A stretch of 64,000 nucleotides of DNA from Thermoproteota archaeon. GTDB taxonomy: Archaea > Asgardarchaeota > Njordarchaeia > Njordarchaeales > Panguiarchaeaceae. Below, one piece after another: positions 1-64,000 of this stretch (within the stretch, counting starts at the first letter, position 1; each line of letters opens with the position of its first letter). The translations under genes and the position numbers were made by a program. Where the stretch lies: positions 128,001 to 192,000 of the forward strand of contig JANJXX010000002.1 of assembly GCA_024720975.1 (NCBI GenBank), in the 5' to 3' direction. Below the pieces are notes generated by a model. That model worked only from the letters and a program-made list of their open reading frames with translations. It was not told the DNA's origin and did no database searches.

Positions 1-252
1 TGTTATATGCTACCCGCTCTTTTAAAATTTATTATTCATGATGTTAATTATGGAAAGACTTTGATGTACTTCTCGTTGGTCGTCGTAATTATTACAACCA
101 GAAGATTTTTAATATGAACTTTTGAATGCTATCTAGCAGAAGTATCTTACTTTCCTAGCTTTGATTTATTACTATAAATATTGTGTCGATTTTTATATTC
201 CTAAATATTGACTGAGAGACTAACTTGAACGCAAAACTGGTGAAAAATAAAA

Positions 253-705
253 ATGCCACTGAAACCAGAGGAAGTGGAAAAATTTTTAAGTAATACTCCA
301 CCGAAATGGTTGGAATTCACCTACAGAGGTTACACAATTAAGGAGCTTTTAACCATGCCATTGGATGAATTGGCGAAGATCGCTCCAGCTAGGATACGTA
401 GAAAAATACTGAGATTTATTAACGGGAATGGTGGCCTAACAATAATGGAGCGCAGACTATTAGACAAGATAAAAAAGTACCATGAACGCGGTATAAAGAA
501 ACCGATAAAGACACACTGTAGAGATTTTCCAATTCTCCCAGAAATGATTGGCATGCGTTTTCTAGTCCATAATGGAAAGGAGTTCGTCGAGGTCCACATA
601 ACCCCATGGCATTTATTCAACCGACTCGGAGATTTTGCACCGACTACAAAATTCGTCCAGCACGGTGGTGTTAAGAAGGCCGGAACTGAAAGAAAGGAAA
701 AGTAA
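253..705 (+). CDS. rps19: 30S ribosomal protein uS19
   Basis: FTYRG, IKTHCRDFPILPEMIG, HNGKEFV, RLGDFAPT motifs; GGTGA SD upstream. Confidence 0.96.
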   Translation: MPLKPEEVEKFLSNTPPKWLEFTYRGYTIKELLTMPLDELAKIAPARIRRKILRFINGNGGLTIMERRLLDKIKKYHERGIKKPIKTHCRDFPILPEMIGMRFLVHNGKEFVEVHITPWHLFNRLGDFAPTTKFVQHGGVKKAGTERKEK

Positions 706-717
706 TAGGTGAATTTT

Positions 718-1272
718 ATGCCAAAGAACAGAGAAGGATACACGGTCCTTATCAAAGAGCTACCAAGAGAAAGAATAGCTCTCGCTAGAGGGCGAAACCT
801 ACCTATAAAATGGAAACACGCCGTTAATATTTGTGATGCAATAACTTCCAAGAGACTACTGATTGATGAAGCAATAGAATACCTAAAAAACGTAATTGCC
901 CGAAAAGAATACGTTCCATACTTTACTCACAGGCGACATTATGCACATAGAAAGGGTTCTGAGAAATGGAAATGGCCCCAGGGAGGATATCCTGAAAAAG
1001 CCGCTAGATACATACTAAAAATACTCAACAGCGCAAGGGCTAATGCTGAGCACGCCAGATTGGATCCATCAAAATGCATCATCTTCGTGATGTCAGCACA
1101 TAAGGGGCGCGCGATCCGCCGCCGCCCTGACCGCATAGGCCCTGGCCTGTTTCGAGGACAAAAAGTTAAAAGAGGCTGCAATATAGAGGTCGTTCTGTAC
1201 CAATTAACAGATGAAGAATATGAGCAACTCATGAGAGCCCGCAAAAAAGAGGAAACGTCAGCTGGCTCCTAA
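718..1272 (+). CDS. rpl22: 50S ribosomal protein uL22
   Basis: GRNLPIKWKHAVNIC, GGYPEKAA, NARANAE-like motifs; follows uS19; ATG at 718 chosen because GGTGA SD precedes it (ORF track starts at 709). Confidence 0.95.
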   Translation: MPKNREGYTVLIKELPRERIALARGRNLPIKWKHAVNICDAITSKRLLIDEAIEYLKNVIARKEYVPYFTHRRHYAHRKGSEKWKWPQGGYPEKAARYILKILNSARANAEHARLDPSKCIIFVMSAHKGRAIRRRPDRIGPGLFRGQKVKRGCNIEVVLYQLTDEEYEQLMRARKKEETSAGS

Positions 1273-2106
1273 GCACTTAAGTTTAGTTACTTCTTCAGTT
1301 ATCACCTCAAGTTGCCAATTATCCAAACTCCTGATTCTAATCTGAGGACTTATGCCACGCTTCTCAATTGCTTGAATGATCCCCTCGGCACAGTTGCGCG
1401 GGAAGTGCTCGCGAATAGCACTTCTGAGCGTCCTATTAGGTGTATTAAAAAGTATTGTTACAACTCTATTGTAGTCATCAAACGAGACTATATGATTAAT
1501 CCTTCGCGGCTTCATACGAATGAGTGCTGAATCGACATTCGGAGTAGGAAAGAAATTTCTCCTCGAGACTCTTGAGAGAATTTCAACTTCAGCAAAGTAT
1601 TGAATTGTGGCGGAGATCCTACTCCTCTTCTCTCCTGGTCTCGCCGCAAGTTTTTCAGCAAATTCGAATTGGACAATAAAAACCGCTAACTCAAAGTCCG
1701 GTTTTGTGAAATATGTCTGAGCTAGCCTAAACATAAGTGGAGATACTATGTGGAAAGGTGGGTTTGAAACTATCTTTGTTACATCCGAGGGAAGATCTAT
1801 TTCCAGAGCATCGCCAACTATTAGTTCTATTTTCCCCTCTTCGATGAAATTTTTAAGTCGCTCTCTTAAAACGAGAGCTATATCAGGATCAACTTCAATT
1901 GCGTATACTTTCCTAGCTAGAGGTGCCAAGAGCTCTGTTAGGAAACCAAAACCGGCTCCTATGTCGAGCACTACATCACAGCTGCGTACATTTGCTGCTT
2001 CAATTTCGAGTTCGATAACATGCCTCGCATGAAGAAAATTCTGGGATAACTTTGGATCTAACCTTATGTTGTACCTCCTGCAAAGTTTAAGTATGTCGCT
2101 GAGCAT
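1258..2106 (-). CDS. rsmA: 16S rRNA m6,2A dimethyltransferase KsgA/Dim1
   Basis: SQNFL, VLDIGAGFG, IEVD, GDAL, SNPPF, FFPTPNVDS motifs. Confidence 0.95.
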   Translation of the reverse strand: MLSDILKLCRRYNIRLDPKLSQNFLHARHVIELEIEAANVRSCDVVLDIGAGFGFLTELLAPLARKVYAIEVDPDIALVLRERLKNFIEEGKIELIVGDALEIDLPSDVTKIVSNPPFHIVSPLMFRLAQTYFTKPDFELAVFIVQFEFAEKLAARPGEKRSRISATIQYFAEVEILSRVSRRNFFPTPNVDSALIRMKPRRINHIVSFDDYNRVVTILFNTPNRTLRSAIREHFPRNCAEGIIQAIEKRGISPQIRIRSLDNWQLEVITEEVTKLKCLGAS

Positions 2107-2125
2107 TCTAGTAACACAACTTGGA

Positions 2126-3058
2126 CTATTTCATATATTTACGCGTTGATTTAACTGCAGCAACTAACCTGTCAACAAAATAGTCTATATTTTCATCCAA
2201 ATAAACTCTAACTACATTAGGTCTAGCTATCGTTATATAACCCATTCTCTCGAGCGATCGTGAGAGTATAGTTAAATCGTAGCTACGAGAGCTAATATAG
2301 CACAACTTTACCTGCCTCCCATCACAACCAAGCAGTAGGATTATAGGCGCATTTAGAGGCGGTGCATAAAGCAAATACTTGGCGGCGATTTTTTCAACCG
2401 CATCTTTAATTGAGAATGATATCATCGCCACTTGTGGCGCGACCACCTGGAGGTTATCCCTGATTTTGTTCACTGTGAACTTTACTAAGCCGGCTAAATC
2501 CACAGATGTCGCTTTCTGAATCCAATCCCTAACTCTGTCCCATAATCCAGCTTTTACAAGGATTGCTAGCTCTTTATGAGCACTTTTTTCAGATAGCAAC
2601 CAGGCAAGTAAAAGCTTCTCAGAGAATGCATCTGCATGAATATTTCGCGTTGCTATATCATAGACAGCATCGAGAAAATCATTGGGAATTTCAAGATTGA
2701 ATGCATCAACAACAAGGTCTGTTAGTGATCCGTAGCTACTATCACACAAAATTAAGTTTGTCTGAAGTGCAGCACCATAGAATTGCTCGCAGTTAACCAC
2801 ATCAATTATGAAACTCTGGAATACCTGCAAATCTCTACTTATGGGTACTCCCAATATAACGCTGTACTTAGCCCTTCTAATGATGAGCCTAAATCGTATG
2901 GGAGCATCAAAAATTCTACTGAGAAGCCCAGAAGAAAATATCCCATCTAAATGAGGTTGCGTTATTATATTTCTATACTTCCGATGCATACCATTTGGAG
3001 AACTCATACATGACATAGAATTACCTGCAATTCTCATTCTGGAGAAATAAAAGTCCAT
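2126..3058 (-). CDS. Hypothetical protein, possibly a degenerate DHH-family phosphoesterase; start uncertain
   Basis: QPHLDGIFSSGLL resembles DHH motif I; no DHH triad visible; in an operon-like run of minus-strand genes. Confidence 0.45.
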   Translation of the reverse strand: MDFYFSRMRIAGNSMSCMSSPNGMHRKYRNIITQPHLDGIFSSGLLSRIFDAPIRFRLIIRRAKYSVILGVPISRDLQVFQSFIIDVVNCEQFYGAALQTNLILCDSSYGSLTDLVVDAFNLEIPNDFLDAVYDIATRNIHADAFSEKLLLAWLLSEKSAHKELAILVKAGLWDRVRDWIQKATSVDLAGLVKFTVNKIRDNLQVVAPQVAMISFSIKDAVEKIAAKYLLYAPPLNAPIILLLGCDGRQVKLCYISSRSYDLTILSRSLERMGYITIARPNVVRVYLDENIDYFVDRLVAAVKSTRKYMK

Positions 3059-3810
3059 TCTGACTCTTCAATTTGGTACTTTACCTCATCAATAATCCAG
3101 CGTTCTATAGCCTCTCGATCCTCCAGATAAACAAACTTATCGTCAATTGGCGTCTCTATTTTAAACAAAATCAAACCCTCAGGCGGTGCTGGCGGGATGC
3201 CTCCCTTATACTGCTTTCCTCTAAGAATATTCACGTAGGTCTCAAAGCTTACTCTACGCATACTAACGCCGAGCAACAGACTGACCACTCGCCGTACTTG
3301 CTCCCAGTAAAATCTTCGTCCGGCGACCCTAAAGAAGATCCAATAACTAGAGACGTCAAAGTCCACGAAAATACGCATCCATGGATTTCTTACCGACTGA
3401 CTGGGGTGCTTAATCAAGTGATAATAGTTGTGAGTTCTGCCGTTCAAGTAGTGAACGGCTTTTTCTAAGCGCTCGACATCCACACTGGGAAATAGTGGCG
3501 ATATGTACAGGTATTCCTTCCTAATAATCTTAAACTCGGGTAAGCTATCGGCGTAGTATGCAAACAACCTAACATCTGCTGGGAGTTCATTCCTAACGAA
3601 ATGCAAGAGATCCAAATCTCCCTGTTGTAAAAATATTATTTGATCAACCGCAGAAACCTTTGCATCTGTCCTGGAAACATACCTTATTGACTTAGAGTAG
3701 CCACTCTTTCTGAGTACACTTTGTAGAACTCCCTGCACAGTCGGAACGTCTGGCTGTATTTGAAAGCCTCTATAATTGAACCCCAGGTACGCGCAACGAA
3801 TCACTAGCAT
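3034..3810 (-). CDS. truA: tRNA pseudouridine(38-40) synthase TruA
   Basis: AYLGFNYRGFQIQP, SRTDAKVSA (catalytic Asp), FYWEQVRR, PAPPEGLIL. Confidence 0.93.
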   Translation of the reverse strand: MLVIRCAYLGFNYRGFQIQPDVPTVQGVLQSVLRKSGYSKSIRYVSRTDAKVSAVDQIIFLQQGDLDLLHFVRNELPADVRLFAYYADSLPEFKIIRKEYLYISPLFPSVDVERLEKAVHYLNGRTHNYYHLIKHPSQSVRNPWMRIFVDFDVSSYWIFFRVAGRRFYWEQVRRVVSLLLGVSMRRVSFETYVNILRGKQYKGGIPPAPPEGLILFKIETPIDDKFVYLEDREAIERWIIDEVKYQIEESEWTFISPE

Positions 3811-3819
3811 GTTCTATCC

Positions 3820-4680
3820 CTAACTTATGAGTTCGTAAATCGTTGGTGAATCATCTACATAGAATGTTTGAATGTCTTTTACTATTGTGACTAATCTCCC
3901 TGTCGTAGGATGAATAGAGCCGGGCATTCTTAGAAGTCTGTTCACATCTATTGTTACCTGCCGATCTACACGTGGTAACCGCTTTCTAACAGTTTTCCAT
4001 ATTTCGGCGACTTTTTTCTTCGCAGTGACATCAACTACATCAATTCTCCCGATTTGATCCACCTTACCGAAGATTTTAAGTGCCCTTTTCTGCCAGTATA
4101 GAGGACGCCTAAAGTTTTCACCCTGAGGAGAGATCCATTCAACAATGGCTTCTCTTGCTTCTTCATCTAATTCCATGACTTCAGATGACTCTGAAACCCA
4201 ACAGTGTAAACCACGTCTACCGCTGAAGACCCAGGTTATTTTTTCGAATCCAAAGTCCTCTCGTAGGGTCTCATCAATAAATATAGCCGAATCTCTCACA
4301 AGCGGCCAGCATTGCCTACACACGTGTTCCTTACCCTTTCCACAAGTACGTATGTCATCATACTCTGTTAAGTCTAAATCAAAAATCAGCTCGTGTCCAA
4401 GCCACTTGAGCTGTGTAATGGACTGCCCCCTCGGTGGAGGATCATATAGACCACCTACAGATATAGCTTGAGGTATTTCCGACCGAACAAACCTTAGAAA
4501 ATCGTCTGGTGTTTCAAAAGATCTATTTCTCGTGAAGATTTCTTTGTCATCTTTGATGAATACGAAACCAAATTCTCTGTGATGGAATGTGCTTGGATCT
4601 ATTATCTTAAACAACTGAGCTAGGGAGAACACATGCTTATAGAACTTTTCCAAGATATCAATTGGTATCAACCTAACCAC
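3820..4680 (-). CDS. priS: DNA primase small (catalytic) subunit
   Basis: HREFGF, ELIFDLD, FSGRRGLHCWV, DRQVTIDVNRLLRMPGSIH. Confidence 0.96.
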   Translation of the reverse strand: MVRLIPIDILEKFYKHVFSLAQLFKIIDPSTFHHREFGFVFIKDDKEIFTRNRSFETPDDFLRFVRSEIPQAISVGGLYDPPPRGQSITQLKWLGHELIFDLDLTEYDDIRTCGKGKEHVCRQCWPLVRDSAIFIDETLREDFGFEKITWVFSGRRGLHCWVSESSEVMELDEEAREAIVEWISPQGENFRRPLYWQKRALKIFGKVDQIGRIDVVDVTAKKKVAEIWKTVRKRLPRVDRQVTIDVNRLLRMPGSIHPTTGRLVTIVKDIQTFYVDDSPTIYELIS

Positions 4681-4886
4681 TAGACAGCCAAGATGTGCTT
4701 TCTCGTCCTAGCTCTTGCTTTGACTAAAATCGTTTTGTTACAATTGGGACATGCAATCCTATTGACCAATGCCAGTGCTGACGGCAGTGCCTGGTCACCG
4801 GACAGCCCCCAAACTTGACCACAATGTGGGCATACGACCCTTGCTTTGGCCTTTGCAGGTATTCCAGGACCCGACCGCTCCTCCAT
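4680..4886 (-). CDS. Small C4 zinc-ribbon protein, possibly a divergent eS27
   Basis: CPHC...CPNC; GGTGA SD; stop overlaps priS start. Confidence 0.6.
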   Translation of the reverse strand: MEERSGPGIPAKAKARVVCPHCGQVWGLSGDQALPSALALVNRIACPNCNKTILVKARARTRKHILAV

Positions 4887-4987
4887 AATGTCACCTGGCT
4901 AGTTCAATTTGATTCTAGCATTTTAATAAAAATCCGATGCTACAGATAATAAAAAGGTTTCCAAAGATAACATGAATTATTATACTA

Positions 4988-6196
4988 TCACTCAACTTGT
5001 TGAGCACTCTGTTGTTGTCGCTCTCCTAAGTTAATGATTTTGGTCTTATTATCTTCTTTATAAGCGAGGTATTTTACTCCTGCACTTCCCAGTTTGATTA
5101 ATAGATCCTCTGTTGGATGCATATCCATGATTATCACGTGAATCTTAAAATCACTACTTGAGATCATTTCAACTGAAGACTCGAGCAGCGTTAAAGCTCC
5201 AGAGAATATCTCCTCTAAGTTCTCATCCAAAGCTACGAATCTTTTGCTACCGACGATTTTCTCTAACTTTGCATCCAAGACTTCCTCAAGATTTTCAACT
5301 CGCTCAGCCTTGTATGCTTCTTCGAAGTGTTGCTCGAGGAGGTATTCCAATCTGCTGATATCAAGAGCTAGTTTCTCGGTCGATAATTTGTAGTCCAGCG
5401 CTTTCTTTATTTCCTTAAATGACAGCTCTTCGACTTCTTTGCCTCTAGGAGCTATTGCTACATAGTCCACGTCCGCCGTTTGAAGCAACGATTTAAGTAA
5501 AAGTATACCGGCTCTATCACCATCAACAAAGACTGTTGTCGTTTTCTTTTTCGATAAATCAATTATTGATTCAGGAATTTCACCGGAGCCTCCTACGGCG
5601 ATTGCATTATCAAAGCCGTGCTTGAGTAGGTTTAATACATCTGCACGACCCTCTACTATTATTATTTCATCCGACTTGAGTATTCCAACACCCGCGGGGA
5701 GTTTTTCAGGACCATAGGATATAATCTTAGACTTCTTAAGATGTTCCTCAACCAATCTAGGCACTTTCTCTGGAGGAATTTTGGTTTTTTCGAAAGTATG
5801 CCAACTTGCCAGGATCTCACTCGCACGCTCGATTATGCTTCGTCGTCGCTCCTCCAGAACATTTTCTATGGATTCTAGTTTTGTTTCAGCTTGGGCGGGC
5901 CCGATTTTATCGACTGTTTCTATAGCAGCCGCAAGCGTTGCCGCTTCGACTTTATTTAATGAGCATGGTATAGTTATCTCAGCATATGTCTTTCCCTCTC
6001 GATGAATTATTGACACTTCGATTCGTCCTATTCGACCCATATTCAGTAAGTTTTGGGGGTCGAGGTCTGGAGGCAATATACCCTCAAGCTGTCCAAATAT
6101 CGCTCCTATGATATCGTTTCTTTCCACGAAACCATTAACTGTCATCCTGAATTTCAGTACGTATTTAGAAAAGGGAACTCTATTCGAACTTGCCAT
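4988..6196 (-). CDS. dnaG: Archaeal DnaG-type primase (exosome-associated)
   Basis: DIIGAIFGQLEG, GRIGRIEV, TOPRIM IIVEGRADV and DGDRAG; ATG 6196 after GGTGA. Confidence 0.95.
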   Translation of the reverse strand: MASSNRVPFSKYVLKFRMTVNGFVERNDIIGAIFGQLEGILPPDLDPQNLLNMGRIGRIEVSIIHREGKTYAEITIPCSLNKVEAATLAAAIETVDKIGPAQAETKLESIENVLEERRRSIIERASEILASWHTFEKTKIPPEKVPRLVEEHLKKSKIISYGPEKLPAGVGILKSDEIIIVEGRADVLNLLKHGFDNAIAVGGSGEIPESIIDLSKKKTTTVFVDGDRAGILLLKSLLQTADVDYVAIAPRGKEVEELSFKEIKKALDYKLSTEKLALDISRLEYLLEQHFEEAYKAERVENLEEVLDAKLEKIVGSKRFVALDENLEEIFSGALTLLESSVEMISSSDFKIHVIIMDMHPTEDLLIKLGSAGVKYLAYKEDNKTKIINLGERQQQSAQQVE

Positions 6197-7121
6197 TCTT
6201 ATCACCCATCATTTCCAAAATCTTGCTCACGATTAATCGCGAAACTGAGAGTTCATCGCGCACAAAAGGATTGCTGACTGTATCCGTTGTTGCCATTTCG
6301 TCAACACCGCTTAGTAATAACCTATTGGCGGCGTCTTCTAGGAAAAGGCCATGGGTTCCATACACAGCAATTTTACCTTTGAAACCTTCCCCGCGCAACC
6401 ATTTAGCTACATTTGCTATTGTTCCCCCTGTAGCTATTATATCATCTAGAACAATAAAGCACTTGATATAATTAATGGCAGTCTTTATTGATTCCTGATC
6501 AATGGGGCTATGTCCTAAGATTTTGCCTGTCTTAGGATCACGACGCTTTTCGAATACGTAATATTCGACCCCCGCGTAATCAGATACCTTCCTAACAAAA
6601 CTTTCCCGTCCGCGGTCAGGTGCAATTATAGCAACTTCATCGCGGTGGTATTTGCTTGCAATATAATCGGCCCATAGTCTCTCTGTTGTTACATTTAATA
6701 CGCTACTTCCAAATTGTTTGAAAGCATTTTCATTATGAACATCAACGGTTATCAGCTTGCTGACACCTAATAGGAAAAATGTCTTAACTAGTGTAGTTGC
6801 GGAAATGGCCTCACCAGGCAGGAATCTTTTATCTTGCCGTGCGTAGGGGAGGTAAGGCCAAACTAATATTATGTCCTCAATACCAAGATCCTTAAGAGTA
6901 TCTACTATCAGAATTCCACGAAATATATTGGCATTTTGTTCCGGAAAGCCTCTTAAAATGACAGTGTAAGTTCCCTTCTCTACCTCATTACAAAATCTTA
7001 TATACTCTTCGCCATCCGGAAAAGTTTTATGCTCAATGCTAATTATTTTGAAGTTATGCTGCACAAAAGGCTCGATTTTAAATTGTTCATAAAGCGGATC
7101 TTTGACGACATACATGCGCAT
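6180..7121 (-). CDS. prs: Ribose-phosphate pyrophosphokinase
   Basis: FPDGE, PYLPYARQDKRF, VDVH, APDRG, LDDIIATGGT; ATG 7121 after GGTGA (ORF track extends to 7205). Confidence 0.95.
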   Translation of the reverse strand: MRMYVVKDPLYEQFKIEPFVQHNFKIISIEHKTFPDGEEYIRFCNEVEKGTYTVILRGFPEQNANIFRGILIVDTLKDLGIEDIILVWPYLPYARQDKRFLPGEAISATTLVKTFFLLGVSKLITVDVHNENAFKQFGSSVLNVTTERLWADYIASKYHRDEVAIIAPDRGRESFVRKVSDYAGVEYYVFEKRRDPKTGKILGHSPIDQESIKTAINYIKCFIVLDDIIATGGTIANVAKWLRGEGFKGKIAVYGTHGLFLEDAANRLLLSGVDEMATTDTVSNPFVRDELSVSRLIVSKILEMMGDKNGKFE

Positions 7122-7250
7122 GTTCATCACCGTAATACTAAACTTATTAATTGGCAGTGAGTGTTGACTAATGCTTATGAAACACAATGTAGTGATACTA
7201 TACACAATTATGATACTTGATAGGCTATTTGCCAGCTACCTATACGAAAT

Positions 7251-10200
7251 ATGGTGCAAAAATTGGATGAAAAAGCCATTAAACTCCAAATACCACCTAA
7301 TCTAAAATATCCTGAGAGCTATAAACCATACTTTGAGGAACTCATAGAAAAAACACAAGATGCGTATAGAGTAGCATTAGAAGCTAGAAGCAAAGGTTAT
7401 GACCCGCATACTAGACCTGAAATATCACTAGCCTTTGACCTAGCATCGAGAGTAGAAGCGTTAGTGGGACCAAAGGGTATAAGCGAACGGATAAGAGAGC
7501 TTCAAATGTCTGGTAAAGAGCTTGAGGAAATAGCGATTATAATAGCCAGCGAAATAGCCTCTGGTGCTTGGGAGTTACCAGAAAAAAACCCTGAAGCCGT
7601 CGCTGAGCAAGCATTGAGAACTTCACTTGCTATTGTCACTAATGGCGTTGTAGCAGCGCCTTTAGAAGGAATAGTCGCGGTTAAAATACGACCCGAAAAT
7701 CACATGGCAGTATTCTATGCTGGACCCATACGATCAGCAGGTGGGACCGAAACCGCAATGAGTGTTCTACTGGCAGACATTATTAGAAGAACACTAGGGC
7801 TATCAAAATATAAAGCAACACAAGAAGAAATCGAGAGAATGGTTGAGGAAATATTTCTCTATGACAGATATAGCAACCTGCAGCACCCTCCAAATCGAGA
7901 GGAAATTGTCTTTACCATGCAAAATATTCCCATAGAAGTCAATGGTGAAGGGATCGACAAAGAGGTCCAGATGTATCGTAAAGTGAGATATGTAGATACA
8001 CCAAAAATACGCGGAGGCGCGGTTCTAGTTATAAATGATGGACTAATAGCAAAAGCGAAAAAATTACTCAAGATCATTAGAAAATTTAATATAGATGGTT
8101 GGAATTGGTTGGAAGATCTTACAAAAACGAGTGACTCCAAGAACAGTAATGAAGAAACTAAACAATCAGAAAATAGCAAAAGTGCTGCAGACAAGAGATT
8201 CAGAGTAGAACCAAATTACGCATACATGAATGAAATCGTCATAGGCCGGCCAATATTTGCTTCTCCTATGAAGCACGGTGGATTCAGATTAAGGTACGGA
8301 AGATCAAGAAATACCGGTTTAGCTGCAGTAGGTGTACATCCGGCTACGATGTACATTCTTGAAGAGTTCTTAGCCATATGCACGCAAATAAAGCCAGAAA
8401 GGCCAGGAAAAGGCGCTATAGTCACTCCAGTTGATTGCATAGAGCCACCGGTCGTGTTACTTAAAGATGGCTCAGTCATTAAAGTTGAAACCATCGAGGA
8501 AGCACAAAAAATACGTGAATACATCGAAAAGATATTGTTCTTAGGAGATATGCTCATAGGGATCGGAGAGTTCCTGGAAAATAATCACGTGATTCTGCCT
8601 TCGCCTATCGTTGATGATTGGTGGGAGAAAGAGCTATTAGAAAGACTTTCACAAATAAACGAAAGCGCAAAATTTTTAGAGTACAAGGAGAAATCTTTGA
8701 AGGATCCTGAATTCATGGCCAAACTATCAGAAAAATTAGCTATTCCATGGCATCCTCGTTACACCTACTTCTGGAAAAATATATCAAAGGATGAATTAAT
8801 TTACCTAGCCGAAAGAATTGCGAATTCACCAACTACTACAATTAACTTTGACGCATTGCTAAAAAAGATTCTAGAAAAACTTCTAGTAGAGCACAAGATT
8901 ATTAATGGCAGCATCGTAATTAAGCCTGAGGATTTTGCTGCTCTTAAGATAATAGCCGATAAGGTGCTCGATAACAAAGAAAAAATTAAACTAACATATA
9001 TCAATGCGCTAGAGGTGTTGCAAGAAATAGGACTTAAGATCTACGATAAGTACACCATTTTCATTGGAGCTCGGATGGGAAGACCCGAAAAGGCAAAGCG
9101 ACGAGAAATGAAACCACTTGTGCATGTACTATTTCCTATCGGAGAGGCGGGAAAAACCACACGATCAGCGATACAAGCTATGGACAAAGAAAAGGTTTTC
9201 GAAATCGAAGCAAGTAGTATGTTCTGCAAAAAGTGCCGAAAGTTAACGTTTTATCCATTTTGCCCATCTTGCAAATCACGTACAGTTCCTGTATTTGTAT
9301 GCACAAACTGCAAACAAATATTCACGCAACCCACTAAAAAATGCACGAAATGCAACAATCGAGTCTTGCCGTACACCAGATTCCAGGTAGATTTTAAGCA
9401 ATTGCTAGCTGAGATTGAAGGGATACATGGAATAAAACCACCAAAAGATCTTAGATGTGTGATAGGCCTTATATCCAAAAGAAAAATGCCAGAATACTTA
9501 GCAAAAGGCATACTAAGAGCGAAGTATGATCTATCAGTTTTCCGAGACGGAACTATACGGTTTGATGCCACAGACGCTCCGTTAACACACTTTAAGCCGG
9601 TAGAAATTGGGGTTTCTGTAGAAAAATTAAGAGAATTAGGATATACTCATGACATATACGGAAAGCCTCTAGAAGACTGTAACCAGATCCTGGAGTTGAA
9701 AGTTCAAGACATCATAATAAGCGAAACTGCTGCTGACTATCTCGTCAGAGTAGCACAATTCGTTGACGAACTTCTGGTAAAAGTCTATGGTCTCAAACCC
9801 TACTATAATGCTAAGGATAGATACAGCCTGCTGGGGCACCTAGTTATTGGTCTCGCACCCCATACATCGGCGGGAATATTGGGCCGTATTGTAGGATTTA
9901 CGAAAGCAAAATGCATCTTTGCCCATCCATATTGGCATGCAGCTAAAAGAAGAAACTGCGACGGTGATGAGGACTCAATAATGCTTCTACTCGATGCTCT
10001 TATTAACTTCTCGAAGGAGTACCTACCGAAAAGCCGGGGCGGAAAGATGGACGCTCCTCTCATAGTGACAGTAATATTAAACCCCTTGGAGGTTGATTCC
10101 GAAGTTTACAATCTGGACACAATGAGAGAAATACCGCTCGAATTTTATAGAAAATCACTTAATTATCCCGAGCCCTCTGAAATTGAAAGCATCATAAACA

Positions 10201-10799
10201 ATGTTGAGAAGAGATTAAACACACCAGAGCAGTATGTAAATCTTCATTTTTCAGTAGATACCTCCCAGATAGATCTAGGACCTATAACCACCGCCTATTC
10301 TAGAACTAGAAGCATATTAGATAAGCTTACAAAGCAAATAAATCTAATGAAGAAAATCGCCGCCGTAGATTATGCAGATTCCGTCGGAAGGATTCTAGAC
10401 GGTCACATCCTCAGGGATATTTTTGGTAACTTAAGGTCGTTTGGTACACAAACATTCAAGTGCACGAAATGCAGAAGGACTTACAGAAGAATGCCCATAA
10501 CTGGCAAATGTCCCTCATGTGGAAATACTCTTCAGCTATCAGTATATATAAACATGATTCTGAAGTTCTTTAATACAGCTAACGAGATAGTCGACAACAT
10601 GAGTGAAGAAGATTATAGATCGCAACAATTTAGCAGATTCCTAGCAACGGATTATAGAGTTTTACGCCCAGCTATAAAAGATTTGGCTGAGACATTAGCA
10701 AGTAATGATCTTGAAAACAATAATATTAGAAGGAACAAAAACGAAAATACTGCAGTAGTAAGGAAAATAAAGGTGAATCTATCAGACTTTTTCAGCTGA
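7251..10799 (+). CDS. polC: DNA polymerase D large subunit DP2
   Basis: YAGPIRSAGGT, GGFRLRYGRSRNTG, HAAKRRNCDGDED catalytic motif, Zn fingers, C-terminal PIP-like NLSDFF. Confidence 0.98.
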   Translation: MVQKLDEKAIKLQIPPNLKYPESYKPYFEELIEKTQDAYRVALEARSKGYDPHTRPEISLAFDLASRVEALVGPKGISERIRELQMSGKELEEIAIIIASEIASGAWELPEKNPEAVAEQALRTSLAIVTNGVVAAPLEGIVAVKIRPENHMAVFYAGPIRSAGGTETAMSVLLADIIRRTLGLSKYKATQEEIERMVEEIFLYDRYSNLQHPPNREEIVFTMQNIPIEVNGEGIDKEVQMYRKVRYVDTPKIRGGAVLVINDGLIAKAKKLLKIIRKFNIDGWNWLEDLTKTSDSKNSNEETKQSENSKSAADKRFRVEPNYAYMNEIVIGRPIFASPMKHGGFRLRYGRSRNTGLAAVGVHPATMYILEEFLAICTQIKPERPGKGAIVTPVDCIEPPVVLLKDGSVIKVETIEEAQKIREYIEKILFLGDMLIGIGEFLENNHVILPSPIVDDWWEKELLERLSQINESAKFLEYKEKSLKDPEFMAKLSEKLAIPWHPRYTYFWKNISKDELIYLAERIANSPTTTINFDALLKKILEKLLVEHKIINGSIVIKPEDFAALKIIADKVLDNKEKIKLTYINALEVLQEIGLKIYDKYTIFIGARMGRPEKAKRREMKPLVHVLFPIGEAGKTTRSAIQAMDKEKVFEIEASSMFCKKCRKLTFYPFCPSCKSRTVPVFVCTNCKQIFTQPTKKCTKCNNRVLPYTRFQVDFKQLLAEIEGIHGIKPPKDLRCVIGLISKRKMPEYLAKGILRAKYDLSVFRDGTIRFDATDAPLTHFKPVEIGVSVEKLRELGYTHDIYGKPLEDCNQILELKVQDIIISETAADYLVRVAQFVDELLVKVYGLKPYYNAKDRYSLLGHLVIGLAPHTSAGILGRIVGFTKAKCIFAHPYWHAAKRRNCDGDEDSIMLLLDALINFSKEYLPKSRGGKMDAPLIVTVILNPLEVDSEVYNLDTMREIPLEFYRKSLNYPEPSEIESIINNVEKRLNTPEQYVNLHFSVDTSQIDLGPITTAYSRTRSILDKLTKQINLMKKIAAVDYADSVGRILDGHILRDIFGNLRSFGTQTFKCTKCRRTYRRMPITGKCPSCGNTLQLSVYINMILKFFNTANEIVDNMSEEDYRSQQFSRFLATDYRVLRPAIKDLAETLASNDLENNNIRRNKNENTAVVRKIKVNLSDFFS

Positions 10800-10871
10800 C
10801 TTTGAAAGCTGCTTCATTATTTTGCCATCGATCTGGTTTTTAACTAATTAGAAAAATAATGAAGTTGTTGT

Positions 10872-11861
10872 CTATTTCATGCCCGCGAGTTTAAGAAGAT
10901 ATTCCCAATCCCTGTCGACTTTTCTTTGAATTTCACTTATTATGTCATCTCTTCTAGTAGGTGTGAATAGATGACTAAAGCGTCCTTGTAACTTTAAGTA
11001 CTCCTCCACAGGAACCTTTTTCTCCGGGTTTCGAGCGATTTCAAGAGATTTATCTGTTATCCTGTACTCCTTATTCTCAGGATCAAATTCCCAGAGCGGA
11101 TGAAGGCATGTTTCCGTCGCTAACCTTGAGACGGTCATTGTTATTTTTGAACTATGATACCAACCCCTTGGACAAATTGATATCGCATGAATAAACGCGG
11201 GGCCATTATACTCAGCAGCGACTCTGACCTTCTTAACGAAGTCGATCCAGAAGTATGGATTTGCTGTTGCAACGTACGCATTGCCGTGTGCAGCGATTAT
11301 AAATCCGATTGGTTTTTTCCACTCCAATTTTCCAGGAATCACTACTCCTGCGGGGGTTGTAGTAGTCTGAGCAAACTGCGGCGTTGAGGAACATCTCTGA
11401 ATTCCAGTGTTCATGTATGCTTCATTATCATACAGAATGTAAACGAATTTGTGACCTCGCTCGACCGCACCACTTAGTGATTGTAGGCCGATATCATAAG
11501 TCCCACCATCACCACCAAAAACTAGGACTATAGGCAGATCATCTTTCCATACTGCCTTGGCTTTCAGAGCCTTGAATGCAGCTTCGATGCCCGAGGCAGT
11601 GGCAGCAGCATTTTCAAATGCATTGTGTATCCATGGTCGCTTCCAGGAGGTATATGGGTATATCGTACTTGCTACTTCAAGGCAGCCAGTAGCATTCACG
11701 ATGACTACATTTTCAGGATTAGGTAATGCTTTTAATGCTAACTTTACTATTACTGGAGCGGCACAACCTGCACACATTCTATGACCTGAGATGAAGTAGT
11801 CAGGTTTCTTAGCGAGTTCTATCGGTATCGGAGTCCACTTTAAATCTTTCACTCCTACCAT
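10872..11861 (-). CDS. porB: Pyruvate/2-ketoisovalerate:ferredoxin oxidoreductase beta subunit
   Basis: GHRMCAGC, NATGCLEV, GGDGGTYDIG TPP motif, DNEAYMNTGIQ. Confidence 0.95.
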   Translation of the reverse strand: MVGVKDLKWTPIPIELAKKPDYFISGHRMCAGCAAPVIVKLALKALPNPENVVIVNATGCLEVASTIYPYTSWKRPWIHNAFENAAATASGIEAAFKALKAKAVWKDDLPIVLVFGGDGGTYDIGLQSLSGAVERGHKFVYILYDNEAYMNTGIQRCSSTPQFAQTTTTPAGVVIPGKLEWKKPIGFIIAAHGNAYVATANPYFWIDFVKKVRVAAEYNGPAFIHAISICPRGWYHSSKITMTVSRLATETCLHPLWEFDPENKEYRITDKSLEIARNPEKKVPVEEYLKLQGRFSHLFTPTRRDDIISEIQRKVDRDWEYLLKLAGMK

Positions 11862-11874
11862 CTTACACCACCAT

Positions 11875-13113
11875 TCATTCTCTGACTCCGATGTATTTTT
11901 TAATGAACGGTTTCTCCTTACCTTCTTTTATTCGGATTAGTTCCTCAAAGGTTTTCTCAGCAAGCTCAGGTGTTAAGTCTCTTCCACCAAGACCGAATAT
12001 ATATGTGACTGTATTCTTAGGTCTATTTTTCGAATAGTACAAAGCTGATAGGACCTCAAGAGACAAGGGGCCCACCATAGCACCTGCATCTTGGGCTCTA
12101 TCAAACACAGCAACGACTTCTTTATTCTCAAGTAACTTTTGAACCTCTTCCCACGGAAATGGTCTAAACATGCGCACTTTGAGTATACCTATCTTAGTCC
12201 CCCTCTCTCTATACTTTCGAGCAACCCATCTTAGCGTTCCTGCAGCGCTACCCATAACAACTGCAACTATATCAGCATCATCTACATTCCAGGGAACTAA
12301 ACGACCATTTCCATATAGTCTTCCGCTTAACTCGTAATACTCTTTGTTGACTCTTTCGACGATCTCTGGGACTGCTTTCATCGCTTCAATTTGTTGTCTC
12401 TTAAACTCAAAGTAGTAGTCATAATAGCAGAATGGCCCGAAGGTTAAGGGTATCTTATTCCTAGGATTTAATGACAGTTCTACCTCCTCACCCATAAGCT
12501 TTATTCTGGCCACAGGTCTTACTTCTCCCACGAAATCTTTAACAATTTTAGGATTTCCAAAGACTTTAAGATTCATCGCCGTATGCGATACTAAGAAGCC
12601 ATCCAGACATACCATTGTTGGAAGGAGGACGTCAGGGTTCTCGGAAATTTTAAAAGCTTGAATTGTTGTGTCGTAGGCTTCTTGCGCGTCCTCAGTAAAA
12701 AGCATTATCCAGCCAGCATCGCGCTGACCCATGGCATCAGTATGATCACAGTGTATGTTAATTGGTCCAGAAACAGCTCTATTAGCGACAGCCATCATAA
12801 CAGGAAGTCTCATAGATGAAACTATGTAGAGAATTTCGTGCATGAGTTGAAGTCCATTGGCCGCTGTAGCAGTCGCCGTTCTCGCACCCGCAGCTGCTGC
12901 ACCAACCATTGCAGAGATTGCGCTATGCTCGCTCTCAACATTTATAAACTGCGTTCTAACTTCGCCATTTGCAACAAACTCTGCAAATTTCTCCACAATA
13001 AGTGTCTGGGGAGTTATAGGAAATGCCGCTACAACGTCCGGCTCTACATGCTTCCAGGCCCATGCAACTGCAAAATCTCCGTTCAAGAGCATCTCTACTT
13101 GTTCTTCAACCAT
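11875..13113 (-). CDS. porA: Pyruvate/2-ketoisovalerate:ferredoxin oxidoreductase alpha subunit
   Basis: AFPITPQT, ESEHSA, NRAVSGPINIHCDH; ATG 13113 after GGTGA. Confidence 0.95.
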   Translation of the reverse strand: MVEEQVEMLLNGDFAVAWAWKHVEPDVVAAFPITPQTLIVEKFAEFVANGEVRTQFINVESEHSAISAMVGAAAAGARTATATAANGLQLMHEILYIVSSMRLPVMMAVANRAVSGPINIHCDHTDAMGQRDAGWIMLFTEDAQEAYDTTIQAFKISENPDVLLPTMVCLDGFLVSHTAMNLKVFGNPKIVKDFVGEVRPVARIKLMGEEVELSLNPRNKIPLTFGPFCYYDYYFEFKRQQIEAMKAVPEIVERVNKEYYELSGRLYGNGRLVPWNVDDADIVAVVMGSAAGTLRWVARKYRERGTKIGILKVRMFRPFPWEEVQKLLENKEVVAVFDRAQDAGAMVGPLSLEVLSALYYSKNRPKNTVTYIFGLGGRDLTPELAEKTFEELIRIKEGKEKPFIKKYIGVRE

Positions 13114-13118
13114 GAATA

Positions 13119-13421
13119 TCACCTTTTCTCAAGCTCCATATTTATTGCTTTTACCGGACAAACTTCAGCACAAATGCCACATCCTTTGCAAAATTCATAA
13201 TCAACCTCAACCTTTTCAGGCCTGGAACCATCAGACGTCCAGTTGATTTTTATTGACATCTCAGGACAATATATGTAGCAGAATAGACACTTTACGCACT
13301 TATTATGATTGATAATTGGTCTCTCACTGCGCCAATCTCCTGTCTTGTACTCTGTAGAGAACTTCCAGGGTATGCCAGCAATTGGAATCTCATGCCACTT
13401 TTTAAGCTCCCCACCACTCAC
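13119..13421 (-). CDS. porD: Pyruvate:ferredoxin oxidoreductase delta subunit (2x[4Fe-4S])
   Basis: TGDWR, CVKCLFCYIYCP, CKGCGICAEVCP. Confidence 0.95.
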   Translation of the reverse strand: MSGGELKKWHEIPIAGIPWKFSTEYKTGDWRSERPIINHNKCVKCLFCYIYCPEMSIKINWTSDGSRPEKVEVDYEFCKGCGICAEVCPVKAINMELEKR

Positions 13422-14017
13422 TCTCCTCTCACCTCTTTATATGCCCTTTCAACAGCATCGATATTACCCTTTACAATAGCCTCAGAATACCTACCACCTA
13501 AGACTTCTCTGACAGCATAGATTAAATCATTGAGAGATAAATACTTCACTCCTAGCTCCTCAAGAACTTTGATAACACTTCCTAGTATCGCCGTGTTCGC
13601 TATGGGTCTTTTTAGAGTTTCTAAGGCTATTCTGGTCCCATCCACGGTATAGATCTTAACGCTTTCCGGAATCCCAAGCTTTTTCTTGAGTTCGGCTGGA
13701 CTTTCGGAAGTATTAATCACAATAGCACCCTTATCCCTAATGAAATCCTTTGCCATATGCGATAAAGTACCATCAACTACTGCAACAATCTCAGCCTGCG
13801 TTATTCCAGCGTGAATTTCAATCGGTTTATCGTGAATTCGAGCGTAAGCTTTCACGGGCGCACCCGAGCGCTCTGGGCCAAATTCTGGAAATGACTGCGC
13901 ATACTTTCCAGCGCGCAAAGCCGCTTGAGCGATCAGTATACTACTTGTCCACGCACCCTGTCCACCACGGGCTAGAAATACGATCTCAAATGGCTTATCT
14001 TCCTGCATTTTGTACAA
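13418..14017 (-). CDS. porC: Pyruvate:ferredoxin oxidoreductase gamma subunit (true start likely ATG 14008)
   Basis: RGGQGA, FPEFGPERSGAPV, NTAILG. Confidence 0.94.
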   Translation of the reverse strand: MYKMQEDKPFEIVFLARGGQGAWTSSILIAQAALRAGKYAQSFPEFGPERSGAPVKAYARIHDKPIEIHAGITQAEIVAVVDGTLSHMAKDFIRDKGAIVINTSESPAELKKKLGIPESVKIYTVDGTRIALETLKRPIANTAILGSVIKVLEELGVKYLSLNDLIYAVREVLGGRYSEAIVKGNIDAVERAYKEVRGE

Positions 14018-14248
14018 ACCTTTAGAACGTTCCAGTGAACTAAGAAAAAATTCGACTATTATTATCTAACAATATATAAAAGCCGCCTCAATGAGGGCCC
14101 ATTAACCTTGCTTAGTATGTCAAGCATATTAAAGATTAGTGGCTTCTAACATTGCAAATGCGTCTAGGCATTTGGGGCTAAGAGGCTTGGCCTATCAACC
14201 GAAGAGAAGATACTATGCAGAACCGTTTGGTAATATTAATCTGAGAGA

Positions 14249-14331
14249 TGCGGGGGGCGGGATTCGAACCCGCGTAGGCATTCGCCACAGGGTCCTCAAC
14301 CCTGCCCGTTTGACCACTCCGGAACCCCCGC
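14249..14331 (-). tRNA. tRNA-Leu(GAG)
   Basis: GCGGGGG acceptor, CAGGG-TTGAGGA-CCCTG anticodon arm, long variable arm, GGTTCGAATCC T-arm, A73. Confidence 0.96.
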
Positions 14332-14406
14332 ATGTCGTTAAAAGCTTGAGTAAGATTTATATCAAACCCAAGCTTAAATTTATGAAAGCATTAGTTATTT
14401 AAAATA

Positions 14407-16911
14407 GTGCACTTTCATGCATGTTGCTTCGCCTTTATCGAACTTCCCTCATACCACTCTAAGGGGTCCTGCTTGGTTTCTAAAAGTTTTGAGCTCATTA
14501 AATACCTGTTAGGGGACGACATTATAACTGAAATCGAACACGGCACACACAGGAAAAAAATAGCTATGAAGCTCTTAGATAATTTACACCTTCTAAGGCT
14601 ATTTCCACCTCTTAGGGATCTTCTTCCTGCTCTTGCAGCATCTCTCTTCGAGCCCCCTACTCATAGATTAACCCTCATAGAAAAATTTATAATAGAAAGA
14701 GGGCTACTCTCACGAGTATGGATTAAGGATACAGCCACCGAAGAACTCCTTGGAAAGACCATTAAATTAATACAAGATCTTAGTCATGATACCCTGCTGA
14801 AGATATTGGCTGTGATCATGAAGAACTACGCTACAACAAGCGAACTAGAATCGCGACTCGATCATCTTATTGATATGACTTTTACTCTGTATGCTCGCGC
14901 AGGGAAGTTCGATCTAACCGCACCCAAACTTTTTCCATCACCAAAATTTTTATCAGAAATTACAAAGTGCAAAGAACTTGAGGCAAATCCTGATGAAATT
15001 ATTAACGAGGCTATAAGGACTACATGCAGAATCCTGCCCAAGCGTCTGCTTAGTTATTTGGACTTTGCACTCAGAATCTTAACTGGTATAAGCTTGAGGG
15101 AGCTATCTTCAAATACTATATCTAAGTTACTCTTTAGTGAACGATTGGAAGCCATAAAGATTGTATGCATCATCGCGATGCTATACGCCGGATCTTTTTC
15201 TCCTGATAGATTAAGAGAACAAATCAGGCTAAGCCTGTTAGAGTTTCTCATTCGGGAATACATTACATCCAACGACAACATGGTTCATGGCTGGCTAATC
15301 TCGTTACTGTTAACGGTGAGCGCATCTAGAGAAGAGCTACTTAACCTTCTAACAATATATAAGCTCGCTTCAGTCCATGGAGGAAAAGTAATGCTAAGGC
15401 TTCTCGAAACATTATTCGAAAACTCTAATGCCTACCTAATTGCTTGCATGCTAATGCTCTTAACTGCACATCACAACGATGAACTAGAGGCCATAAGCTC
15501 ACTTGCAATTTCAAGAAACAGTACTAGACTTAGGCTTATTAACAGCATACTCATTAAATCCGATCTTAAACCTCACGGATTGACTGCACCTATCCCCTGG
15601 GAGCTATATGGTTCCATCGATAAACTCCTTAGAAGTTGTAAATCAGCGATTACATATTACAAAAATTTATACATCCAGCCACCAAGAAACTTATTAAGAC
15701 TTGACAAATTTCTAGAAAGTGCGAATAACATGATAAACCTCGAGCTTGAGGAGACAACCAACATAGAGGAACTCAAGCAGAAACTTGAACTTACGCTAGA
15801 AACTCTAAGTAGAGGTTATGCTTTCACTAGTGAAATGATAAGAACCTTTGGAATGCTGCCAGGATTCTTCCAAACAATTAATGCTGTAAGGAACACCTGT
15901 AAAAAGCTTAGCGATAGGTGGGAATACACACTTACAAAGGACTATCTAAATTTAGTCACCAAGCATCGAGATTTGTTCACGATATCATCTCTTGATGCTG
16001 TTCAAAGGGAACAGGAACCTATAATCTCCTTAATTATTGATGGCCTCCGCTTCGATGATCTAATTTTGCGGTTACTACCTAAGCTTAAAAAGCGCGGCTT
16101 TAGACTCATACAGGGGGGAGCGAAAATCTCTTTGCTACCATCAATAACGACGGTATCAAGACGAGCTATAATATCTGGAGAACTTCCCCAGCTGCTAGCC
16201 TTCTCTAAAACATCCCTAAAGAGAGAAGACGAAATCCTACTGGGTAGATTCGGACAAAATATCGAGTCTTACTACGGACCAGTGGCAACTGTTTATAGCA
16301 AATTCTCAGAAAGAGAGTATCACTCAAACAAAGTGTTCATAGTACTCAGTGAGCTCGAAAAATCTATGCACGGATCATCAGAAAAAATCCTAGCACATTT
16401 CGTGGATGAATATCTACATAGTATCGTTGAACTGATAATGTATCTAGTAACATCGATTACAAGAAAGCATAAAAAGATACGGATTCTTATATGTTCAGAT
16501 CATGGTCTAAGCGCATTTGTGAAGTTTTATGACTTATCAATTTTCCTAGAAAAGCTAACAAACAAAAAACTCACTGATCCTTCATTGGAGCCGCTAATCA
16601 AGGAACGATTTGCCCTCATTCCATTAAGAAACCCGCAACAGATATTAGAAGCCCAGCAAATTTACAGTTCCGAGGAAGAGTTTCGATACTCGTTTTGGTT
16701 ATTACCTGCAGATAGTCTTGGCTTCAAGGAAATAGAGTTTTATCTGAAAGGAACGAAGACTCTAGCGAAAACTTGTCCCTCATCAAGAGTTGTAATAATA
16801 TTTCCGAAGGGCGACAGGAAACTTATAAGTGGTAAGGGCGCCATATATCACGGAGGTTTATCACCGGATGAAACATTTAGCGCCTATGCCTTACTCTCTT
16901 ATGATGCTTAA
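14407..16911 (+). CDS. Large protein with Leu-rich helical N-terminus and C-terminal PglZ (alkaline-phosphatase superfamily) domain; start may be TTG 14473
   Basis: IIDGLRFDD, SLLPSITTVSRRAIISG, ICSDHG, YHGGLSPDE match PglZ/PorX motifs. Confidence 0.8.
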   Translation: MHFHACCFAFIELPSYHSKGSCLVSKSFELIKYLLGDDIITEIEHGTHRKKIAMKLLDNLHLLRLFPPLRDLLPALAASLFEPPTHRLTLIEKFIIERGLLSRVWIKDTATEELLGKTIKLIQDLSHDTLLKILAVIMKNYATTSELESRLDHLIDMTFTLYARAGKFDLTAPKLFPSPKFLSEITKCKELEANPDEIINEAIRTTCRILPKRLLSYLDFALRILTGISLRELSSNTISKLLFSERLEAIKIVCIIAMLYAGSFSPDRLREQIRLSLLEFLIREYITSNDNMVHGWLISLLLTVSASREELLNLLTIYKLASVHGGKVMLRLLETLFENSNAYLIACMLMLLTAHHNDELEAISSLAISRNSTRLRLINSILIKSDLKPHGLTAPIPWELYGSIDKLLRSCKSAITYYKNLYIQPPRNLLRLDKFLESANNMINLELEETTNIEELKQKLELTLETLSRGYAFTSEMIRTFGMLPGFFQTINAVRNTCKKLSDRWEYTLTKDYLNLVTKHRDLFTISSLDAVQREQEPIISLIIDGLRFDDLILRLLPKLKKRGFRLIQGGAKISLLPSITTVSRRAIISGELPQLLAFSKTSLKREDEILLGRFGQNIESYYGPVATVYSKFSEREYHSNKVFIVLSELEKSMHGSSEKILAHFVDEYLHSIVELIMYLVTSITRKHKKIRILICSDHGLSAFVKFYDLSIFLEKLTNKKLTDPSLEPLIKERFALIPLRNPQQILEAQQIYSSEEEFRYSFWLLPADSLGFKEIEFYLKGTKTLAKTCPSSRVVIIFPKGDRKLISGKGAIYHGGLSPDETFSAYALLSYDA

Positions 16912-17203
16912 ATCCGCCTTTGGGTTTCTCTTTTTCAGCACCCTCCGTTTTTACAGTCTTCTTGAGTTTTGATATCAGGGAGATTATATCTTTGAGAACA
17001 TAGCGCGCACTTTCGCTAAGACCACTTTCAGCTGATACAAGAAGCTTTAGAGCAGCATCTATGACCTCTCCACCACATTTGTTACGTTTTACATAACCCT
17101 CAAGTGTATGAACACATCTATAGGCACTAATGGAGTCGCCGTCTCTTAATGCATTTATAATGTCCCCAGCAAGCCCAAGGACGAGCCTCTCCTCACATGT
17201 CAC
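16877..17203 (-). CDS. Hypothetical helical protein with basic C-terminal tail
   Basis: GTGA start/stop overlap with pop5; 108-aa ORF. Confidence 0.6.
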   Translation of the reverse strand: MTCEERLVLGLAGDIINALRDGDSISAYRCVHTLEGYVKRNKCGGEVIDAALKLLVSAESGLSESARYVLKDIISLISKLKKTVKTEGAEKEKPKGGFKHHKRVRHRR

Positions 17204-17568
17204 CTAGCAACACCATTAGCAGCTTTTAAGAATTCAATAAAGAGTTTCCGTGCGTTTAGTTCTTCCTTAAGCTTTCTGTATGTACCGGAACAGTACAAAT
17301 CATTAAGAATAACCGGTGTTCCCTTGATTTCTCTGAGCAAACCTAAAGCCGTTCTGAGACGCCTCAAGTCTTCACTTAAGCACTTTATTATGACCAAGCC
17401 TCGCTGTTCATCAAAGTCCTCAATATTAAAGATAACATCATAAAATGATCCAAATAGTTCGTATATCTTACGCTTAAGCTCCGCAACGAACTCATCCTTT
17501 GTTATGGTTCTGCTAGTTATAATCTCTAAAGCTAGCCATCTGTACTTTCTCCTAATCAAAGAAAACAC
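17200..17568 (-). CDS. rnp2: RNase P protein Pop5/Rpp14 (component 2)
   Basis: RRKYRWLALEI, ELFGSF, GLVIIKC, SGTYRKL. Confidence 0.88.
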   Translation of the reverse strand: MFSLIRRKYRWLALEIITSRTITKDEFVAELKRKIYELFGSFYDVIFNIEDFDEQRGLVIIKCLSEDLRRLRTALGLLREIKGTPVILNDLYCSGTYRKLKEELNARKLFIEFLKAANGVAR

Positions 17569-17636
17569 CTAACAGAGACTTATAATAATTACTAAACAAA
17601 CAAGAAATTTGCAATTTTCGAGATGTAGATAATAAA

Positions 17637-18551
17637 TTACAGGCTAGTCATTAAACTGAGAGAAAGCGCGGCCAAGAGAGGAAAGAGTATGTTATCATTA
17701 ATTGTTATGCGAGAAGCACCATTTATAAAATCAAGTATCGCCACTATTAAAGACGCCGGTATGGCAATCCACCCCACGATGAGATAGCCAGCAAGAGAAC
17801 CTGTGATGAAGTTCGCTAAGAATCCTTCCAAACTCCTATCGTTTAGTGCTATTCTTCTGCACTTCTTACCGATTATACATGCAGCCAAGTCAGCTAAAAA
17901 TGCAATGGCTATTGCTGCAGCAACTATATCATCATGAGGAAAGAATAACAACGCAACAAGATAAACTGCCGCTGCTGAATATAAATATGAAGCCAATTGA
18001 TTAAGTTCTTTCTCCCTTAACAATACACCAAAAATCGCAGGTTTATAATTGAGTCTCAAAAACTCAATAAAAGTAAACAGCATCAATAGCGCAAGCGCAA
18101 CGGCAAACAACAAAAGACACAAAAAGCCCTCATCCCGCTTTGTAATGAATATCCCAAATGTTGCATATGTACCATCAATGACAAAATTGTATATTTGACG
18201 GTAAAGATGTTTTGGAACAAATAATGCTAGGGCAATTAAATGAAAAGTCTTACGCTTAACTTCATCAATATATGTTTTATTATTTACTACTTTTATCTCG
18301 ACGCGTCCTGTAGCAAATGTTATGAAAATAACTATAAGAATCACGACTGGCAATATAAAGGCAGCAGCGATAGCTAGAAAATATTCCTCTGCCGGCGTGA
18401 ATGGATTCATTCGAATAATATAAAGCAACCCCCACATCATGAGACCTACCAGAAACGCTTCACTTTGAATGCTAGCATGCTTCTTTAGGGCTATGTAGCT
18501 TATAATCGCTGTCATTAGAACTTGAGCCAGTATTAGAAACACTACTTGCAC
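17637..18551 (-). CDS. CTP-dependent polyprenol/diacylglycerol kinase family membrane protein (dolichol/phytol kinase-like)
   Basis: KRKTFHL, EFLRL, LREKE, DLAACIIGK, RSLEG, NDN motifs; multiple TM segments. Confidence 0.85.
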   Translation of the reverse strand: MQVVFLILAQVLMTAIISYIALKKHASIQSEAFLVGLMMWGLLYIIRMNPFTPAEEYFLAIAAAFILPVVILIVIFITFATGRVEIKVVNNKTYIDEVKRKTFHLIALALFVPKHLYRQIYNFVIDGTYATFGIFITKRDEGFLCLLLFAVALALLMLFTFIEFLRLNYKPAIFGVLLREKELNQLASYLYSAAAVYLVALLFFPHDDIVAAAIAIAFLADLAACIIGKKCRRIALNDRSLEGFLANFITGSLAGYLIVGWIAIPASLIVAILDFINGASRITINDNILFPLLAALSLSLMTSL

Positions 18552-18671
18552 CAGGTCAACAGTAGCGGCTAAAACTTATCCAAAGGTTTAAAAGTAAAGT
18601 CGGGGATTGCGTGATAAAGTCGAATTAGTAAATCTTAATCGTACATAATAAAGGAATATAAAAACCCAATA

Positions 18672-18953
18672 CTATACAATACTTTTTATAGCCTCTACGA
18701 TTCGCTTTCCCCTGTCTGTTATCCTTATTGTCCATGCATTAACTCTTGGAGTTATCTTCTTTACAGCAATTCTAACAAGACCAACTTCAGCCAGGAGTAA
18801 AACTGCCTTTCTCACTGCTTTATACTTTGAAAAGCCCAAGTGAATCAATATGTCAGTGAGCTTCATTTCCCCGTATTTGTCTAGGAGGTATAGCACTAAT
18901 ACTGAAAATGGCGAAGAGAGTGCTTGTAGTATAAGCTCTAGACTCAAATACAA
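18672..18953 (-). CDS. Winged helix-turn-helix DNA-binding protein (ArsR/MarR-like)
   Basis: VLYLLDKYGEMKLTDI...LAEVGLV...ITDRGK wHTH pattern. Confidence 0.8.
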   Translation of the reverse strand: MYLSLELILQALSSPFSVLVLYLLDKYGEMKLTDILIHLGFSKYKAVRKAVLLLAEVGLVRIAVKKITPRVNAWTIRITDRGKRIVEAIKSIV

Positions 18954-19265
18954 CCCCCAATAATCATAGAGTAAAAATAGTTAGAAAGACTTAAAAACGT
19001 AGAATACGAAACATGAGGCACTGCATTGACTCTAATAGATCCCAGAAAAACACAGAACTAAAGTCTCTTAATGTATACAATAAGACGATTTAATAATAGT
19101 CTGATACTGTGAATTTCACAAAAGGGTGTTTCAACCTATTACATTTAGCCAACAAAAATCATCAGTAAGCACCCTGTATAACAGACATCAACTTCACAAG
19201 TGCCACTTCCTGTGAACAAAACTTGTTAACTTTGCGAATCTATTGAACCTAGCTAGCATCGTTTC

Positions 19266-19285
19266 TCCAGTGGAAATGGGGGGTC
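19266..19285 (+). promoter_or_regulatory. Origin recognition box (ORB)
   Basis: TCCAGTGGAAATGGGGGGTC matches the archaeal ORB consensus TCCA-n3-GAAA plus G-string. Confidence 0.8.
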
Positions 19286-19396
19286 TTGAAAAAACAGACT
19301 AGAATCAGACTTTCAGAGACAATATAATTGCTAGAGGCATATCTGAAAGGCTCAACAGTTTCTACAAGAACTCAGTGACCCAAGTGAATCCCTGTA

Positions 19397-19418
19397 GACC
19401 CCTGGTCTTCCTATATAG
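19397..19418 (-). promoter_or_regulatory. Degenerate ORB, inverted relative to the 19266 box
   Basis: Reverse complement CTATATAGGAAGACCAGGGGTC (GGAA-n5-GGGGTC). Confidence 0.45.
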
Positions 19419-19625
19419 TTAATATCAACATATTTGTGAATCGTGCTGTTATACGTGAACTATACGCGAAGCATATCCTAGTTTCACATTCTCTAACTTC
19501 CAATAGTGAAGTTAACTATCCACCTAACAGCTTAGATTTTAGTTCCATGATTGAATGCTTCTTCTCTGTAGAAAGTCGTCTTTGGCGGGGCTTTTTGTTA
19601 TTGGTGTTCGGATGTTATTGGGTGC

Positions 19626-19646
19626 TTCAATGGAATTTAAGGGGTC
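19626..19646 (+). promoter_or_regulatory. Degenerate ORB
   Basis: TTCAATGGAATTTAAGGGGTC aligns with TCCAGTGGAAATGGGGGGTC. Confidence 0.55.
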
Positions 19647-19973
19647 ATCACATTCACTTGCGAAGATAGTTAGGTAAATAAGGATTCCTGTAAATTGCCC
19701 ATGGTGGGAGAATGTCGTTGTATTTGTCCTCAGCTGGTGCCATATGTAAGTCAAGTAGCAAAATTGTCTGATTAACTGCCGAAGTATGGCATTAATTGAT
19801 TTAGGAGACTTTCACTCGAGGATAAATTACTGACTCCTATTTCCCTAAAGTATTATCTACACTGCTTGCTCATGGTTTTGATTCTGTGAAAGTTAGATAG
19901 CTTAGCATATCTATTCGTGTATTCGTTGCGTATAACGTTCGATATACACTTCACTTTAATTTCACTGCATGAT

Positions 19974-19990
19974 GATTACCATTGGTAATC
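19974..19990. promoter_or_regulatory. Perfect 8-1-8 palindrome, candidate operator
   Basis: GATTACCA-T-TGGTAATC ending 13 bp upstream of the ATG at 20004. Confidence 0.5.
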
Positions 19991-20003
19991 TTGGTAGGAC
20001 TAG

Positions 20004-20486
20004 ATGCCGACATTGAATATTAAAGTGAAAGTAGGAGATACTGAGGTAGAAGTTAAAGCAGATGGTACTTTGGATAAGGAAACTATTCATGCTATTAGGA
20101 GCATCTTAGCCCCTCTCGCGTCTAGAATTCCGTCTGCCGCTGCTGTTAGGGACAATGCTAGTCTGAATAATAACACTGATGACATTGCTGTAAATAGTCA
20201 GGATGCATTTGTGAGGAATGTTAACTTGTATGCCAAATTTAAGGAACTAATGCTTAACGTGTTCAAGCTTGGACAGTGGTTTACGTCTATTGATGCTAAA
20301 GAAGTGTTCCATGATACTTATGGGATCCTTCTGAAGTCGTCAACTGTGACGACATATCTCCGTCGTATGGAGGATGAAGGGCTACTGACGTCTAAGAGAC
20401 AAGGACGCCTATTGCAGTTTAGGATTTCAGCAGTTCCTCTCTATGCAACTCTTGCAGAATCGGAATTTAATGAACTTAAAGCTTAG
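20004..20486 (+). CDS. DNA-binding protein with N-terminal beta-hairpin/helix module and C-terminal winged helix
   Basis: WFTSIDAKEVF...LKSSTVTTYLRRMEDEGLLTSKRQGR wHTH; low-complexity linker. Confidence 0.8.
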   Translation: MPTLNIKVKVGDTEVEVKADGTLDKETIHAIRSILAPLASRIPSAAAVRDNASLNNNTDDIAVNSQDAFVRNVNLYAKFKELMLNVFKLGQWFTSIDAKEVFHDTYGILLKSSTVTTYLRRMEDEGLLTSKRQGRLLQFRISAVPLYATLAESEFNELKA

Positions 20487-20493
20487 GTCTGGT

Positions 20494-22109
<1,616 letters not shown>

Positions 22110-22195
22110 TTATCTTAATTCTCCTTGAATTAACTAGCAGTAGTGTTAATTCTTGATCAATGATACACTACGTACGCATTGATCGGTGAAAGAAA

Positions 22196-23119
22196 GTGGA
22201 GGATGAGGTTAGAGAGCCCGCGGTTGCCGGTTTCTTTTATCCAGGAAGTGTGACGGAACTTATGAAATGTTTAGAGTGGTGTTTTAAACATGAGTTGGGT
22301 CCTCAGAGAACTCCAGGAGAAGTAGAACCATCAGGTAAGTATAGAATAAAAAGTGCTATAGTTCCTCACGCAGGATATATATACTCTGGACCTTGTGCTG
22401 CTCATGTATATGTTACAATAAAAGAAGATCGTGTGCCAGAGACTATAATTATACTAGGACCAAATCACACAGGATATGGTGCGCCAGTTAGTGTATTCCC
22501 CAGGGGCATTTGGCGCACGCCACTCGGAGATACGAAGGTGGATGACACAATAGCAGAAAAGTTGGCTTCAATGGAACCTTTCAAAGCTGATAAGCTTGCG
22601 CATCTTGAAGAACACTCAATAGAGGTTCAAATACCATTCTTGCAATATGTGCTTAATAAGGAATTCAAGATTGTTCCAATTGTCTTAATGGACCAAAGGC
22701 TTCGCACTGCAAGAGAAGTAGCGGGAGCCATTTATGATTTGATGCAAGAAGTTGATAAAGACATCATAGTGCTTGCTAGTAGTGATATGAGTCACTATGT
22801 ATCTCAAAAGTCTGCATATGAGAAGGATTTGAAGGCTCTCGAATACGTTATAAATCTAGATATCGAGGGCTTTTACGATGTTGTCGAGCAGGATAATATA
22901 ACAATCTGTGGTGTTGGGCCCATAGCAGTTGCTGCACTTGTTGCAAAGTCATTTGGTATTCAAGGTGCGCTCCTTAAATATTACACTAGTGGTGACATTT
23001 CTGGGGATAAAACCGCGGTTGTTGGTTATGCGTCGTTAGTGTTTGGAGAGAATCCACCTAGAACTGAGAGATCAAGAGTCAGAAGAGAAAAAATAAAGGA
23101 GGCTCCATTGGTGGCGTGA
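22196..23119 (+). CDS. MEMO1-family protein (AmmeMemoRadiSam protein B)
   Basis: REPAVAGFFYP, PHAGYIYSG, GPNHTG, EHSIEVQIPFLQ, SSDMSHY, ICG. Confidence 0.95.
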   Translation: MEDEVREPAVAGFFYPGSVTELMKCLEWCFKHELGPQRTPGEVEPSGKYRIKSAIVPHAGYIYSGPCAAHVYVTIKEDRVPETIIILGPNHTGYGAPVSVFPRGIWRTPLGDTKVDDTIAEKLASMEPFKADKLAHLEEHSIEVQIPFLQYVLNKEFKIVPIVLMDQRLRTAREVAGAIYDLMQEVDKDIIVLASSDMSHYVSQKSAYEKDLKALEYVINLDIEGFYDVVEQDNITICGVGPIAVAALVAKSFGIQGALLKYYTSGDISGDKTAVVGYASLVFGENPPRTERSRVRREKIKEAPLVA

Positions 23120-23155
23120 TAGCTCTTAATATATGAGATTTTAAGGAAGCACCAG

Positions 23156-23560
23156 GTGAGCGCAATGGGCTTTGGTTTGGAGCTGGAAATAAGGAATGTT
23201 AAACTTAAGGTGCCAACTGAGCAAAAAGGAGGAATTTCAAGATTGACATCATCGCCATTTCCATTTGCTGAGATATTAGTATCTGACGACAAACTCAAGG
23301 CGCGGCTTCTTGCGAGGTTCTCCAACCTGGAGGGCTCTGTACCCTCACTAGATTCTATACTCAGAGCGTTGCAATCCGTGGTTGATTTTGCGGTACCAGT
23401 GTTCATACGGGTAGGTCAGTTCTATGAGTTAAAAATTGATCTCGATAAGAAATTAGTTACCGCGACAGGACTTGCCGATGGAAGAACAAAGACATTTAAA
23501 CTTGAAGATGTTAGGAGATTTAATCTCGGGGAAATTTGGCGTAGGATTTATGAGTTCTAG
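23156..23560 (+). CDS. Hypothetical protein
   Basis: 134-aa ORF with SD, fills the gap between MEMO1 and ABCE1. Confidence 0.65.
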   Translation: MSAMGFGLELEIRNVKLKVPTEQKGGISRLTSSPFPFAEILVSDDKLKARLLARFSNLEGSVPSLDSILRALQSVVDFAVPVFIRVGQFYELKIDLDKKLVTATGLADGRTKTFKLEDVRRFNLGEIWRRIYEF

Positions 23561-25365
23561 TCTCGTGTGTAATAGTACTCTCCCCTAGCTTTTTGTTCTA
23601 TATCCAATCTTGAGCCTATCTTGTTAATTCTTGGCCTATATGTCTCGGGGTCTCTTCTGAATGTTATTCCTAAGTATTTTAAAAAGGTATTCATGCCCTC
23701 GCGAAGGCTTAGTGGTTTCGAAGCTTGGCCTCTAATTCCTGGTTGTCCGTCGAATACGATTATACGATCGCTGAAGTAATCTAGTAAGAGTATATCGTGT
23801 TCAACAACCACGATACAACACTGCTTTCTTTGGGCTAACTCCCTTATCGCTTTGGCTACCAGAAATCTATCCTCGGCTGATATATATGCCCCAGGCTCGT
23901 CAAGTACGTATATTTCGGCATCTCGTGCCAACGTTGTTGCAATAGCTACTCTTTGTAGTTCGCCTCCAGATAACTCATCTAGTCTTCGGTCTAGGATGTA
24001 TTCTAGATCGAAAGGATTGATAACGAAGTTTTTAAACCATGGATCGCTCATAGCTCTTGGATTGACTGATCTAATCTTTTCGTTAACCGTCATCCAATAC
24101 TCATCCCCAAGAAACTCCTGGAGATATTGAGGTTTGTACGACATTATAATGCCGCCTGGTGGTTCATAATTGCCCTCATCGGGTCTGATAATTCCTACTA
24201 GTAACTTCAGGAATGTTGTTTTTCCGATAGCATTAGGACCAGCAATACCAATAACTTCCCCCTTGGTTAGTTGTCCGCTCTCAACAATGAGCTCAAAGTC
24301 ACCTAGTTTTTTCTTCATAGCTGGGTAACTAAGTATAATTTCCTGTCCGATTTCGGGTCTTTCAAATACAGCCTGATGAAACTTTATGGGTGTATCACGG
24401 AAGAGATAGTTCTCAGCGGGATCGTATCCATTTAAGAATACATTTATACCTTCTCTAGCACTTTTAGGCTTTGAAACTATTCCAAAAGCTCCGGGAGTAC
24501 CATAGTACAGGCAGACTTTGTCACTCATGTAGTCAAGCATTGCTAAGTCATGTTCGGCTACTACAACGGTCTTTTTTTGTTCAGACGATAAGTTATATAT
24601 TATGTTTGCAATTCGAAGTCTTTCTCGAATATCTAGATATGACGATGGCTCGTCAAATAGATATACGTCAGCATTTTTTTCAAGTGCTATTGCAATAGCT
24701 AATTTCTGGAGTTCCCCTCCGGCCAGCTCTGTAGTTTTCCTGTTTAGAACTTTATTGAGGAGTAATTCTTCAACGATGATATCCATAATACCGCGTTCGT
24801 CATGTTTTTCCAGTATATTACGCACTGAGTCTTTAACTACGTGTGGTATTGCGTCAACTTGTTGAGGTTTGTAAACAATTCTAAGTCGCTTATTGGCCAG
24901 CGCCTCGAAATAGTTCTGCAATGTAGTACCTCGAAATCTTTCGAGAATTTCGTCCCAATCTAATGACTGCTCATATTTTCCAAAATTGGGTCTAAGCAGG
25001 CCCGCTAGTATCTTCAGAGAGGTGGATTTTCCAGTACCATTTTGTCCGACTAGTCCTGTAACTTCGCCTTCGCTTATCAAAGGTAATCTATACAACTCAA
25101 ATTGGTTTGGACCATACCTGAAGATAAGATCTTTTTCTAGAGGGGCTGGTACGCGAGCGATTTTAATTGCTCGAAAATTACAGGCTCTAACGCACAAACC
25201 GCAACCAATGCATAGGCTTTCGTCTATTATAGGAAAGCCATTTTCGTCCGTGTTAAAGACTTTCTGACCCGAACGCTGTGGTGGACAAATTTTCATACAG
25301 TTATATGGGCATCTCTTAGGATTGCACCTGTCATGGTCTATGATTACCACTCGCTTTTCTTTCAA
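23557..25365 (-). CDS. Ribosome-recycling ATPase ABCE1/Rli1
   Basis: N-terminal FeS domain (CNPKRC, CIGCGLCVRAC); two ABC NBDs (GQNGTGKS, GPNAIGKT, LSGGELQ). Confidence 0.97.
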   Translation of the reverse strand: MKEKRVVIIDHDRCNPKRCPYNCMKICPPQRSGQKVFNTDENGFPIIDESLCIGCGLCVRACNFRAIKIARVPAPLEKDLIFRYGPNQFELYRLPLISEGEVTGLVGQNGTGKSTSLKILAGLLRPNFGKYEQSLDWDEILERFRGTTLQNYFEALANKRLRIVYKPQQVDAIPHVVKDSVRNILEKHDERGIMDIIVEELLLNKVLNRKTTELAGGELQKLAIAIALEKNADVYLFDEPSSYLDIRERLRIANIIYNLSSEQKKTVVVAEHDLAMLDYMSDKVCLYYGTPGAFGIVSKPKSAREGINVFLNGYDPAENYLFRDTPIKFHQAVFERPEIGQEIILSYPAMKKKLGDFELIVESGQLTKGEVIGIAGPNAIGKTTFLKLLVGIIRPDEGNYEPPGGIIMSYKPQYLQEFLGDEYWMTVNEKIRSVNPRAMSDPWFKNFVINPFDLEYILDRRLDELSGGELQRVAIATTLARDAEIYVLDEPGAYISAEDRFLVAKAIRELAQRKQCCIVVVEHDILLLDYFSDRIIVFDGQPGIRGQASKPLSLREGMNTFLKYLGITFRRDPETYRPRINKIGSRLDIEQKARGEYYYTRD

Positions 25366-25448
25366 AATACTCGCACCAGGAATGCGATACTATGATTCTA
25401 CGCAATATATTGACCTATTGTGGGATTAAAAGATCAGGTGAGTGTCAT

Positions 25449-26189
25449 TTGCGCACGATCGTAATTCTGGGTCCAGCCGGGTCTGGAAAGTCTGTCTTGG
25501 CGGGTGCCATAACTCATATGCTGCAGGATATGGGTATGGATGCACTGATACTCAACCTAGACCCAGCGGCAATCACATACCCTTATGATGAACCTGACAT
25601 TGACATTAGGAAGTATGTAAGAACTGAGCGCGTCATTAGGAAATTTAATTTGGGGCCAAATGGTGGCTTGATTGCGTCGATAGATATTGCGGCTAAGTTT
25701 AGTCGTCGGATAAAGCGAGAGATTATAGAGAATGGACCTGAGTATTTGGTGGTGGATACACCTGGCCAACTAGAGATTTTTGTTTTTCGTAATGCTGGAA
25801 TAATTCTTCTTAGAGAGGCAATCTTAAGTATTCCAGATAATAAGTCGTTAGCGGTATTTCTGTTCGATCCTTTTCTATGCTCAGATTTAAATTCGATGTT
25901 ATCTCTGCTTCTACTTGCTGCGAGTGTTTCGTTAAGGATTCAGATGCAGATTCTGGGGGCTTTGACAAAGATTGATATTATTCCAGAGGCAGAAACAAAG
26001 AGAATCTGGAACTTGCTAAGCGATCCAAGGCAAATACTACTGCAAATGCAAGAGAGTAATGTAACCTCACCCATCAGGAAGATAAATCCTTACGCAATAA
26101 AGCTAGATGTATGGCCAGTCTCAGGGATTTCAGGGGAGGGATTAAAAGAATTCTTAACAAAAATAGAGGATCTTCTCGGGGAAGATTAG
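25449..26189 (+). CDS. GPN-loop GTPase
   Basis: GPAGSGKS, NLDPA, LGPNG, DTPGQLE, TKID; TTG 25449 after GGTGA. Confidence 0.93.
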   Translation: MRTIVILGPAGSGKSVLAGAITHMLQDMGMDALILNLDPAAITYPYDEPDIDIRKYVRTERVIRKFNLGPNGGLIASIDIAAKFSRRIKREIIENGPEYLVVDTPGQLEIFVFRNAGIILLREAILSIPDNKSLAVFLFDPFLCSDLNSMLSLLLLAASVSLRIQMQILGALTKIDIIPEAETKRIWNLLSDPRQILLQMQESNVTSPIRKINPYAIKLDVWPVSGISGEGLKEFLTKIEDLLGED

Positions 26190-27724
26190 GGAGTCAAAAA
26201 CTCCTCCTCAATTGCTTCTTTGGCAATTTCGTATAACTCATTTGCATAGTCTAGGCCATGTGTTTCTAGCCAGGTCTTGTACTCCTCAGCTTTCTTGATT
26301 GCCCACTCATATAATTCGCGTGAGATTATACCCTGCTCGAGGTACTTCTCCAATTTTTTCCTGTCGATTATAGTAATATTGTTCTCGTAGGTTCTTACGA
26401 CATCAATTTCTAAGTCTATATATCGTATTGAGTGTGGATAGATCTCTATCGGAGTGTTTATATTGACGTATATTCCTTTAAGCTCAAGATTCATTGAATA
26501 GTATGCCGTCAGAAGCTTTGTGTCTCCCTCCCTGGCCACAGTGATTCCGAAGTCACCAGACTCTCTTGGTGCGTTAATTCCATCATAGTAGCTACCTGAA
26601 GAGAAGCGTCTAAACATTATATATTCGAGGCCGTCATCTGTGTTTTGAGCTTTAATAATTTTTGCGGGGCCTAGAATAATCCTCTTCATCGTTGGCTTTA
26701 TGTGATGTATTGATATCACATCTCCTTTCTTTGGTAGTATATTTTTCCTTATGAAATCGACAGCCAATCTTGAGAGCTCTTCGAAATTAAGACTTTTATA
26801 GTTGCATCCGAGCTCCTCTATAAAATCTATTAGCAAGCTGGGTGCTTTTCCTAGAGTCTTAATCCAGTGGTGTCCTTTGACAGTTGGAGTGACTTCTGAT
26901 CGGATCTTATCAAGCGTCATTTTCGAATTTTGGGGAAAAATTACTGTGAGTATGTTTATGCCTTCTCGTATTTGAGTGAAGGCAGGAATTTTCTCTAAAC
27001 TCTTCTGGAACTCCTCAGCATATTTATGAAGACTTTTGAGCTCGTCACTTATTGCATCGAGAGACGCTTGCATAGCTGAGGTTCTGAAGATTATTCCCCA
27101 GCCGGGCGGCCTTAGAATGTTGCCTATATCGAGAAGTTCGACTTTTCGGGGGCCTTTAATCTTCCTAGATGCCTTAATTATTTCCTTTTGCAGCAAAACA
27201 ACAAACTCGCCGGGTATTGAGATAAATTCCGTGAGGAGAATTCTTTTACTTTTCTGATCGTAGCCCTTTACCTCAACGACAACGAGGTCCCCTTCCTTAT
27301 ATTGTTGTCGGGCTTCCTCGCTTGGTAGGAATCCCTCTTGGTTTATTGAGAATCGTACAATATAACCATCTTTAAGTTTCTGTGTTACTACTCCCCTCCA
27401 GATGCTATTCTTTGCATAAGGTTCCTGATAGGCAATGACGTCGCTGAAATTTTTAAATAGGATCTCTTTAAGCGTGGGTGTAAGGCGCTCCAAACTTTCG
27501 ATTGATGCTCGGGACCCTTTTGCTTGGATATCTATGTGAGGACTCAGGTATTGTAAGCTGTCAAACTTGAATCTTTCGCAGACCTTAGGACTTGGCTGTG
27601 TTATTTCGAAGCCATGTTCCAAAAAAAGTTTAGTTAATGCAGTTGAGTAGGGACCGCGAATCCTTACCCGGATTTTGCTTGTATCAGTTGGAATGTCAAA
27701 CAACCACTTTCCCAAGACAAACAC
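26186..27724 (-). CDS. FAU-1 / RNase E-G-like RNA-binding protein (S1 + DUF402)
   Basis: VRIRGPYSTALTKL, S1 domain, GWGIIFRT, YVNINTPIE, RYIDLEIDVV. Confidence 0.92.
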   Translation of the reverse strand: MFVLGKWLFDIPTDTSKIRVRIRGPYSTALTKLFLEHGFEITQPSPKVCERFKFDSLQYLSPHIDIQAKGSRASIESLERLTPTLKEILFKNFSDVIAYQEPYAKNSIWRGVVTQKLKDGYIVRFSINQEGFLPSEEARQQYKEGDLVVVEVKGYDQKSKRILLTEFISIPGEFVVLLQKEIIKASRKIKGPRKVELLDIGNILRPPGWGIIFRTSAMQASLDAISDELKSLHKYAEEFQKSLEKIPAFTQIREGINILTVIFPQNSKMTLDKIRSEVTPTVKGHHWIKTLGKAPSLLIDFIEELGCNYKSLNFEELSRLAVDFIRKNILPKKGDVISIHHIKPTMKRIILGPAKIIKAQNTDDGLEYIMFRRFSSGSYYDGINAPRESGDFGITVAREGDTKLLTAYYSMNLELKGIYVNINTPIEIYPHSIRYIDLEIDVVRTYENNITIIDRKKLEKYLEQGIISRELYEWAIKKAEEYKTWLETHGLDYANELYEIAKEAIEEEFLTP

Positions 27725-27763
27725 CTTGATATTCTTTCTGCGATGAACTCAGCATTGGACAGT

Positions 27764-28432
27764 TTAGGTGTAGGTCTCGATGTATGAGAGTTTGATATGC
27801 TTATTTATTTCGTCTGGACTTAGCCTCTGGAATCCTTCCTCACGGGATATTATTACAAGGTCTACGCCATCTCCACTAAAAACATCGCGGAGTATAGCTG
27901 ATCTCAAAGCGGTTAGTACCAGTTTAATTGCATCATCGCGTGTTAAATCATCTCTGAATCCATCCTCTAGTACTCCAAGGGCTATGGGAGAACCGCTACC
28001 AGTGGCAATGAATTTTTCTTCTTGCATGCTGCCGGCGTGGTCTAGGAAAACTATATGCGGTCCAGTTGCGTCAACGCCTGCAACTATGAAGTGATTTACG
28101 AAGGGGATCAGTCTCTTAAAGTAGGAATGCATCACATTGGATAATAGGTTAACCAGTTCTAAGACAGTTGGATCTCTTTCAACATTAAGTTTGAAAGTTT
28201 GAGCGCGAGTTTGTAACCATCGAACTAGGACCTGAGCATCCGCAACAGCGCCTGATATCGTCATTGCTATGTAGTTAGTAATTTTATGAATTTTCACAGC
28301 TCTCTTGGAGGCGATTAAATAGCCAGCAGACGCGCGCCGATCAGCACCAAGAATTACTCCCTCCTTAAATACCAAACCTACAGTTGTCGTACCGTGGATG
28401 AGTTTGTTTTTCATTTCGTTGTCGAATGCCAC
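27764..28432 (-). CDS. psmB: 20S proteasome beta subunit
   Basis: Propeptide then HG/TTTVG; GADRRAS; TGSGS; RDVFSG. Confidence 0.96.
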   Translation of the reverse strand: MAFDNEMKNKLIHGTTTVGLVFKEGVILGADRRASAGYLIASKRAVKIHKITNYIAMTISGAVADAQVLVRWLQTRAQTFKLNVERDPTVLELVNLLSNVMHSYFKRLIPFVNHFIVAGVDATGPHIVFLDHAGSMQEEKFIATGSGSPIALGVLEDGFRDDLTRDDAIKLVLTALRSAILRDVFSGDGVDLVIISREEGFQRLSPDEINKHIKLSYIETYT

Positions 28433-28449
28433 GAATATGCACCTATTTT

Positions 28450-29262
28450 TTAACTGTGTTCCTCCTCTTCGGACTCCTCTTTTTCTTCACTTACTGAGAT
28501 TCTTTCCTTCCATTCTTCGAAGATTTTTTTGGCTTCTTCATAGAGCTTTGCTATGCTTGGATGGTCTGCTGTTACGATTGTTGCGGGACTGTCCCTCTTA
28601 ACGTATCCTACCTCAATCTCAATCGGTGGTGATGCTGTACCAAGAGCTATTAGTATAGCTGCAATGGCGTACTTTACTGCATCATCGAATGTTAATTGCT
28701 CAGGAGAGTTCATCTTGAGAATTTCCTCTAAAAATTTCTCTCCCTTCTTTGCGTTTAGTCCTATAACGCCTGCGCGCCATGACACTGTCGAGCCTCCAGG
28801 ATCGCTGAAGAGCAAGCGGGGACCAGAAATATCAACGCCTCCCAGTATTATTGACACGCCTAGTGGCCTAAGGCCGGCGTATAAGGTTGCTTGGTGCATA
28901 ATAGAGCTTATGTATCTTGCAACAACATAAACATCCGGCTTTTCGCTGCCATATACAAATCGTAGAGATGCCGCATACTCTCGTGCATTTTCCACTAGGA
29001 ACATTCCATCTGAACTGTAACCAGCGAATGTTGCAATAATGTTGTCATCGACCTGGAAAACTTTCCTATTTGGCATAAGTAGAACAGACATTTTCCTTTT
29101 TCCTGTGATTATTACACCATCGTTGAATAGTAGACCACAACTGGGGGTTCCCGCTTCAGCCGCTTTTCGTGCATATAATACTTGCAGGATTCTTCCTCTG
29201 GGATCGAAGAGTGTTGCCGATCTATCATAGGCTGTTGCCATTCTTTCTGGTGGGAAAAACAT
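28450..29262 (-). CDS. psmA: 20S proteasome alpha subunit (divergent)
   Basis: AYDRSATLFDPRGRILQVLYA, RPLGVS, DPGG. Confidence 0.93.
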   Translation of the reverse strand: MFFPPERMATAYDRSATLFDPRGRILQVLYARKAAEAGTPSCGLLFNDGVIITGKRKMSVLLMPNRKVFQVDDNIIATFAGYSSDGMFLVENAREYAASLRFVYGSEKPDVYVVARYISSIMHQATLYAGLRPLGVSIILGGVDISGPRLLFSDPGGSTVSWRAGVIGLNAKKGEKFLEEILKMNSPEQLTFDDAVKYAIAAILIALGTASPPIEIEVGYVKRDSPATIVTADHPSIAKLYEEAKKIFEEWKERISVSEEKEESEEEEHS

Positions 29263-29615
29263 TTAATACGCACCTCATTTACCAAATATTCATACGCGCA
29301 ATCTTTTATACTTTATGTTCTCAATCAGTTGAATTGCACTAAATTGTCTTTCTTGTATTATAGCTGATTTAAACTAGAGGAAATTCTCCATTCTTGGTAC
29401 AGCATTCAAATATGTGTTTAAGATAACACAATGTTAGAATTTTACAGCAATTAACTTGGAGTCTATCTAGCAGTCTCGGCGCATCTAATCTAGTCGAAGT
29501 TTTACGGCTGAGTTAAGATACTAGTCATCCTAAAGCAAAATGCTCATTGTTAAGTATAATGCCATAATGATCCCCTCAAATTACGTGATAAAAGGATGTC
29601 ACAAGGAGTACTTTT

Positions 29616-30893
29616 ATGTCTAGAGTAGCAATCTTTGTAAGTGGCTGCTCAATGAATCAGGCCCTGGGGGAAATTATTAAGTCTCTATATCGCGATATGC
29701 TCGTTGATAGCATACAAGAGGCTGATGTGATTATCCTTAACTTGTGTGCAGTGAAAAAACCAACTGAAGATAGGGGCATATCTCTTGCACGCAAGCTAAT
29801 TAGGTCGCAAAAGAAAGTTATAATTACAGGATGTCTTGCAGAATCTGATCCAATTCGCATTAGTAAGTTAGTAAGAGGAGCGCATTTAATAAGTCTTCAG
29901 CATCTGCTTGAATTGCCGCCGGAGGAGTTTATATGCAGAATCAAGGAGGCAGAGAAACCTATAATAAGTACTGGTCTGAGACTTAACATATGCTACCCAT
30001 CAAAACGTATCCTTAGGAATCCCTTGGTGGGCATAGTTCCCATAGCGTTCGGGTGTACTAATTACTGTACGTATTGCTTAGACAAGCGAATATGGGGCTC
30101 CACAAAGAGTATACCTCCTCACATGCTGATTGACGAAGTAAGGAATCTACTTAGAAAAGGCGTTAGGGAGATCAGAATAACAGCGCATGACGTGGCAGCT
30201 TATGGGATTGATATAGGCACAAATCTAGTAGAGTTGTTAGAGAACATCCTAAAGTTTGAAGATGAGTTTATGATACGCATCGGAATGGCATCACCGAATA
30301 CCTTTAGCCAAATTGCTGATGATCTTCTTTCGCTCATGAAAGATGAGGAGCGAATATATAAGTTTATCCACATACCCGTCCAGTCGGGTTCCGATAGAAT
30401 CCTAAGGCTTATGAATAGACCATATACAATCGAAGAATACGTAGAGCTCTTCATGAAAATTAGAAAATTTTTAGGCTCAGAATCTACAATAGCAACCGAC
30501 GTAATAGTAGCATTTCCAACAGAAAGCGAAGATGATCATAAGGCAACGATACGCCTTCTCGAAGAACTTAAGCCTGATATTACAAATCTCTCTCGCTATG
30601 GAGATAGGCCAGGTTGTATGTCGTCAAAAATTAAACCTAAGATCCACAGTGCGGTAGCAAAGCGGCGATCTATTGAGTTGTTTCAAGTTATCAGGAGAAT
30701 CTCGATGGAACAAAATAAGAAATTTATAGGCAGAACTCTAAGGGTGTTATTTTTAGAAAGGCGTGGTGCCTTTCTTGGCAGAGCCTTCAATAATAGGATA
30801 GTATATGTGCAAGACATTGTTGATCTAGGAAACTTCTATTCAGCAAAAATCACAAGAGCCACTTGGAAATCGCTATATGGACGCGTCGAGTAA
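29616..30893 (+). CDS. tRNA methylthiotransferase (MiaB-like, archaeal e-MtaB type)
   Basis: UPF0004 Cys (GCSMN, LCAVK, GCL), CTNYCTYC radical SAM motif, HIPVQSGS, TRAM domain. Confidence 0.92.
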   Translation: MSRVAIFVSGCSMNQALGEIIKSLYRDMLVDSIQEADVIILNLCAVKKPTEDRGISLARKLIRSQKKVIITGCLAESDPIRISKLVRGAHLISLQHLLELPPEEFICRIKEAEKPIISTGLRLNICYPSKRILRNPLVGIVPIAFGCTNYCTYCLDKRIWGSTKSIPPHMLIDEVRNLLRKGVREIRITAHDVAAYGIDIGTNLVELLENILKFEDEFMIRIGMASPNTFSQIADDLLSLMKDEERIYKFIHIPVQSGSDRILRLMNRPYTIEEYVELFMKIRKFLGSESTIATDVIVAFPTESEDDHKATIRLLEELKPDITNLSRYGDRPGCMSSKIKPKIHSAVAKRRSIELFQVIRRISMEQNKKFIGRTLRVLFLERRGAFLGRAFNNRIVYVQDIVDLGNFYSAKITRATWKSLYGRVE

Positions 30894-30959
30894 TTTCACT
30901 GGTGTGGTTTTTAAATTAGAGCTGAGTTTTATCCCTGTCATTAATATAGGATTCTAGAG

Positions 30960-32900
30960 TTAGTCTTCTGGCACCAGAAGCCATGGAATTTCGCAAATGC
31001 TGTCTACGAAAAATAGCTTTGTTGGTATGCCTGTAGATAAATCTATTTTCAGTTTGCCCACTAAGCATAGTTCCTTGCCGAGAAGTTTCTGCAAAAGGAG
31101 TTGAGTATCGATCGTATTGGAGGTAATCCCAAGTTTTTTCAGCTCTGATATGGGTACTATTCCAGTTTTCTCAGAGAAACCATCATCAATAGTTATTGAA
31201 GCAACATTTTTTTCATCAACATACCCAGAATGGCCCATCTCACAAATTTGCTTAGCTGGATTAATTATTAAGCCACCACACTTTTTGCAAAACTGCATCT
31301 TTCCGATCCACTCGATTCCTGTTACTGTTCCAATAATGCGAGATTGCTTGCCGAGGCTTAGATCATCGAGTGTCTTAACTCTCTCTACTTGATTACTAGA
31401 AGGTGCTCTTGCATATTCAAATTCTCTTGCGATTACATCAAATTGTGTGGATGGTGTTGATAGCAATACCAACGTGTCTTCATCCCCTTTAGATCGCTCA
31501 ACACGCACGTTTGTTATCTTCACCAGTGCATTTAAATAGTCCTTAGCATGTTTGAAGTTCTCTGAGTCCCATACCAGCATCTTCAATGTCTTAGTTCCAT
31601 CTGTTAATTTTAAAACCCCATAAAGTTTTCTGCTCTTAACTTCCTCAGCGCCAACAATTTTGCATATTACGTTTACGTAGGTATTTTGACTAATTGCATG
31701 AAAGCTTGTAACTACTGGTCGAGCTACAAGCAGTTTTGGCGTACCTTCGTCACTGGCAATCTCCAGGTAGCCACTGCTCCTATGTACATGTATTTTTAGT
31801 TGATCGCCGGAGAACTCCAGCATACCGAATATTGTTAATCTATCCTCAGCTCGTATCCTAGCTAGATCTTCCAAAAAATTCTCATTCCAGACAAGTACCC
31901 TTACTCTAGTGCCGTCTTGCAAATTACCAACGAGAATAGCATATCTACCAGTTTGGCCATTTTTCTCATATGTACCGAATCTAGGAGGGCTTCTTATAAC
32001 TAGAGAGTACTTCCACCAACCGCGATCTCCAACTACTTCCGGAGGAACAAATTCAGGGTCCCTTCTATTAAATACCGTAAGATTTCTAGCAATAATGCGC
32101 CGAGTATTTTCAAATTTGCGAGTGAACAAACAGTGGGCTTCGATTATATCTCCAGGCTTTGCATGTATTTTTGTGAATTCGTCGGTTGCATTACCATAGA
32201 GTGTGCAGCGCACCTTAGTTTTACAAAAATCATTTAAACTCCCAAGTAGGATTTTTTTACCTTGTTTTGGGTGTTTTTCCTCGGCTTCACCCATGTATAT
32301 AGCTATCACATGTAGATAACTTCTGTCGGCTATATCTTTTCTAAGAATATCTTGTATGTCATAGAGTCTTATCGCTGGGAGTTTGTAGTTGAGTAACTCT
32401 TCTGCAGCTCTAGCATCAATAAGATGTATTGAGCTATATTTGCTGACAATAAGCCTCGGCTGGCCGTTTGGCAATATTCCTGAACACTTTACATTCTCTA
32501 GGATTATAGCTGAACCTATATGTATACTAGGCAATAGATTCACGTCGGGAAAGCTTTTTAGAATATACGCCTGAGCCGTCCCGGAATCATCGGTTAGTAG
32601 GATTAATGCCAGGCGTGAACCTTGCATGAAAAATCTTATCGATTCTACGATACCCAGAACAGAAATTCCGCGTGCTCCACTTTTTATGTGTTTTATTTTA
32701 TTAAGGGTTCGGCGAATCTTCAGCAGCTTAATTAAATCCGCTACTCTATCTGCTAGATTGTATTGGGATATAATTTCAAGTATAGCGATATCATCATCAA
32801 CGCGATACCTACTTTTTATCTCTTCAATAAGGCTCTTTATTTCATCTCTTCTTTTTCCTAGAATGATACTCAGTTGATCAAGTATCTTTTCAATTAACAT
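30960..32900 (-). CDS. Multi-OB-fold ssDNA-binding protein (RPA large subunit-like) with Zn finger
   Basis: Repeated OB motifs (LTDDSG, LQDGT, LTDGT, IDDGF); CKKC...C..GH finger. Confidence 0.8.
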   Translation of the reverse strand: MLIEKILDQLSIILGKRRDEIKSLIEEIKSRYRVDDDIAILEIISQYNLADRVADLIKLLKIRRTLNKIKHIKSGARGISVLGIVESIRFFMQGSRLALILLTDDSGTAQAYILKSFPDVNLLPSIHIGSAIILENVKCSGILPNGQPRLIVSKYSSIHLIDARAAEELLNYKLPAIRLYDIQDILRKDIADRSYLHVIAIYMGEAEEKHPKQGKKILLGSLNDFCKTKVRCTLYGNATDEFTKIHAKPGDIIEAHCLFTRKFENTRRIIARNLTVFNRRDPEFVPPEVVGDRGWWKYSLVIRSPPRFGTYEKNGQTGRYAILVGNLQDGTRVRVLVWNENFLEDLARIRAEDRLTIFGMLEFSGDQLKIHVHRSSGYLEIASDEGTPKLLVARPVVTSFHAISQNTYVNVICKIVGAEEVKSRKLYGVLKLTDGTKTLKMLVWDSENFKHAKDYLNALVKITNVRVERSKGDEDTLVLLSTPSTQFDVIAREFEYARAPSSNQVERVKTLDDLSLGKQSRIIGTVTGIEWIGKMQFCKKCGGLIINPAKQICEMGHSGYVDEKNVASITIDDGFSEKTGIVPISELKKLGITSNTIDTQLLLQKLLGKELCLVGKLKIDLSTGIPTKLFFVDSICEIPWLLVPED

Positions 32901-32927
32901 TTGATTAACCTTATCTCGGTGGTAGTT

Positions 32928-33563
32928 ATGAGTGATAGCTCATTTGAGGAGTCATTGGAACACACTGATCTTAATGTAAAGTGTCCCTTATGTGGATTAT
33001 CATCGCTTAGGATCTTTTATAGATCAGTGGATGTGCCTTACATAGGAGCAATGCTTGTATCTACAATTATCTGTAACAATTGTGGATTTAAGGTATCAGA
33101 TTTTTGGATGATATTCGAGGAGGGCAAGTACGAAGATTATCAAAGTGTTAGGGTGACGCAATCAACGATGGGGGATTTGGTCTGTGCAAGTACCGGCTCA
33201 AAGATCATCATACCTGAGATTGACACTGAAATTCAAGTAATCACTTTTGATGCTCAACACATAACAACGATAGAGGGAGTTCTTCGAGAGCTCAAGACTT
33301 ATGTTGAGGCGATGCTTGATACGGCGGAGGATAAAACCAAAGCTAAAAAAATACTCGACGTGCTAAACGAGGAATTGGAAAATCCATCTGGTAGACTTAC
33401 TTTGATGTTAAGTGATCCTAAAAAGCACAGTGCTGTTATACCAAGAGAATATTGGGTTAGGCGCGTCGAGCAGGAGAGAAAATTCCCCAAGAGCTTTCTA
33501 GATGCTGTTGCTGGGAGTATCATTGAAAAATGGAAGAGTGTACTAAAAAATTTCAACCCTTAA
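32928..33563 (+). CDS. ZPR1-type zinc-finger protein
   Basis: CPLCG...DVPYIG...CNNCGFK, ITTIEGVL, DP; ATG 32928 after GGTGG. Confidence 0.9.
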   Translation: MSDSSFEESLEHTDLNVKCPLCGLSSLRIFYRSVDVPYIGAMLVSTIICNNCGFKVSDFWMIFEEGKYEDYQSVRVTQSTMGDLVCASTGSKIIIPEIDTEIQVITFDAQHITTIEGVLRELKTYVEAMLDTAEDKTKAKKILDVLNEELENPSGRLTLMLSDPKKHSAVIPREYWVRRVEQERKFPKSFLDAVAGSIIEKWKSVLKNFNP

Positions 33564-34362
33564 TAAGAGTTTGTCTAGTTTTTTCCAGGCGAATTACGTC
33601 AGTGAGAATTATTACTAGCGTAAATAGAGTAATAATCAGGAGGAGTTGAGCATATATATTATTTTGAAATATCATGATCCCTTGACTTAATGCAAAGTAT
33701 GCTACTGCGAAAAACATCAGCGATAATAACAAAGCTACGTAGAAAGCTTTCGGTGCATCTACTGTACGTATAAAAAGCTCATGTGTGAGTTTGGAAAGTG
33801 ATCTTCTGGCATTTAAGATGAGCTTAGTAAGTTGCTCGGTTTCACTTGAGGGTATTCTTCTTGCAATTTGACTCATTTGGTCTTCCATACGATCGATGTG
33901 CTCTCTGTGTTCTTCAGTAATCTTAATGTAGATTCTCGATATAAAAGCTCCAGAGTAGAATATTATAGTCGCCAGTATGAAGAGGATTAGCGTTGAAAAC
34001 GCTAAGGGTTCTACGTATGGTGCTAAGTTTGATGCAGTAATTCGCTTAGTAACCAATAATACGTACCCAAAAGATGCAAATATTAAAATCCAACTCAGAA
34101 ATAGACGGGTCACGTATATTATAAACTGTCGTAGGCCGAAAATTATGAGTCCAGTGAAGAGTATCCCCATAGAAAGCGCCACGAAGGTTGCTTTTTCCAC
34201 TGTTTGAATCCACTGAGGATTTATTACTTCGAAGGCTTCTAACCATATTAGGACTCCGGCGCATACTTGTGATATCAGAGCAAATAATGCAAATACGTGA
34301 GCAGCGCCAGATGTTCTAAATTTTCCGAGTGCCTTAGAAACTCGTGATGGCATCCTAGGCAC
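33553..34362 (-). CDS. Hypothetical membrane protein (4 TM, helical linker, 2 TM)
   Basis: Hydrophobic segments separated by a charged helical region. Confidence 0.7.
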   Translation of the reverse strand: MPRMPSRVSKALGKFRTSGAAHVFALFALISQVCAGVLIWLEAFEVINPQWIQTVEKATFVALSMGILFTGLIIFGLRQFIIYVTRLFLSWILIFASFGYVLLVTKRITASNLAPYVEPLAFSTLILFILATIIFYSGAFISRIYIKITEEHREHIDRMEDQMSQIARRIPSSETEQLTKLILNARRSLSKLTHELFIRTVDAPKAFYVALLLSLMFFAVAYFALSQGIMIFQNNIYAQLLLIITLFTLVIILTDVIRLEKTRQTLIKG

Positions 34363-34602
34363 CTATTTAGTATCAAACAGAAAGATGTACTATAATTAGA
34401 ATTAAAGGGAAGAATCAGAAAGCATAAACGGTTATAGGTGAACTAAGGTTAAAATTGAGCACAGAGAAGTTGTTCATCGGTTCCCTCGGATGCGTGGACT
34501 TTATAACTACATAATTCCCGTGGTAATTAGGAGGAGTTATTCTCTATGAGCTGCTGGGCACATAGATGATCCCAAGAGGGCTTAATTAGCTGAGCAGTTC
34601 TG

Positions 34603-37269
34603 TTAGTGTTGTTCAAAAGCACCTTGATTCTGCGAACCCGCCTGGTCAACTAAACTCTTCATTCGCTCATACATTGCAATAATGAAGCGCTCTCTGTCTT
34701 CCATAGTAAGTACGTCACTTAACACCGCTAAGACGATCCCTTGTGCAAAGGGGCTTAATATTCGCGGATTCTTCTCAACAATTTTTACTTCTATTTCTCC
34801 AGTCTTCACCTTACTTAAAATTTCCTCTGCACCTCTAGCATCCATGTAATCATCGAGGATTTCTCGGTAGGTCTCCTTTATTACAGGAAAATCATCTGGT
34901 AACAGTGGCACTAAGGCATTGACTCTTATCCTTTGTTTTTTCACGGAAATATTTGTTCCCCTGTAGTTTCTTAGTATCATAAACGATCTATTAGCAACAT
35001 GTCTAAATCTGTTGGCGAACAGTTCAGTGTTCTTTATCGCTTTACGTAATGTGTTTGCGAAGTCACGGCTAAGGCTTTCAGCTAAAATTTTTCTAGGGTC
35101 TGGTTCGAATAAAGGAGGAAAAACGAGGTCAAAGCCGTTATCCGTTACGCCTATTCCAACATTACAGCCATGGATTTCTGAGGAGATATAAGCAAAGAAA
35201 CGGGATAGAGCGTCACAAATGCGTCTTCCATATCTAGCGTGGAAGATCATGTGATGTCTTCCACTTTCGTCAACCCATGTTTCGATAAGAATCCTCCTGT
35301 GATTAGGTATGCAACCTGTGACTTCTATTTGATCTTTAAAGTAACGTAATATGTTATTGGCGATTTTCTCATCGGCGCCATATTCATCTATTAGCATTTT
35401 CACAACTTCATTTTCACCTGAGTTGTTAAGCAACCTTTCTACGCGCTCTTGAAATTCACCCATCTCTATGGATAGATCAAACGATCTAGGCAGTTGCTCA
35501 CCAATCCATGAAGGAACTGTAGGATTTTCCTCCTTGGCTTCAGTAACGACTATGGTGTCTGTCTTTATGGACGTAACCTTATACTTCCGGCCAGCCAAAA
35601 CGAAGATATCATCAATGATAAGACGTTCAGCAAAAGGTTCGCTCAGATGTCCTACGCGAACGAAGCGACCATTTTTCTTAAGGAGTACTTGATATTTAGT
35701 TTCATCAGGTATTGTTCCTTGATTTAAATAAAATATTACTCTAGAGCCGCGTTTTCTTCCGAAAGTTTTCTCCTGGTCATCTAGCCACAGTTTACGATAG
35801 ACCTTCTGATACTCCAAGTCAACATGCTTTCCAGCCAGGTAGTTAAGAACGGCTATGAAATCTTCAAATGGTAGTTCATGAAAATTGTAAGAGCCTCTAA
35901 CGACTTTATAGGCCTCATCTACATTCCACCGCTTTTCGATGCTCATAGCCACAAGTTGCTGGGCCAATACATCAAGACAGTTCTTAGGTATAGAGACTCT
36001 ATCCAATTTTCCTTTATATGCGCATGCGCTTAAAACGAGTAACTCGATTAAATCATCCTCATCAAGAGCCACAAATATACCTCTTGAAATCTTGTGTATT
36101 GCATGTCCAGCGCGACCTATGCGTTGCAATCCTTTTATAACAGATTTCGGCGACCCAATCTGTACTACAAGATCAACGTAACCTATATCTATGCCTAATT
36201 CAAGTGAGGTTGACGTGACCACAGCACGTAATTTGCCATCCTTCAATGAATTCTCCACGTCTAGTCGAATCTCCCTTCCTAGTGAGGAATGATGAACCCC
36301 AATTTTGGATTCCCAGCGCTTTCCCATGATCTTCTTAAGCTTATAGGCTAAAGCCTCTGCGCCAGCTCTGGTGTTCGTGAATATTATCGTCGTTCGGTGT
36401 CTCTTAACGAGATCTTTTAGAATTTCATACATTTTCTGTGAAGCAGCTTCCTTATGTTTGAGATCATCGGTAGGGCATATAACTTTTAAATCTAGTTGCT
36501 TGATGTTTAGAACTTGGATGATGTCGCAGGGTCTTGGGAAACCATTCTCATCGAAGCCAACAAGCCATTTGGCGATTTCCGTTACAGGGGCCTGAGTGGC
36601 AGATAAACCAATCCTAGTAAAGTCCCCCGCGAAGTGCTGTAAACGCTCTAGTGATAACGAGAGGTGTGCCCCGCGTTTGCTATCTGATAATTCATGAACT
36701 TCGTCGACAATGACCCACGAGACGTCATATAATAAATACCTAAATTTAGGAGCAATCATCATATTTGCCAAACTTTCAGGAGTTGTAATGATTATATGAG
36801 GTGGATACTTTAGCATTTTAGAGCGATGATGACTAGGAGTATCCCCGTGGCGTATAAGTATTCTTATTTCAGGTAGTTCATAACCCAGCTTTTCAGCGGT
36901 TTTTCTTATACCTTGCATAGGTATCTGAAGGTTTTTATGGATATCATTGCTCAAGGCGCGTAATGGGGATATATAGATGCAATATACCTTGTCATCAAGT
37001 TTATTATCCTCAGCTAACCGAAATAACTCATCTAGAATTCCTAAGAATGCAGCAAGAGTCTTACCTGAACCCGTTGGCGAGAATATCAAGGTTGAGCGTC
37101 GTGCTTTAATTCTAGGAATAGCATATTTTTGAGGCTCCAGAAACTTGCCAAATGTTGTTCTAAACCACTCTTGAGTATATGTTCTCAATAATTTAAAAAC
37201 TTCTTCATCCCTCGGGGGAGGATCCTTCACAATGTTAATTCGTCCGAGGATCTCAGTCACAAATTCCAC
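34603..37269 (-). CDS. lhr: Lhr-family SF2 helicase
   Basis: SPTGSGKT, ISPLRAL, ITTPESL, DEVH, GLSAT, SLELGIDIG, QRIGRAGH. Confidence 0.96.
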   Translation of the reverse strand: MEFVTEILGRINIVKDPPPRDEEVFKLLRTYTQEWFRTTFGKFLEPQKYAIPRIKARRSTLIFSPTGSGKTLAAFLGILDELFRLAEDNKLDDKVYCIYISPLRALSNDIHKNLQIPMQGIRKTAEKLGYELPEIRILIRHGDTPSHHRSKMLKYPPHIIITTPESLANMMIAPKFRYLLYDVSWVIVDEVHELSDSKRGAHLSLSLERLQHFAGDFTRIGLSATQAPVTEIAKWLVGFDENGFPRPCDIIQVLNIKQLDLKVICPTDDLKHKEAASQKMYEILKDLVKRHRTTIIFTNTRAGAEALAYKLKKIMGKRWESKIGVHHSSLGREIRLDVENSLKDGKLRAVVTSTSLELGIDIGYVDLVVQIGSPKSVIKGLQRIGRAGHAIHKISRGIFVALDEDDLIELLVLSACAYKGKLDRVSIPKNCLDVLAQQLVAMSIEKRWNVDEAYKVVRGSYNFHELPFEDFIAVLNYLAGKHVDLEYQKVYRKLWLDDQEKTFGRKRGSRVIFYLNQGTIPDETKYQVLLKKNGRFVRVGHLSEPFAERLIIDDIFVLAGRKYKVTSIKTDTIVVTEAKEENPTVPSWIGEQLPRSFDLSIEMGEFQERVERLLNNSGENEVVKMLIDEYGADEKIANNILRYFKDQIEVTGCIPNHRRILIETWVDESGRHHMIFHARYGRRICDALSRFFAYISSEIHGCNVGIGVTDNGFDLVFPPLFEPDPRKILAESLSRDFANTLRKAIKNTELFANRFRHVANRSFMILRNYRGTNISVKKQRIRVNALVPLLPDDFPVIKETYREILDDYMDARGAEEILSKVKTGEIEVKIVEKNPRILSPFAQGIVLAVLSDVLTMEDRERFIIAMYERMKSLVDQAGSQNQGAFEQH

Positions 37270-37488
37270 CCGATGTTATGTGAGTCTATCATGTAATGAT
37301 TTGTTTTAAAGCTTTGGCACTCAGCAAGAGTAAATCCAAAGTAGAGTGAGAAATTTCAACATGGTGGGGACATATAAAACCTTCCAGTATTCCGATTTGA
37401 AAAATTGATGTCTCACTAGTAAGCTTAGCTGAACGATAGGTATAGAAAGAGAAAAAAGATCCAAGAAAGCAGCTAATATGTAATGTTC

Positions 37489-39357
37489 TTATTCTTCGTA
37501 AAGTAGCTTCAAATCCTTGACTCTAGCTTCGGGTGATCGAGCTTTAACTTCATAGGTAATTGTCTTTCTCTCGCCTGGTTTGAGGCTGATTTCCCATCGA
37601 CAGAGCACAGCTCCCTCAGGGGTAACTTCTATCGACTTGGGCTTGGGATTGGCCGACCGCTCATCAAACTCAAAGGTTGTTGGGACTCTATCTGTAATTA
37701 CATGTATTGGGATTGAAATTTGGGACTCGTTGGTCAATGATAGCATTACTTTAAATCGACCTTCCTCGAGTGGTTCAACGTCTTTCTCGACTGTAATTAA
37801 GCGTCTAGCTAAGATTCCGGTAAGTTTAGGTGGTTCTTTGACAGATATTAATCGTGCTTTTGCACCAGGTATCATTGTTATTTCTGCAGATGATCCGAAC
37901 TCATAAACTTTATCCTCTTTAGGATCGATTGAAGTTGTTGTGTATCTTATCCAGATTTTCTCGCCGGGGTTTAAGGGTTCGTCGAAGTAATAACTTATGT
38001 TCGAGATTTTAATAACTAGAGTATTTTGCTCCTCTGGTAAAGATCCCTCGGGCTCGATCTTGATTTCTATAAGTTCTGGAGGTAATCTCGTCTCACCACG
38101 CTTCGAAATGAATACTTGAACGTTGCCTGGAGTGGGTGGTGCGATATCCTCTGGGATTATGTCGCGTACAATTATTTCATCTATTCCTGCAGATCCTAAG
38201 TTTTCAATTACAGTTTCGCTTTCAATTTTTTCCTCGGCGTGAGCTGCTATTTGATTCTCAGCAAGTCCAGCGTAGTATTCTTCATGCTTAACTGAGATTT
38301 TCCTGGAGATTTCGCCCCAAACGACCGGAATCTTGATGTCACCAATTTCTCCTCTGGCTTTGATTGAGTATCTTACGATTGGATGTATTTCGTAGTGAAA
38401 CTCTTGAACGACTTTTGGTTTCGCAGGATTTCTTATTGTTACTGGACCGAGGGTAGCAGTTTGACCAGGTTCGACTCTCACCGGGGCTAGTTTAACGATG
38501 TCGAAGATTCGGATTCCGGGCGCTCGCCGTTCAATTGATCCCTTTATTTTGTGTCCTCCCTCGGCTTCAGTTAGTACTTCTCCCTCGCGAATTTCGATAG
38601 TTGCGCCGACACTAATTGGAGCATGGGATGCATTTGTTATTACCATTGATATATCCCATATGCCGGGAGTTTCTTTCCTTTCTTCGGACAAAATTCGTTC
38701 TGTTACTTTCGGAAGTCCGGTTAATTTGCCGAATCTAAGCCCACTTAGTGTTGTTCCTTCGCAGGTCCACTCATAGGTTATTTTTCCGGTGTTAAAGGCC
38801 TCAATGTCTTCTGGGTGCATCTTTAAGTTTACGGGCAACTCAACTTTTTCTCCAGCGTTAATTTTTGCGTCCCTCCAAACAATTGCATCTTCCATAGTGA
38901 TATATTCACCGGAGGGGGGTGTGACTTCAGTAGGAGCTTTAAACTGCTTATGTAGTTCTTTCTTAACAGTCAGAAGAGCGGGAGCATCAAGCTCATTCGT
39001 AGCTCCTAGAGTGGACTGGATTTCTATAGGTTCGCACCTCAGAGCAAATGGTGATGGAATTTCAGGCGGAAACGTTAAGTTCTCTATTACAGAAAGTCCC
39101 AATTTCTCTGTAGTTATATTGTATTCAATGGTTTTTGTGTCTCCATCGCGAATGGATCCCAAGAAAAGCTCCTTCTCAATGTTAACATTTTCAGTATTTT
39201 GTAGTGTAAGTTGCAGGTCTGAGATTGCACCTCCTGTTAGATTTCTTATGATTATCTTTCCTTTGCTAGTTACTTCAGGATTTTTTAGGCCATAGCCAGC
39301 TTTTACTTCCTGTTCTTCTATGAATTCTATAATGAGTCCTTTTTCCTCTGCAGCCAT
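37489..39357 (-). CDS. Acidic multi-beta-sandwich protein with no signal peptide; N-terminus mu-homology-domain-like
   Basis: Alternating beta pattern; IVWRDAKINAGE, TLSGLRF, W.ISLKPGERKTITYEV motifs; ATG 39357 after GGTG. Confidence 0.6.
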   Translation of the reverse strand: MAAEEKGLIIEFIEEQEVKAGYGLKNPEVTSKGKIIIRNLTGGAISDLQLTLQNTENVNIEKELFLGSIRDGDTKTIEYNITTEKLGLSVIENLTFPPEIPSPFALRCEPIEIQSTLGATNELDAPALLTVKKELHKQFKAPTEVTPPSGEYITMEDAIVWRDAKINAGEKVELPVNLKMHPEDIEAFNTGKITYEWTCEGTTLSGLRFGKLTGLPKVTERILSEERKETPGIWDISMVITNASHAPISVGATIEIREGEVLTEAEGGHKIKGSIERRAPGIRIFDIVKLAPVRVEPGQTATLGPVTIRNPAKPKVVQEFHYEIHPIVRYSIKARGEIGDIKIPVVWGEISRKISVKHEEYYAGLAENQIAAHAEEKIESETVIENLGSAGIDEIIVRDIIPEDIAPPTPGNVQVFISKRGETRLPPELIEIKIEPEGSLPEEQNTLVIKISNISYYFDEPLNPGEKIWIRYTTTSIDPKEDKVYEFGSSAEITMIPGAKARLISVKEPPKLTGILARRLITVEKDVEPLEEGRFKVMLSLTNESQISIPIHVITDRVPTTFEFDERSANPKPKSIEVTPEGAVLCRWEISLKPGERKTITYEVKARSPEARVKDLKLLYEE

Positions 39358-39514
39358 CAGCAACACCTAGCGTTTGTTTTTCCATAAAATCGCATATATA
39401 CTAAAAACTTAGTCGCATTGTAACCAAACATTATAATGTTAACTAGCTTATAAATTAGTAGGTGAGCTTGATTGTTTGATTACTAAGCTGAGCACTGATA
39501 GGTAACAAAAACCA

Positions 39515-40072
39515 TCAGAAGGAGCGCTTAATGAACGCGCTTCGTATCTCGTTAAGGTACCTATCTAATGCTAAAGGATTTACTGTTATGGGATTTAGAG
39601 GATTTCCACAAATGGGACAACAGTAGCCATATGTCTCAACTTCTCTTTCTAAGAATAGAATTTTATCTTGCTTGCAATAATGTAGAATGGATTCGATTTC
39701 GCAAACCTCTGCTAAGCTATGTAAAAGAGCAATAATACTTGAAATAAGTCCACTCACTGTGCGATCAATCTGAACGGGCTCTGTACCGAAAATTACCTCA
39801 ACATATTGGCGCCGGTCTCGCATTTGCAGTGGTTTTTCACCAACTATATACAATAATCCACCATTTGTTAAGGCAGAGACAACTGCACGGGCATTTAAAA
39901 CCGGAAGTCCAGTGTAGATGGTAGATGAACTCTCAGATAAACTACCTCTTGATAGGAGAACAGCAGCTATAGCCTTGCCAAAACTACCAGCTTTGAGCTC
40001 CGCTAATGTAAGGAAAAACCTTCTCAATCTATTTATTCTGCGAAGTATACTGGCTTGTTGAGATGAATCCAA
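39515..40072 (-). CDS. tfe: Transcription factor E alpha-like (divergent)
   Basis: N-terminal wHTH pattern; Zn ribbon YCKQD...YGYCCPICGNPL. Confidence 0.65.
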   Translation of the reverse strand: MDSSQQASILRRINRLRRFFLTLAELKAGSFGKAIAAVLLSRGSLSESSSTIYTGLPVLNARAVVSALTNGGLLYIVGEKPLQMRDRRQYVEVIFGTEPVQIDRTVSGLISSIIALLHSLAEVCEIESILHYCKQDKILFLEREVETYGYCCPICGNPLNPITVNPLALDRYLNEIRSAFIKRSF

Positions 40073-40085
40073 AACTATCGCCGAG

Positions 40086-40406
40086 CTACGATTTTTGCCG
40101 TTCTATTTGGCAAACAACAAAGTGAACTGTTTTGGATATGGGTCGTGTCTCCCCAATATAAACTATGTCACCTACCTTTGCATTTATACAGGGCGGGTTA
40201 TGGGCCTTGATTTTACTGAATCGCTTTTCGTACCTCTTGTATTTTTGGTCATATTTCACATAATCTACGCGGACAGTAACTGTTCGTTGCATTTTATCGC
40301 TTATCACGACTCCCTTTAAGATGCGCCCCCGAACTCGAATGGATCCATGAAATGGACATGTAGGATCGTCACAGACTTTATCAGGGCTCTGGAAAAGGCC
40401 AGCCAA
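40086..40406 (-). CDS. rps17: 30S ribosomal protein uS17
   Basis: CDDPTCPFHG, RVRGR, KYKRYEKR, AHNPPC, ETRPISKT; TTG after GGTGA. Confidence 0.97.
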   Translation of the reverse strand: MAGLFQSPDKVCDDPTCPFHGSIRVRGRILKGVVISDKMQRTVTVRVDYVKYDQKYKRYEKRFSKIKAHNPPCINAKVGDIVYIGETRPISKTVHFVVCQIERQKS

Positions 40407-40636
40407 ATATATCACCAGAGAGGACTTTATAATATTAGCTCGCTATTTAGGATTTTATTAAGTCAAAGTCTTTTTGTTTATAATTCACTTTTAATTGAGG
40501 GTTGTCGTAATTCGGAGAATATAGACAGAATTTTTTAGATCCCAATATTCAGTAGTATATGGAGTTCACCTACGAATCAGTTTCCCGGATATTATATCTC
40601 CAAGCGATGAACTTAAAAACATCAGAGGTAATATAC

Positions 40637-42046
40637 ATGGCCGGATATGGACTAGAATACAGAACTGTAAGAAGCATTGAAGGCACTCTTATAGTGCTTG
40701 AAAAAACAAAACCTGTCGGTTATAATGAGCTAGTTGAAGTAGTCCTTCCGGATGGTACTGAGTACTATGGTTCAGTAATAGATACTTCAATGGACTATGT
40801 ACTAATTCAAGTATTTGGTAGGAAAGAAGGTCTTGAACGTGGTCTGAAAGTTAGATTGACTGGCGAGCCCATATCGATTCCGCTATCCGAAGATGTGCTA
40901 GGTCGGGTTCTAACTGGATCCTTTAAGCCGCGAGACCATCTTCCCCCAATAATCGGAGACGAAAAAAGAGAGATCTTTTACTCAGTGATAAACCCAGCTG
41001 CTCGTGCTCCTCCAGAGGAATTTATACAAACCGGCATCTCAATAATAGACGCCTGTCTAGCATTGGTACGTGGGCAAAAATTACCGATATTTACATTATC
41101 TGGACTACCACATAATATGCTTCTAGCACAGATAGCAAGGCAAGCTACGATTTTGAAGAAAGGTGCTGAGGCCCGAGAGGATTTTGCAGTGGTTTTCTGT
41201 GCTATGGGATTGCGGCATGAGGAATATGAGTTCTTCCGCCAAACTTTTGAAAAAACCGGCGCGCTGCATCGTTCTGTGATGATTCTCAATCTGGCGGATG
41301 AGCCTGAGATAGAGCGTATTATAGCACCAAGAGTTGCGCTAACCGTTGCTGAATACCTGGCTTTCGACCTCGATTATCACGTTCTTGTAATACTTGGAGA
41401 TATGCTAAGTTATGCAGAAATTTTGAGGGTTTTATCCACCGCCCGTAGGGAGATACCGGCTAGAAAAGGATACCCTGGATATCTGTACACAGATTTGGCT
41501 ACGATTTACGAAAGATGTGGAAAAATAAAGGGCATGAAAGGGAGTGTAACGTTGATGCCATACCTAACAATGCCGGGGGGCGATATAACACATCCCGTAG
41601 TCGATTTAAGTGGTTATATCACAGAGGGTCAAATAATTCTATCGAATGAGCTTCACATGAGAGGAATTTATCCGCCAGTGGACTTATTAAACTCGCTTTC
41701 TAGGTTGGCTAAGGATGGTATCGGTAAGGGTAAAACGAGAGAGGATCATAAATATATTGCGGAGCAGCTATATGCATCATATGCCGCCGGGATTGAAGCC
41801 AGGGAATTAGCTAAGATAATCGGTGAGCGTGCTTTAAGCGAAAGAGAACGAAAATATCTAGAATTCACAAACATGTTTGAGCGAAAATTTATTAGTCAAG
41901 GTTATTTAGAGAACCGCAGTATCGAGCAGACACTAGAACTAGCTTGGGACTTGCTAGCCACTCTCCCGGAGGGAGAGTTAACCAGAATACCACCACGTAT
42001 CATACATGAGTATCATCCCAAATACAGATCAAAAAAAGTCACTTAG
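40637..42046 (+). CDS. atpB: A/V-type ATP synthase subunit B
   Basis: [42 protein letters not shown]; ATG 40637 after GAGGT. Confidence 0.95.
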
Positions 42047-42206
42047 GCGCGATCACAGTGGGGAATCTCTGAAGTACACTTTGGGTCCTACTTACTTAAG
42101 CTACCATTAAGTATCTTAAAACATCGTACTACTATAATATCTATGGTTCGTTTGGCTAATTCTCGAAAAACTCCAATGTGCTTATAAATAACAAGGAAGA
42201 ACTAAA

Positions 42207-44147
42207 ATGACAGAGGAAGGCGCACTTACAGCGAAGGAAATAATAGGATATAGTGAAAGACTCCTGAATGCAGTTAAGTCGGAGTTGCCACCTCAGGCGC
42301 AGGTTTCAGATGTCAGGTTTGAGGGTCCATTCATCGTCGTGTACTGCAAGAATCCGGAGATATTAATATACTACGACGAGTTGGTAAAAAACATAGCTAG
42401 GAAGTATAAACTGCGCGTCATCATACGGACGGATGAGAGTGTAAGGAAACCTGAGATAGAAGCCGAGGAGGTAATATACAAAATCATACCCTCAGATGCG
42501 GGAATAAGTCTAAAGCCATTCTTTAATCCTCTAACGGGGCAAGTATTTATCAAAGCAAAAAAACCGGGTTTAGCGATTGGTAAAGATGGATCTTTAAGGA
42601 AGCGTATTCTATTGGAGACTGGTTGGGAACCTGTAATAAAAAGACTTCCTCCAGTGAATTCGAGTATAGTCGATTATGTGCAAGAATTTGATAGAATATA
42701 CTACTCGTACATATCGAAGTTCCTTCAGAAAGTCGGCGAGAGGATATACAGAACTTACGTTCTTAAGAAAAACAAAGTTAGAGTCACAGTGCTTGGATCG
42801 GGTCTTGAGGTAGGTGGAAATGCGTTCTTGATTGAAACAAAGGAGAGCAAAGTATTAATTGATGCGGGTATGAGACTTTCAAGTGAGGAATTTTTCCCTT
42901 ACTTTGATTTCCTCGACAGTACCTTAATTGATGATCTCGATGCAGTAGTTGTGACGCACGCTCACCTGGATCATGTTGGTTTAGTTCCCTACCTTTATAA
43001 GTATGGCTATCGTGGTCCTGTTTATTGTACGGAACCAACGCGATATTTATCTGTACTGATTTTGAGGGATTATGTTAAAACAGCAGTTAGTCAGGGCCTC
43101 CTTACACCGTACAGTATGTCAGATATAGATGAGTTCATAAAACATTGCATTACTTTGGATTACGACAAGGTCTATGATATTGCACCTGATATGCGGTTAA
43201 CGCTGTATAACGCTGGTCACATATTAGGAAGTGCTTTAGTTCATCTACACATAGCAGAGGGAATTCATAACATAGTTTTTGCTTCAGACTTTAGATTCTC
43301 CAACACAAGGTTACTAGACGCGGCTACTAATGTATTTCCAAGAGTCGAAACTATTTTTATGGAGGCTACATATGGTGGAGAGAAGGACATACATCCTCCC
43401 AGGCACGTGGCCGAGAATCAACTAGTAGGCTTAATTAAACACGCCATAAGGAATAGGAGTAAGATATTAATCCCTAGTTTTGCTGTGGGTCGAGCACAGG
43501 AGCTCATGATTACTCTATGGCATATCTTCGTCGAACTTAAGCTCGTAGAGCCAATAGATGTCTACATCGCTGGTATGATAAGTGAAGCAACCAATGTACA
43601 CTTGGCGTGTCCATCATTTCTTTCTCGCAGAATTCAACATATGATCTTGTCTAAGGATTCTAATCCATTTTTAGCAGAGTTCTTTATTCCTGTCGACTCT
43701 CCTGAAAGCATACCTGAAATTGCAAACCGACCACAACCCGCGATAATAATATCAACAAATGGAATGATTCAGGGTGGCCCTATTCTCGATTTCCTTAGAT
43801 ACATGTCAGAGGATCCTAACAACATGCTAGTCTTTGTGAGTTACCAGGCTCCAGGGACACTCGGTAGACAGATTCAAAGAGGAGCCCAGATAGTCCGCCT
43901 CGTTTCCGCTGAAGGTACAAGGGAGTTGCATATAAAAATGGCGGTGCATAGCATAAAGGGATTTTCTGGTCACAGTGACCATTCTGAGCTAATTAAGTTT
44001 GTGAGTGAGATGCAGCCTAATAAGCCCAAGCGAGTAGTCCTAATTCATGGCGATCCTCCTAAAATATACGAATTAGCTAAAAAGCTCTCTACACTTAAGT
44101 TTGAGGTACTCACCCCTGGAAATGGTGATGCAATCTCTTTAGTTTGA
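42207..44147 (+). CDS. fttA: aCPSF1/FttA beta-CASP ribonuclease, transcription termination factor
   Basis: N-terminal KH domains, THAHLDH, NAGHILGS, EATYG, GFSGHSD. Confidence 0.96.
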   Translation: MTEEGALTAKEIIGYSERLLNAVKSELPPQAQVSDVRFEGPFIVVYCKNPEILIYYDELVKNIARKYKLRVIIRTDESVRKPEIEAEEVIYKIIPSDAGISLKPFFNPLTGQVFIKAKKPGLAIGKDGSLRKRILLETGWEPVIKRLPPVNSSIVDYVQEFDRIYYSYISKFLQKVGERIYRTYVLKKNKVRVTVLGSGLEVGGNAFLIETKESKVLIDAGMRLSSEEFFPYFDFLDSTLIDDLDAVVVTHAHLDHVGLVPYLYKYGYRGPVYCTEPTRYLSVLILRDYVKTAVSQGLLTPYSMSDIDEFIKHCITLDYDKVYDIAPDMRLTLYNAGHILGSALVHLHIAEGIHNIVFASDFRFSNTRLLDAATNVFPRVETIFMEATYGGEKDIHPPRHVAENQLVGLIKHAIRNRSKILIPSFAVGRAQELMITLWHIFVELKLVEPIDVYIAGMISEATNVHLACPSFLSRRIQHMILSKDSNPFLAEFFIPVDSPESIPEIANRPQPAIIISTNGMIQGGPILDFLRYMSEDPNNMLVFVSYQAPGTLGRQIQRGAQIVRLVSAEGTRELHIKMAVHSIKGFSGHSDHSELIKFVSEMQPNKPKRVVLIHGDPPKIYELAKKLSTLKFEVLTPGNGDAISLV

Positions 44148-44153
44148 ATTATG

Positions 44154-45458
44154 CTAAAAGTAGACGGGCGACTCTTGATAAACTATTTCCCCGGTAATGT
44201 TTTTTCCCATGAGGTCCTTTACTTCAGCCTCTGGAATGTCTTGAGCCAATAGCCATCCAAGCTTTATATACGCCACGTGAGGTAGCATGTTTCTACCGGA
44301 TACAACACCCAAAGTTTTTAATTTTCGTCCGGTTTCATAAACATCTAGATATACTCCTCCTAATAAGCATTGTGTCGTCATAACGACTATGATACCATTT
44401 TCAATAGCACGTTGAATTGATTCAAACATATATTCTGGCACGTGTCCGAGACCTGTTCCAACAAGCACTAAACCTCGATAATTCCTGTCAGTAAATGAAT
44501 CTATAATATCTTGTGGCATCCCGGGATATATAAAAATAATAGCAGTCTTAGGTTCGAAAACTGCCTTTAATTCAGATTCAATCTCTGTCGTCTTTTTATG
44601 GTGAGGGTAAAGTATGTCAACTTTTTGCTCCCTAATATCAACTCTCGCGATGGGTGGTATACCAATACTCCTAAAAGCGTCTCTGCGTGTGCTATGAAGC
44701 TTTATGCATCTAACACCCCTATGGGCGAAGAAGCATGTGTCGTCTGGAGTTCCGTGCATTAAAATAACTGGCTCACCTACATCAGATTTAGTTGCGAATA
44801 TAGAACTAGCTATTAGATTGGTCGGGGCATCGGATGCCGGTCTATCAGAACTTCGCATAGCCCCAGTAAGCACAACTGGGCCCTTTAGGTTTCTCAGCAT
44901 GAATGCCAACGCGGCTGCTGAGTAATGTAGTGTATCAGTTCCATGGGTTATTATTACGGATTTTGCACCAGAAAGAAGCTCTCTGTATGTTGTCTTTGCA
45001 ATTTCTATCCAGTGCTTGGGGGTCATATTCTCGCTAAATATGTTGAAAAGCATTGTAAGTCTTGGCTTGATTATACTGAAAAGTTCAGGTATGGCGTTTG
45101 AAAGCTCTTCGGCCGAGAATGCTGGCGCTACAGCGCCTGTGGTATATTCTATTCTGGATGCAATTGTTCCCCCGCAGTGGATTATAGAGACTTCTGGCAA
45201 GTCTTCTCGTGCGGTAACTAGCATTTTGGGAAGTGTGTATTTGGGAGTAATCGTTGCAATTTTCTTGATAGATTTTATTCTATCAACTTTCACTGCCAGA
45301 TTGTAACCATTAGGAAGTTTTAGATAAATAACGTCCTCTCTTACCGGACCTGGTAATATAATAGCCTCAAACGCGGTAGTTCCTATAGATACGACTACCT
45401 TATCCCAGATGCTAACCCCTTCTCTCTCAAGGAGTTCCTTGGCTTTTCCCGCATACAT
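44154..45458 (-). CDS. gatD: Glutamyl-tRNA(Gln) amidotransferase subunit D
   Basis: KLPNGYN, GGTIASR, HGTDT, RSSDRPASD, GTGLGH. Confidence 0.95.
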   Translation of the reverse strand: MYAGKAKELLEREGVSIWDKVVVSIGTTAFEAIILPGPVREDVIYLKLPNGYNLAVKVDRIKSIKKIATITPKYTLPKMLVTAREDLPEVSIIHCGGTIASRIEYTTGAVAPAFSAEELSNAIPELFSIIKPRLTMLFNIFSENMTPKHWIEIAKTTYRELLSGAKSVIITHGTDTLHYSAAALAFMLRNLKGPVVLTGAMRSSDRPASDAPTNLIASSIFATKSDVGEPVILMHGTPDDTCFFAHRGVRCIKLHSTRRDAFRSIGIPPIARVDIREQKVDILYPHHKKTTEIESELKAVFEPKTAIIFIYPGMPQDIIDSFTDRNYRGLVLVGTGLGHVPEYMFESIQRAIENGIIVVMTTQCLLGGVYLDVYETGRKLKTLGVVSGRNMLPHVAYIKLGWLLAQDIPEAEVKDLMGKNITGEIVYQESPVYF

Positions 45459-45612
45459 ATCGAGGGCTCCTCGCAAATTCATAAACTGCATTTTAAAATA
45501 AGTTAAGCGATAAAATTACAATACTACTATTATCTAGTCATTTCAATGAATGCCTATTTAGGCTTTTTTTGGCTCTTTTAAGTGAAAGACAAACAACTAT
45601 GGGGGACAATTC

Positions 45613-47061
45613 TTGAGCACAAAATCAATTGAGAGAAAAAGTGTTCCGCTCTTTATGATATTATTAGTGCTGTCTCTGGCATATTTCGTCTCAACAGCTT
45701 TTCTGTTTCATGTAAGTAATGTGAAAGACGCTGAATACTACTCTGCAGAATGGTTCCTAGAAAACTCTCATGCGATAATACCCACGTTTCCACTCCTTAA
45801 CATTACTCCACCTAATTACACGCTCCAATTTTCATTCGAGGTTGTTGGTGACGCCAGAACTTACGGCTGGAGATTTATTATCCTCAGTGAATATGCCACA
45901 GGGAAGGGGTGGGTTGTAGGTAATCTTAGCCAGGAGCCTTATCTAATGAATACCACGGAGCATTTCTTTCTGGTGAGGTTACTCCCGCTTCCTATAGAAG
46001 TGCTTCGAAGCTTTCCTCTAGTAACGCTATGGGATGTTATGCACCAACGTCCAATTATATCATCATTTTCACCATACATTTCAACAGTTAGCCACTTTGA
46101 ATGTTACCTAGGGATATTGAAGCCAGATGATATCGTAACCGTGGACGTCTCAAGCCCAGAAGAGGGTCTAATAGGCTTCCGGTATTTAGCACACTTCACT
46201 CCTACGAACTTTCATGATATGCCTAGTTCTTTTTCCAAAGTTAATGAAACAAAGACCGAGGCGCAAAGAAATAGTGCTATTCGTGATTATTTAAAAATTC
46301 CCTCAGACTACTTTTCAATGTATCCTAAAGTACTAGAGTTAGTTGAAAATGTATCACTGCCGCCCGAAAGATCTGTTTATGATCAGCTAACAAGTACTTT
46401 AGCTTACATTTTTGCAAACTTTGAGTTAAGGGAGAGTATTAACGTGGTGCGTGATCCTGTAGCAGATTTTATTGAAAATGGTGGAGGGCCACCCACTGGA
46501 TTTGTTAATGTCACAGCATTTATACTCAGAGCACTTGGCATACCGACTCGTATAGTAATTGGTTTTATTGGTGGGGGCTATTCTAAATCCACAAATACTA
46601 CGACATACTCACTAGAGAATTTGGCAGCATGGATAGAAATATGGGATAAGAACATTGGCTGGATCCCAATTTGGGTTTATCCACTTATGTTCAAGGTGTC
46701 TAATATTCTGGCTCCCATAACAGCCCAGGTACAGGCACCCAGAACCATAGAGAACTATCCAGCGGCACGTATCAATGAGTCTATAACAATTAATGTAAGT
46801 CTGGAGGGGAATTTCAGTACTTTTGAGAATACACAGGCTGAAATATATGATCTAAACGCGTCTTTAAGGATCGGTAGCGTAGTCATTCGAAAAATTGGCG
46901 AAGGTAAGTATGGGTTCTCGTTTGATTTCAGTTACGATGCAGTTTACAGTGGCTCTGGGATGAATGTTGTTTACGGCAGACATGTTATCGTTGTGAGAAT
47001 GCATTCAGTGTATCTATTCCTAGAACTTGTTTTGCTCAGAATGACTACCATCAGCTCGTGA
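45613..47061 (+). CDS. Membrane-anchored transglutaminase-like protein with the catalytic triad apparently lost
   Basis: N-terminal TM; FILRALGIPTRIVIGF and AWIEIW...GW core. Confidence 0.8.
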   Translation: MSTKSIERKSVPLFMILLVLSLAYFVSTAFLFHVSNVKDAEYYSAEWFLENSHAIIPTFPLLNITPPNYTLQFSFEVVGDARTYGWRFIILSEYATGKGWVVGNLSQEPYLMNTTEHFFLVRLLPLPIEVLRSFPLVTLWDVMHQRPIISSFSPYISTVSHFECYLGILKPDDIVTVDVSSPEEGLIGFRYLAHFTPTNFHDMPSSFSKVNETKTEAQRNSAIRDYLKIPSDYFSMYPKVLELVENVSLPPERSVYDQLTSTLAYIFANFELRESINVVRDPVADFIENGGGPPTGFVNVTAFILRALGIPTRIVIGFIGGGYSKSTNTTTYSLENLAAWIEIWDKNIGWIPIWVYPLMFKVSNILAPITAQVQAPRTIENYPAARINESITINVSLEGNFSTFENTQAEIYDLNASLRIGSVVIRKIGEGKYGFSFDFSYDAVYSGSGMNVVYGRHVIVVRMHSVYLFLELVLLRMTTISS

Positions 47062-48690
47062 GCGTCTTTTCAATGCTGCCTGGATGAGTCCAACGAACAA
47101 AGGATGCGGTTTCAAAGGTCTCGAGCTATACTCTGGATGGTATTGAACACCTATGTAAAACTGATGATCCTTAAGCTCAAAAGCGGCGATATTGCCCTCG
47201 GCATCAATTGCACTTACAATGTAGCCATGATTGGCAAATATTTTAACGAAATCCCAGACTATATGATAACGGTGTCGAAACCTTTCCCTAGTCTTGTTTG
47301 ACCCATACAATTCATAAAGCTTGGTATTTTCGATTATTTTAATTTCGATTCCCCCAAGACGCATTGTACCTCCTAAGTTAGTCACTGATCTTTGCTCTGG
47401 AAGTATATCTACTACGGGATATGGGGTTTCTGGGTCTATCTCAGTGGAATTTGCTCTTTCTAAGCCAACAATATACCGCGCAAAGGCTGCTGTAGCAAGT
47501 TGCGCACCAAAACAGATCCCTAGAAATGGTGTGCCAGTTCTTAGTGCATAATATGCGGCCCTGATCATCCCCTCGGAGCCTCTTTTCCCGAAACCAGGCG
47601 TGAGAATTATAGCGTCATAGGCTTGGAGATGTTGAATTCCCTCTCTTTCGATAGCTTCTGAATCGATAATAGCTATTTCAGGTCTCACTTGATAGTAGGC
47701 ACTAGCATGTCTTAGTGCCTCTAGTATTGATATATATGTATCCTTAGTTAGTGTATACTTACCAACAAGTGCTATGTTAACCACTTCTCTCGGGCTTTTA
47801 AGTGCGTGTATGAAGGATGACCACTTATTTATAAGCTCTGTATCCAATGATCGCTTGTCTAGGCCAAGGATATTAAATATGTATTCGTGAATTTTCTGTT
47901 GCATCAGCGTGAATATTAACTCATAGATAATAGCAACATTAGGTGCTACGAAAACGCCATTAATGGGAACATTAGAATATAGCGAAAGCTTTCGTTTGGC
48001 TTCTAATGGTAAATTGTTTTCATCTACGCGTGCTACTATAGCATCGCACGTGAGCCCGGACTCTAGAAGTAGCCGAAAACTATGCTGGGCGGGCTTAGTT
48101 TTGAATTCGCCAGTATTTTTTAGAAAAGGAACCCAAACAATATGAACAATCATGACAGCTTTGGGAGGTAACTCATACTTAAGTTGTCGGATTGCTTCCA
48201 AGAAGACGCTTGCTTCATAATCGCCAACAGTACCTCCTATTTCTACGATCGTTACTTCATGTTTACTAGCTATCTCTAATATTCTTCTCTTTATTTCTTC
48301 AGTAACGTGTGGAATCAGCTGAACAGTCCTTCCGAGATATTTCCCAGAGCGCTCTCTTAAGATAACTGAAAGATATACCTGTCCGCTTGTGATATTATGG
48401 GATGGGTGCAAATTTTGATGCAAAAATCGTTCATAAGTCCCAAAATCTTGGTCAACCTCGCAGATTCTATATGATAAATCACGAGCAGGTCTGAAATCCC
48501 AAATTTGATCAAGTACGTAGACCTCTCCATGTTCGTGTGGGTTCATTAGACCAGCGTCGAGGTTAATGTAGGGATCTACTTTTGCGATTGTTGTGTTGAA
48601 ACCGCAGATTTTAAGTATCGTTGCTATGCTTGCTGCTATAGTTCCTTTGCCGATACCAGATAGTGAACCCGTTATGAATATCAGCTTCAA
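47020..48690 (-). CDS. pyrG: CTP synthase
   Basis: SGIGKG, DPYINLDAG, EIGGTVGD, KTKPAQHS, GICFG, RHRY, QYHPE; TTG 48690. Confidence 0.97.
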   Translation of the reverse strand: MKLIFITGSLSGIGKGTIAASIATILKICGFNTTIAKVDPYINLDAGLMNPHEHGEVYVLDQIWDFRPARDLSYRICEVDQDFGTYERFLHQNLHPSHNITSGQVYLSVILRERSGKYLGRTVQLIPHVTEEIKRRILEIASKHEVTIVEIGGTVGDYEASVFLEAIRQLKYELPPKAVMIVHIVWVPFLKNTGEFKTKPAQHSFRLLLESGLTCDAIVARVDENNLPLEAKRKLSLYSNVPINGVFVAPNVAIIYELIFTLMQQKIHEYIFNILGLDKRSLDTELINKWSSFIHALKSPREVVNIALVGKYTLTKDTYISILEALRHASAYYQVRPEIAIIDSEAIEREGIQHLQAYDAIILTPGFGKRGSEGMIRAAYYALRTGTPFLGICFGAQLATAAFARYIVGLERANSTEIDPETPYPVVDILPEQRSVTNLGGTMRLGGIEIKIIENTKLYELYGSNKTRERFRHRYHIVWDFVKIFANHGYIVSAIDAEGNIAAFELKDHQFYIGVQYHPEYSSRPLKPHPLFVGLIQAALKRRSRADGSHSEQNKF

Positions 48691-48819
48691 AAGTAACCAC
48701 CAAACAGGCATTCGTAGCATAACGTACAATGATACGAAAGTAGATTGATGTAGATGCTTAAAGGTATCACTATTATCCGTATGTTAGTCGTGTCCATTTT
48801 ACTGTTGGAGTTAAACAAT

Positions 48820-49030
48820 GGGGCCCCCAGCGCAGACTCTCCCCTTCAACCAGTCTCTCCCAGAGCGCCGCTGGCTCGCTTAGCGCAGCTCCCTTCCGGG
48901 CCGAAGCGCGTTCGCGCGCCCTAGAGAGAGCGATGACAAACCTCCCATCCTTCGACGGGAGGCTTGCCATAACCCGCGGCCCCTGGGAACTGATCTTCAT
49001 CGGGTCGAGTGCTGCAGTGGGGGTCTCCCC
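48820..49030 (-). ncRNA. ffs: SRP (7S) RNA, core S-domain plus helix 5; may extend to ~48810-49071
   Basis: GC-rich island; helix 8 GGCCCGGAAGGGAGC; helix 6 GGCAAGCCUCCCGUC-GAAG-GAUGGGAGGUUUGUC; complementary ends. Confidence 0.88.
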
Positions 49031-49310
49031 TCTCGCACCATCTCTTTTGGATCTAGTGGCTTGTTTGTAACATGATTATGATGTCCAAATCTACCAGATA
49101 TTTTTAATCTGAGTATTATTAATCATCCCTTAAGCGTTATATATCTCCGATGCTTTTTAAGCTTCCAACTTAATTTTGGCAACTGAAACTATTAGGATCA
49201 TACGCATAGATAATATCGTGTGTTTTTATAAGGGAACAATAAGTTGATGCGATTTATTCTGCAGATTATAGAAAAACTCTACCAGTACAAACTTTAGCAG
49301 AAGACGACAG

Positions 49311-49832
49311 GTGGCTTCTATGCTAAAGTTTGATCACCATAAAAGTATGGCCAAGATCAATGTCTTGTTTCAGCCCATTATTGAGGATATAGATAAGATT
49401 GAGAAGTGTTCCAAAGACTTCTTGGTGGAGTTAGATTTGGGAAATTTTAAGGAAGATGTAATAACTCAACTTACGGAGAACATTTTTGAGTTGGAAGATA
49501 TGTATGACGAACTGATGGATGCTCTAAGCACCATACTGCAGGATATACCATTGGAATCGAGGACTGCAAAAGAGGCTCTTAGTGCTCTTGAAAAGGTTAA
49601 GGACATATTCGAAGATGTCAGGTTGAGAATTGATAACTTAAAGGGTTTTATTAAGCCAGACATAACGCATAATAATACTCTATTGCAAGAGGTAATAAAA
49701 GATGTAAACAAGTCTATAATCGAGCTCAAGAGCGCGCTTACTAATGATGTATCGAAACATGTAAAGAGTATCATGAATGAGTACATGAAATTTGAAAGTT
49801 TTCTCTCATCTGATGCTGAAATTGAGAGGTGA
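49311..49832 (+). CDS. Hypothetical acidic helical-bundle/coiled-coil protein
   Basis: Heptad pattern throughout; coding-like composition. Confidence 0.7.
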   Translation: MASMLKFDHHKSMAKINVLFQPIIEDIDKIEKCSKDFLVELDLGNFKEDVITQLTENIFELEDMYDELMDALSTILQDIPLESRTAKEALSALEKVKDIFEDVRLRIDNLKGFIKPDITHNNTLLQEVIKDVNKSIIELKSALTNDVSKHVKSIMNEYMKFESFLSSDAEIER

Positions 49833-49909
49833 AAACTAAGTCTAGGGATTTTTAACCCTTTTTTCACTCATTATTTGAATTAATAGAGTATAGTAAATAG
49901 AGAAGGAGT

Positions 49910-49983
49910 GCGCCGGTAGTCTAGCGGTAGGATGCCGGCCTGCCAAGTCGGTGACGCGGGTTCGAGTCCCGCCCGGCGCACCA
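49910..49983 (+). tRNA. tRNA-Gly(GCC), CCA encoded
   Basis: GCGCCGG acceptor; CCGGC-CTGCCAA-GTCGG; T-arm. Confidence 0.96.
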
Positions 49984-50015
49984 CTGCTAAACAAATAACT
50001 TATCTTAACAGCTAG

Positions 50016-50088
50016 GGGCCGGTTGCCTAGAGGTTATGGCGTCCCGTTGACGACGGGGAGGTCGGCGGTTCGAATCCGCCCCGGCCCA
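50016..50088 (+). tRNA. tRNA-Val(GAC)
   Basis: GGGCCGG acceptor; TCCCG-TTGACGA-CGGGG; T-arm. Confidence 0.95.
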
Positions 50089-50098
50089 TTAAATGGAT

Positions 50099-50201
50099 GC
50101 GGGGGTTCCGGAGTTGGCTAAACGGGCGGGACATAGCGATTGCTACCCGACTCAAGATCCCGTGGCGTATGCCTACGCGGGTTCGAATCCCGCCCCCCGC
50201 A
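50099..50201 (+). tRNA. tRNA-Leu(CAA) with a 19-nt non-canonical intron at 32/33 (50133-50151)
   Basis: Removing the intron gives CGGGA-CTCAAGA-TCCCG; central helix CGGG/CCCG with ACA and ACT bulges. Confidence 0.92.
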
Positions 50202-50222
50202 TTCATAACAACTCTTTCTGCC

Positions 50223-51014
50223 TTACTTATTCCGGGGTTGAATTACCATTTGTGCTACTAGTGAGAGAAAATCAATGCATTTTTCAATAGACTCAAGCAG
50301 AATAACTTCTACTCCATAAATGTCTTGTAAGATTTCGTGTATGTTCCTATACAAATCCTTGTTTATTCTGTTAGGTCTTGGTAAGAGGTAAGCTGGTAGT
50401 TCGCTTCTCAACACTAGGTATGTTAGGATGAAGCTTTTTTCAAGACTTTCCGACGAGAAATTTGTATCTACTATTTTAGGTTTTAGGTTAATTACTTTTC
50501 TGATAGCTTGAGATGGAGTGCTTTTTGTCATAGACATTTCTTCTAAAACTAATTCTGAAAATCTCAGAAGCTGATTGTTTATTTTCACTAAGTAGTGTAG
50601 CTTATACGGGAGCACTTCCTTTAAGTACGAATTGATTGTCAGTGGAGATATTGTGTCCCTAGTTTTCAAGTAGCTAAAGAAATATTTGCAGAAATTCAAA
50701 AAATTATCGATACATGGATAAATTATGCTAGCCCTCACTTCTAAATGCTCATATTTAACGTCCAGACTCCACAGGAAGGAAGTTCTATCAAATTCTAGCC
50801 AAACTTCGTAATCTTTGTGCTCGAAGTTAATAGCCTCGAAACTATTGTAATTTTGATTTTCATCGTGCTTAACAATATCCTCAAAAAGAAGGGAAGCAAG
50901 AAGTGGCACAGAGGGATTTATAATCTCCCTTTTTGTAAAACTTTCTGACTGGACATCTATTACTCCTATTAGTGCTAGGAGGGGGCAAATATAATCTGGA
51001 ACAGCCACCTTCAA
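50223..51014 (-). CDS. Hypothetical protein
   Basis: 263-aa ORF, GAGG SD, no recognised motif. Confidence 0.65.
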   Translation of the reverse strand: MKVAVPDYICPLLALIGVIDVQSESFTKREIINPSVPLLASLLFEDIVKHDENQNYNSFEAINFEHKDYEVWLEFDRTSFLWSLDVKYEHLEVRASIIYPCIDNFLNFCKYFFSYLKTRDTISPLTINSYLKEVLPYKLHYLVKINNQLLRFSELVLEEMSMTKSTPSQAIRKVINLKPKIVDTNFSSESLEKSFILTYLVLRSELPAYLLPRPNRINKDLYRNIHEILQDIYGVEVILLESIEKCIDFLSLVAQMVIQPRNK

Positions 51015-51101
51015 TGGCCCTCTTTGATGACCTCCTAAATATTTTGAATCTGCCTAGAAACTCTCTATCATTTTGGTTAAAATATTGCACTGGTGAGTTT
51101 T

Positions 51102-51521
51102 TTGCCAAGACGAAAAGGTAAGGAAGGATTAACTTGCAAAAACTGCGGTTCAAAATTTCGGTCTCAGAAAGAAGTGAAGATTATTAAAATCTGGCACACA
51201 TTTTCGCCGTTTCCAGATAAAGATGGTAATATTGCAATTAATGTTTTTGCCACTTGGGAATGTCCGATATGTGGAGCACGAGGCAGAGACAAGATCAGCT
51301 CGATAAAAGGCGGCTTTGAGTATAAGGGAAAGAATTACACAGAGATCCTTGCAAAGATCATATATGAGTTAAAAGAGACTACGGTAGAAGAACTTTCCAA
51401 AAGGCTTAATATGTCAGAGGAAACAATTTCTAAGGCGTTGAAATATCTGATAGCTGAGGGGCAGATTAGAGCTAAGTTAGATGGGAAAAAAGTTATAGCT
51501 TCCTCTGGACAGGAGGCTTGA
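51102..51521 (+). CDS. Cren7-like zinc-ribbon domain fused to a C-terminal wHTH
   Basis: CKNC...KIWHTFSPFPDKDG...WECPICG; TVEELSKRLNMSEETISKALKYLIAEG; TTG after GGTGA. Confidence 0.7.
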   Translation: MPRRKGKEGLTCKNCGSKFRSQKEVKIIKIWHTFSPFPDKDGNIAINVFATWECPICGARGRDKISSIKGGFEYKGKNYTEILAKIIYELKETTVEELSKRLNMSEETISKALKYLIAEGQIRAKLDGKKVIASSGQEA

Positions 51522-53169
51522 TTTCGCCTTCCTCGCCTTCTTCTCCCTCTTTTCCTTTCTCCTTTTCTTTTTCTGGTTTTGGCTTACTGGCTATTATTTC
51601 ATCAACTCTAAGAAGCGTTGTTGCAGTTTCGATAGCTGTTGTTATGATGTTGGCCACTACACGGTAAGGATCCAGAAGTCCCTCTTTTCTTACATCAACA
51701 ATCTTTCCATTGATAGCATCGAAGCCCCACTTGCCTGGTTCCTCTAATGTTTTTGCCCGCAGCTTGCCCAGAGTTTCAATGACGTCTTCTCCAGAATTTT
51801 CGATGATAGCCTTTGGTATTGATTCTAAGGCTTCAACAAATGCTCTAGCAACTTCTTTCTCTTTACCAGAAAGTTCTTCAGTTTTGTCTACCCAGTCTTG
51901 CAATTTAGTTGCTAATGTCATTATTGTGGCACCTGCTCCGCCAACAACTTTCTTATCTTCAAGTACATCCTTGAGTACATTTATAGCATCTTGGAGCGCT
52001 CTTTCCGCTTCATCTGTAATGTGTTTACTTGCTCCTCTAACTATAATCGTAGTTGCTCCAGGGTACGCAGGTTCTTCAATGAAGACCATATGATCCTCTC
52101 CAACTTTCTTTTCATAGACTATTCCTGCCTTGCCGATGTCCTCTTCCTTAATATCCTCAATATTGCTGACAATTTTTGCCCCCGTAGCTCTACTTATCAA
52201 ACGCATATCCTTTCTTCTTACTCGCCTTACAGCCATGATTCCATGTCTAGCTAGAATGTCTTGGGCAGCTTCGCTTATACCTCTCTGACAGAAAAGTACA
52301 TCGACCTTAAGGTCTATAAGCTTCTGTATCATCTGGTGTATCATTGCTTTCTCTTTGTTTCTTAACTCTTCTAGAGCTTCCACACTTTCGACTGTTATAT
52401 TACTGGTAACATCTGCTTTTTCAATCTCTATGTTCTGATCAACAAGAGCAATTCTCGCATTCCTCTTTATTTTCGGCATTTCAGGGTGAACAATTTTCTT
52501 ATCGATAGCCACACCTTTGACAAGTATAGTGTCACGCAGAGTTTTTCCCTCTTTTTGTATTATGTTAATGAGCTCGGGATCCAGGTAGTTTCTTTCAGGA
52601 TCATATGCTGTCATAGCTGCCTCATAGGCCAGTTCAGCGAAGAATCTTCTCTCTGTCTCCGGAAGTTTGGAGTTAAGAGCACTTATTGCGGTGTTAATTA
52701 GCACTTCTTTGTCTTTTTCTATGTCAACAGTGTAAACCAATTCGTCGAGAAACTCGAGAAGTTTCTGGCGTATCTTTTTAAGTGCATTTGTTATGATAAT
52801 CGGGTGAATGCCACGTTCAACAAGCTTGTCAGCTCTAGCTAAGAACTCTCCTGTTAATACCACAACACTGGTCGTTCCATCACCAGCAGTGTAATCTTGT
52901 GATTTGGCAGCTTGTACAATCAACTTTGCTGCGGGATGTGCAACATCAAGCTCGTCTACTATCGTTGCGCCGTCATTAGTAATAACTATGTCACCTATAG
53001 AATCAACGAGGAGTTTGTTCATACCGCGCGGACCCAGAGTAGTTCGTACGATATCTGCCAATGTTAATGCAGCTGTGACATTGTTGTGCAATACTTGCTT
53101 ACCTCTTTCACGTGTGGTGTCCTCTTTAAGAACCAACACAGGAATGGCACCGGCTGTAGGAGCTGCCAT
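51493..53169 (-). CDS. Thermosome (group II chaperonin) subunit
   Basis: TLGPRGM, ITNDGATI, GDGTTS, GGAGA. Confidence 0.97.
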   Translation of the reverse strand: MAAPTAGAIPVLVLKEDTTRERGKQVLHNNVTAALTLADIVRTTLGPRGMNKLLVDSIGDIVITNDGATIVDELDVAHPAAKLIVQAAKSQDYTAGDGTTSVVVLTGEFLARADKLVERGIHPIIITNALKKIRQKLLEFLDELVYTVDIEKDKEVLINTAISALNSKLPETERRFFAELAYEAAMTAYDPERNYLDPELINIIQKEGKTLRDTILVKGVAIDKKIVHPEMPKIKRNARIALVDQNIEIEKADVTSNITVESVEALEELRNKEKAMIHQMIQKLIDLKVDVLFCQRGISEAAQDILARHGIMAVRRVRRKDMRLISRATGAKIVSNIEDIKEEDIGKAGIVYEKKVGEDHMVFIEEPAYPGATTIIVRGASKHITDEAERALQDAINVLKDVLEDKKVVGGAGATIMTLATKLQDWVDKTEELSGKEKEVARAFVEALESIPKAIIENSGEDVIETLGKLRAKTLEEPGKWGFDAINGKIVDVRKEGLLDPYRVVANIITTAIETATTLLRVDEIIASKPKPEKEKEKGKEGEEGEEGEIKPPVQRKL

Positions 53170-53430
53170 GGAGCTCACCTCGTGATAGTATATTATATAT
53201 CTAGCTATTCCAGCAAAGTTATCACTGTTTTTCGTGATTTTTAAACTGATCTATTTATGAACGTCGGGAGAATGACTAGGTCTTCTAAGTAGCGATTAGC
53301 TATGTACCAGGCAGCTAAGATTATATCGCCTGAGAATTAATCCTTTCTTAATGGAGTGAAACACTAGATCATATAAAGGCGACAAGATTGAGATTTACTT
53401 TCCTTTTTGAGGAAGGGAGGATGTGCATAC

Positions 53431-53524
53431 TGGCGCCGGGGGGCGGACTCGAACCGCCGACCTCCCGGTGTCTACTCGATTGCATCACTAACAGCCGGAC
53501 GCTCTACCACTGAGCTACCCCGGC
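53431..53524 (-). tRNA. tRNA-Asn(GTT) with a 19-nt canonical intron (53470-53488), CCA encoded
   Basis: Mature TCCGG-CTGTTAA-CCGGG; central helix CTGT/GTAG. Confidence 0.93.
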
Positions 53525-53762
53525 TCATTTTAGTTAGTTGCTCTTCTTGCATTTGTTAGCGTAGCTGCAGAAAATACCTACTAATAAATTTCTGCTTTAA
53601 AAAAACTTAGAAATAAATCACTGCCGAGGATTTATTTTCTTTTCCTTGTTGTTTATCACATCGTAGGTGCATGCAATTTAATTCATCAAGCTTATTTTGC
53701 TTTTGCTTTAAATTTGGACATTGTCGTAAAATTTTGCCAAGCAGGACCTTAGGGTTTTTAAA

Positions 53763-54530
53763 ATGCTGATGAAAGAAGAAACGAGCAAAATAAAAGTCCG
53801 TGGAACATCAACAAAGGCCAGAGTCCTAAAGCAGTTGATGATGAAGTTTTTGCTCAACGAATGGCTCAAAAAGAAGCTTTCTGAGGAAGCGCCCCTTGCC
53901 GGATTTGTCTCTGCTGATGTGCAAGTCGGTCCAATTGGATATAAGATCGTAATAGAGTGCAAGAATCCACGTGTTCTAGTAGCCAGAAGGGGTATAAGAA
54001 AACGAAAGCTAATTGAGGATATCAAAGAGGCCTTCGGAATAGAGGTCGCTAGACTAGATGTAGTGCAATTGAAAACACCTCCTGAGCTTAATGCACAAAT
54101 AGTTGCGGAAGCAATCGCAAGAGCTATTGAGAGAGGAGCAAACCCGCGAAGAGTAGCATACTTCTATATCCAACAAGCCTTGGAGAAAGGAGCTCTAGGC
54201 GTAGAAATTAGAGTACAGGGAAGGCTCCGAAGAAAAAGATCTCAGAAAATGCGTTTCGCATCGGGAAAAATCCTGTATACGGGTGATATAGCAGAAAAGT
54301 TCGTATCAAAAGGATACGCACGATTTCAACTGAGAACTGGCACCGTTGGCGTGCAAGTCAGGATTGTGCTTCCAGAATCTCTTGAAAATCTTGTAGACAA
54401 TATCAAAATAGCTCACCCAGAGGTAAGTAAGGATATAGTTCAAGAGCTAGAGGAAACAATAAGAGCTAACTATGAAGAAGTACTCGCAAAAGTGGGTGAG
54501 AAAGCAGCCGGTGAAGGCGAGTCAAATTGA
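53763..54530 (+). CDS. rps3: 30S ribosomal protein uS3
   Basis: EAPLAGF, KH domain, PELNAQIVAE, GALGVEIRVQGRL, GTVGVQVRI. Confidence 0.95.
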   Translation: MLMKEETSKIKVRGTSTKARVLKQLMMKFLLNEWLKKKLSEEAPLAGFVSADVQVGPIGYKIVIECKNPRVLVARRGIRKRKLIEDIKEAFGIEVARLDVVQLKTPPELNAQIVAEAIARAIERGANPRRVAYFYIQQALEKGALGVEIRVQGRLRRKRSQKMRFASGKILYTGDIAEKFVSKGYARFQLRTGTVGVQVRIVLPESLENLVDNIKIAHPEVSKDIVQELEETIRANYEEVLAKVGEKAAGEGESN

Positions 54531-54721
54531 GGGCAAGAGAAATCCGAAAAATGACAAGAGAAGAGAGATTTAAGCAATTAAAGGCGCTCAGAATTAAATT
54601 AGTAACGCTTAAAACGCGGCTCAAGCGAGGGGGGGTCTCTAACACATCAGAACTAAGAAATGTAAAAAGGGATATAGCTAGAATTCTTACAGTCATGAGA
54701 GAACTCGGTGAAGTGCAATAG
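54527..54721 (+). CDS. rpl29: 50S ribosomal protein uL29
   Basis: RAREIRKMT, VKRDIARILTV; follows uS3. Confidence 0.95.
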   Translation: MRAREIRKMTREERFKQLKALRIKLVTLKTRLKRGGVSNTSELRNVKRDIARILTVMRELGEVQ

Positions 54722-54996
54722 TAAAAAGATATCCCAAGAGAAGTTTTTTACCATTCATAGGCTGTGAACTAAAAGTTCTGGCATCAAAAAATGCCTCACT
54801 AGAGGGCATTACTGGGAATATCCTGGTGGAGACCAGAAATACCTTCATAATAGCATCGAGTGGAAAAATAAAAGTCATTCCTAAAAAAGGTTCGACGTTT
54901 TTGATTAAGATGGGGAATTCGAGTTTAGTAGTAACGGGAGATTTTCTACAGTCACGATACACAAAGCTGCGCAAACTGCACAGGAAGTATTATTAG
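54718..54996 (+). CDS. rnp1: RNase P protein Rpp29 (component 1); absent from ORF track, apparent ATA start
   Basis: Own translation: IVKRYPKRSFLPFIGCELKVLASKNASLEGITGNILVETRNTFIIASSGKIKVIPKKGSTF...; canonical position after uL29. Confidence 0.88.
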   Translation: MVKRYPKRSFLPFIGCELKVLASKNASLEGITGNILVETRNTFIIASSGKIKVIPKKGSTFLIKMGNSSLVVTGDFLQSRYTKLRKLHRKYY

Positions 54997-55001
54997 GTTA
55001 G

Positions 55002-56219
55002 GTGTTATCTTTGATACGTATTGGCCTCCTTGGAAAACCCAATTCAGGGAAATCAACATTCTTCTCAGCAGCGACAGGGAGAGATGTAAAGATAGCTGAC
55101 TATCCTTTTACCACGATAAATCCAAACGTAGGTATAGCATATGCATCCATTGACTGTGTCTGCAAGGAATTCGGCGTCAAGGACACGCCTCGAAATTCAG
55201 TATGTATCAATGGCATACGTTTCATTCCAGTAGAATTATGGGACGTTGCTGGACTGGTTCCAGGGGCATGGCAGGGGAGGGGTCTTGGGAACCAGTTTTT
55301 GGATGACCTTAGACAAGCCGATGTATTGATTCATGTTGTTGATGCTTCTGGAAGGTATGATGCTGAGGGCAAAGATCTAGGAAGACCAGGTATACATGAT
55401 CCCATAGAAGATATAAGATTCCTCGAACAGGAAATACAAAGATGGTTTTGGCAGATCCTTAAAAGAAACTGGGATAAATTTGCACGGAAAGTTGAAGTTG
55501 AGAAGAAAGACCTGGCGTCAAGTTTAGCAACATTACTATCAGGTCTAAACATAAGCAAAGAGCATGTGGAGAAAGCTATACAGTTATTATCCCTCAATGC
55601 CGAAAAACCCTCAACATGGTCAGATGATGATTTATTAAAATTCGCTGGTGTGTTGCGGGAAGTGTCGAAACCGATAGTTATTGTCGCCAATAAATTAGAT
55701 GTCCCTGCATCAGAGGAAAATCTTAAAAGATTGCAGGAGTTAAATATAGACGTAGTGCCGGCTTCAGCTTTAGCTGAGTTAATTTTAGTCAAGCTATCTG
55801 AGAGGGGTGTAATAAAGTACATTAGAGGGGGTTCATCTTTTGAAGTAGTAAACCCAAATCAGATTTCGGACAGAGAAAGGAAACTATTAGAGAAGATACA
55901 AGAATTCCTAGATAAATGGGGCTCTACAGGAATCCAAAAGGCGATGAACCATGCAGTCTTTAATGTAAAGAAGATGATAGCAGTTTATCCAGTCGAAGAC
56001 GAAAATAAGCTAACTGATAGGAAAGGTAATATACTACCCGACGTCTTTCTGGTACCAAAAGGAACAACAGCATTGAATCTCGCAGAGAAAATACATAGTG
56101 ACTTAGCTAAGAACTTTATCTATGCGCTTGATGTCAGAACTAAAACCAAGTTGCCAGCAGACTACGAACTCAAACACAGGGATGTTATTAAGATTTACGC
56201 AGCAGCAAAGAAGAAATAG
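55002..56219 (+). CDS. ychF: YchF/OLA1-family Obg-like ATPase (likely start TTG 55011)
   Basis: GKPNSGKST, YPFTTINPN, DVAGLVPGA, GLGNQFL, TGS domain. Confidence 0.95.
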   Translation: MLSLIRIGLLGKPNSGKSTFFSAATGRDVKIADYPFTTINPNVGIAYASIDCVCKEFGVKDTPRNSVCINGIRFIPVELWDVAGLVPGAWQGRGLGNQFLDDLRQADVLIHVVDASGRYDAEGKDLGRPGIHDPIEDIRFLEQEIQRWFWQILKRNWDKFARKVEVEKKDLASSLATLLSGLNISKEHVEKAIQLLSLNAEKPSTWSDDDLLKFAGVLREVSKPIVIVANKLDVPASEENLKRLQELNIDVVPASALAELILVKLSERGVIKYIRGGSSFEVVNPNQISDRERKLLEKIQEFLDKWGSTGIQKAMNHAVFNVKKMIAVYPVEDENKLTDRKGNILPDVFLVPKGTTALNLAEKIHSDLAKNFIYALDVRTKTKLPADYELKHRDVIKIYAAAKKK

Positions 56220-56316
56220 CATGACAAGCCTTATCCTATGGTCATTGGAAGAAAAGTTTAAAAGTCAGCAAACTAGAGATACAGTTAGATTATAGTTAGA
56301 CTGCGTATGGTAGAGG

Positions 56317-56410
56317 GCCGGGGTTCACGAGTTGGAACGTGGCGTGCCTGGAGACATGTCGGAAAGCACGTGGCGTTTGCGCCTCGCGGGTTCGAGTCCC
56401 GCCCCCGGCA
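56317..56410 (+). tRNA. tRNA-Ser(GGA) with an 11-nt intron (56354-56364)
   Basis: GCCGGGG acceptor; mature CGTGC-CTGGAGA-GCACG; long variable arm; helix CTGG/TCGG. Confidence 0.88.
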
Positions 56411-56734
56411 TATTTCTGCATCCCTTGATCTTAAATACACAACCTCTGATGATATGATGATATAAATGTAGTTTCTTCGTTCTGAGCTAATGGTAGCACT
56501 TACTACATCTTGTTGCAATTCTTATTGCAATCTGATAGCTTAATCTTTCAAATTTTAACTCTATCGGCTTACTGTAGCAGTTCAATTTTCTAGGGAAAAG
56601 CCTCTGTCTTAACCTTCCGCTAGACTTTCAGGTTCATGATAAAGTGTTTGCCTTATTAAGAATCTGGCTGGTTTATTAGTAGTAAATGAAAATCGTTGCT
56701 ACCTCTAGGGATTGCATCTTAGGGGGCGCAAATA

Positions 56735-58747
56735 TTGGTCTTAGAAGAGTTCAGAGACATTAGGTTGTCATCCCTCGATGTCGCAAAGCTGGTAAAAGAT
56801 TACAAGGATTTGCTTCTGAGTGCATTCGTTGCTAATGTATATCAAGCTGCCGATGTCTTTTGTTTAAAGTTGCATAATGTTCCTGGAAAAAGGTTTTTAC
56901 TGTTGCATCCTCAGTATAGATTCAATCTTACTAATAAAGTTCTAGAGTGGCGAATAACGCCACTTGTTAGTGTTCTTCGTAAGCATCTCAGGAACAAAAG
57001 AATACGATCGTTGAGTCAATACTTTTTCGATAGAGTCATAAAGATAGAGTTTGACGAAGGCTTAGAGTTAGTTTGTGAAATGATTCCAAGGGGAGTTTTG
57101 GTCCTCCTTAAAGATGGTGTAATTCTGGCGGCATCGCAATACGCAAAGATGAAAGATAGGGAGATTCAAATTGGAGTATATTACAAATATCCTCCAGAAC
57201 CACCTAGTAACCCCGCAGAGGTCCCGGTAGATGAATTAAATAAGCGGTTCATGGAGCAGTTACCTTTGCTGAAGAACCTTATGAAGCTAGGTATAGGACC
57301 TAAATATGCGCTTGAACTATGCAAGAGATTGGGGCTAGACTGTACGAAAGCACTTCAAGATTTCCATCAGATTCCTGAGATTAAGGAAAGATTAACGGAG
57401 TTATTCTTGGAAATTCTCAACTCGAAGAAGGGCTTTGTATACTTGAAAGAGGAAACTCCAGTTTTCTTCTCGCCCATTCCTCTAAGCTTTACAGAGGGTT
57501 ACAAAGTTCTTGAATTTGATGCCTTTGATGAAGCTATTGACTTCTACTTTAGTCATGACATAATCAGACGGGCAATAGAAGAAGCATATGGGAAAGTCTA
57601 TGAGAAAAGAAAAAAACTTCAGCACATAATTAAGTATCAGAAGGAAGCAATTTCTAAGCTCGAAGCGAAGATCAATAAACTTAAAGAGGTTATAGAAACA
57701 GTGTACGAAAACTATTTACTTGTTGACTCAACTCTTCAGGCAATACAAAAAGCTAAAGACTTAGATCACTTAGACTGGGATGAAATTCGTGATAGGATCG
57801 CACGCGGAAAGGCTATTGGAATAAAACCAGCAATGATTATCGAGGATATCCAGAATGACGGAACAGTGATATTTAAAATAGATAGGATTTCTTTTTCCGC
57901 AAACTATAGAGATACTGTTAATAGCCTTACCAGTAAGCTTTACCAGCGAATAAAAAAGCTTGAGGAAAAGCTAATGGGGGCTAAGGAAGCGCTCGAAAAA
58001 TCCATGCTTGAGCTCCAAAATTTAGATATGGAGTTAAAAGGAATAGAATCTAAGGCGGCGTGCGTAATACAAGAGCCAAAATATGAATGGTATCACGGCT
58101 TTAGGTGGTTTAGAACCTCAAAAAATGCTCTTTTGGTAATTGCTGGAAAGGATGCACAGACAAATGAGACGTTACTTAAGAAGTACCGAGAAGAAAATGA
58201 CTTGATACTACATGCAGAAGTTCCAGGAGGTGCTGTAGTACTGGTGAAAGAGGGAAAGAACCGCGCTGCTAAAGAAGACCTGGAAGAAGCAGCAATATAC
58301 GCGGCTTCATACTCTAAGGCTTGGAGGGAAGGACTTGCAGCTGTAGATGTGTTTTATACGTCGGCAGACCTTATAAGTCTAACTCCTCCATCTGGAACAT
58401 ACCTGAAGAAGGGTTCATTTATCGTTCTCAAGAAGGAAATAATTAAGAATGTTAAGTTAGAGCTTGCAATAGGCATAAAGCTAATTAAGAGTAGAGATAT
58501 CATATCAATATCAGTGCAGTCCTCCCCATTATCAGCTGCTACGTCCCTCGATTGCTACTGTATAATCAGACCCGGAAAATTAGACAAGAGTGCTGTAGTC
58601 AGGTCTATCCATAAATATCTCGTAAACAGAATTGTCAAAGAAACACCATACTGTGATGAACGAAAAATCTCCAAAGTTGTAAAGATCGAAAAAATATCGG
58701 AACTAGTACCAGGATCATCCGAAATTGAGTTTCCGCAGCAACGCTAA
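56735..58747 (+). CDS. rqcH: Ribosome quality control NEMF/RqcH family protein (NFACT)
   Basis: QYFFDRV, EMIPRG, WYHGFRWF, GKDAQTNE, HAEVPG, YSKAW, YLKKGSF. Confidence 0.93.
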   Translation: MVLEEFRDIRLSSLDVAKLVKDYKDLLLSAFVANVYQAADVFCLKLHNVPGKRFLLLHPQYRFNLTNKVLEWRITPLVSVLRKHLRNKRIRSLSQYFFDRVIKIEFDEGLELVCEMIPRGVLVLLKDGVILAASQYAKMKDREIQIGVYYKYPPEPPSNPAEVPVDELNKRFMEQLPLLKNLMKLGIGPKYALELCKRLGLDCTKALQDFHQIPEIKERLTELFLEILNSKKGFVYLKEETPVFFSPIPLSFTEGYKVLEFDAFDEAIDFYFSHDIIRRAIEEAYGKVYEKRKKLQHIIKYQKEAISKLEAKINKLKEVIETVYENYLLVDSTLQAIQKAKDLDHLDWDEIRDRIARGKAIGIKPAMIIEDIQNDGTVIFKIDRISFSANYRDTVNSLTSKLYQRIKKLEEKLMGAKEALEKSMLELQNLDMELKGIESKAACVIQEPKYEWYHGFRWFRTSKNALLVIAGKDAQTNETLLKKYREENDLILHAEVPGGAVVLVKEGKNRAAKEDLEEAAIYAASYSKAWREGLAAVDVFYTSADLISLTPPSGTYLKKGSFIVLKKEIIKNVKLELAIGIKLIKSRDIISISVQSSPLSAATSLDCYCIIRPGKLDKSAVVRSIHKYLVNRIVKETPYCDERKISKVVKIEKISELVPGSSEIEFPQQR

Positions 58748-58974
58748 TACCTTAACTATCAGTCTATAGTCAAACTCCGTCGTACTTTTAAGAGGATAGA
58801 ACTAGCTCGTCTTCCATGTATGGTAATCTGACCTATCAAACTAGTGTTTTAAAGGCTAGACGCTAGATCAAACAAGGCATATAGACTTTTTTAAGTAGCA
58901 AGTAGTTTATTAGTTTTTATTATGGTGGGTTTAAGGTACGTGGTGGCCATTCTTAACTATAATTACTAACTAAC

Positions 58975-59047
58975 GGAGCCGGTAGCGCAGCGGTAGCGCG
59001 CGGGACTGTGGATCCCGAAGTCGCGGGTTCAAATCCCGCCCGGCTCC
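58975..59047 (+). tRNA. tRNA-His(GTG), G-1 genomically encoded
   Basis: G-GAGCCGG acceptor with C73; CGGGA-CTGTGGA-TCCCG. Confidence 0.95.
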
Positions 59048-59195
59048 CCTCAACTGATTCTCCAAAGTACAAGCTAAAAATTCACGAAAGTCTTAGCCCT
59101 AATTGTAGTCCATTAAAAAAGGCATATTCTACCCCTTCAGTTGTGTTAATCAGAATGCTTTAGTGGCAATTCTGCCATTTGGTGAATTAACCTGA

Positions 59196-59504
59196 GTGGT
59201 TCTAATGAGTAGTCCTGATAAGAAAGCTTTTGGTATGGCTCCTTTGACAGCGCTGTTCTCTCTAAAAGTATTGCTTGGGGTTGCTTTAGGGTTATTTCTG
59301 GGATTAATTGGCTATCTACCGAATAGTCCTGTTGAAAGTTTAATAGTGTTAATAAGCCTTTTTGGGATCCCAGTGTACTTAGCCTTATTCTTCAAATTAA
59401 AGTACAACGTTAGAGAGAGCTTAATTAAACTTATTTTACTCTACGGAACTTTAGGTTACTTTGCGTGCGTTCTCTCATTTTGGGCTCTTGTTTTAAATTT
59501 GTGA
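59196..59504 (+). CDS. Small 3-TM membrane protein, EMC6-like
   Basis: GVALGLFLG first TM; C-terminal GTLGYF...FWALVLNL resembles the EMC6 TM3 signature. Confidence 0.55.
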   Translation: MVLMSSPDKKAFGMAPLTALFSLKVLLGVALGLFLGLIGYLPNSPVESLIVLISLFGIPVYLALFFKLKYNVRESLIKLILLYGTLGYFACVLSFWALVLNL

Positions 59505-59553
59505 ATTTGTTGAAAGAAACAAATTAACACACGGCGTTTGCATGGTGTGCTAG

Positions 59554-60372
59554 GTGCTCTGTAGGGATATAATGCATTCCCCTCTGCTGATAGATAGGGA
59601 CGAAAACATAGCAAAGGTCGTTGAACTACTTCATAAAAGAAAAGAAACTCATGCAATTGTGATAGATAAGGGAAGAGTTGTAGGTGTAGTATCTGTAAAG
59701 GATGTGCTTAAAACGATTCTTGATAGACTTCGATGGGGCTCACAAAGAGTTGGCAAACTTTACGTATCAGCTATAATGACGGAAAACCCTATATACGTAG
59801 ATCCTGAAACTTCTGTGGTTGCTGCAGCAAGAGTGATGATTAATAATGGCATAAGTTCGGTGCTAGTGGCTAAAGATCTAAGTAATGTAGAGTCCGTGGG
59901 AATACTTACTAAACGAGATATACTTATAAACTTCGAAAATCTCTATGGCTCAAAGATCGCAGTCAGCGATGTAATGACAGGAAACCCCATTTTTGTAAAT
60001 CCAGGTACGACTATAAAACACGCTGAGTGGATTCTTCGGGAAAATAAGATATCAACTCTACCAGTCTTAGAGGAAGGTAAGCTTGTAGGATATTTGGATG
60101 CTAGAATCCTCGCATTAGAAATAGCATGGTCTTACCTTAAGGGCGATATAAAACATACTAGAACCTTTATCGAAAATACAACAGTAGCTGACGTGATGGC
60201 GCCTCCGCACTTTATACAAAAAGATAGTAGTATACTTTCAGTAGTAGACTTACTAGTACGAAAAAATGTGAAGGGCACACCGGTACTTGAGAGCGAACGC
60301 TTAGAGTCAAAGCTTGTTGGGGTAGTCACCGAGACAGATATCGTTGGCTTACTCGTAAAAAGTTCGAAGTAG
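59554..60372 (+). CDS. Tandem CBS-domain protein (4 CBS)
   Basis: VVGVVSVKDV, VGILTKRDI, LVGYLD, LVGVVTETDI. Confidence 0.92.
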   Translation: MLCRDIMHSPLLIDRDENIAKVVELLHKRKETHAIVIDKGRVVGVVSVKDVLKTILDRLRWGSQRVGKLYVSAIMTENPIYVDPETSVVAAARVMINNGISSVLVAKDLSNVESVGILTKRDILINFENLYGSKIAVSDVMTGNPIFVNPGTTIKHAEWILRENKISTLPVLEEGKLVGYLDARILALEIAWSYLKGDIKHTRTFIENTTVADVMAPPHFIQKDSSILSVVDLLVRKNVKGTPVLESERLESKLVGVVTETDIVGLLVKSSK

Positions 60373-60498
60373 CTTCACACTTCTTGACAGTTATTTTCTT
60401 TTAAAATAATGCAAATGCTATTGTCTTAGAGAAATGCGATTTATTGCACTGAATATTCGTAAAATGTCTATAAAGTCAATGATCACCAGGTGAAAAAT

Positions 60499-60675
60499 TT
60501 GAGCTCGAAAATACGCCTGCAAGACCCCATTGCCACAGAAGTTGTAGTAAATCGCGTACTAGGATATAAAGTATGTAGACGCTGTAATTCCAGAAACTCA
60601 ATTGTTGCAACACAATGTCGTCGCTGTAAATCTAAGCAATTAAGATTGAAGAAAATAAAAGTAGGCAAGAAGTAG
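60499..60675 (+). CDS. rpl40e: 50S ribosomal protein eL40
   Basis: [10 protein letters not shown]...[15 protein letters not shown]; TTG after GGTGA. Confidence 0.93.
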
Positions 60676-60684
60676 GCGAGTCCT

Positions 60685-61086
60685 ATGAGTGTATATCATA
60701 AGCCAACTAAAAGAAAACCCTCTGGTGGAAAGAAAAGACCTACAATGAAACATAAGAAAAAGTGTCATATTGGGCGCCCGCCGACATATACGGAAATAGC
60801 GCCTTACGACGAACGAAAAGTGATAAGAACGAAGGGAGGTGGGGTGAAAGTTCGTCTATACAAGGTTGCGTACGCAAATGTGCTAATAAAGTCCCAGAAT
60901 ACGTACAAGAAAGCTAAGGTACTTCGAGTTGTAGAGAATAAAGCAAATCGTGAGTTTAAGCGACGTAATATTATCTGCAAAGGTGCTATAATAGAAACCG
61001 AGATAGGTAACGCTATAGTCACATCTAGGCCTGGGCAGGATGGTGTCATAAACGCGATTCTAATCGAGAAAGGAGATGAAAAATGA
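60685..61086 (+). CDS. rps8e: 30S ribosomal protein eS8
   Basis: RKPSGG, RTKGG, RRNIICKGAII, TSRPGQDGVINA. Confidence 0.97.
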   Translation: MSVYHKPTKRKPSGGKKRPTMKHKKKCHIGRPPTYTEIAPYDERKVIRTKGGGVKVRLYKVAYANVLIKSQNTYKKAKVLRVVENKANREFKRRNIICKGAIIETEIGNAIVTSRPGQDGVINAILIEKGDEK

Positions 61087-61370
61087 GTAAGCTTGACTTC
61101 AGACAGATTAAGGGAGTCATTGTAAACTATAGAATCGGCTCTAAGGGTAGAAATACTCGGTGGCGACAAGTAATAATAAAGTTCGATCTGCCTTCAAACA
61201 TTAAAATCGACGAACTTATAGGAAAAAAAGTTGAAGTACACTGGCGGGGTAAAGTTTTCAAAGGTAAACTCTATCGAAAACATGGCAAGTATTCGCTAAG
61301 AGCACTATTTGAAAAGTCTCTGCCTGGTCAAGTACTCTTGGGCCAATACGATATTGTAGTCAAAGAATAG
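61083..61370 (+). CDS. rpl35ae: 50S ribosomal protein eL33 (L35Ae)
   Basis: GVIVNYR, LIGKKV.V.W, GK...KHG, RALFEKSLPGQ. Confidence 0.9.
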   Translation: MSKLDFRQIKGVIVNYRIGSKGRNTRWRQVIIKFDLPSNIKIDELIGKKVEVHWRGKVFKGKLYRKHGKYSLRALFEKSLPGQVLLGQYDIVVKE

Positions 61371-61508
61371 TGATTATGAATTCATACAGTGTTCCTGAAA
61401 ATGTATCCTCCAATTAATTAAAGTTGTATCTTTGTTGCAAAGAAGAAAGTCATAAGGCTTTATTAATAAAATAGATGATTTAAGAGTGTTTTCAATAGTT
61501 TCCTTACG

Positions 61509-62102
61509 GTGACCATATTGAGTACTCAACTGTTAAGAATAAAAATGGTGCTCATCGGAGAGGGTGCTGTAGGCAAAACATCTATTGCAAGAGCTTACCT
61601 TGGACAGGCCTTTACCAGTGGTTATAAAGCTACCATTGGTGCTGACTTCTACGTGAAGAGAGATGTTATCGAGGATGCAGTAATGGGAAAAGTCAATTGC
61701 GAATTTTTAATATGGGATCTGGCAGGACAAGTTCAATTCACACAAGTGAGGCCTCTATATTATAGAGGTGCTAGAGCGGCAATAGCCGTATTTGATATCA
61801 CCAGAAAGGAAACATTCTATGCTCTCCCAAGTTGGATACACGAATTTTGGAAAAATGCAGGTGGAGTATGGCCGCTCATTCTAGTCGGTAATAAAGCTGA
61901 TTTAAGAGGACAACGTGAATGCGTACCACAATCTGTGGGTATGCTCTACGCGCAAAAACTATCGCAGATAATTGGTGTCGAGGTACCCTACGTTGAAACG
62001 TCCGCGCTGACAGGATATAATATTCGTGACGCTTTTCATAAGTTAGTTCTCGTTCTGCTTGCCTACTATAGAAAGAAGTTTCTGCAAAGAATGCAGAAAT
62101 AA
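61509..62102 (+). CDS. Rab-like Ras-superfamily small GTPase (likely start TTG 61518)
   Basis: GEGAVGKTS, TIGADF, IWDLAGQ, YYRGA, FDIT, GNKADL, ETSA. Confidence 0.93.
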   Translation: MTILSTQLLRIKMVLIGEGAVGKTSIARAYLGQAFTSGYKATIGADFYVKRDVIEDAVMGKVNCEFLIWDLAGQVQFTQVRPLYYRGARAAIAVFDITRKETFYALPSWIHEFWKNAGGVWPLILVGNKADLRGQRECVPQSVGMLYAQKLSQIIGVEVPYVETSALTGYNIRDAFHKLVLVLLAYYRKKFLQRMQK

Positions 62103-62442
62103 GAGAATGTTTCCTCCTGAAAATTCTTTCTAAATATTTATTAGCTCTCTTGGTAATTCTAAAAAGCCGAATGCTTACAAGTTGCAAGATATCTCCGAAA
62201 TCACAGTTGTGCTTGCATGTTACTAAGATAAGCTTTAAGACGCTTGATAATCCATTTTTCGTTAGGTAAACTTTTATATAAAGCAAACGCAAATTAGGTC
62301 TTTTGGAAATTGTATTAGCATCGATTTGTTAATTTCCTTAGTCAATGAAAATTTTGAATAGAAAATCTAGTATGGGAATAGTTTTAGTGTCAATATTTAA
62401 AACAAGCAACCAATTGAGTGAAGATGTGCTGTGGTGTAAGTT

Positions 62443-63864
62443 TTGAAAATACGCCTAACCAATGTCGCCGGTGTATACCTACTCATATCATTCTTTGGCT
62501 TTTATCTGTCGTTTTCGCTGTACCAACTTAGATATTTGTTATCATTTTTAGCCTCTATAGGGATAAACGTAGGAGTCCTGTTTCCTAACATAGACGGAGC
62601 AATTTCGCTTGCACCCTGGCTGCTTGTTTTCTCAGGAATTTTGCTGTCAGCCTTTATTCTATCATATCTGCGTTTTAGTATGATAGCACGCTTTGCGTTA
62701 TTAAGATTAGAAGCTAAGCGTGAAATATCAAGCGACAAAATCTTCCAGGGGGAGATGACGTCAGTCTGTGTTAAAATCCGCAATCCAACATTCTTTGATC
62801 TAGATAGGATCCTCATAGTGGATGTTGTTCCAGACACATTCGATATCACCTTTGGAGAAAATTATGCTGACACTTTCATCCGAGCCGGTGGTCAAGCAGA
62901 GATGGCTTATGTGTTGAGAGCTGCCTCCAGAGGTGTCCATTTAATTGGCCCATTAAACATCTTATTGAGGGATAAAATGCATTTTTTTGTTTCGTCTATT
63001 GAAATACCAATAATGTCCGAGGTAAGGGTCTTTCCGTCATATAGTGATATAAGGAGACTGGAAATAGCGCAAAAAAGCATGGGCGGATTTTTGCCGGGAC
63101 AGCATACGATACTTAAAATAAAAGGAGCAGGGTACGATTTCCACCAACTACGTCAGTTTGATCATTCTGATCCGATAAAATTAATAGACTGGAAAGCATT
63201 TGCTAGGTTAGGTAAGTTGCTCGTTAGGGAATACTTGGGGGAGCGAATTATCAAACTTTACATCATTATCGATACAAGTTACACTATGGGTTATGGCTAT
63301 AGACGCCTTACAAAGCTTGATTTTGCAACTAGAGCGGGTGCTCTAATAGCATATCTAGCCAAGAGACTCCAGGACTTTTTTGGTGTGATGTTATTTAGCT
63401 CGACAGTCCACAATTTTGTTAAAGCAGCCCGTGGAAGAGGGCACTTTATGCGTGTTCTATCAGTACTAGCTGAGGCCGAACCAGAAGGCATAGCAAACCT
63501 TCCTGGAGCGATTAGATACCTCATTAGTCATGAACCCAGAAGCTGCTTTCTAATAATAATATCTGATCTTGAAAGTGATATTGGTGCCATTGTAGAGGGA
63601 GTCAAAATTGCGTTAGCTAATAAACTGAAGCCTACGATTATAGTTCCAATGTCGCCCTTTTTTGAGATACCTTCTCCAGGAAGCAGCTTTAAGCAAATGT
63701 TTCGAGACGCTGTTATGATTGAATATCTACGGCGAATAAATGCCATCGCATCTAAGATAACCCAATATGGTGTAAAAGTTGCTCCAGTTTCGCCTCAGAA
63801 CATTGTTTCGGTAGTTTTAGATAGTTACATTCGCGCGAAGCATCGATTCATAGGTGCCATATGA
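62443..63864 (+). CDS. DUF58 (vWA-like) membrane-anchored protein
   Basis: N-terminal TMs; GYDFHQLRQF, IDWKAFAR, LLVREY, IDTSYTM, IISDL. Confidence 0.9.
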   Translation: MKIRLTNVAGVYLLISFFGFYLSFSLYQLRYLLSFLASIGINVGVLFPNIDGAISLAPWLLVFSGILLSAFILSYLRFSMIARFALLRLEAKREISSDKIFQGEMTSVCVKIRNPTFFDLDRILIVDVVPDTFDITFGENYADTFIRAGGQAEMAYVLRAASRGVHLIGPLNILLRDKMHFFVSSIEIPIMSEVRVFPSYSDIRRLEIAQKSMGGFLPGQHTILKIKGAGYDFHQLRQFDHSDPIKLIDWKAFARLGKLLVREYLGERIIKLYIIIDTSYTMGYGYRRLTKLDFATRAGALIAYLAKRLQDFFGVMLFSSTVHNFVKAARGRGHFMRVLSVLAEAEPEGIANLPGAIRYLISHEPRSCFLIIISDLESDIGAIVEGVKIALANKLKPTIIVPMSPFFEIPSPGSSFKQMFRDAVMIEYLRRINAIASKITQYGVKVAPVSPQNIVSVVLDSYIRAKHRFIGAI

Positions 63865-64000
63865 ATTGCGTGAGTACTTAAAATTAATCGAAAAAACAAG
63901 AAGCTCCCTACTCTTTAAATATGTGTTATTCAAATGTCTCCTTGTGACATTTGTAATCTTATACTTCCTGTACATTTTTCAGATAATAGAATTTAGCATC

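Follow-up and report, generated by a model that had tools for sequence, protein, structure and literature searches.

The window considered here, the whole 64-kb stretch of DNA that was analyzed, sits on a 200-kb contig (C19) in the assembly of a hot-spring Asgard archaeon (Njordarchaeales). The assembly analyzed comprises 1.36 Mb and is 81% complete, and further origins are possible. Two divergent genes in the window enclose a gap of 1,050 bp that lacks any ORF of at least 80 aa. ORF-free gaps of this kind number 991 in the assembly (median, 78 bp; 95th percentile, 443 bp), and this one ranks fourth longest, in agreement with the original observation of an interval of about 1.05 kb in a tightly packed genome. 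The features of the locus are as follows.

18672-18953, - strand: small ArsR/MarR-like gene of 93 aa, oriented away from the gap; apparently a neighbor and not a conserved part of the origin
18954-20003, no strand: putative origin region, a 1,050-bp gap free of conserved genes, with the origin recognition boxes (ORBs), the GTGAA/TTCAC array, and the skew switch inside
19109-19965, no strand: box array, 14 GTGAA/TTCAC, 7 per strand, with a palindromic pair at 19108-19120
19264-19287, + strand: ORB1, strong (29.6 bits); core at 19266-19276, G-string at 19278-19283
19396-19419, - strand: vestigial ORB2; keeps GGAA-N6-GGGGTC, TCCAGT half lost; partly conserved in the sister genome G003
19528-19565, no strand: compositional switch point on the 200-kb contig; amino-keto maximum at 19528, cumulative GC-skew minimum at 19565
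19624-19647, + strand: ORB3, weak; core at 19626-19636, 357 nt upstream of the winged-helix gene
19945-19965, + strand: promoter-proximal block with TACACTTCACTTTAAT and another TTCAC, some 45 nt ahead of the start codon of the winged-helix gene; identical in G003
20004-20486, + strand: winged-helix gene (160 aa), transcribed away from the ORBs

A possible RNA gene in the gap was discarded because an Rfam scan of 17000-22000 at E values of up to 1 gave no match there; a tRNA search of the gap also found none. Two short ORFs (19436-19669, + strand, and 19539-19754, - strand; 77 and 71 aa) were rejected as genes: neither has a Pfam match, and both fall in the least conserved stretch of the G000/G003 alignment. 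A generic repeat finder returned just short two-copy families and picked out neither the ORBs nor the boxes.

Strand composition and ORBs of the gap

Both compositional extremes fall inside the gap, so that an inflection earlier judged by eye is now a computed one. The skew is negative on the left (-0.054) and positive on the right (+0.047), the sole clean sign switch among contigs longer than 25 kb. GC3 skew, expressed in the + strand frame, is -0.014 for + strand genes and -0.065 for - strand genes on the left, against +0.118 and +0.098, respectively, on the right; non-ORF DNA passes from -0.040 to +0.058. Genes pointing away from the gap make up 64% on the left and 60% on the right. Since the switch is present in the genes of both strands and in non-ORF DNA, it is not an artifact of gene orientation. 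Local skew likewise turns from negative to positive across the ORB cluster at all seven Njordarchaeales loci with enough flanking sequence and in 11 of 16 Asgard families. In the closed genome G014, from another Asgard family, the only ORB pair adjoins the same winged-helix gene and orc1; there the skew is weak and locally of opposite sign, and whole-genome skew gives no clean two-replichore picture. Given this exception, the skew rule is not valid for the phylum as a whole. Skew is a record of history, not of present firing.

ORBs, which are Orc1/Cdc6 recognition sites made up of a dyad core and a G-string, were scored with a weight matrix trained exclusively on 65 ORBs from other Asgard genomes and applied to the whole assembly. 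The near-consensus ORB noted at 19266 received the top score in the assembly, the next best being 13.7 bits. It carries the core TCCAGTGGAAATGGGGGGTC exactly, an 11-nt sequence found once in the entire 1.36 Mb, and differs from its counterpart in G003 by one base. The scan found no second ORB of at least 14 bits anywhere in the assembly. The third copy, noted at 19626, is real but weak: at 13.7 bits it is joint second in the assembly, lies on the same strand as ORB1, is conserved in G003, and is the positional equivalent of the promoter-proximal ORB at the loci of families f2 and f3.

The inverted degenerate copy proposed at 19397-19418 stood in part. Its position and its G-string half hold up, with the G-string facing that of ORB1 across about 110 bp, but as a full ORB it scores -10.4 bits, the 3' half contributing 6.8 of 22 bits. 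It occupies the place of a good inverted middle ORB in the sister family f3 and is read as a decayed ORB2. ORB1, the ORB2 remnant, and ORB3 follow the (+)(-)(+) layout of the order, with the spacings of about 150 and 200 to 250 bp that are common to the sister family, where three good ORBs occupy the same positions. Wherever a Njordarchaeales locus includes DNA upstream of the winged-helix gene, ORBs lie upstream in the same order, bar three congeners: in G001 they are 4.2 kb away, and in G002 and G004 none were seen. The spacers between ORBs are 62 to 63% AT in this genome (60% genome-wide) versus 70 to 80% at the same positions in the sister family; by this measure, no AT-rich unwinding element is apparent between the ORBs here. 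With ORB2 vestigial and ORB3 weak, the origin looks eroded in this genome.

An adjoining orc1/cdc6 gene is usual at archaeal origins but is not obligatory. The assembly holds two such genes, one at 91427-92626 of C19, 54.6 kb to the left of ORB1 and outside the window, and the other at 270615-271832 of a second contig, C11. The absence of cdc6 from the 64-kb window was correctly noted, and an Orc1 encoded elsewhere was correctly proposed: one copy is 55 kb off and the other on another contig. The C11 copy is orthologous to the orc1 that adjoins the origin in other Asgard lineages. No orc1 lies within 10 kb of the winged-helix locus at any of 12 Njordarchaeales loci or at any of 7 loci of family f9. 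Initiator gene and origin can thus be uncoupled in Njordarchaeales.

Flanking genes and the GTGAA/TTCAC array

The gap had been described as bracketed by two divergent winged-helix genes. The divergence is confirmed, and the right-hand protein has a winged helix according to its predicted model and to sub-threshold family matches; the left-hand gene has weak ArsR/MarR/HxlR-type matches only. The latter was confined to Njordarchaeales among the genomes searched, adjoins OTCase rather than facing the gap opposite the winged-helix gene in three of four congeners, and is on other contigs in the sister family. Judged by these comparisons of sequence and gene order, the left-hand gene is without a conserved link to the putative origin. 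The flanking housekeeping genes (tRNA-splicing endonuclease, OTCase, and PolD) and their layout are kept across the order; the DP2 gene of PolD is 8.5 kb away from ORB1 in this genome and is an immediate neighbor of an ORB in family f7.

The 160-aa protein is predicted to consist of an N-terminal beta-hairpin and helix, a disordered linker, and a C-terminal winged helix, present in one copy at about residues 75 to 141 of the model. It belongs to an unnamed family of proteins of 130 to 220 aa, found as a single copy in 115 of the 151 Asgard genomes searched and represented by 411 clusters among 1.84 billion proteins. At 60 fetched loci, ORBs were 17-fold denser within 1.5 kb of the gene (0.351 per kb) than elsewhere (0.020 per kb). 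Thirteen of 23 families have orc1 no more than 5 kb from the gene, usually adjacent to it outside Njordarchaeales, and where orc1 is gone (families f1 to f3 and f9) the winged-helix gene remains with the ORBs. Throughout the Asgard phylum, the family is physically linked with ORB clusters, and it is the sole protein-coding gene found to accompany them in most sampled Asgard families. Synteny with ORB-containing gaps in relatives, suggested for both flanking genes, accordingly holds for the right-hand gene and not for the left. The same division applies to the proposal that the two encode origin factors: the family of the right-hand gene is tied to ORBs phylum-wide, the left-hand gene has no such conserved link, and binding to the origin is putative for both.

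To judge from the model, the fold is generically ArsR/PadR/MarR-like. The top Foldseek matches are all ArsR/SmtB, PadR, MarR, and BlaI-type winged-helix regulators (E values of 1e-3 to 1e-2), and the best solved relative by sequence is an ArsR (2e-5 over 42 residues). No Pfam or NCBIfam model reaches its cut-off, the Penicillinase_R model scoring 21.1 against 22.6 bits. Several more specific identities were considered and rejected. The protein has one winged helix, not two as in a WhiP/Cdt1-type factor, and no Cdt1 family occurs among the Pfam matches listed for 21 members at E values of up to 0.1. It is not a stand-alone C-terminal winged helix of Orc1/Cdc6 (hhalign probability against 21 Asgard Orc1 proteins, 1.2%; Cdc6_C Pfam match in 1 of 21 family members, with an E value of 0.054). 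Nor is it a homologue of OapA, OapB, or OapC, the small GTPase, DUF2073, and DUF2072 families being absent among the Pfam matches listed, or of UBP: a helix-turn-helix with a wing is predicted, and the 50 solved-structure matches listed are almost all winged-helix regulators, with no UBP among them, so that any likeness to UBP would be one of function. An alignment-based prediction of a complex with the C11-type Orc1 scored 0.00 (mark, 0.32) and is uninformative either way.

The related-locus search with a 12-row alignment returned Njordarchaeota-type MAGs only. Look-alikes in the ESM Atlas are labeled Bathyarchaeota and Nitrososphaerota; congeners of this genome themselves appear in public records as "uncultured Nitrososphaerota," and for that reason the Atlas labels were set aside and not counted as range beyond Asgard.

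The gap also carries a dense array of short boxes. Fourteen GTGAA/TTCAC cores were observed where 1.9 were expected, which makes this the most enriched pentamer in the gap (P = 1.6e-8) and the gap the richest 1-kb window of the assembly. Half of the boxes read TGTGAA and most others AGTGAA; five of the 14 are kept in position in G003. At the origin loci of 11 of 23 Asgard families, no hexamer is more enriched than TGTGAA, though families f5 and f6 have the winged-helix gene without box enrichment. In G001 and family f7, where gene and ORB are 1.6 to 5.4 kb apart, boxes number 8 to 12 per kb at the ORB versus 0 to 3 per 600 bp beside the gene. The boxes follow the ORB and are therefore origin elements, not merely the gene's own operator. 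Within the promoter-proximal block at 19945-19965, the sequence is that of a possible TATA element overlapped by two boxes, with a presumptive role in the promoter.

Interpretation of the locus

Replication of the chromosome very probably starts at an ORB-type origin in the gap at 18954-20003. This reading is well supported: the strong ORB is unique in the assembly, the skew switches sign in the gap, and the locus is conserved within the order. Orc1/Cdc6 from a distant gene, likely the C11 copy, would bind ORB1 and, more weakly, ORB3 and would load MCM, and forks would depart both ways. A second, undescribed layer would be formed by the (T/A)GTGAA array over the ORBs together with the winged-helix gene directly downstream of ORB3. 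This account as a whole, an ORB-type chromosomal origin with a distant Orc1 and a second layer of boxes and winged-helix gene, we hold to be probable.

What the winged-helix protein does is proposed with more reserve. It may bind the boxes, including the two in its own promoter, and act as an accessory origin factor, a plausible role to which we would give somewhat less than an even chance; it might then influence how Orc1 binds, how MCM is loaded or leaves, or when the origin fires, as a parallel to UBP at ucm. More tentatively still, the locus could represent an unreported Asgard origin module made up of ORBs, an iteron-like array of TGTGAA (TGTTAA in one family), and a winged-helix protein that reads the array. 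If so, the protein would be a second, lineage-wide origin factor beside Orc1 and the only protein still encoded at the origin where orc1 has left (Njordarchaeales and one other family).

It is also possible, if on the unlikely side, that the origin is real and the winged-helix protein an ordinary ArsR/PadR-type transcription factor, the boxes being operators for it or another factor and the proximity to ORBs inherited gene order. The closest relatives in sequence and fold are small repressors, two conserved boxes lie in the gene's own promoter, and, as the haloarchaeal oapABC genes illustrate, genes linked to an origin can serve unrelated processes (PMC7002104, PMC10927574). Inherited gene order is nevertheless difficult to reconcile with a linkage to ORBs that persists in most families though local gene order in the phylum is otherwise scrambled, and that has twice outlasted the departure of orc1 from the locus. 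Boxes that go with the ORB and not with the gene when the two are separated would likewise be unexpected for a simple autoregulator.

A centromere-like module for segregation or chromosome organization next to the origin, built of the same protein and boxes, appears improbable. Precedents are parS/ParB near the bacterial origin and AspA, a winged-helix protein on the Sulfolobus plasmid pNOB8. Such a module would fit the numerous short repeats that lie in either orientation next to the origin, and AspA turns up as a weak match (E value of 0.15) when the sequence is compared with solved structures, but this likeness is no better than that to dozens of other winged-helix repressors, and no partition ATPase gene was seen adjoining the winged-helix gene in the window.

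The ORBs themselves could instead be Orc1 operators for the neighboring gene, with replication starting at another site, perhaps within the 19% of the genome that is missing. The presence of a single strong ORB, the apparent lack of an AT-rich unwinding element in this genome, and a separate ORB pair 3 to 4 kb away at the loci of family f9 would all accord with this. We judge it very unlikely: the skew changes sign in the gap and nowhere else in the 1.36 Mb, the same switch recurs in relatives, and no other ORB in the assembly reaches 14 bits. That the gap is a replication terminus, or an origin belonging to an integrated mobile element, is scarcely credible, for although skew switches mark termini too, the + strand is C-rich to the left and G-rich to the right, as is usual for a G-rich leading strand leaving an origin, ORBs are initiator sites, and the housekeeping neighbors and layout kept across the order exclude a recent insertion.

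As a probable ORB-type start site, the locus is a concrete Njordarchaeales origin candidate that can be tested with sequence-level probes. In the literature searched, we came upon no Asgard replication origin mapped by experiment and no published description of a winged-helix/TGTGAA origin module; the closed Odinarchaeum chromosome was simply opened at its skew minimum (PMC9246712). Together with the 60 related loci, the region defines two conserved components that standard annotation missed, the winged-helix family and the TGTGAA array, and both give direct predictions for EMSA, ChIP-seq, and marker-frequency work in cultured Asgard archaea. For Asgard MAGs whose skew is uninformative, the origin can be placed with the ORB matrix and the winged-helix profile as practical markers.

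Comparison with known origins

The locus resembles the oriC-cdc6-PolD locus of Pyrococcus and Thermococcus in its ORB consensus, TTCCAGTGGAAA followed by a G-string, and in having a PolD gene nearby. In Thermococcales, cdc6 is located at the origin, and we know of no TGTGAA array or resident winged-helix gene described there. Sulfolobus oriC3 likewise has no adjoining orc1/cdc6 and has an adjacent winged-helix gene. WhiP, which is Cdt1-related and has two winged helices, itself specifies oriC3; unlike that origin, the present locus keeps canonical ORBs, and its protein has a single winged helix and no Cdt1 match among those listed. The comparison with WhiP would therefore hold by function only.

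Haloarchaeal oriC1, with orc1 and the divergent oapABC genes, is a further case in which a large clade retains a conserved set of non-initiator genes next to its main origin (PMC7002104). None of the three Oap proteins is a winged helix: OapA, also called ArvA, is a small GTPase required to form vesicles, OapB belongs to DUF2073, and OapC is a zinc ribbon of the DUF2072 type (PMC10927574). By analogy, OapA, which was named for its origin linkage and proved to be a vesicle-forming GTPase, warns that function should be read from origin synteny with caution.

A parallel in design is oriC1 of Sulfolobus/Saccharolobus, where the ucm motif is bound by UBP (Dhanaraju et al. 2025, PMC12141716). There, too, an ORB-type origin (with Orc1-1) is combined with a second short element inside the origin, recognized by a small DNA-binding protein that is not an initiator. 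At 111 aa, UBP is a saddle-shaped nucleoid protein rich in beta structure, with hundreds of sites, and is not origin-encoded (PMC12141716). At the Asgard locus, in contrast, the candidate is an origin-encoded 160-aa winged-helix protein, known from sequence, and the element is a multi-copy TGTGAA array rather than a single 11-bp ucm.

ORB elements and strand composition of the gap

The gap at 18954-20003 is very probably a real, conserved chromosomal origin. Put at about 1.05 kb in the original prediction, it spans 1,050 bp and is the fourth longest of 991 gaps lacking an ORF of at least 80 aa (median, 78 bp) in the G000 assembly, the Njordarchaeales genome under study (1.36 Mb, 29 contigs, 81% complete, 40% G+C). 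Within G000, the window covers C19:128001-192000. No Rfam family (scan at E up to 1) and no tRNA was found in the gap. Elsewhere in the window, two 94-nt tRNA-like genes (53431-53524, minus strand; 56317-56410, plus strand) received odd anticodon calls from ARAGORN ("tRNA-Stop" with tta and a four-base tgga) and are probably misread intron-containing tRNAs.

The entire assembly was scanned with a 24-nt weight matrix for origin recognition boxes (ORBs), built from 65 ORBs of other Asgard genomes to avoid circularity.

ORB elements of the gap, scored with the matrix from other Asgard genomes
19264-19287, plus strand: ORB1, 29.6 bits, best of the assembly
19396-19419, inverted: vestigial ORB2, -10.4 bits; the GGAA...GGGGTC half alone is kept (6.8 of 22 bits)
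19624-19647, plus strand, as ORB1: ORB3, 13.7 bits, the next-best score level of the assembly

The near-consensus box predicted at 19266 proved to have an exact core, TCCAGTGGAAA, present once in the assembly, and the third copy predicted at 19626 scored among the next best. The predicted inverted copy failed as an ORB by score, but its position and order fit the middle box of two other Njordarchaeales families, f2 and f3. With loci oriented on the right-hand winged-helix gene, these families carry three good ORBs in (+)(-)(+) order, spaced by about 70-150 and 70-250 bp, and the triplet stops 110-200 nt ahead of that gene. Since the G000 elements follow the same order, with spacings of 154 and 206 bp, the inverted copy is not a chance resemblance; in this genus, the middle ORB has decayed and the third has weakened. 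Spacers between the G000 ORBs are 62-63% AT, compared with 60% for the genome and 70-80% for sister family spacers. Calculation of AT content and stability revealed no clear AT-rich unwinding element in the G000 origin; the 60-mer of lowest stability is found some 150-200 bp to the left of ORB1.

A compositional switch had also been suggested here by eye, and computation placed it within the gap. Cumulative GC skew along the 200-kb contig C19 fell steadily to a minimum at window position 19565 (C19:147565) and then rose, while amino-keto disparity was maximal at 19528. GC skew averaged -0.054 left of the switch and +0.047 right of it. Among the other G000 contigs longer than 25 kb, none showed a comparable sign change, and the 410-kb and 150-kb contigs were monotonic. 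Of the genes left of the gap, 64% are directed away from it, as are 60% of those to its right. The switch is not a by-product of gene orientation, since third-position skew (plus-strand frame) changed from -0.014 to +0.118 in plus-strand genes and from -0.065 to +0.098 in minus-strand genes, and skew of non-ORF DNA changed from -0.040 to +0.058. This polarity is the one expected where a G-rich leading strand departs from an origin. Skew likewise turned from negative to positive across the ORB cluster in each of the seven Njordarchaeales loci whose flanks were long enough; 11 of 16 Asgard families showed this turn.

For "Ca. Odinarchaeum yellowstonii" LCB_4, a local GC-skew minimum was taken as the putative origin and used as the record start (PMC9246712). 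Skew alone is an unreliable guide across the phylum, because in the closed Asgard genome G014 (1,418,269 bp, reassembled from pieces) it is weak, irregular, and of opposite sign at the ORB locus. That chromosome has just two ORBs of at least 14 bits, both next to orc1 and the winged-helix gene at 622.7-622.9 kb; they score 37.8 and 38.2 bits and are inverted, 190 bp apart (G014:C1:622650-625600; loci L043 and L127).

Initiator genes outside the window

As predicted, the 64 kb contain no cdc6, and the orc1 of this origin is encoded elsewhere. G000 carries two full Orc1/Cdc6 genes, both of which encode AAA+, lid, and Cdc6_C domains.

Orc1/Cdc6 genes of G000
C19:91427-92626: copy 1, 54.6 kb left of ORB1, outside the window
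C11:270615-271832: copy 2, on a separate contig

The matrix scan found no ORB of at least 10 bits near either gene. Identity to the origin-adjacent orc1 of other Asgard lineages is 41-48% for the C11 copy and 27-31% for the C19 copy; the C11 copy is thus their orthologue.

The winged-helix gene and TGTGAA boxes at Asgard origin loci

One or both of the winged-helix genes flanking the gap were originally proposed as possible origin factors, and synteny tied only the right-hand gene (20004-20486, plus strand) to origin loci. Up to 20 kb around this gene was scored for orc1 and ORBs (a core allowing one mismatch, together with the G-string) in 60 genomes of 23 families. In the 60 loci, ORB density reached 0.351 per kb up to 1.5 kb from the gene, compared with 0.020 per kb farther away. 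Fourteen families had at least one ORB within 1.5 kb, and 13 had orc1 within 5 kb, typically in the layout ORB(-), ORB(+), winged-helix gene, ORB(+), orc1. No orc1 was found within the fetched 10 kb in any of 12 Njordarchaeales loci or seven loci of family f9, yet the gene still lies beside ORBs there. Thus, the winged-helix gene tracks the binding sites of the initiator and not the initiator gene.

A search of 41 genomes detected the left-hand gene (18672-18953, minus strand; 93 aa, with only weak ArsR/MarR/HxlR-type matches) in Njordarchaeales alone. Three of the four congeners have it beside OTCase and not facing the gap opposite the winged-helix gene, and in family f3 the two genes are on separate contigs. 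It is a neighbour in G000 and does not belong to the origin. In all four congeners it keeps the same adjoining gene as in G000, which encodes a 304-aa multi-pass membrane protein with no Pfam match (17637-18551, minus strand).

Gene order near the origin is reshuffled within the genus (L024, L025, and L042 of congeners G001, G004, and G002, respectively, compared with window 16877-22094). The winged-helix/EndA/OTCase block is inverted in these congeners relative to G000. About 4.2 kb with several ORFs separates the winged-helix gene from the ORB pair in G001, and the 20 kb fetched around the gene in G004 revealed no ORB.

The 160-aa winged-helix product could not be matched to a family: it scores 21.1 bits with Penicillinase_R, below the cut-off of 22.6, and has no meaningful NCBIfam match. 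An AlphaFold model built from a 21-sequence alignment (mean pLDDT 77; C-terminal domain, 94-98) has a two-strand beta-hairpin and helix (residues 3-40) joined by a disordered linker to a winged helix (75-141); among solved folds, it is closest to ArsR, PadR, MarR, and comparable small regulators. Derivation from the Orc1 winged helix was rejected (hhalign probability, 1.2%). A profile search of 1.84 billion representatives yielded 411 clusters, 281 at E 1e-10 or better, and the profile matched 115 of 151 Asgard genomes sampled, nearly always in single copy. Weak matches (E 1e-8 to 1e-10) to 290-320-aa proteins of family f12 (L058-L060, L078), with no ORB or orc1 nearby, probably reflect a family of longer paralogues distinct from the origin-linked gene.

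The gap contains 14 GTGAA/TTCAC boxes (1.9 expected) and is the assembly's most enriched 1-kb window for them; GTGAA is also its most enriched pentamer (p = 1.6e-8). TGTGAA accounts for half of the boxes and AGTGAA for most of the remainder, and one pair forms a palindrome (19108-19120). Five of the 14 are position-conserved in the sister genome, G003, two of them in a block identical to G000 that lies some 45 nt ahead of the start codon of the winged-helix gene. Across the 60 loci, sequence within 500 bp of ORBs is enriched three-fold in GTGAA, and a T precedes 66% of the copies. When all hexamers were counted with ORBs masked, TGTGAA was the most enriched in origin zones of 11 of 23 families. 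In family f10 (L034, L035, L056, L057) the top hexamer is TGTTAA instead (53 observed, 10.9 expected), a one-base variant hinting that the boxes may co-evolve with whatever reads them. In family f9 (L049-L055), one ORB lies within 10-11 boxes immediately upstream of the winged-helix gene; most of these loci have one or two more ORBs 3-4 kb away, nearly box-free in the two loci counted.

In G001 and family f7, the winged-helix gene and a strong ORB are 1.6-5.4 kb apart, with 8-12 boxes per kb at the ORB and 0-3 per 600 bp beside the gene. Since the boxes remain with the ORB after separation, they are origin DNA and not merely the gene's operator. By linkage, both the winged-helix gene and the TGTGAA array belong to the conserved make-up of Asgard origin loci. 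That the winged-helix protein would bind the boxes is plausible but somewhat less likely than not, and a role for it in replication, also plausible, would be less likely still. Origin synteny can mislead about function, as it did for haloarchaeal OapA, a GTPase since shown to act in vesicle formation (PMC10927574).

Comparison with known origins

The gap origin is of the classic archaeal ORB kind. Among the papers searched, none described ORB-type origins in Asgard archaea, nor the TGTGAA array or the winged-helix family there, and a recent survey of Asgard replisome evolution mentions none of them. A distance of 8.5 kb separates ORB1 from the gene for the PolD large subunit (7251-10799, plus strand), which in family f7 (L039, L045) directly adjoins a perfect ORB; this resembles the oriC-cdc6-PolD neighbourhood of Thermococcales. 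Origins lying apart from their initiator gene are also known elsewhere, Sulfolobus oriC3 being one. The nearest functional parallel to the box array and winged-helix gene is the ucm motif of Sulfolobus oriC1, bound by UBP, a protein that contacts MCM and is indispensable for origin activity (PMC12141716). UBP differs from the winged-helix protein in fold, and it is not origin-encoded and binds hundreds of sites (PMC12141716).

Follow-up and report, generated by a model that had tools for sequence, protein, structure and literature searches.

The window analysed here comprises 64,000 nucleotides (C19:128001-192000) of contig C19, which is 200 kb long and belongs to the 1.36-Mb assembly of an archaeon of the Njordarchaeales (29 contigs, 81% complete; hereafter the source genome, G000). 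Within it, two small genes enclose a gene-free gap that carries origin recognition boxes (ORBs), to which the initiator Orc1/Cdc6 binds, and a dense array of short boxes (Table 1); an Rfam scan of window positions 17-22 kb returned no RNA family. The neighbouring genes include those for a tRNA-splicing endonuclease and ATCase, and no gene for an NTPase of the ParA/SegA or TubZ type lies beside the wHTH gene that bounds the gap downstream. For comparison at close range we used a sister genome of the same genus (G003), which is fully syntenic at the locus and whose 160-aa protein is 66% identical to that of the source genome, along with a further genome of this genus (G001) and two complete genomes of family f7 (G037 and G079).

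The downstream gene encodes a protein of 160 aa, for which AlphaFold2 predicts an N-terminal β-hairpin and helix in residues 1-40 and, beyond a disordered linker, a winged helix in residues 68-141; the mean pLDDT is 75 and reaches 94-98 in the winged helix. Its resemblance to ArsR/PadR-like winged helices is a generic one only: a Foldseek comparison of the model with the PDB gave generic winged-helix matches with E-values of 0.0035 or weaker, including the C-terminal domain of yeast Cdt1 at rank 12 (E = 0.013). Searches of Pfam and NCBIfam recovered no family above cut-off for either of the small flanking proteins, and the 160-aa protein had no match to a Rep family. A complex prediction with two copies of it scored 0.02, a value uninformative either way on dimerisation.

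Table 1. Features of the gap and its flanking genes, in window coordinates (G003 is the sister genome)
Feature	Position	Strand	Remarks
93-aa wHTH-like protein gene	18672..18953	-	flanks array; genus-restricted
Gene-free stretch, candidate chromosomal replication origin with box array	18954..20003		1050 bp; no conserved ORF
Head-to-head pair TGTGAA-T-TTCACA	19108..19120		position not conserved in G003
Exact GTGAA/TTCAC copies, first half	19109, 19115, 19193, 19212, 19384, 19436, 19455		
Conserved cluster TTCACA 19193, TGTGAA 19211, TGTTAA 19224, TGCGAA 19233	19193..19238		4/4 conserved in G003
ORB1, canonical ORB with G-string, TTCTCCAGTGGAAATGGGGGG	19263..19283	+	sole exact match in assembly
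Central boxes AGTGAA 19383, TGTGAA 19435, CGTGAA 19454, TTCACA 19483, AGTGAA 19505	19383..19510		
Exact GTGAA/TTCAC copies, second half	19483, 19506, 19653, 19811, 19886, 19950, 19961		
ORB2, degenerate ORB, TTCAATGGAATTTAAGGGGTCA	19620..19647	+	PWM 13.0; G003 form TTCACTGGAAGGTATGGGGTC
Divergent pair TTCAC-T-TGCGAA	19653..19664		directly 3' of ORB2; G003 aligns as TTCACA-TGTGAA
TTCACT 19811, TGTGAA 19885	19811..19890		region not alignable with G003
Promoter-proximal direct pair TTCAC-TTTAAT-TTCAC	19941..19966	-	54 and 43 bp before ATG
160-aa protein gene, candidate box-binding protein	20004..20486	+	N-terminal domain, linker, C-terminal winged helix

The gap as a candidate replication origin

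The first of the two ORBs in the gap is exact for the canonical TCCAGTGGAAA core as well as for the G-string. Against a PWM derived from the ORBs of related genomes it scores 29.9, with the next-best site in the genome at 15. Matches of the grade of ORB2 are expected by chance only 0.05 times in the stretch, and both elements are conserved in the sister genome. They lie 360 bp apart in the same orientation. We found no inverted partner scoring above 8 in the stretch, save for the palindromic overlap of ORB1 with itself. A degenerate inverted ORB at about 19396, where there is a conserved GACCCC...TTCC island, was considered and discarded, its PWM score being -4.3. The AT content peaks at 74% per 50-bp window with no marked AT-rich element, and the stretch does not display the canonical inverted ORB-DUE-ORB core; the related genome G001 has an inverted ORB pair flanking an AT-rich spacer.

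Along contig C19 the cumulative GC skew declines steadily over the first 145 kb and climbs again between 150 and 200 kb, giving a V-shaped minimum in the 145-150 kb bin. This bin corresponds to positions 17-22 kb of the window and contains the 1050-bp gap, and the turn is also visible inside the window itself; in the two other large contigs the cumulative skew is monotonic. Genes for Orc1/Cdc6, recognised by two Cdc6_C matches, are found at 92 kb on C19, that is 55 kb off, and on contig C11, so that neither is adjacent to the gap. Given that it holds the only strong ORB of the genome and coincides with the GC-skew minimum, the gap is the best origin candidate in the source genome, in agreement with the original prediction, which had the array overlapping a putative origin. 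Judged from its sequence, it is probably the replication origin of the chromosome. With the assembly 81% complete, a further origin could be missing from it.

The box array and its conservation across Asgard archaea

The original prediction described 14 exact copies of GTGAA/TTCAC in the 857 bp from 19109 to 19965 and estimated them to be well above chance. All 14 are present at those positions, where the genomic rate (1.82/kb, both strands) leads one to expect 1.56 (Poisson p = 1.3e-9). A sliding 857-bp scan of all contigs placed the sole genome-wide maximum here, the runner-up window having 8 copies. A similar density in other intergenic DNA, which would have spoken against a special role of the array, was not seen: elsewhere in the non-coding DNA of the window (stretches without long ORFs) the pentamer occurs at 2.0/kb. 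To allow for the choice of the word after the fact, we compared the most extreme 857-bp cluster of every one of the 512 pentamer classes. By this measure GTGAA came 28th, and 25 of the 27 classes above it map either to the rRNA operon, which is GC-rich and lies on C11, or to a C3 CRISPR array. Longer repeats were rejected as the source of the enrichment, the longest repeat family that shares boxes being 14 nt in 3 copies. Away from the origin, the box is no more frequent in the source genome than chance predicts (pentamer pairs, 92 versus 110 expected) and forms no second array; a search for same-strand TGTGAA triplets gave one match, within an ORF on C25.

Of the 14 copies, 7 have a T directly 5' of the pentamer, 6 an A and 1 a C, so that the unit is better described as a hexamer, (T/A)GTGAA. 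The status of three GCGAA copies (19234, 19466 and 19660), which had been taken as variants of the box, is mixed. For two of them, at 19234 and 19660, the sister genome has TGTGAA at the aligned position, in keeping with that view; on the other hand, GCGAA as such is not enriched (3 observed versus 1.26 expected). The third is the CGCGAA at 19465, which lies 11 bp beyond the CGTGAA at 19454.

The inverted pair TGTGAATTTCACA at 19108-19120, the quasi-palindrome TTCACTTGCGAA at 19653 and the direct pairs spaced by 11 bp are likewise all in place. The more general idea that boxes pair about one helical turn apart holds as a tendency only: close box pairs across 30 Asgard loci peak at 7-11 bp and again at 16-20 bp, in both direct and divergent arrangement.

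Alignment with the sister genome provides a footprint of sorts. Most of the gap has diverged between the two, with conserved islands at ORB1, at ORB2 and at the boxes at 19193, 19211, 19224, 19233, 19653/19659 and 19950/19961. Identity in box columns is 68% against 50% elsewhere (permutation p = 0.02). In the cluster from 19193 to 19238 the spacers differ between the two genomes, and its TGCGAA at 19233 reads TGTGAA in the sister. The promoter-proximal pair, which brackets a TATA-like TTTAAT, is part of a 27-nt island that is near-identical in both. Among the central boxes only that at 19505 is nearly conserved; the remaining boxes have turned over in position while their density has been kept, there being 10 GTGAA sites upstream of the gene in the sister genome. 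Such conserved islands in a diverged spacer are what one would expect of short, presumptively protein-binding boxes distinct from the ORB, much as had been proposed.

We then extended the comparison to 90 loci, 30 from a first search and 60 more. In the first 30, the approximately 1 kb upstream of the wHTH gene usually contains one to five ORBs together with a GTGAA cluster, and the pentamer has a density of 6.9/kb there versus 2.2/kb in the gene and downstream of it. A T precedes GTGAA in 65% of the upstream sites but in only 25% of the control sites. An unbiased hexamer enrichment, computed with the locus of the source genome excluded, returned TGTGAA as the top hexamer within the 900 bp that precede homologues of the wHTH gene (120 observed versus 16 expected), ahead of the words derived from the ORB. 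The conservation at orthologous loci on which the original prediction depended is therefore evident, the box being the top-enriched word across Asgard archaea.

The preferred form of the box differs between lineages: it is TGTGAAT in family f9 (Thorarchaeota; 184 observed versus 11 expected), TGTTAAC in f10 and TGTGAAA in f22, with mixed variants in f14 and f18. The ORB core, in contrast, stays constant while the box varies. At most of the 90 loci an ORB is embedded in a TGT[G/T]AA array within a few kilobases of the wHTH gene. Thus, on the sequence record, the module across Asgard archaea is one of one or more ORBs, 6-14 TGT[G/T]AA boxes spread over roughly 0.5-1 kb on both sides of them, and a wHTH gene that usually comes directly downstream; in the source genome this gene begins 38 bp past the last box. 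Taken together, these observations make it very probable that the array is conserved, origin-associated and protein-binding. In practical terms, an ORB found together with a box array and the wHTH gene marks a probable origin where an Asgard metagenome assembly is fragmented and no orc1 is adjacent.

Linkage of the array to the ORB, and the candidate reader of the boxes

Genomes in which the gene and the ORB have moved apart are informative as to which of the two the array follows. In G001 the wHTH gene is 4.3 kb from the inverted ORB pair; the ORBs have six TGTGAA boxes around them, the kilobase upstream of the gene none. In G037 and G079 a distance of 5.3 kb separates the gene from the single strict ORB, and in G037 there are 9 GTGAA sites within 1.1 kb of that ORB and 2 in the region upstream of the gene. 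Since the boxes stay with the ORB where the gene is 4-5 kb off, the array is part of the origin and more than an operator of the gene. By the same token, upstream regions with 0-2 boxes indicate that autoregulation is not general and that the linkage of gene and array is not absolute.

The association is also seen at the level of whole genomes. G034, G037 and G079 each have a single same-strand TGTGAA triplet in the entire genome, and it falls no more than 110 bp from the ORB that neighbours the gene. All five complete genomes that carry the wHTH gene have a strict ORB within 5.5 kb of it, and no strict ORB was found in any of five Asgard genomes that yielded no such gene, two of which have isolated 3-box TGTGAA clusters without an ORB. 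G048 has a solitary strict ORB between dehydrogenase genes with no boxes around it, which shows that the boxes are no automatic companion of every ORB.

These displaced genes bear directly on the view that the array is a mere operator of the wHTH gene alongside an incidental Orc1 site, the true origin core being elsewhere. The absence of an inverted ORB-DUE-ORB core from the stretch fits this view, as do the two boxes around the TATA-like element, which precede the ATG by 43-54 bp and are conserved in the sister genome. We nevertheless regard it as very unlikely: the array keeps to its ORB in G001 and in G037/G079, where the gene is 4.3-5.3 kb away and has 0-2 boxes upstream, the assembly of the source genome contains no further ORB with a score above 15, and the GC skew turns exactly at the gap. 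What makes the locus of the source genome informative is that its array sits where both the only ORB and the skew minimum are found, and that sister genomes split the gene from the array.

As to what reads the boxes, the original prediction had put forward both flanking wHTH proteins, and the two have fared differently. The upstream 93-aa gene was detected by tblastn only in the five genomes of this genus, and in G001 and G004 it sits beside the ATCase gene and not beside an ORB. This restriction to one genus and its position off the origin render it a poor candidate for the binder, and the 93-aa protein is probably outside the system. The downstream gene (20004-20486), on the contrary, is linked phylum-wide to the locus of ORB and boxes. 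No other gene is retained at the array or close to it all the way from Njordarchaeales to Thorarchaeota. A profile search recovered homologues in 158 of the 201 Asgard genomes sampled, and the family further comprises 343 protein clusters, all annotated as hypothetical or as generic wHTH proteins, in Thorarchaeota, Lokiarchaeota, Sifarchaeia and Promethearchaeota. Its members are 20-30% identical and share the pattern GWFTS.D..E.Y ... ST.STYL.R ... G.L.R...YR after a small N-terminal domain, a pattern that the 160-aa protein displays.

Of the candidates considered, the linked wHTH protein is the most likely binder of the boxes, at somewhat better than even odds. If so, the 160-aa protein would contact the (T/A)GTGAA boxes via its winged helix. 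The predicted build, in which a flexible linker joins a small N-terminal domain to the winged helix, would accommodate boxes that are irregularly spaced and oriented. The two boxes around the TATA-like element of its own promoter would allow the protein to autoregulate its gene, whereas those around the ORBs would form a nucleoprotein platform that modulates Orc1/MCM, either activating or restraining them. That the box varies by lineage and the ORB core does not would fit a fast-evolving reader, such as the wHTH family, and would fit the conserved Orc1 less well. Residues 113-114 of the protein, at the start of the recognition helix, tend to be Ser-Thr where the array is of the TGTGAA type and other residues where it is rich in TGTTAA. 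This holds for 57 of 68 loci in the raw count, but because these reduce to just 3 phylogenetically independent pairs the covariation with the G/T position of the box is not significant, and we treat protein-box covariation as suggestive only.

At Sulfolobus origins, different Orc1 paralogues have distinct sites. In the same way, the boxes might be secondary Orc1/Cdc6 sites, either weak half-ORBs for the main initiator or the sites of a second paralogue. The source genome does encode two Orc1/Cdc6 paralogues, the boxes are always accompanied by an ORB, and (A/T)GTGAAA bears a loose likeness to the GTGGAAA half of the ORB. The two elements nonetheless behave differently in evolution, the ORB core being near-invariant while the box alternates between a TGTGAA and a TGTTAA form and differs in its flanking base. 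Moreover, no boxes are found near either orc1 gene of the source genome, and the solitary strict ORB of G048 is free of them. We therefore consider an Orc1-based reading of the boxes unlikely.

A role in segregation has to be weighed on account of the layout itself, with multi-copy sites by an origin and a small wHTH protein encoded alongside. Here the array would be a centromere-like site on which the protein loads in order to segregate newly replicated origins, in the manner of ParB on parS close to bacterial origins or of AspA and TubR on plasmids. AspA and TubR are indeed among the weak sequence and fold matches of the 160-aa protein; however, at E-values of 0.016-0.3 this likeness is that of a generic winged helix, and an NTPase gene of the ParA/SegA or TubZ type is not encoded alongside. 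A centromere-like function is accordingly highly improbable.

Finally, the boxes might be read by an unlinked, abundant and sequence-specific chromatin protein comparable to that which recognises ucm (see below), the wHTH gene being a bystander with some other role, either regulatory or related to the origin. Two observations argue against this: the wHTH gene alone stays near the array from Njordarchaeales to Thorarchaeota, and outside the origin the box of the source genome is at chance frequency, unlike the 300 or more genomic sites of UBP. Still, the boxes remain at the ORB even with the wHTH gene 4-5 kb off, and there is precedent for a non-Orc1 origin motif whose reader gene is not at the origin (PMC12141716). 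On the whole, we judge a chromatin protein of this kind to be an improbable reader.

Returning to the linked wHTH protein, one may go further and envisage a second layer of origin recognition throughout the Asgard archaea. In this scenario the protein would read the TGT[G/T]AA boxes that surround the ORB, and licensing or firing of the chromosomal origin would require it in addition to Orc1, as a co-initiator or an origin-specific gatekeeper; the layer would be inherited and lost along with the canonical ORB and have no counterpart described in other archaea. We put this forward as a conceivable extension, on balance a doubtful one.

Comparison with known origin systems

Full-text literature searches yielded nothing relevant on the architecture of Asgard origins or on TGTGAA at archaeal origins; the reviews and replisome surveys among the texts searched cover proteins and not origin architecture. 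The array is a variant of a known idea, namely that of accessory origin-binding factors, for which no description of this form was found in the literature searched.

Several bacterial origins have second regulators of this general type, such as CtrA at Cori of Caulobacter, Spo0A with its boxes and SeqA with GATC, in which interspersed sites for proteins other than the initiator tune or block initiation. The proteins and motifs are unrelated to those described here, they act on DnaA-based origins, and their regulator genes are usually not origin-linked. Repeats beside the gene of an autoregulating winged-helix or HTH binder are typical of plasmid iterons with Rep, of ParB-parS and of TubR-tubC, where iterons are regular repeats of 17-22 bp and parS is a 16-bp palindrome. 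The present array differs from these in consisting of hexamers with irregular spacing and mixed orientation, in being chromosomal and in its association with ORBs. We did not find the regular 17-22 bp direct repeats beside a Rep gene that characterise an iteron replicon. Likewise, the features of ParB-parS are missing, as the box is non-palindromic, the protein is ArsR/PadR-like and there is no NTPase gene nearby.

Among archaeal origins, the classical ORB-type oriC1 of Sulfolobus, Pyrococcus and haloarchaea (PMC4010727) resembles the present locus in its canonical ORB with a G-string and in the GC-skew switch. The locus departs from this type in the lack of an adjacent orc1/cdc6 gene, in having one strong and one degenerate ORB in direct orientation, and in its dense second class of motif. 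A different parallel is offered by oriC3 of Sulfolobus, which is without an ORB or mini-ORB and whose neighbour WhiP has been described as Cdt1-related (Robinson & Bell 2007; Samson et al. 2013, PMC3607249; reviewed in PMC4010727). In both cases the origin has a winged-helix gene as its neighbour and no orc1 next to it; however, the ORB is central here, and the 160-aa protein has a small N-terminal domain and a single winged helix of generic ArsR/PadR-like type.

The closest analogue in print is the ucm/UBP system (Dhanaraju et al. 2025, PMC12141716), in which a short motif other than the ORB is essential at oriC1-3 of Sulfolobus and has a small, specific protein as its reader. The motif, ATTATACAAAAG, is about 11 bp long and occurs once, within the DUE, and UBP is a saddle-shaped β-hairpin protein with more than 300 genomic sites that is confined to Sulfolobales and Desulfurococcales (PMC12141716). 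A motif-to-motif comparison excluded ucm as the identity of the box, (T/A)GTGAA being different from the ucm 12-mer. The two systems are alike in placing a short non-ORB motif in an archaeal origin, in the present case with a small non-Orc1 protein as its proposed reader. They differ in that here 6-14 hexamers flank the ORBs and the candidate reader is a winged-helix protein, and also in gene placement: the UBP gene is not reported as origin-linked in PMC12141716, whereas the wHTH gene is origin-linked here. The Asgard locus thus presents a testable architecture, with one ORB, a dense second motif and an uncharacterised protein family linked to them in most Asgard lineages, and it bears on the question raised by the authors of the UBP study (PMC12141716), whether other archaeal lineages possess analogous accessory origin proteins.

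Gene order and ORBs within and beyond the genus

Gene order around the origin is rearranged inside the genus, as is evident from the same-genus loci compared, namely L047 (G001:C3:15000-31000) and L048 (G004:C10:5000-19000). In both G001 and G004 the wHTH gene, the tRNA-splicing endonuclease gene and the ATCase gene all point in the same direction; in the window the wHTH gene is convergent with the other two. Further, the pair of origin recognition boxes (ORBs) in G001 is flanked by a MiaB-like radical-SAM gene on one side and a PIN-domain gene on the other, with the SHMT and ThyX genes separating it from the wHTH gene. Elsewhere in the window, the gene product encoded at 14407-16911 is 834 aa long and carries a PglZ domain; BREX partner genes were not found near it.

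Beyond the genus, we searched for a strict ORB pattern, TCCASTGGAAA-N3-4-GGGG. This pattern is absent genome-wide in five of five nearly complete Asgard genomes chosen because the wHTH family was not found in them (G041, G050, G031, G092 and G062). The wHTH gene may be lost jointly with the canonical ORB. The complete Asgard genome G048 has a second strict ORB, within locus L113 (G048:C1:284000-291000), which is flanked by 2-hydroxyacid and 3-hydroxyacyl-CoA dehydrogenase genes and has neither TGTGAA boxes nor a wHTH gene nearby.

Longer context of the TGTGAA boxes

The three boxes best kept in the sister genome G003 share a 14-nt context, GAYATMAMMTTCAC, with 79% identity, which suggests that some of the boxes may belong to a longer, higher-affinity site. 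The sole same-strand TGTGAA triplet of the genome under study lies outside the window, within a 587-aa ORF (C25:74671-74700), and is probably a chance occurrence. Also outside the window is a CRISPR array (C3:16770-17890), which comprises at least 15 copies of the 24-nt repeat CTTTCAATTCTCTTTGTGAGATTC and reaches the contig end.

Repeated elements in the gene-free gap (window positions)
Feature	Positions	Source
GTATAAC/GTTATAC copies	19176, 19448, 19932	heptamer count in gap
Inverted repeat, 23-nt, 74% complementary	19448-19470 / 19914-19936	repeat search
14-nt context GAYATMAMMTTCAC	19184-19197, 19644-19657, 19941-19954	repeat family D1

The GTATAAC heptamer

The gap further contains three copies of the heptamer GTATAAC/GTTATAC against 0.11 expected, two of which are held by an inverted repeat with 443 nt between its arms. 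In addition, TATACA ranks first among hexamers in the region preceding the wHTH gene in the four same-genus genomes (7 observed versus 0.2 expected); this may represent a second motif at the level of the genus. The gap heptamer has the stretch TTATAC in common with ucm, the Sulfolobus origin motif read by UBP, an overlap that may be due to chance.
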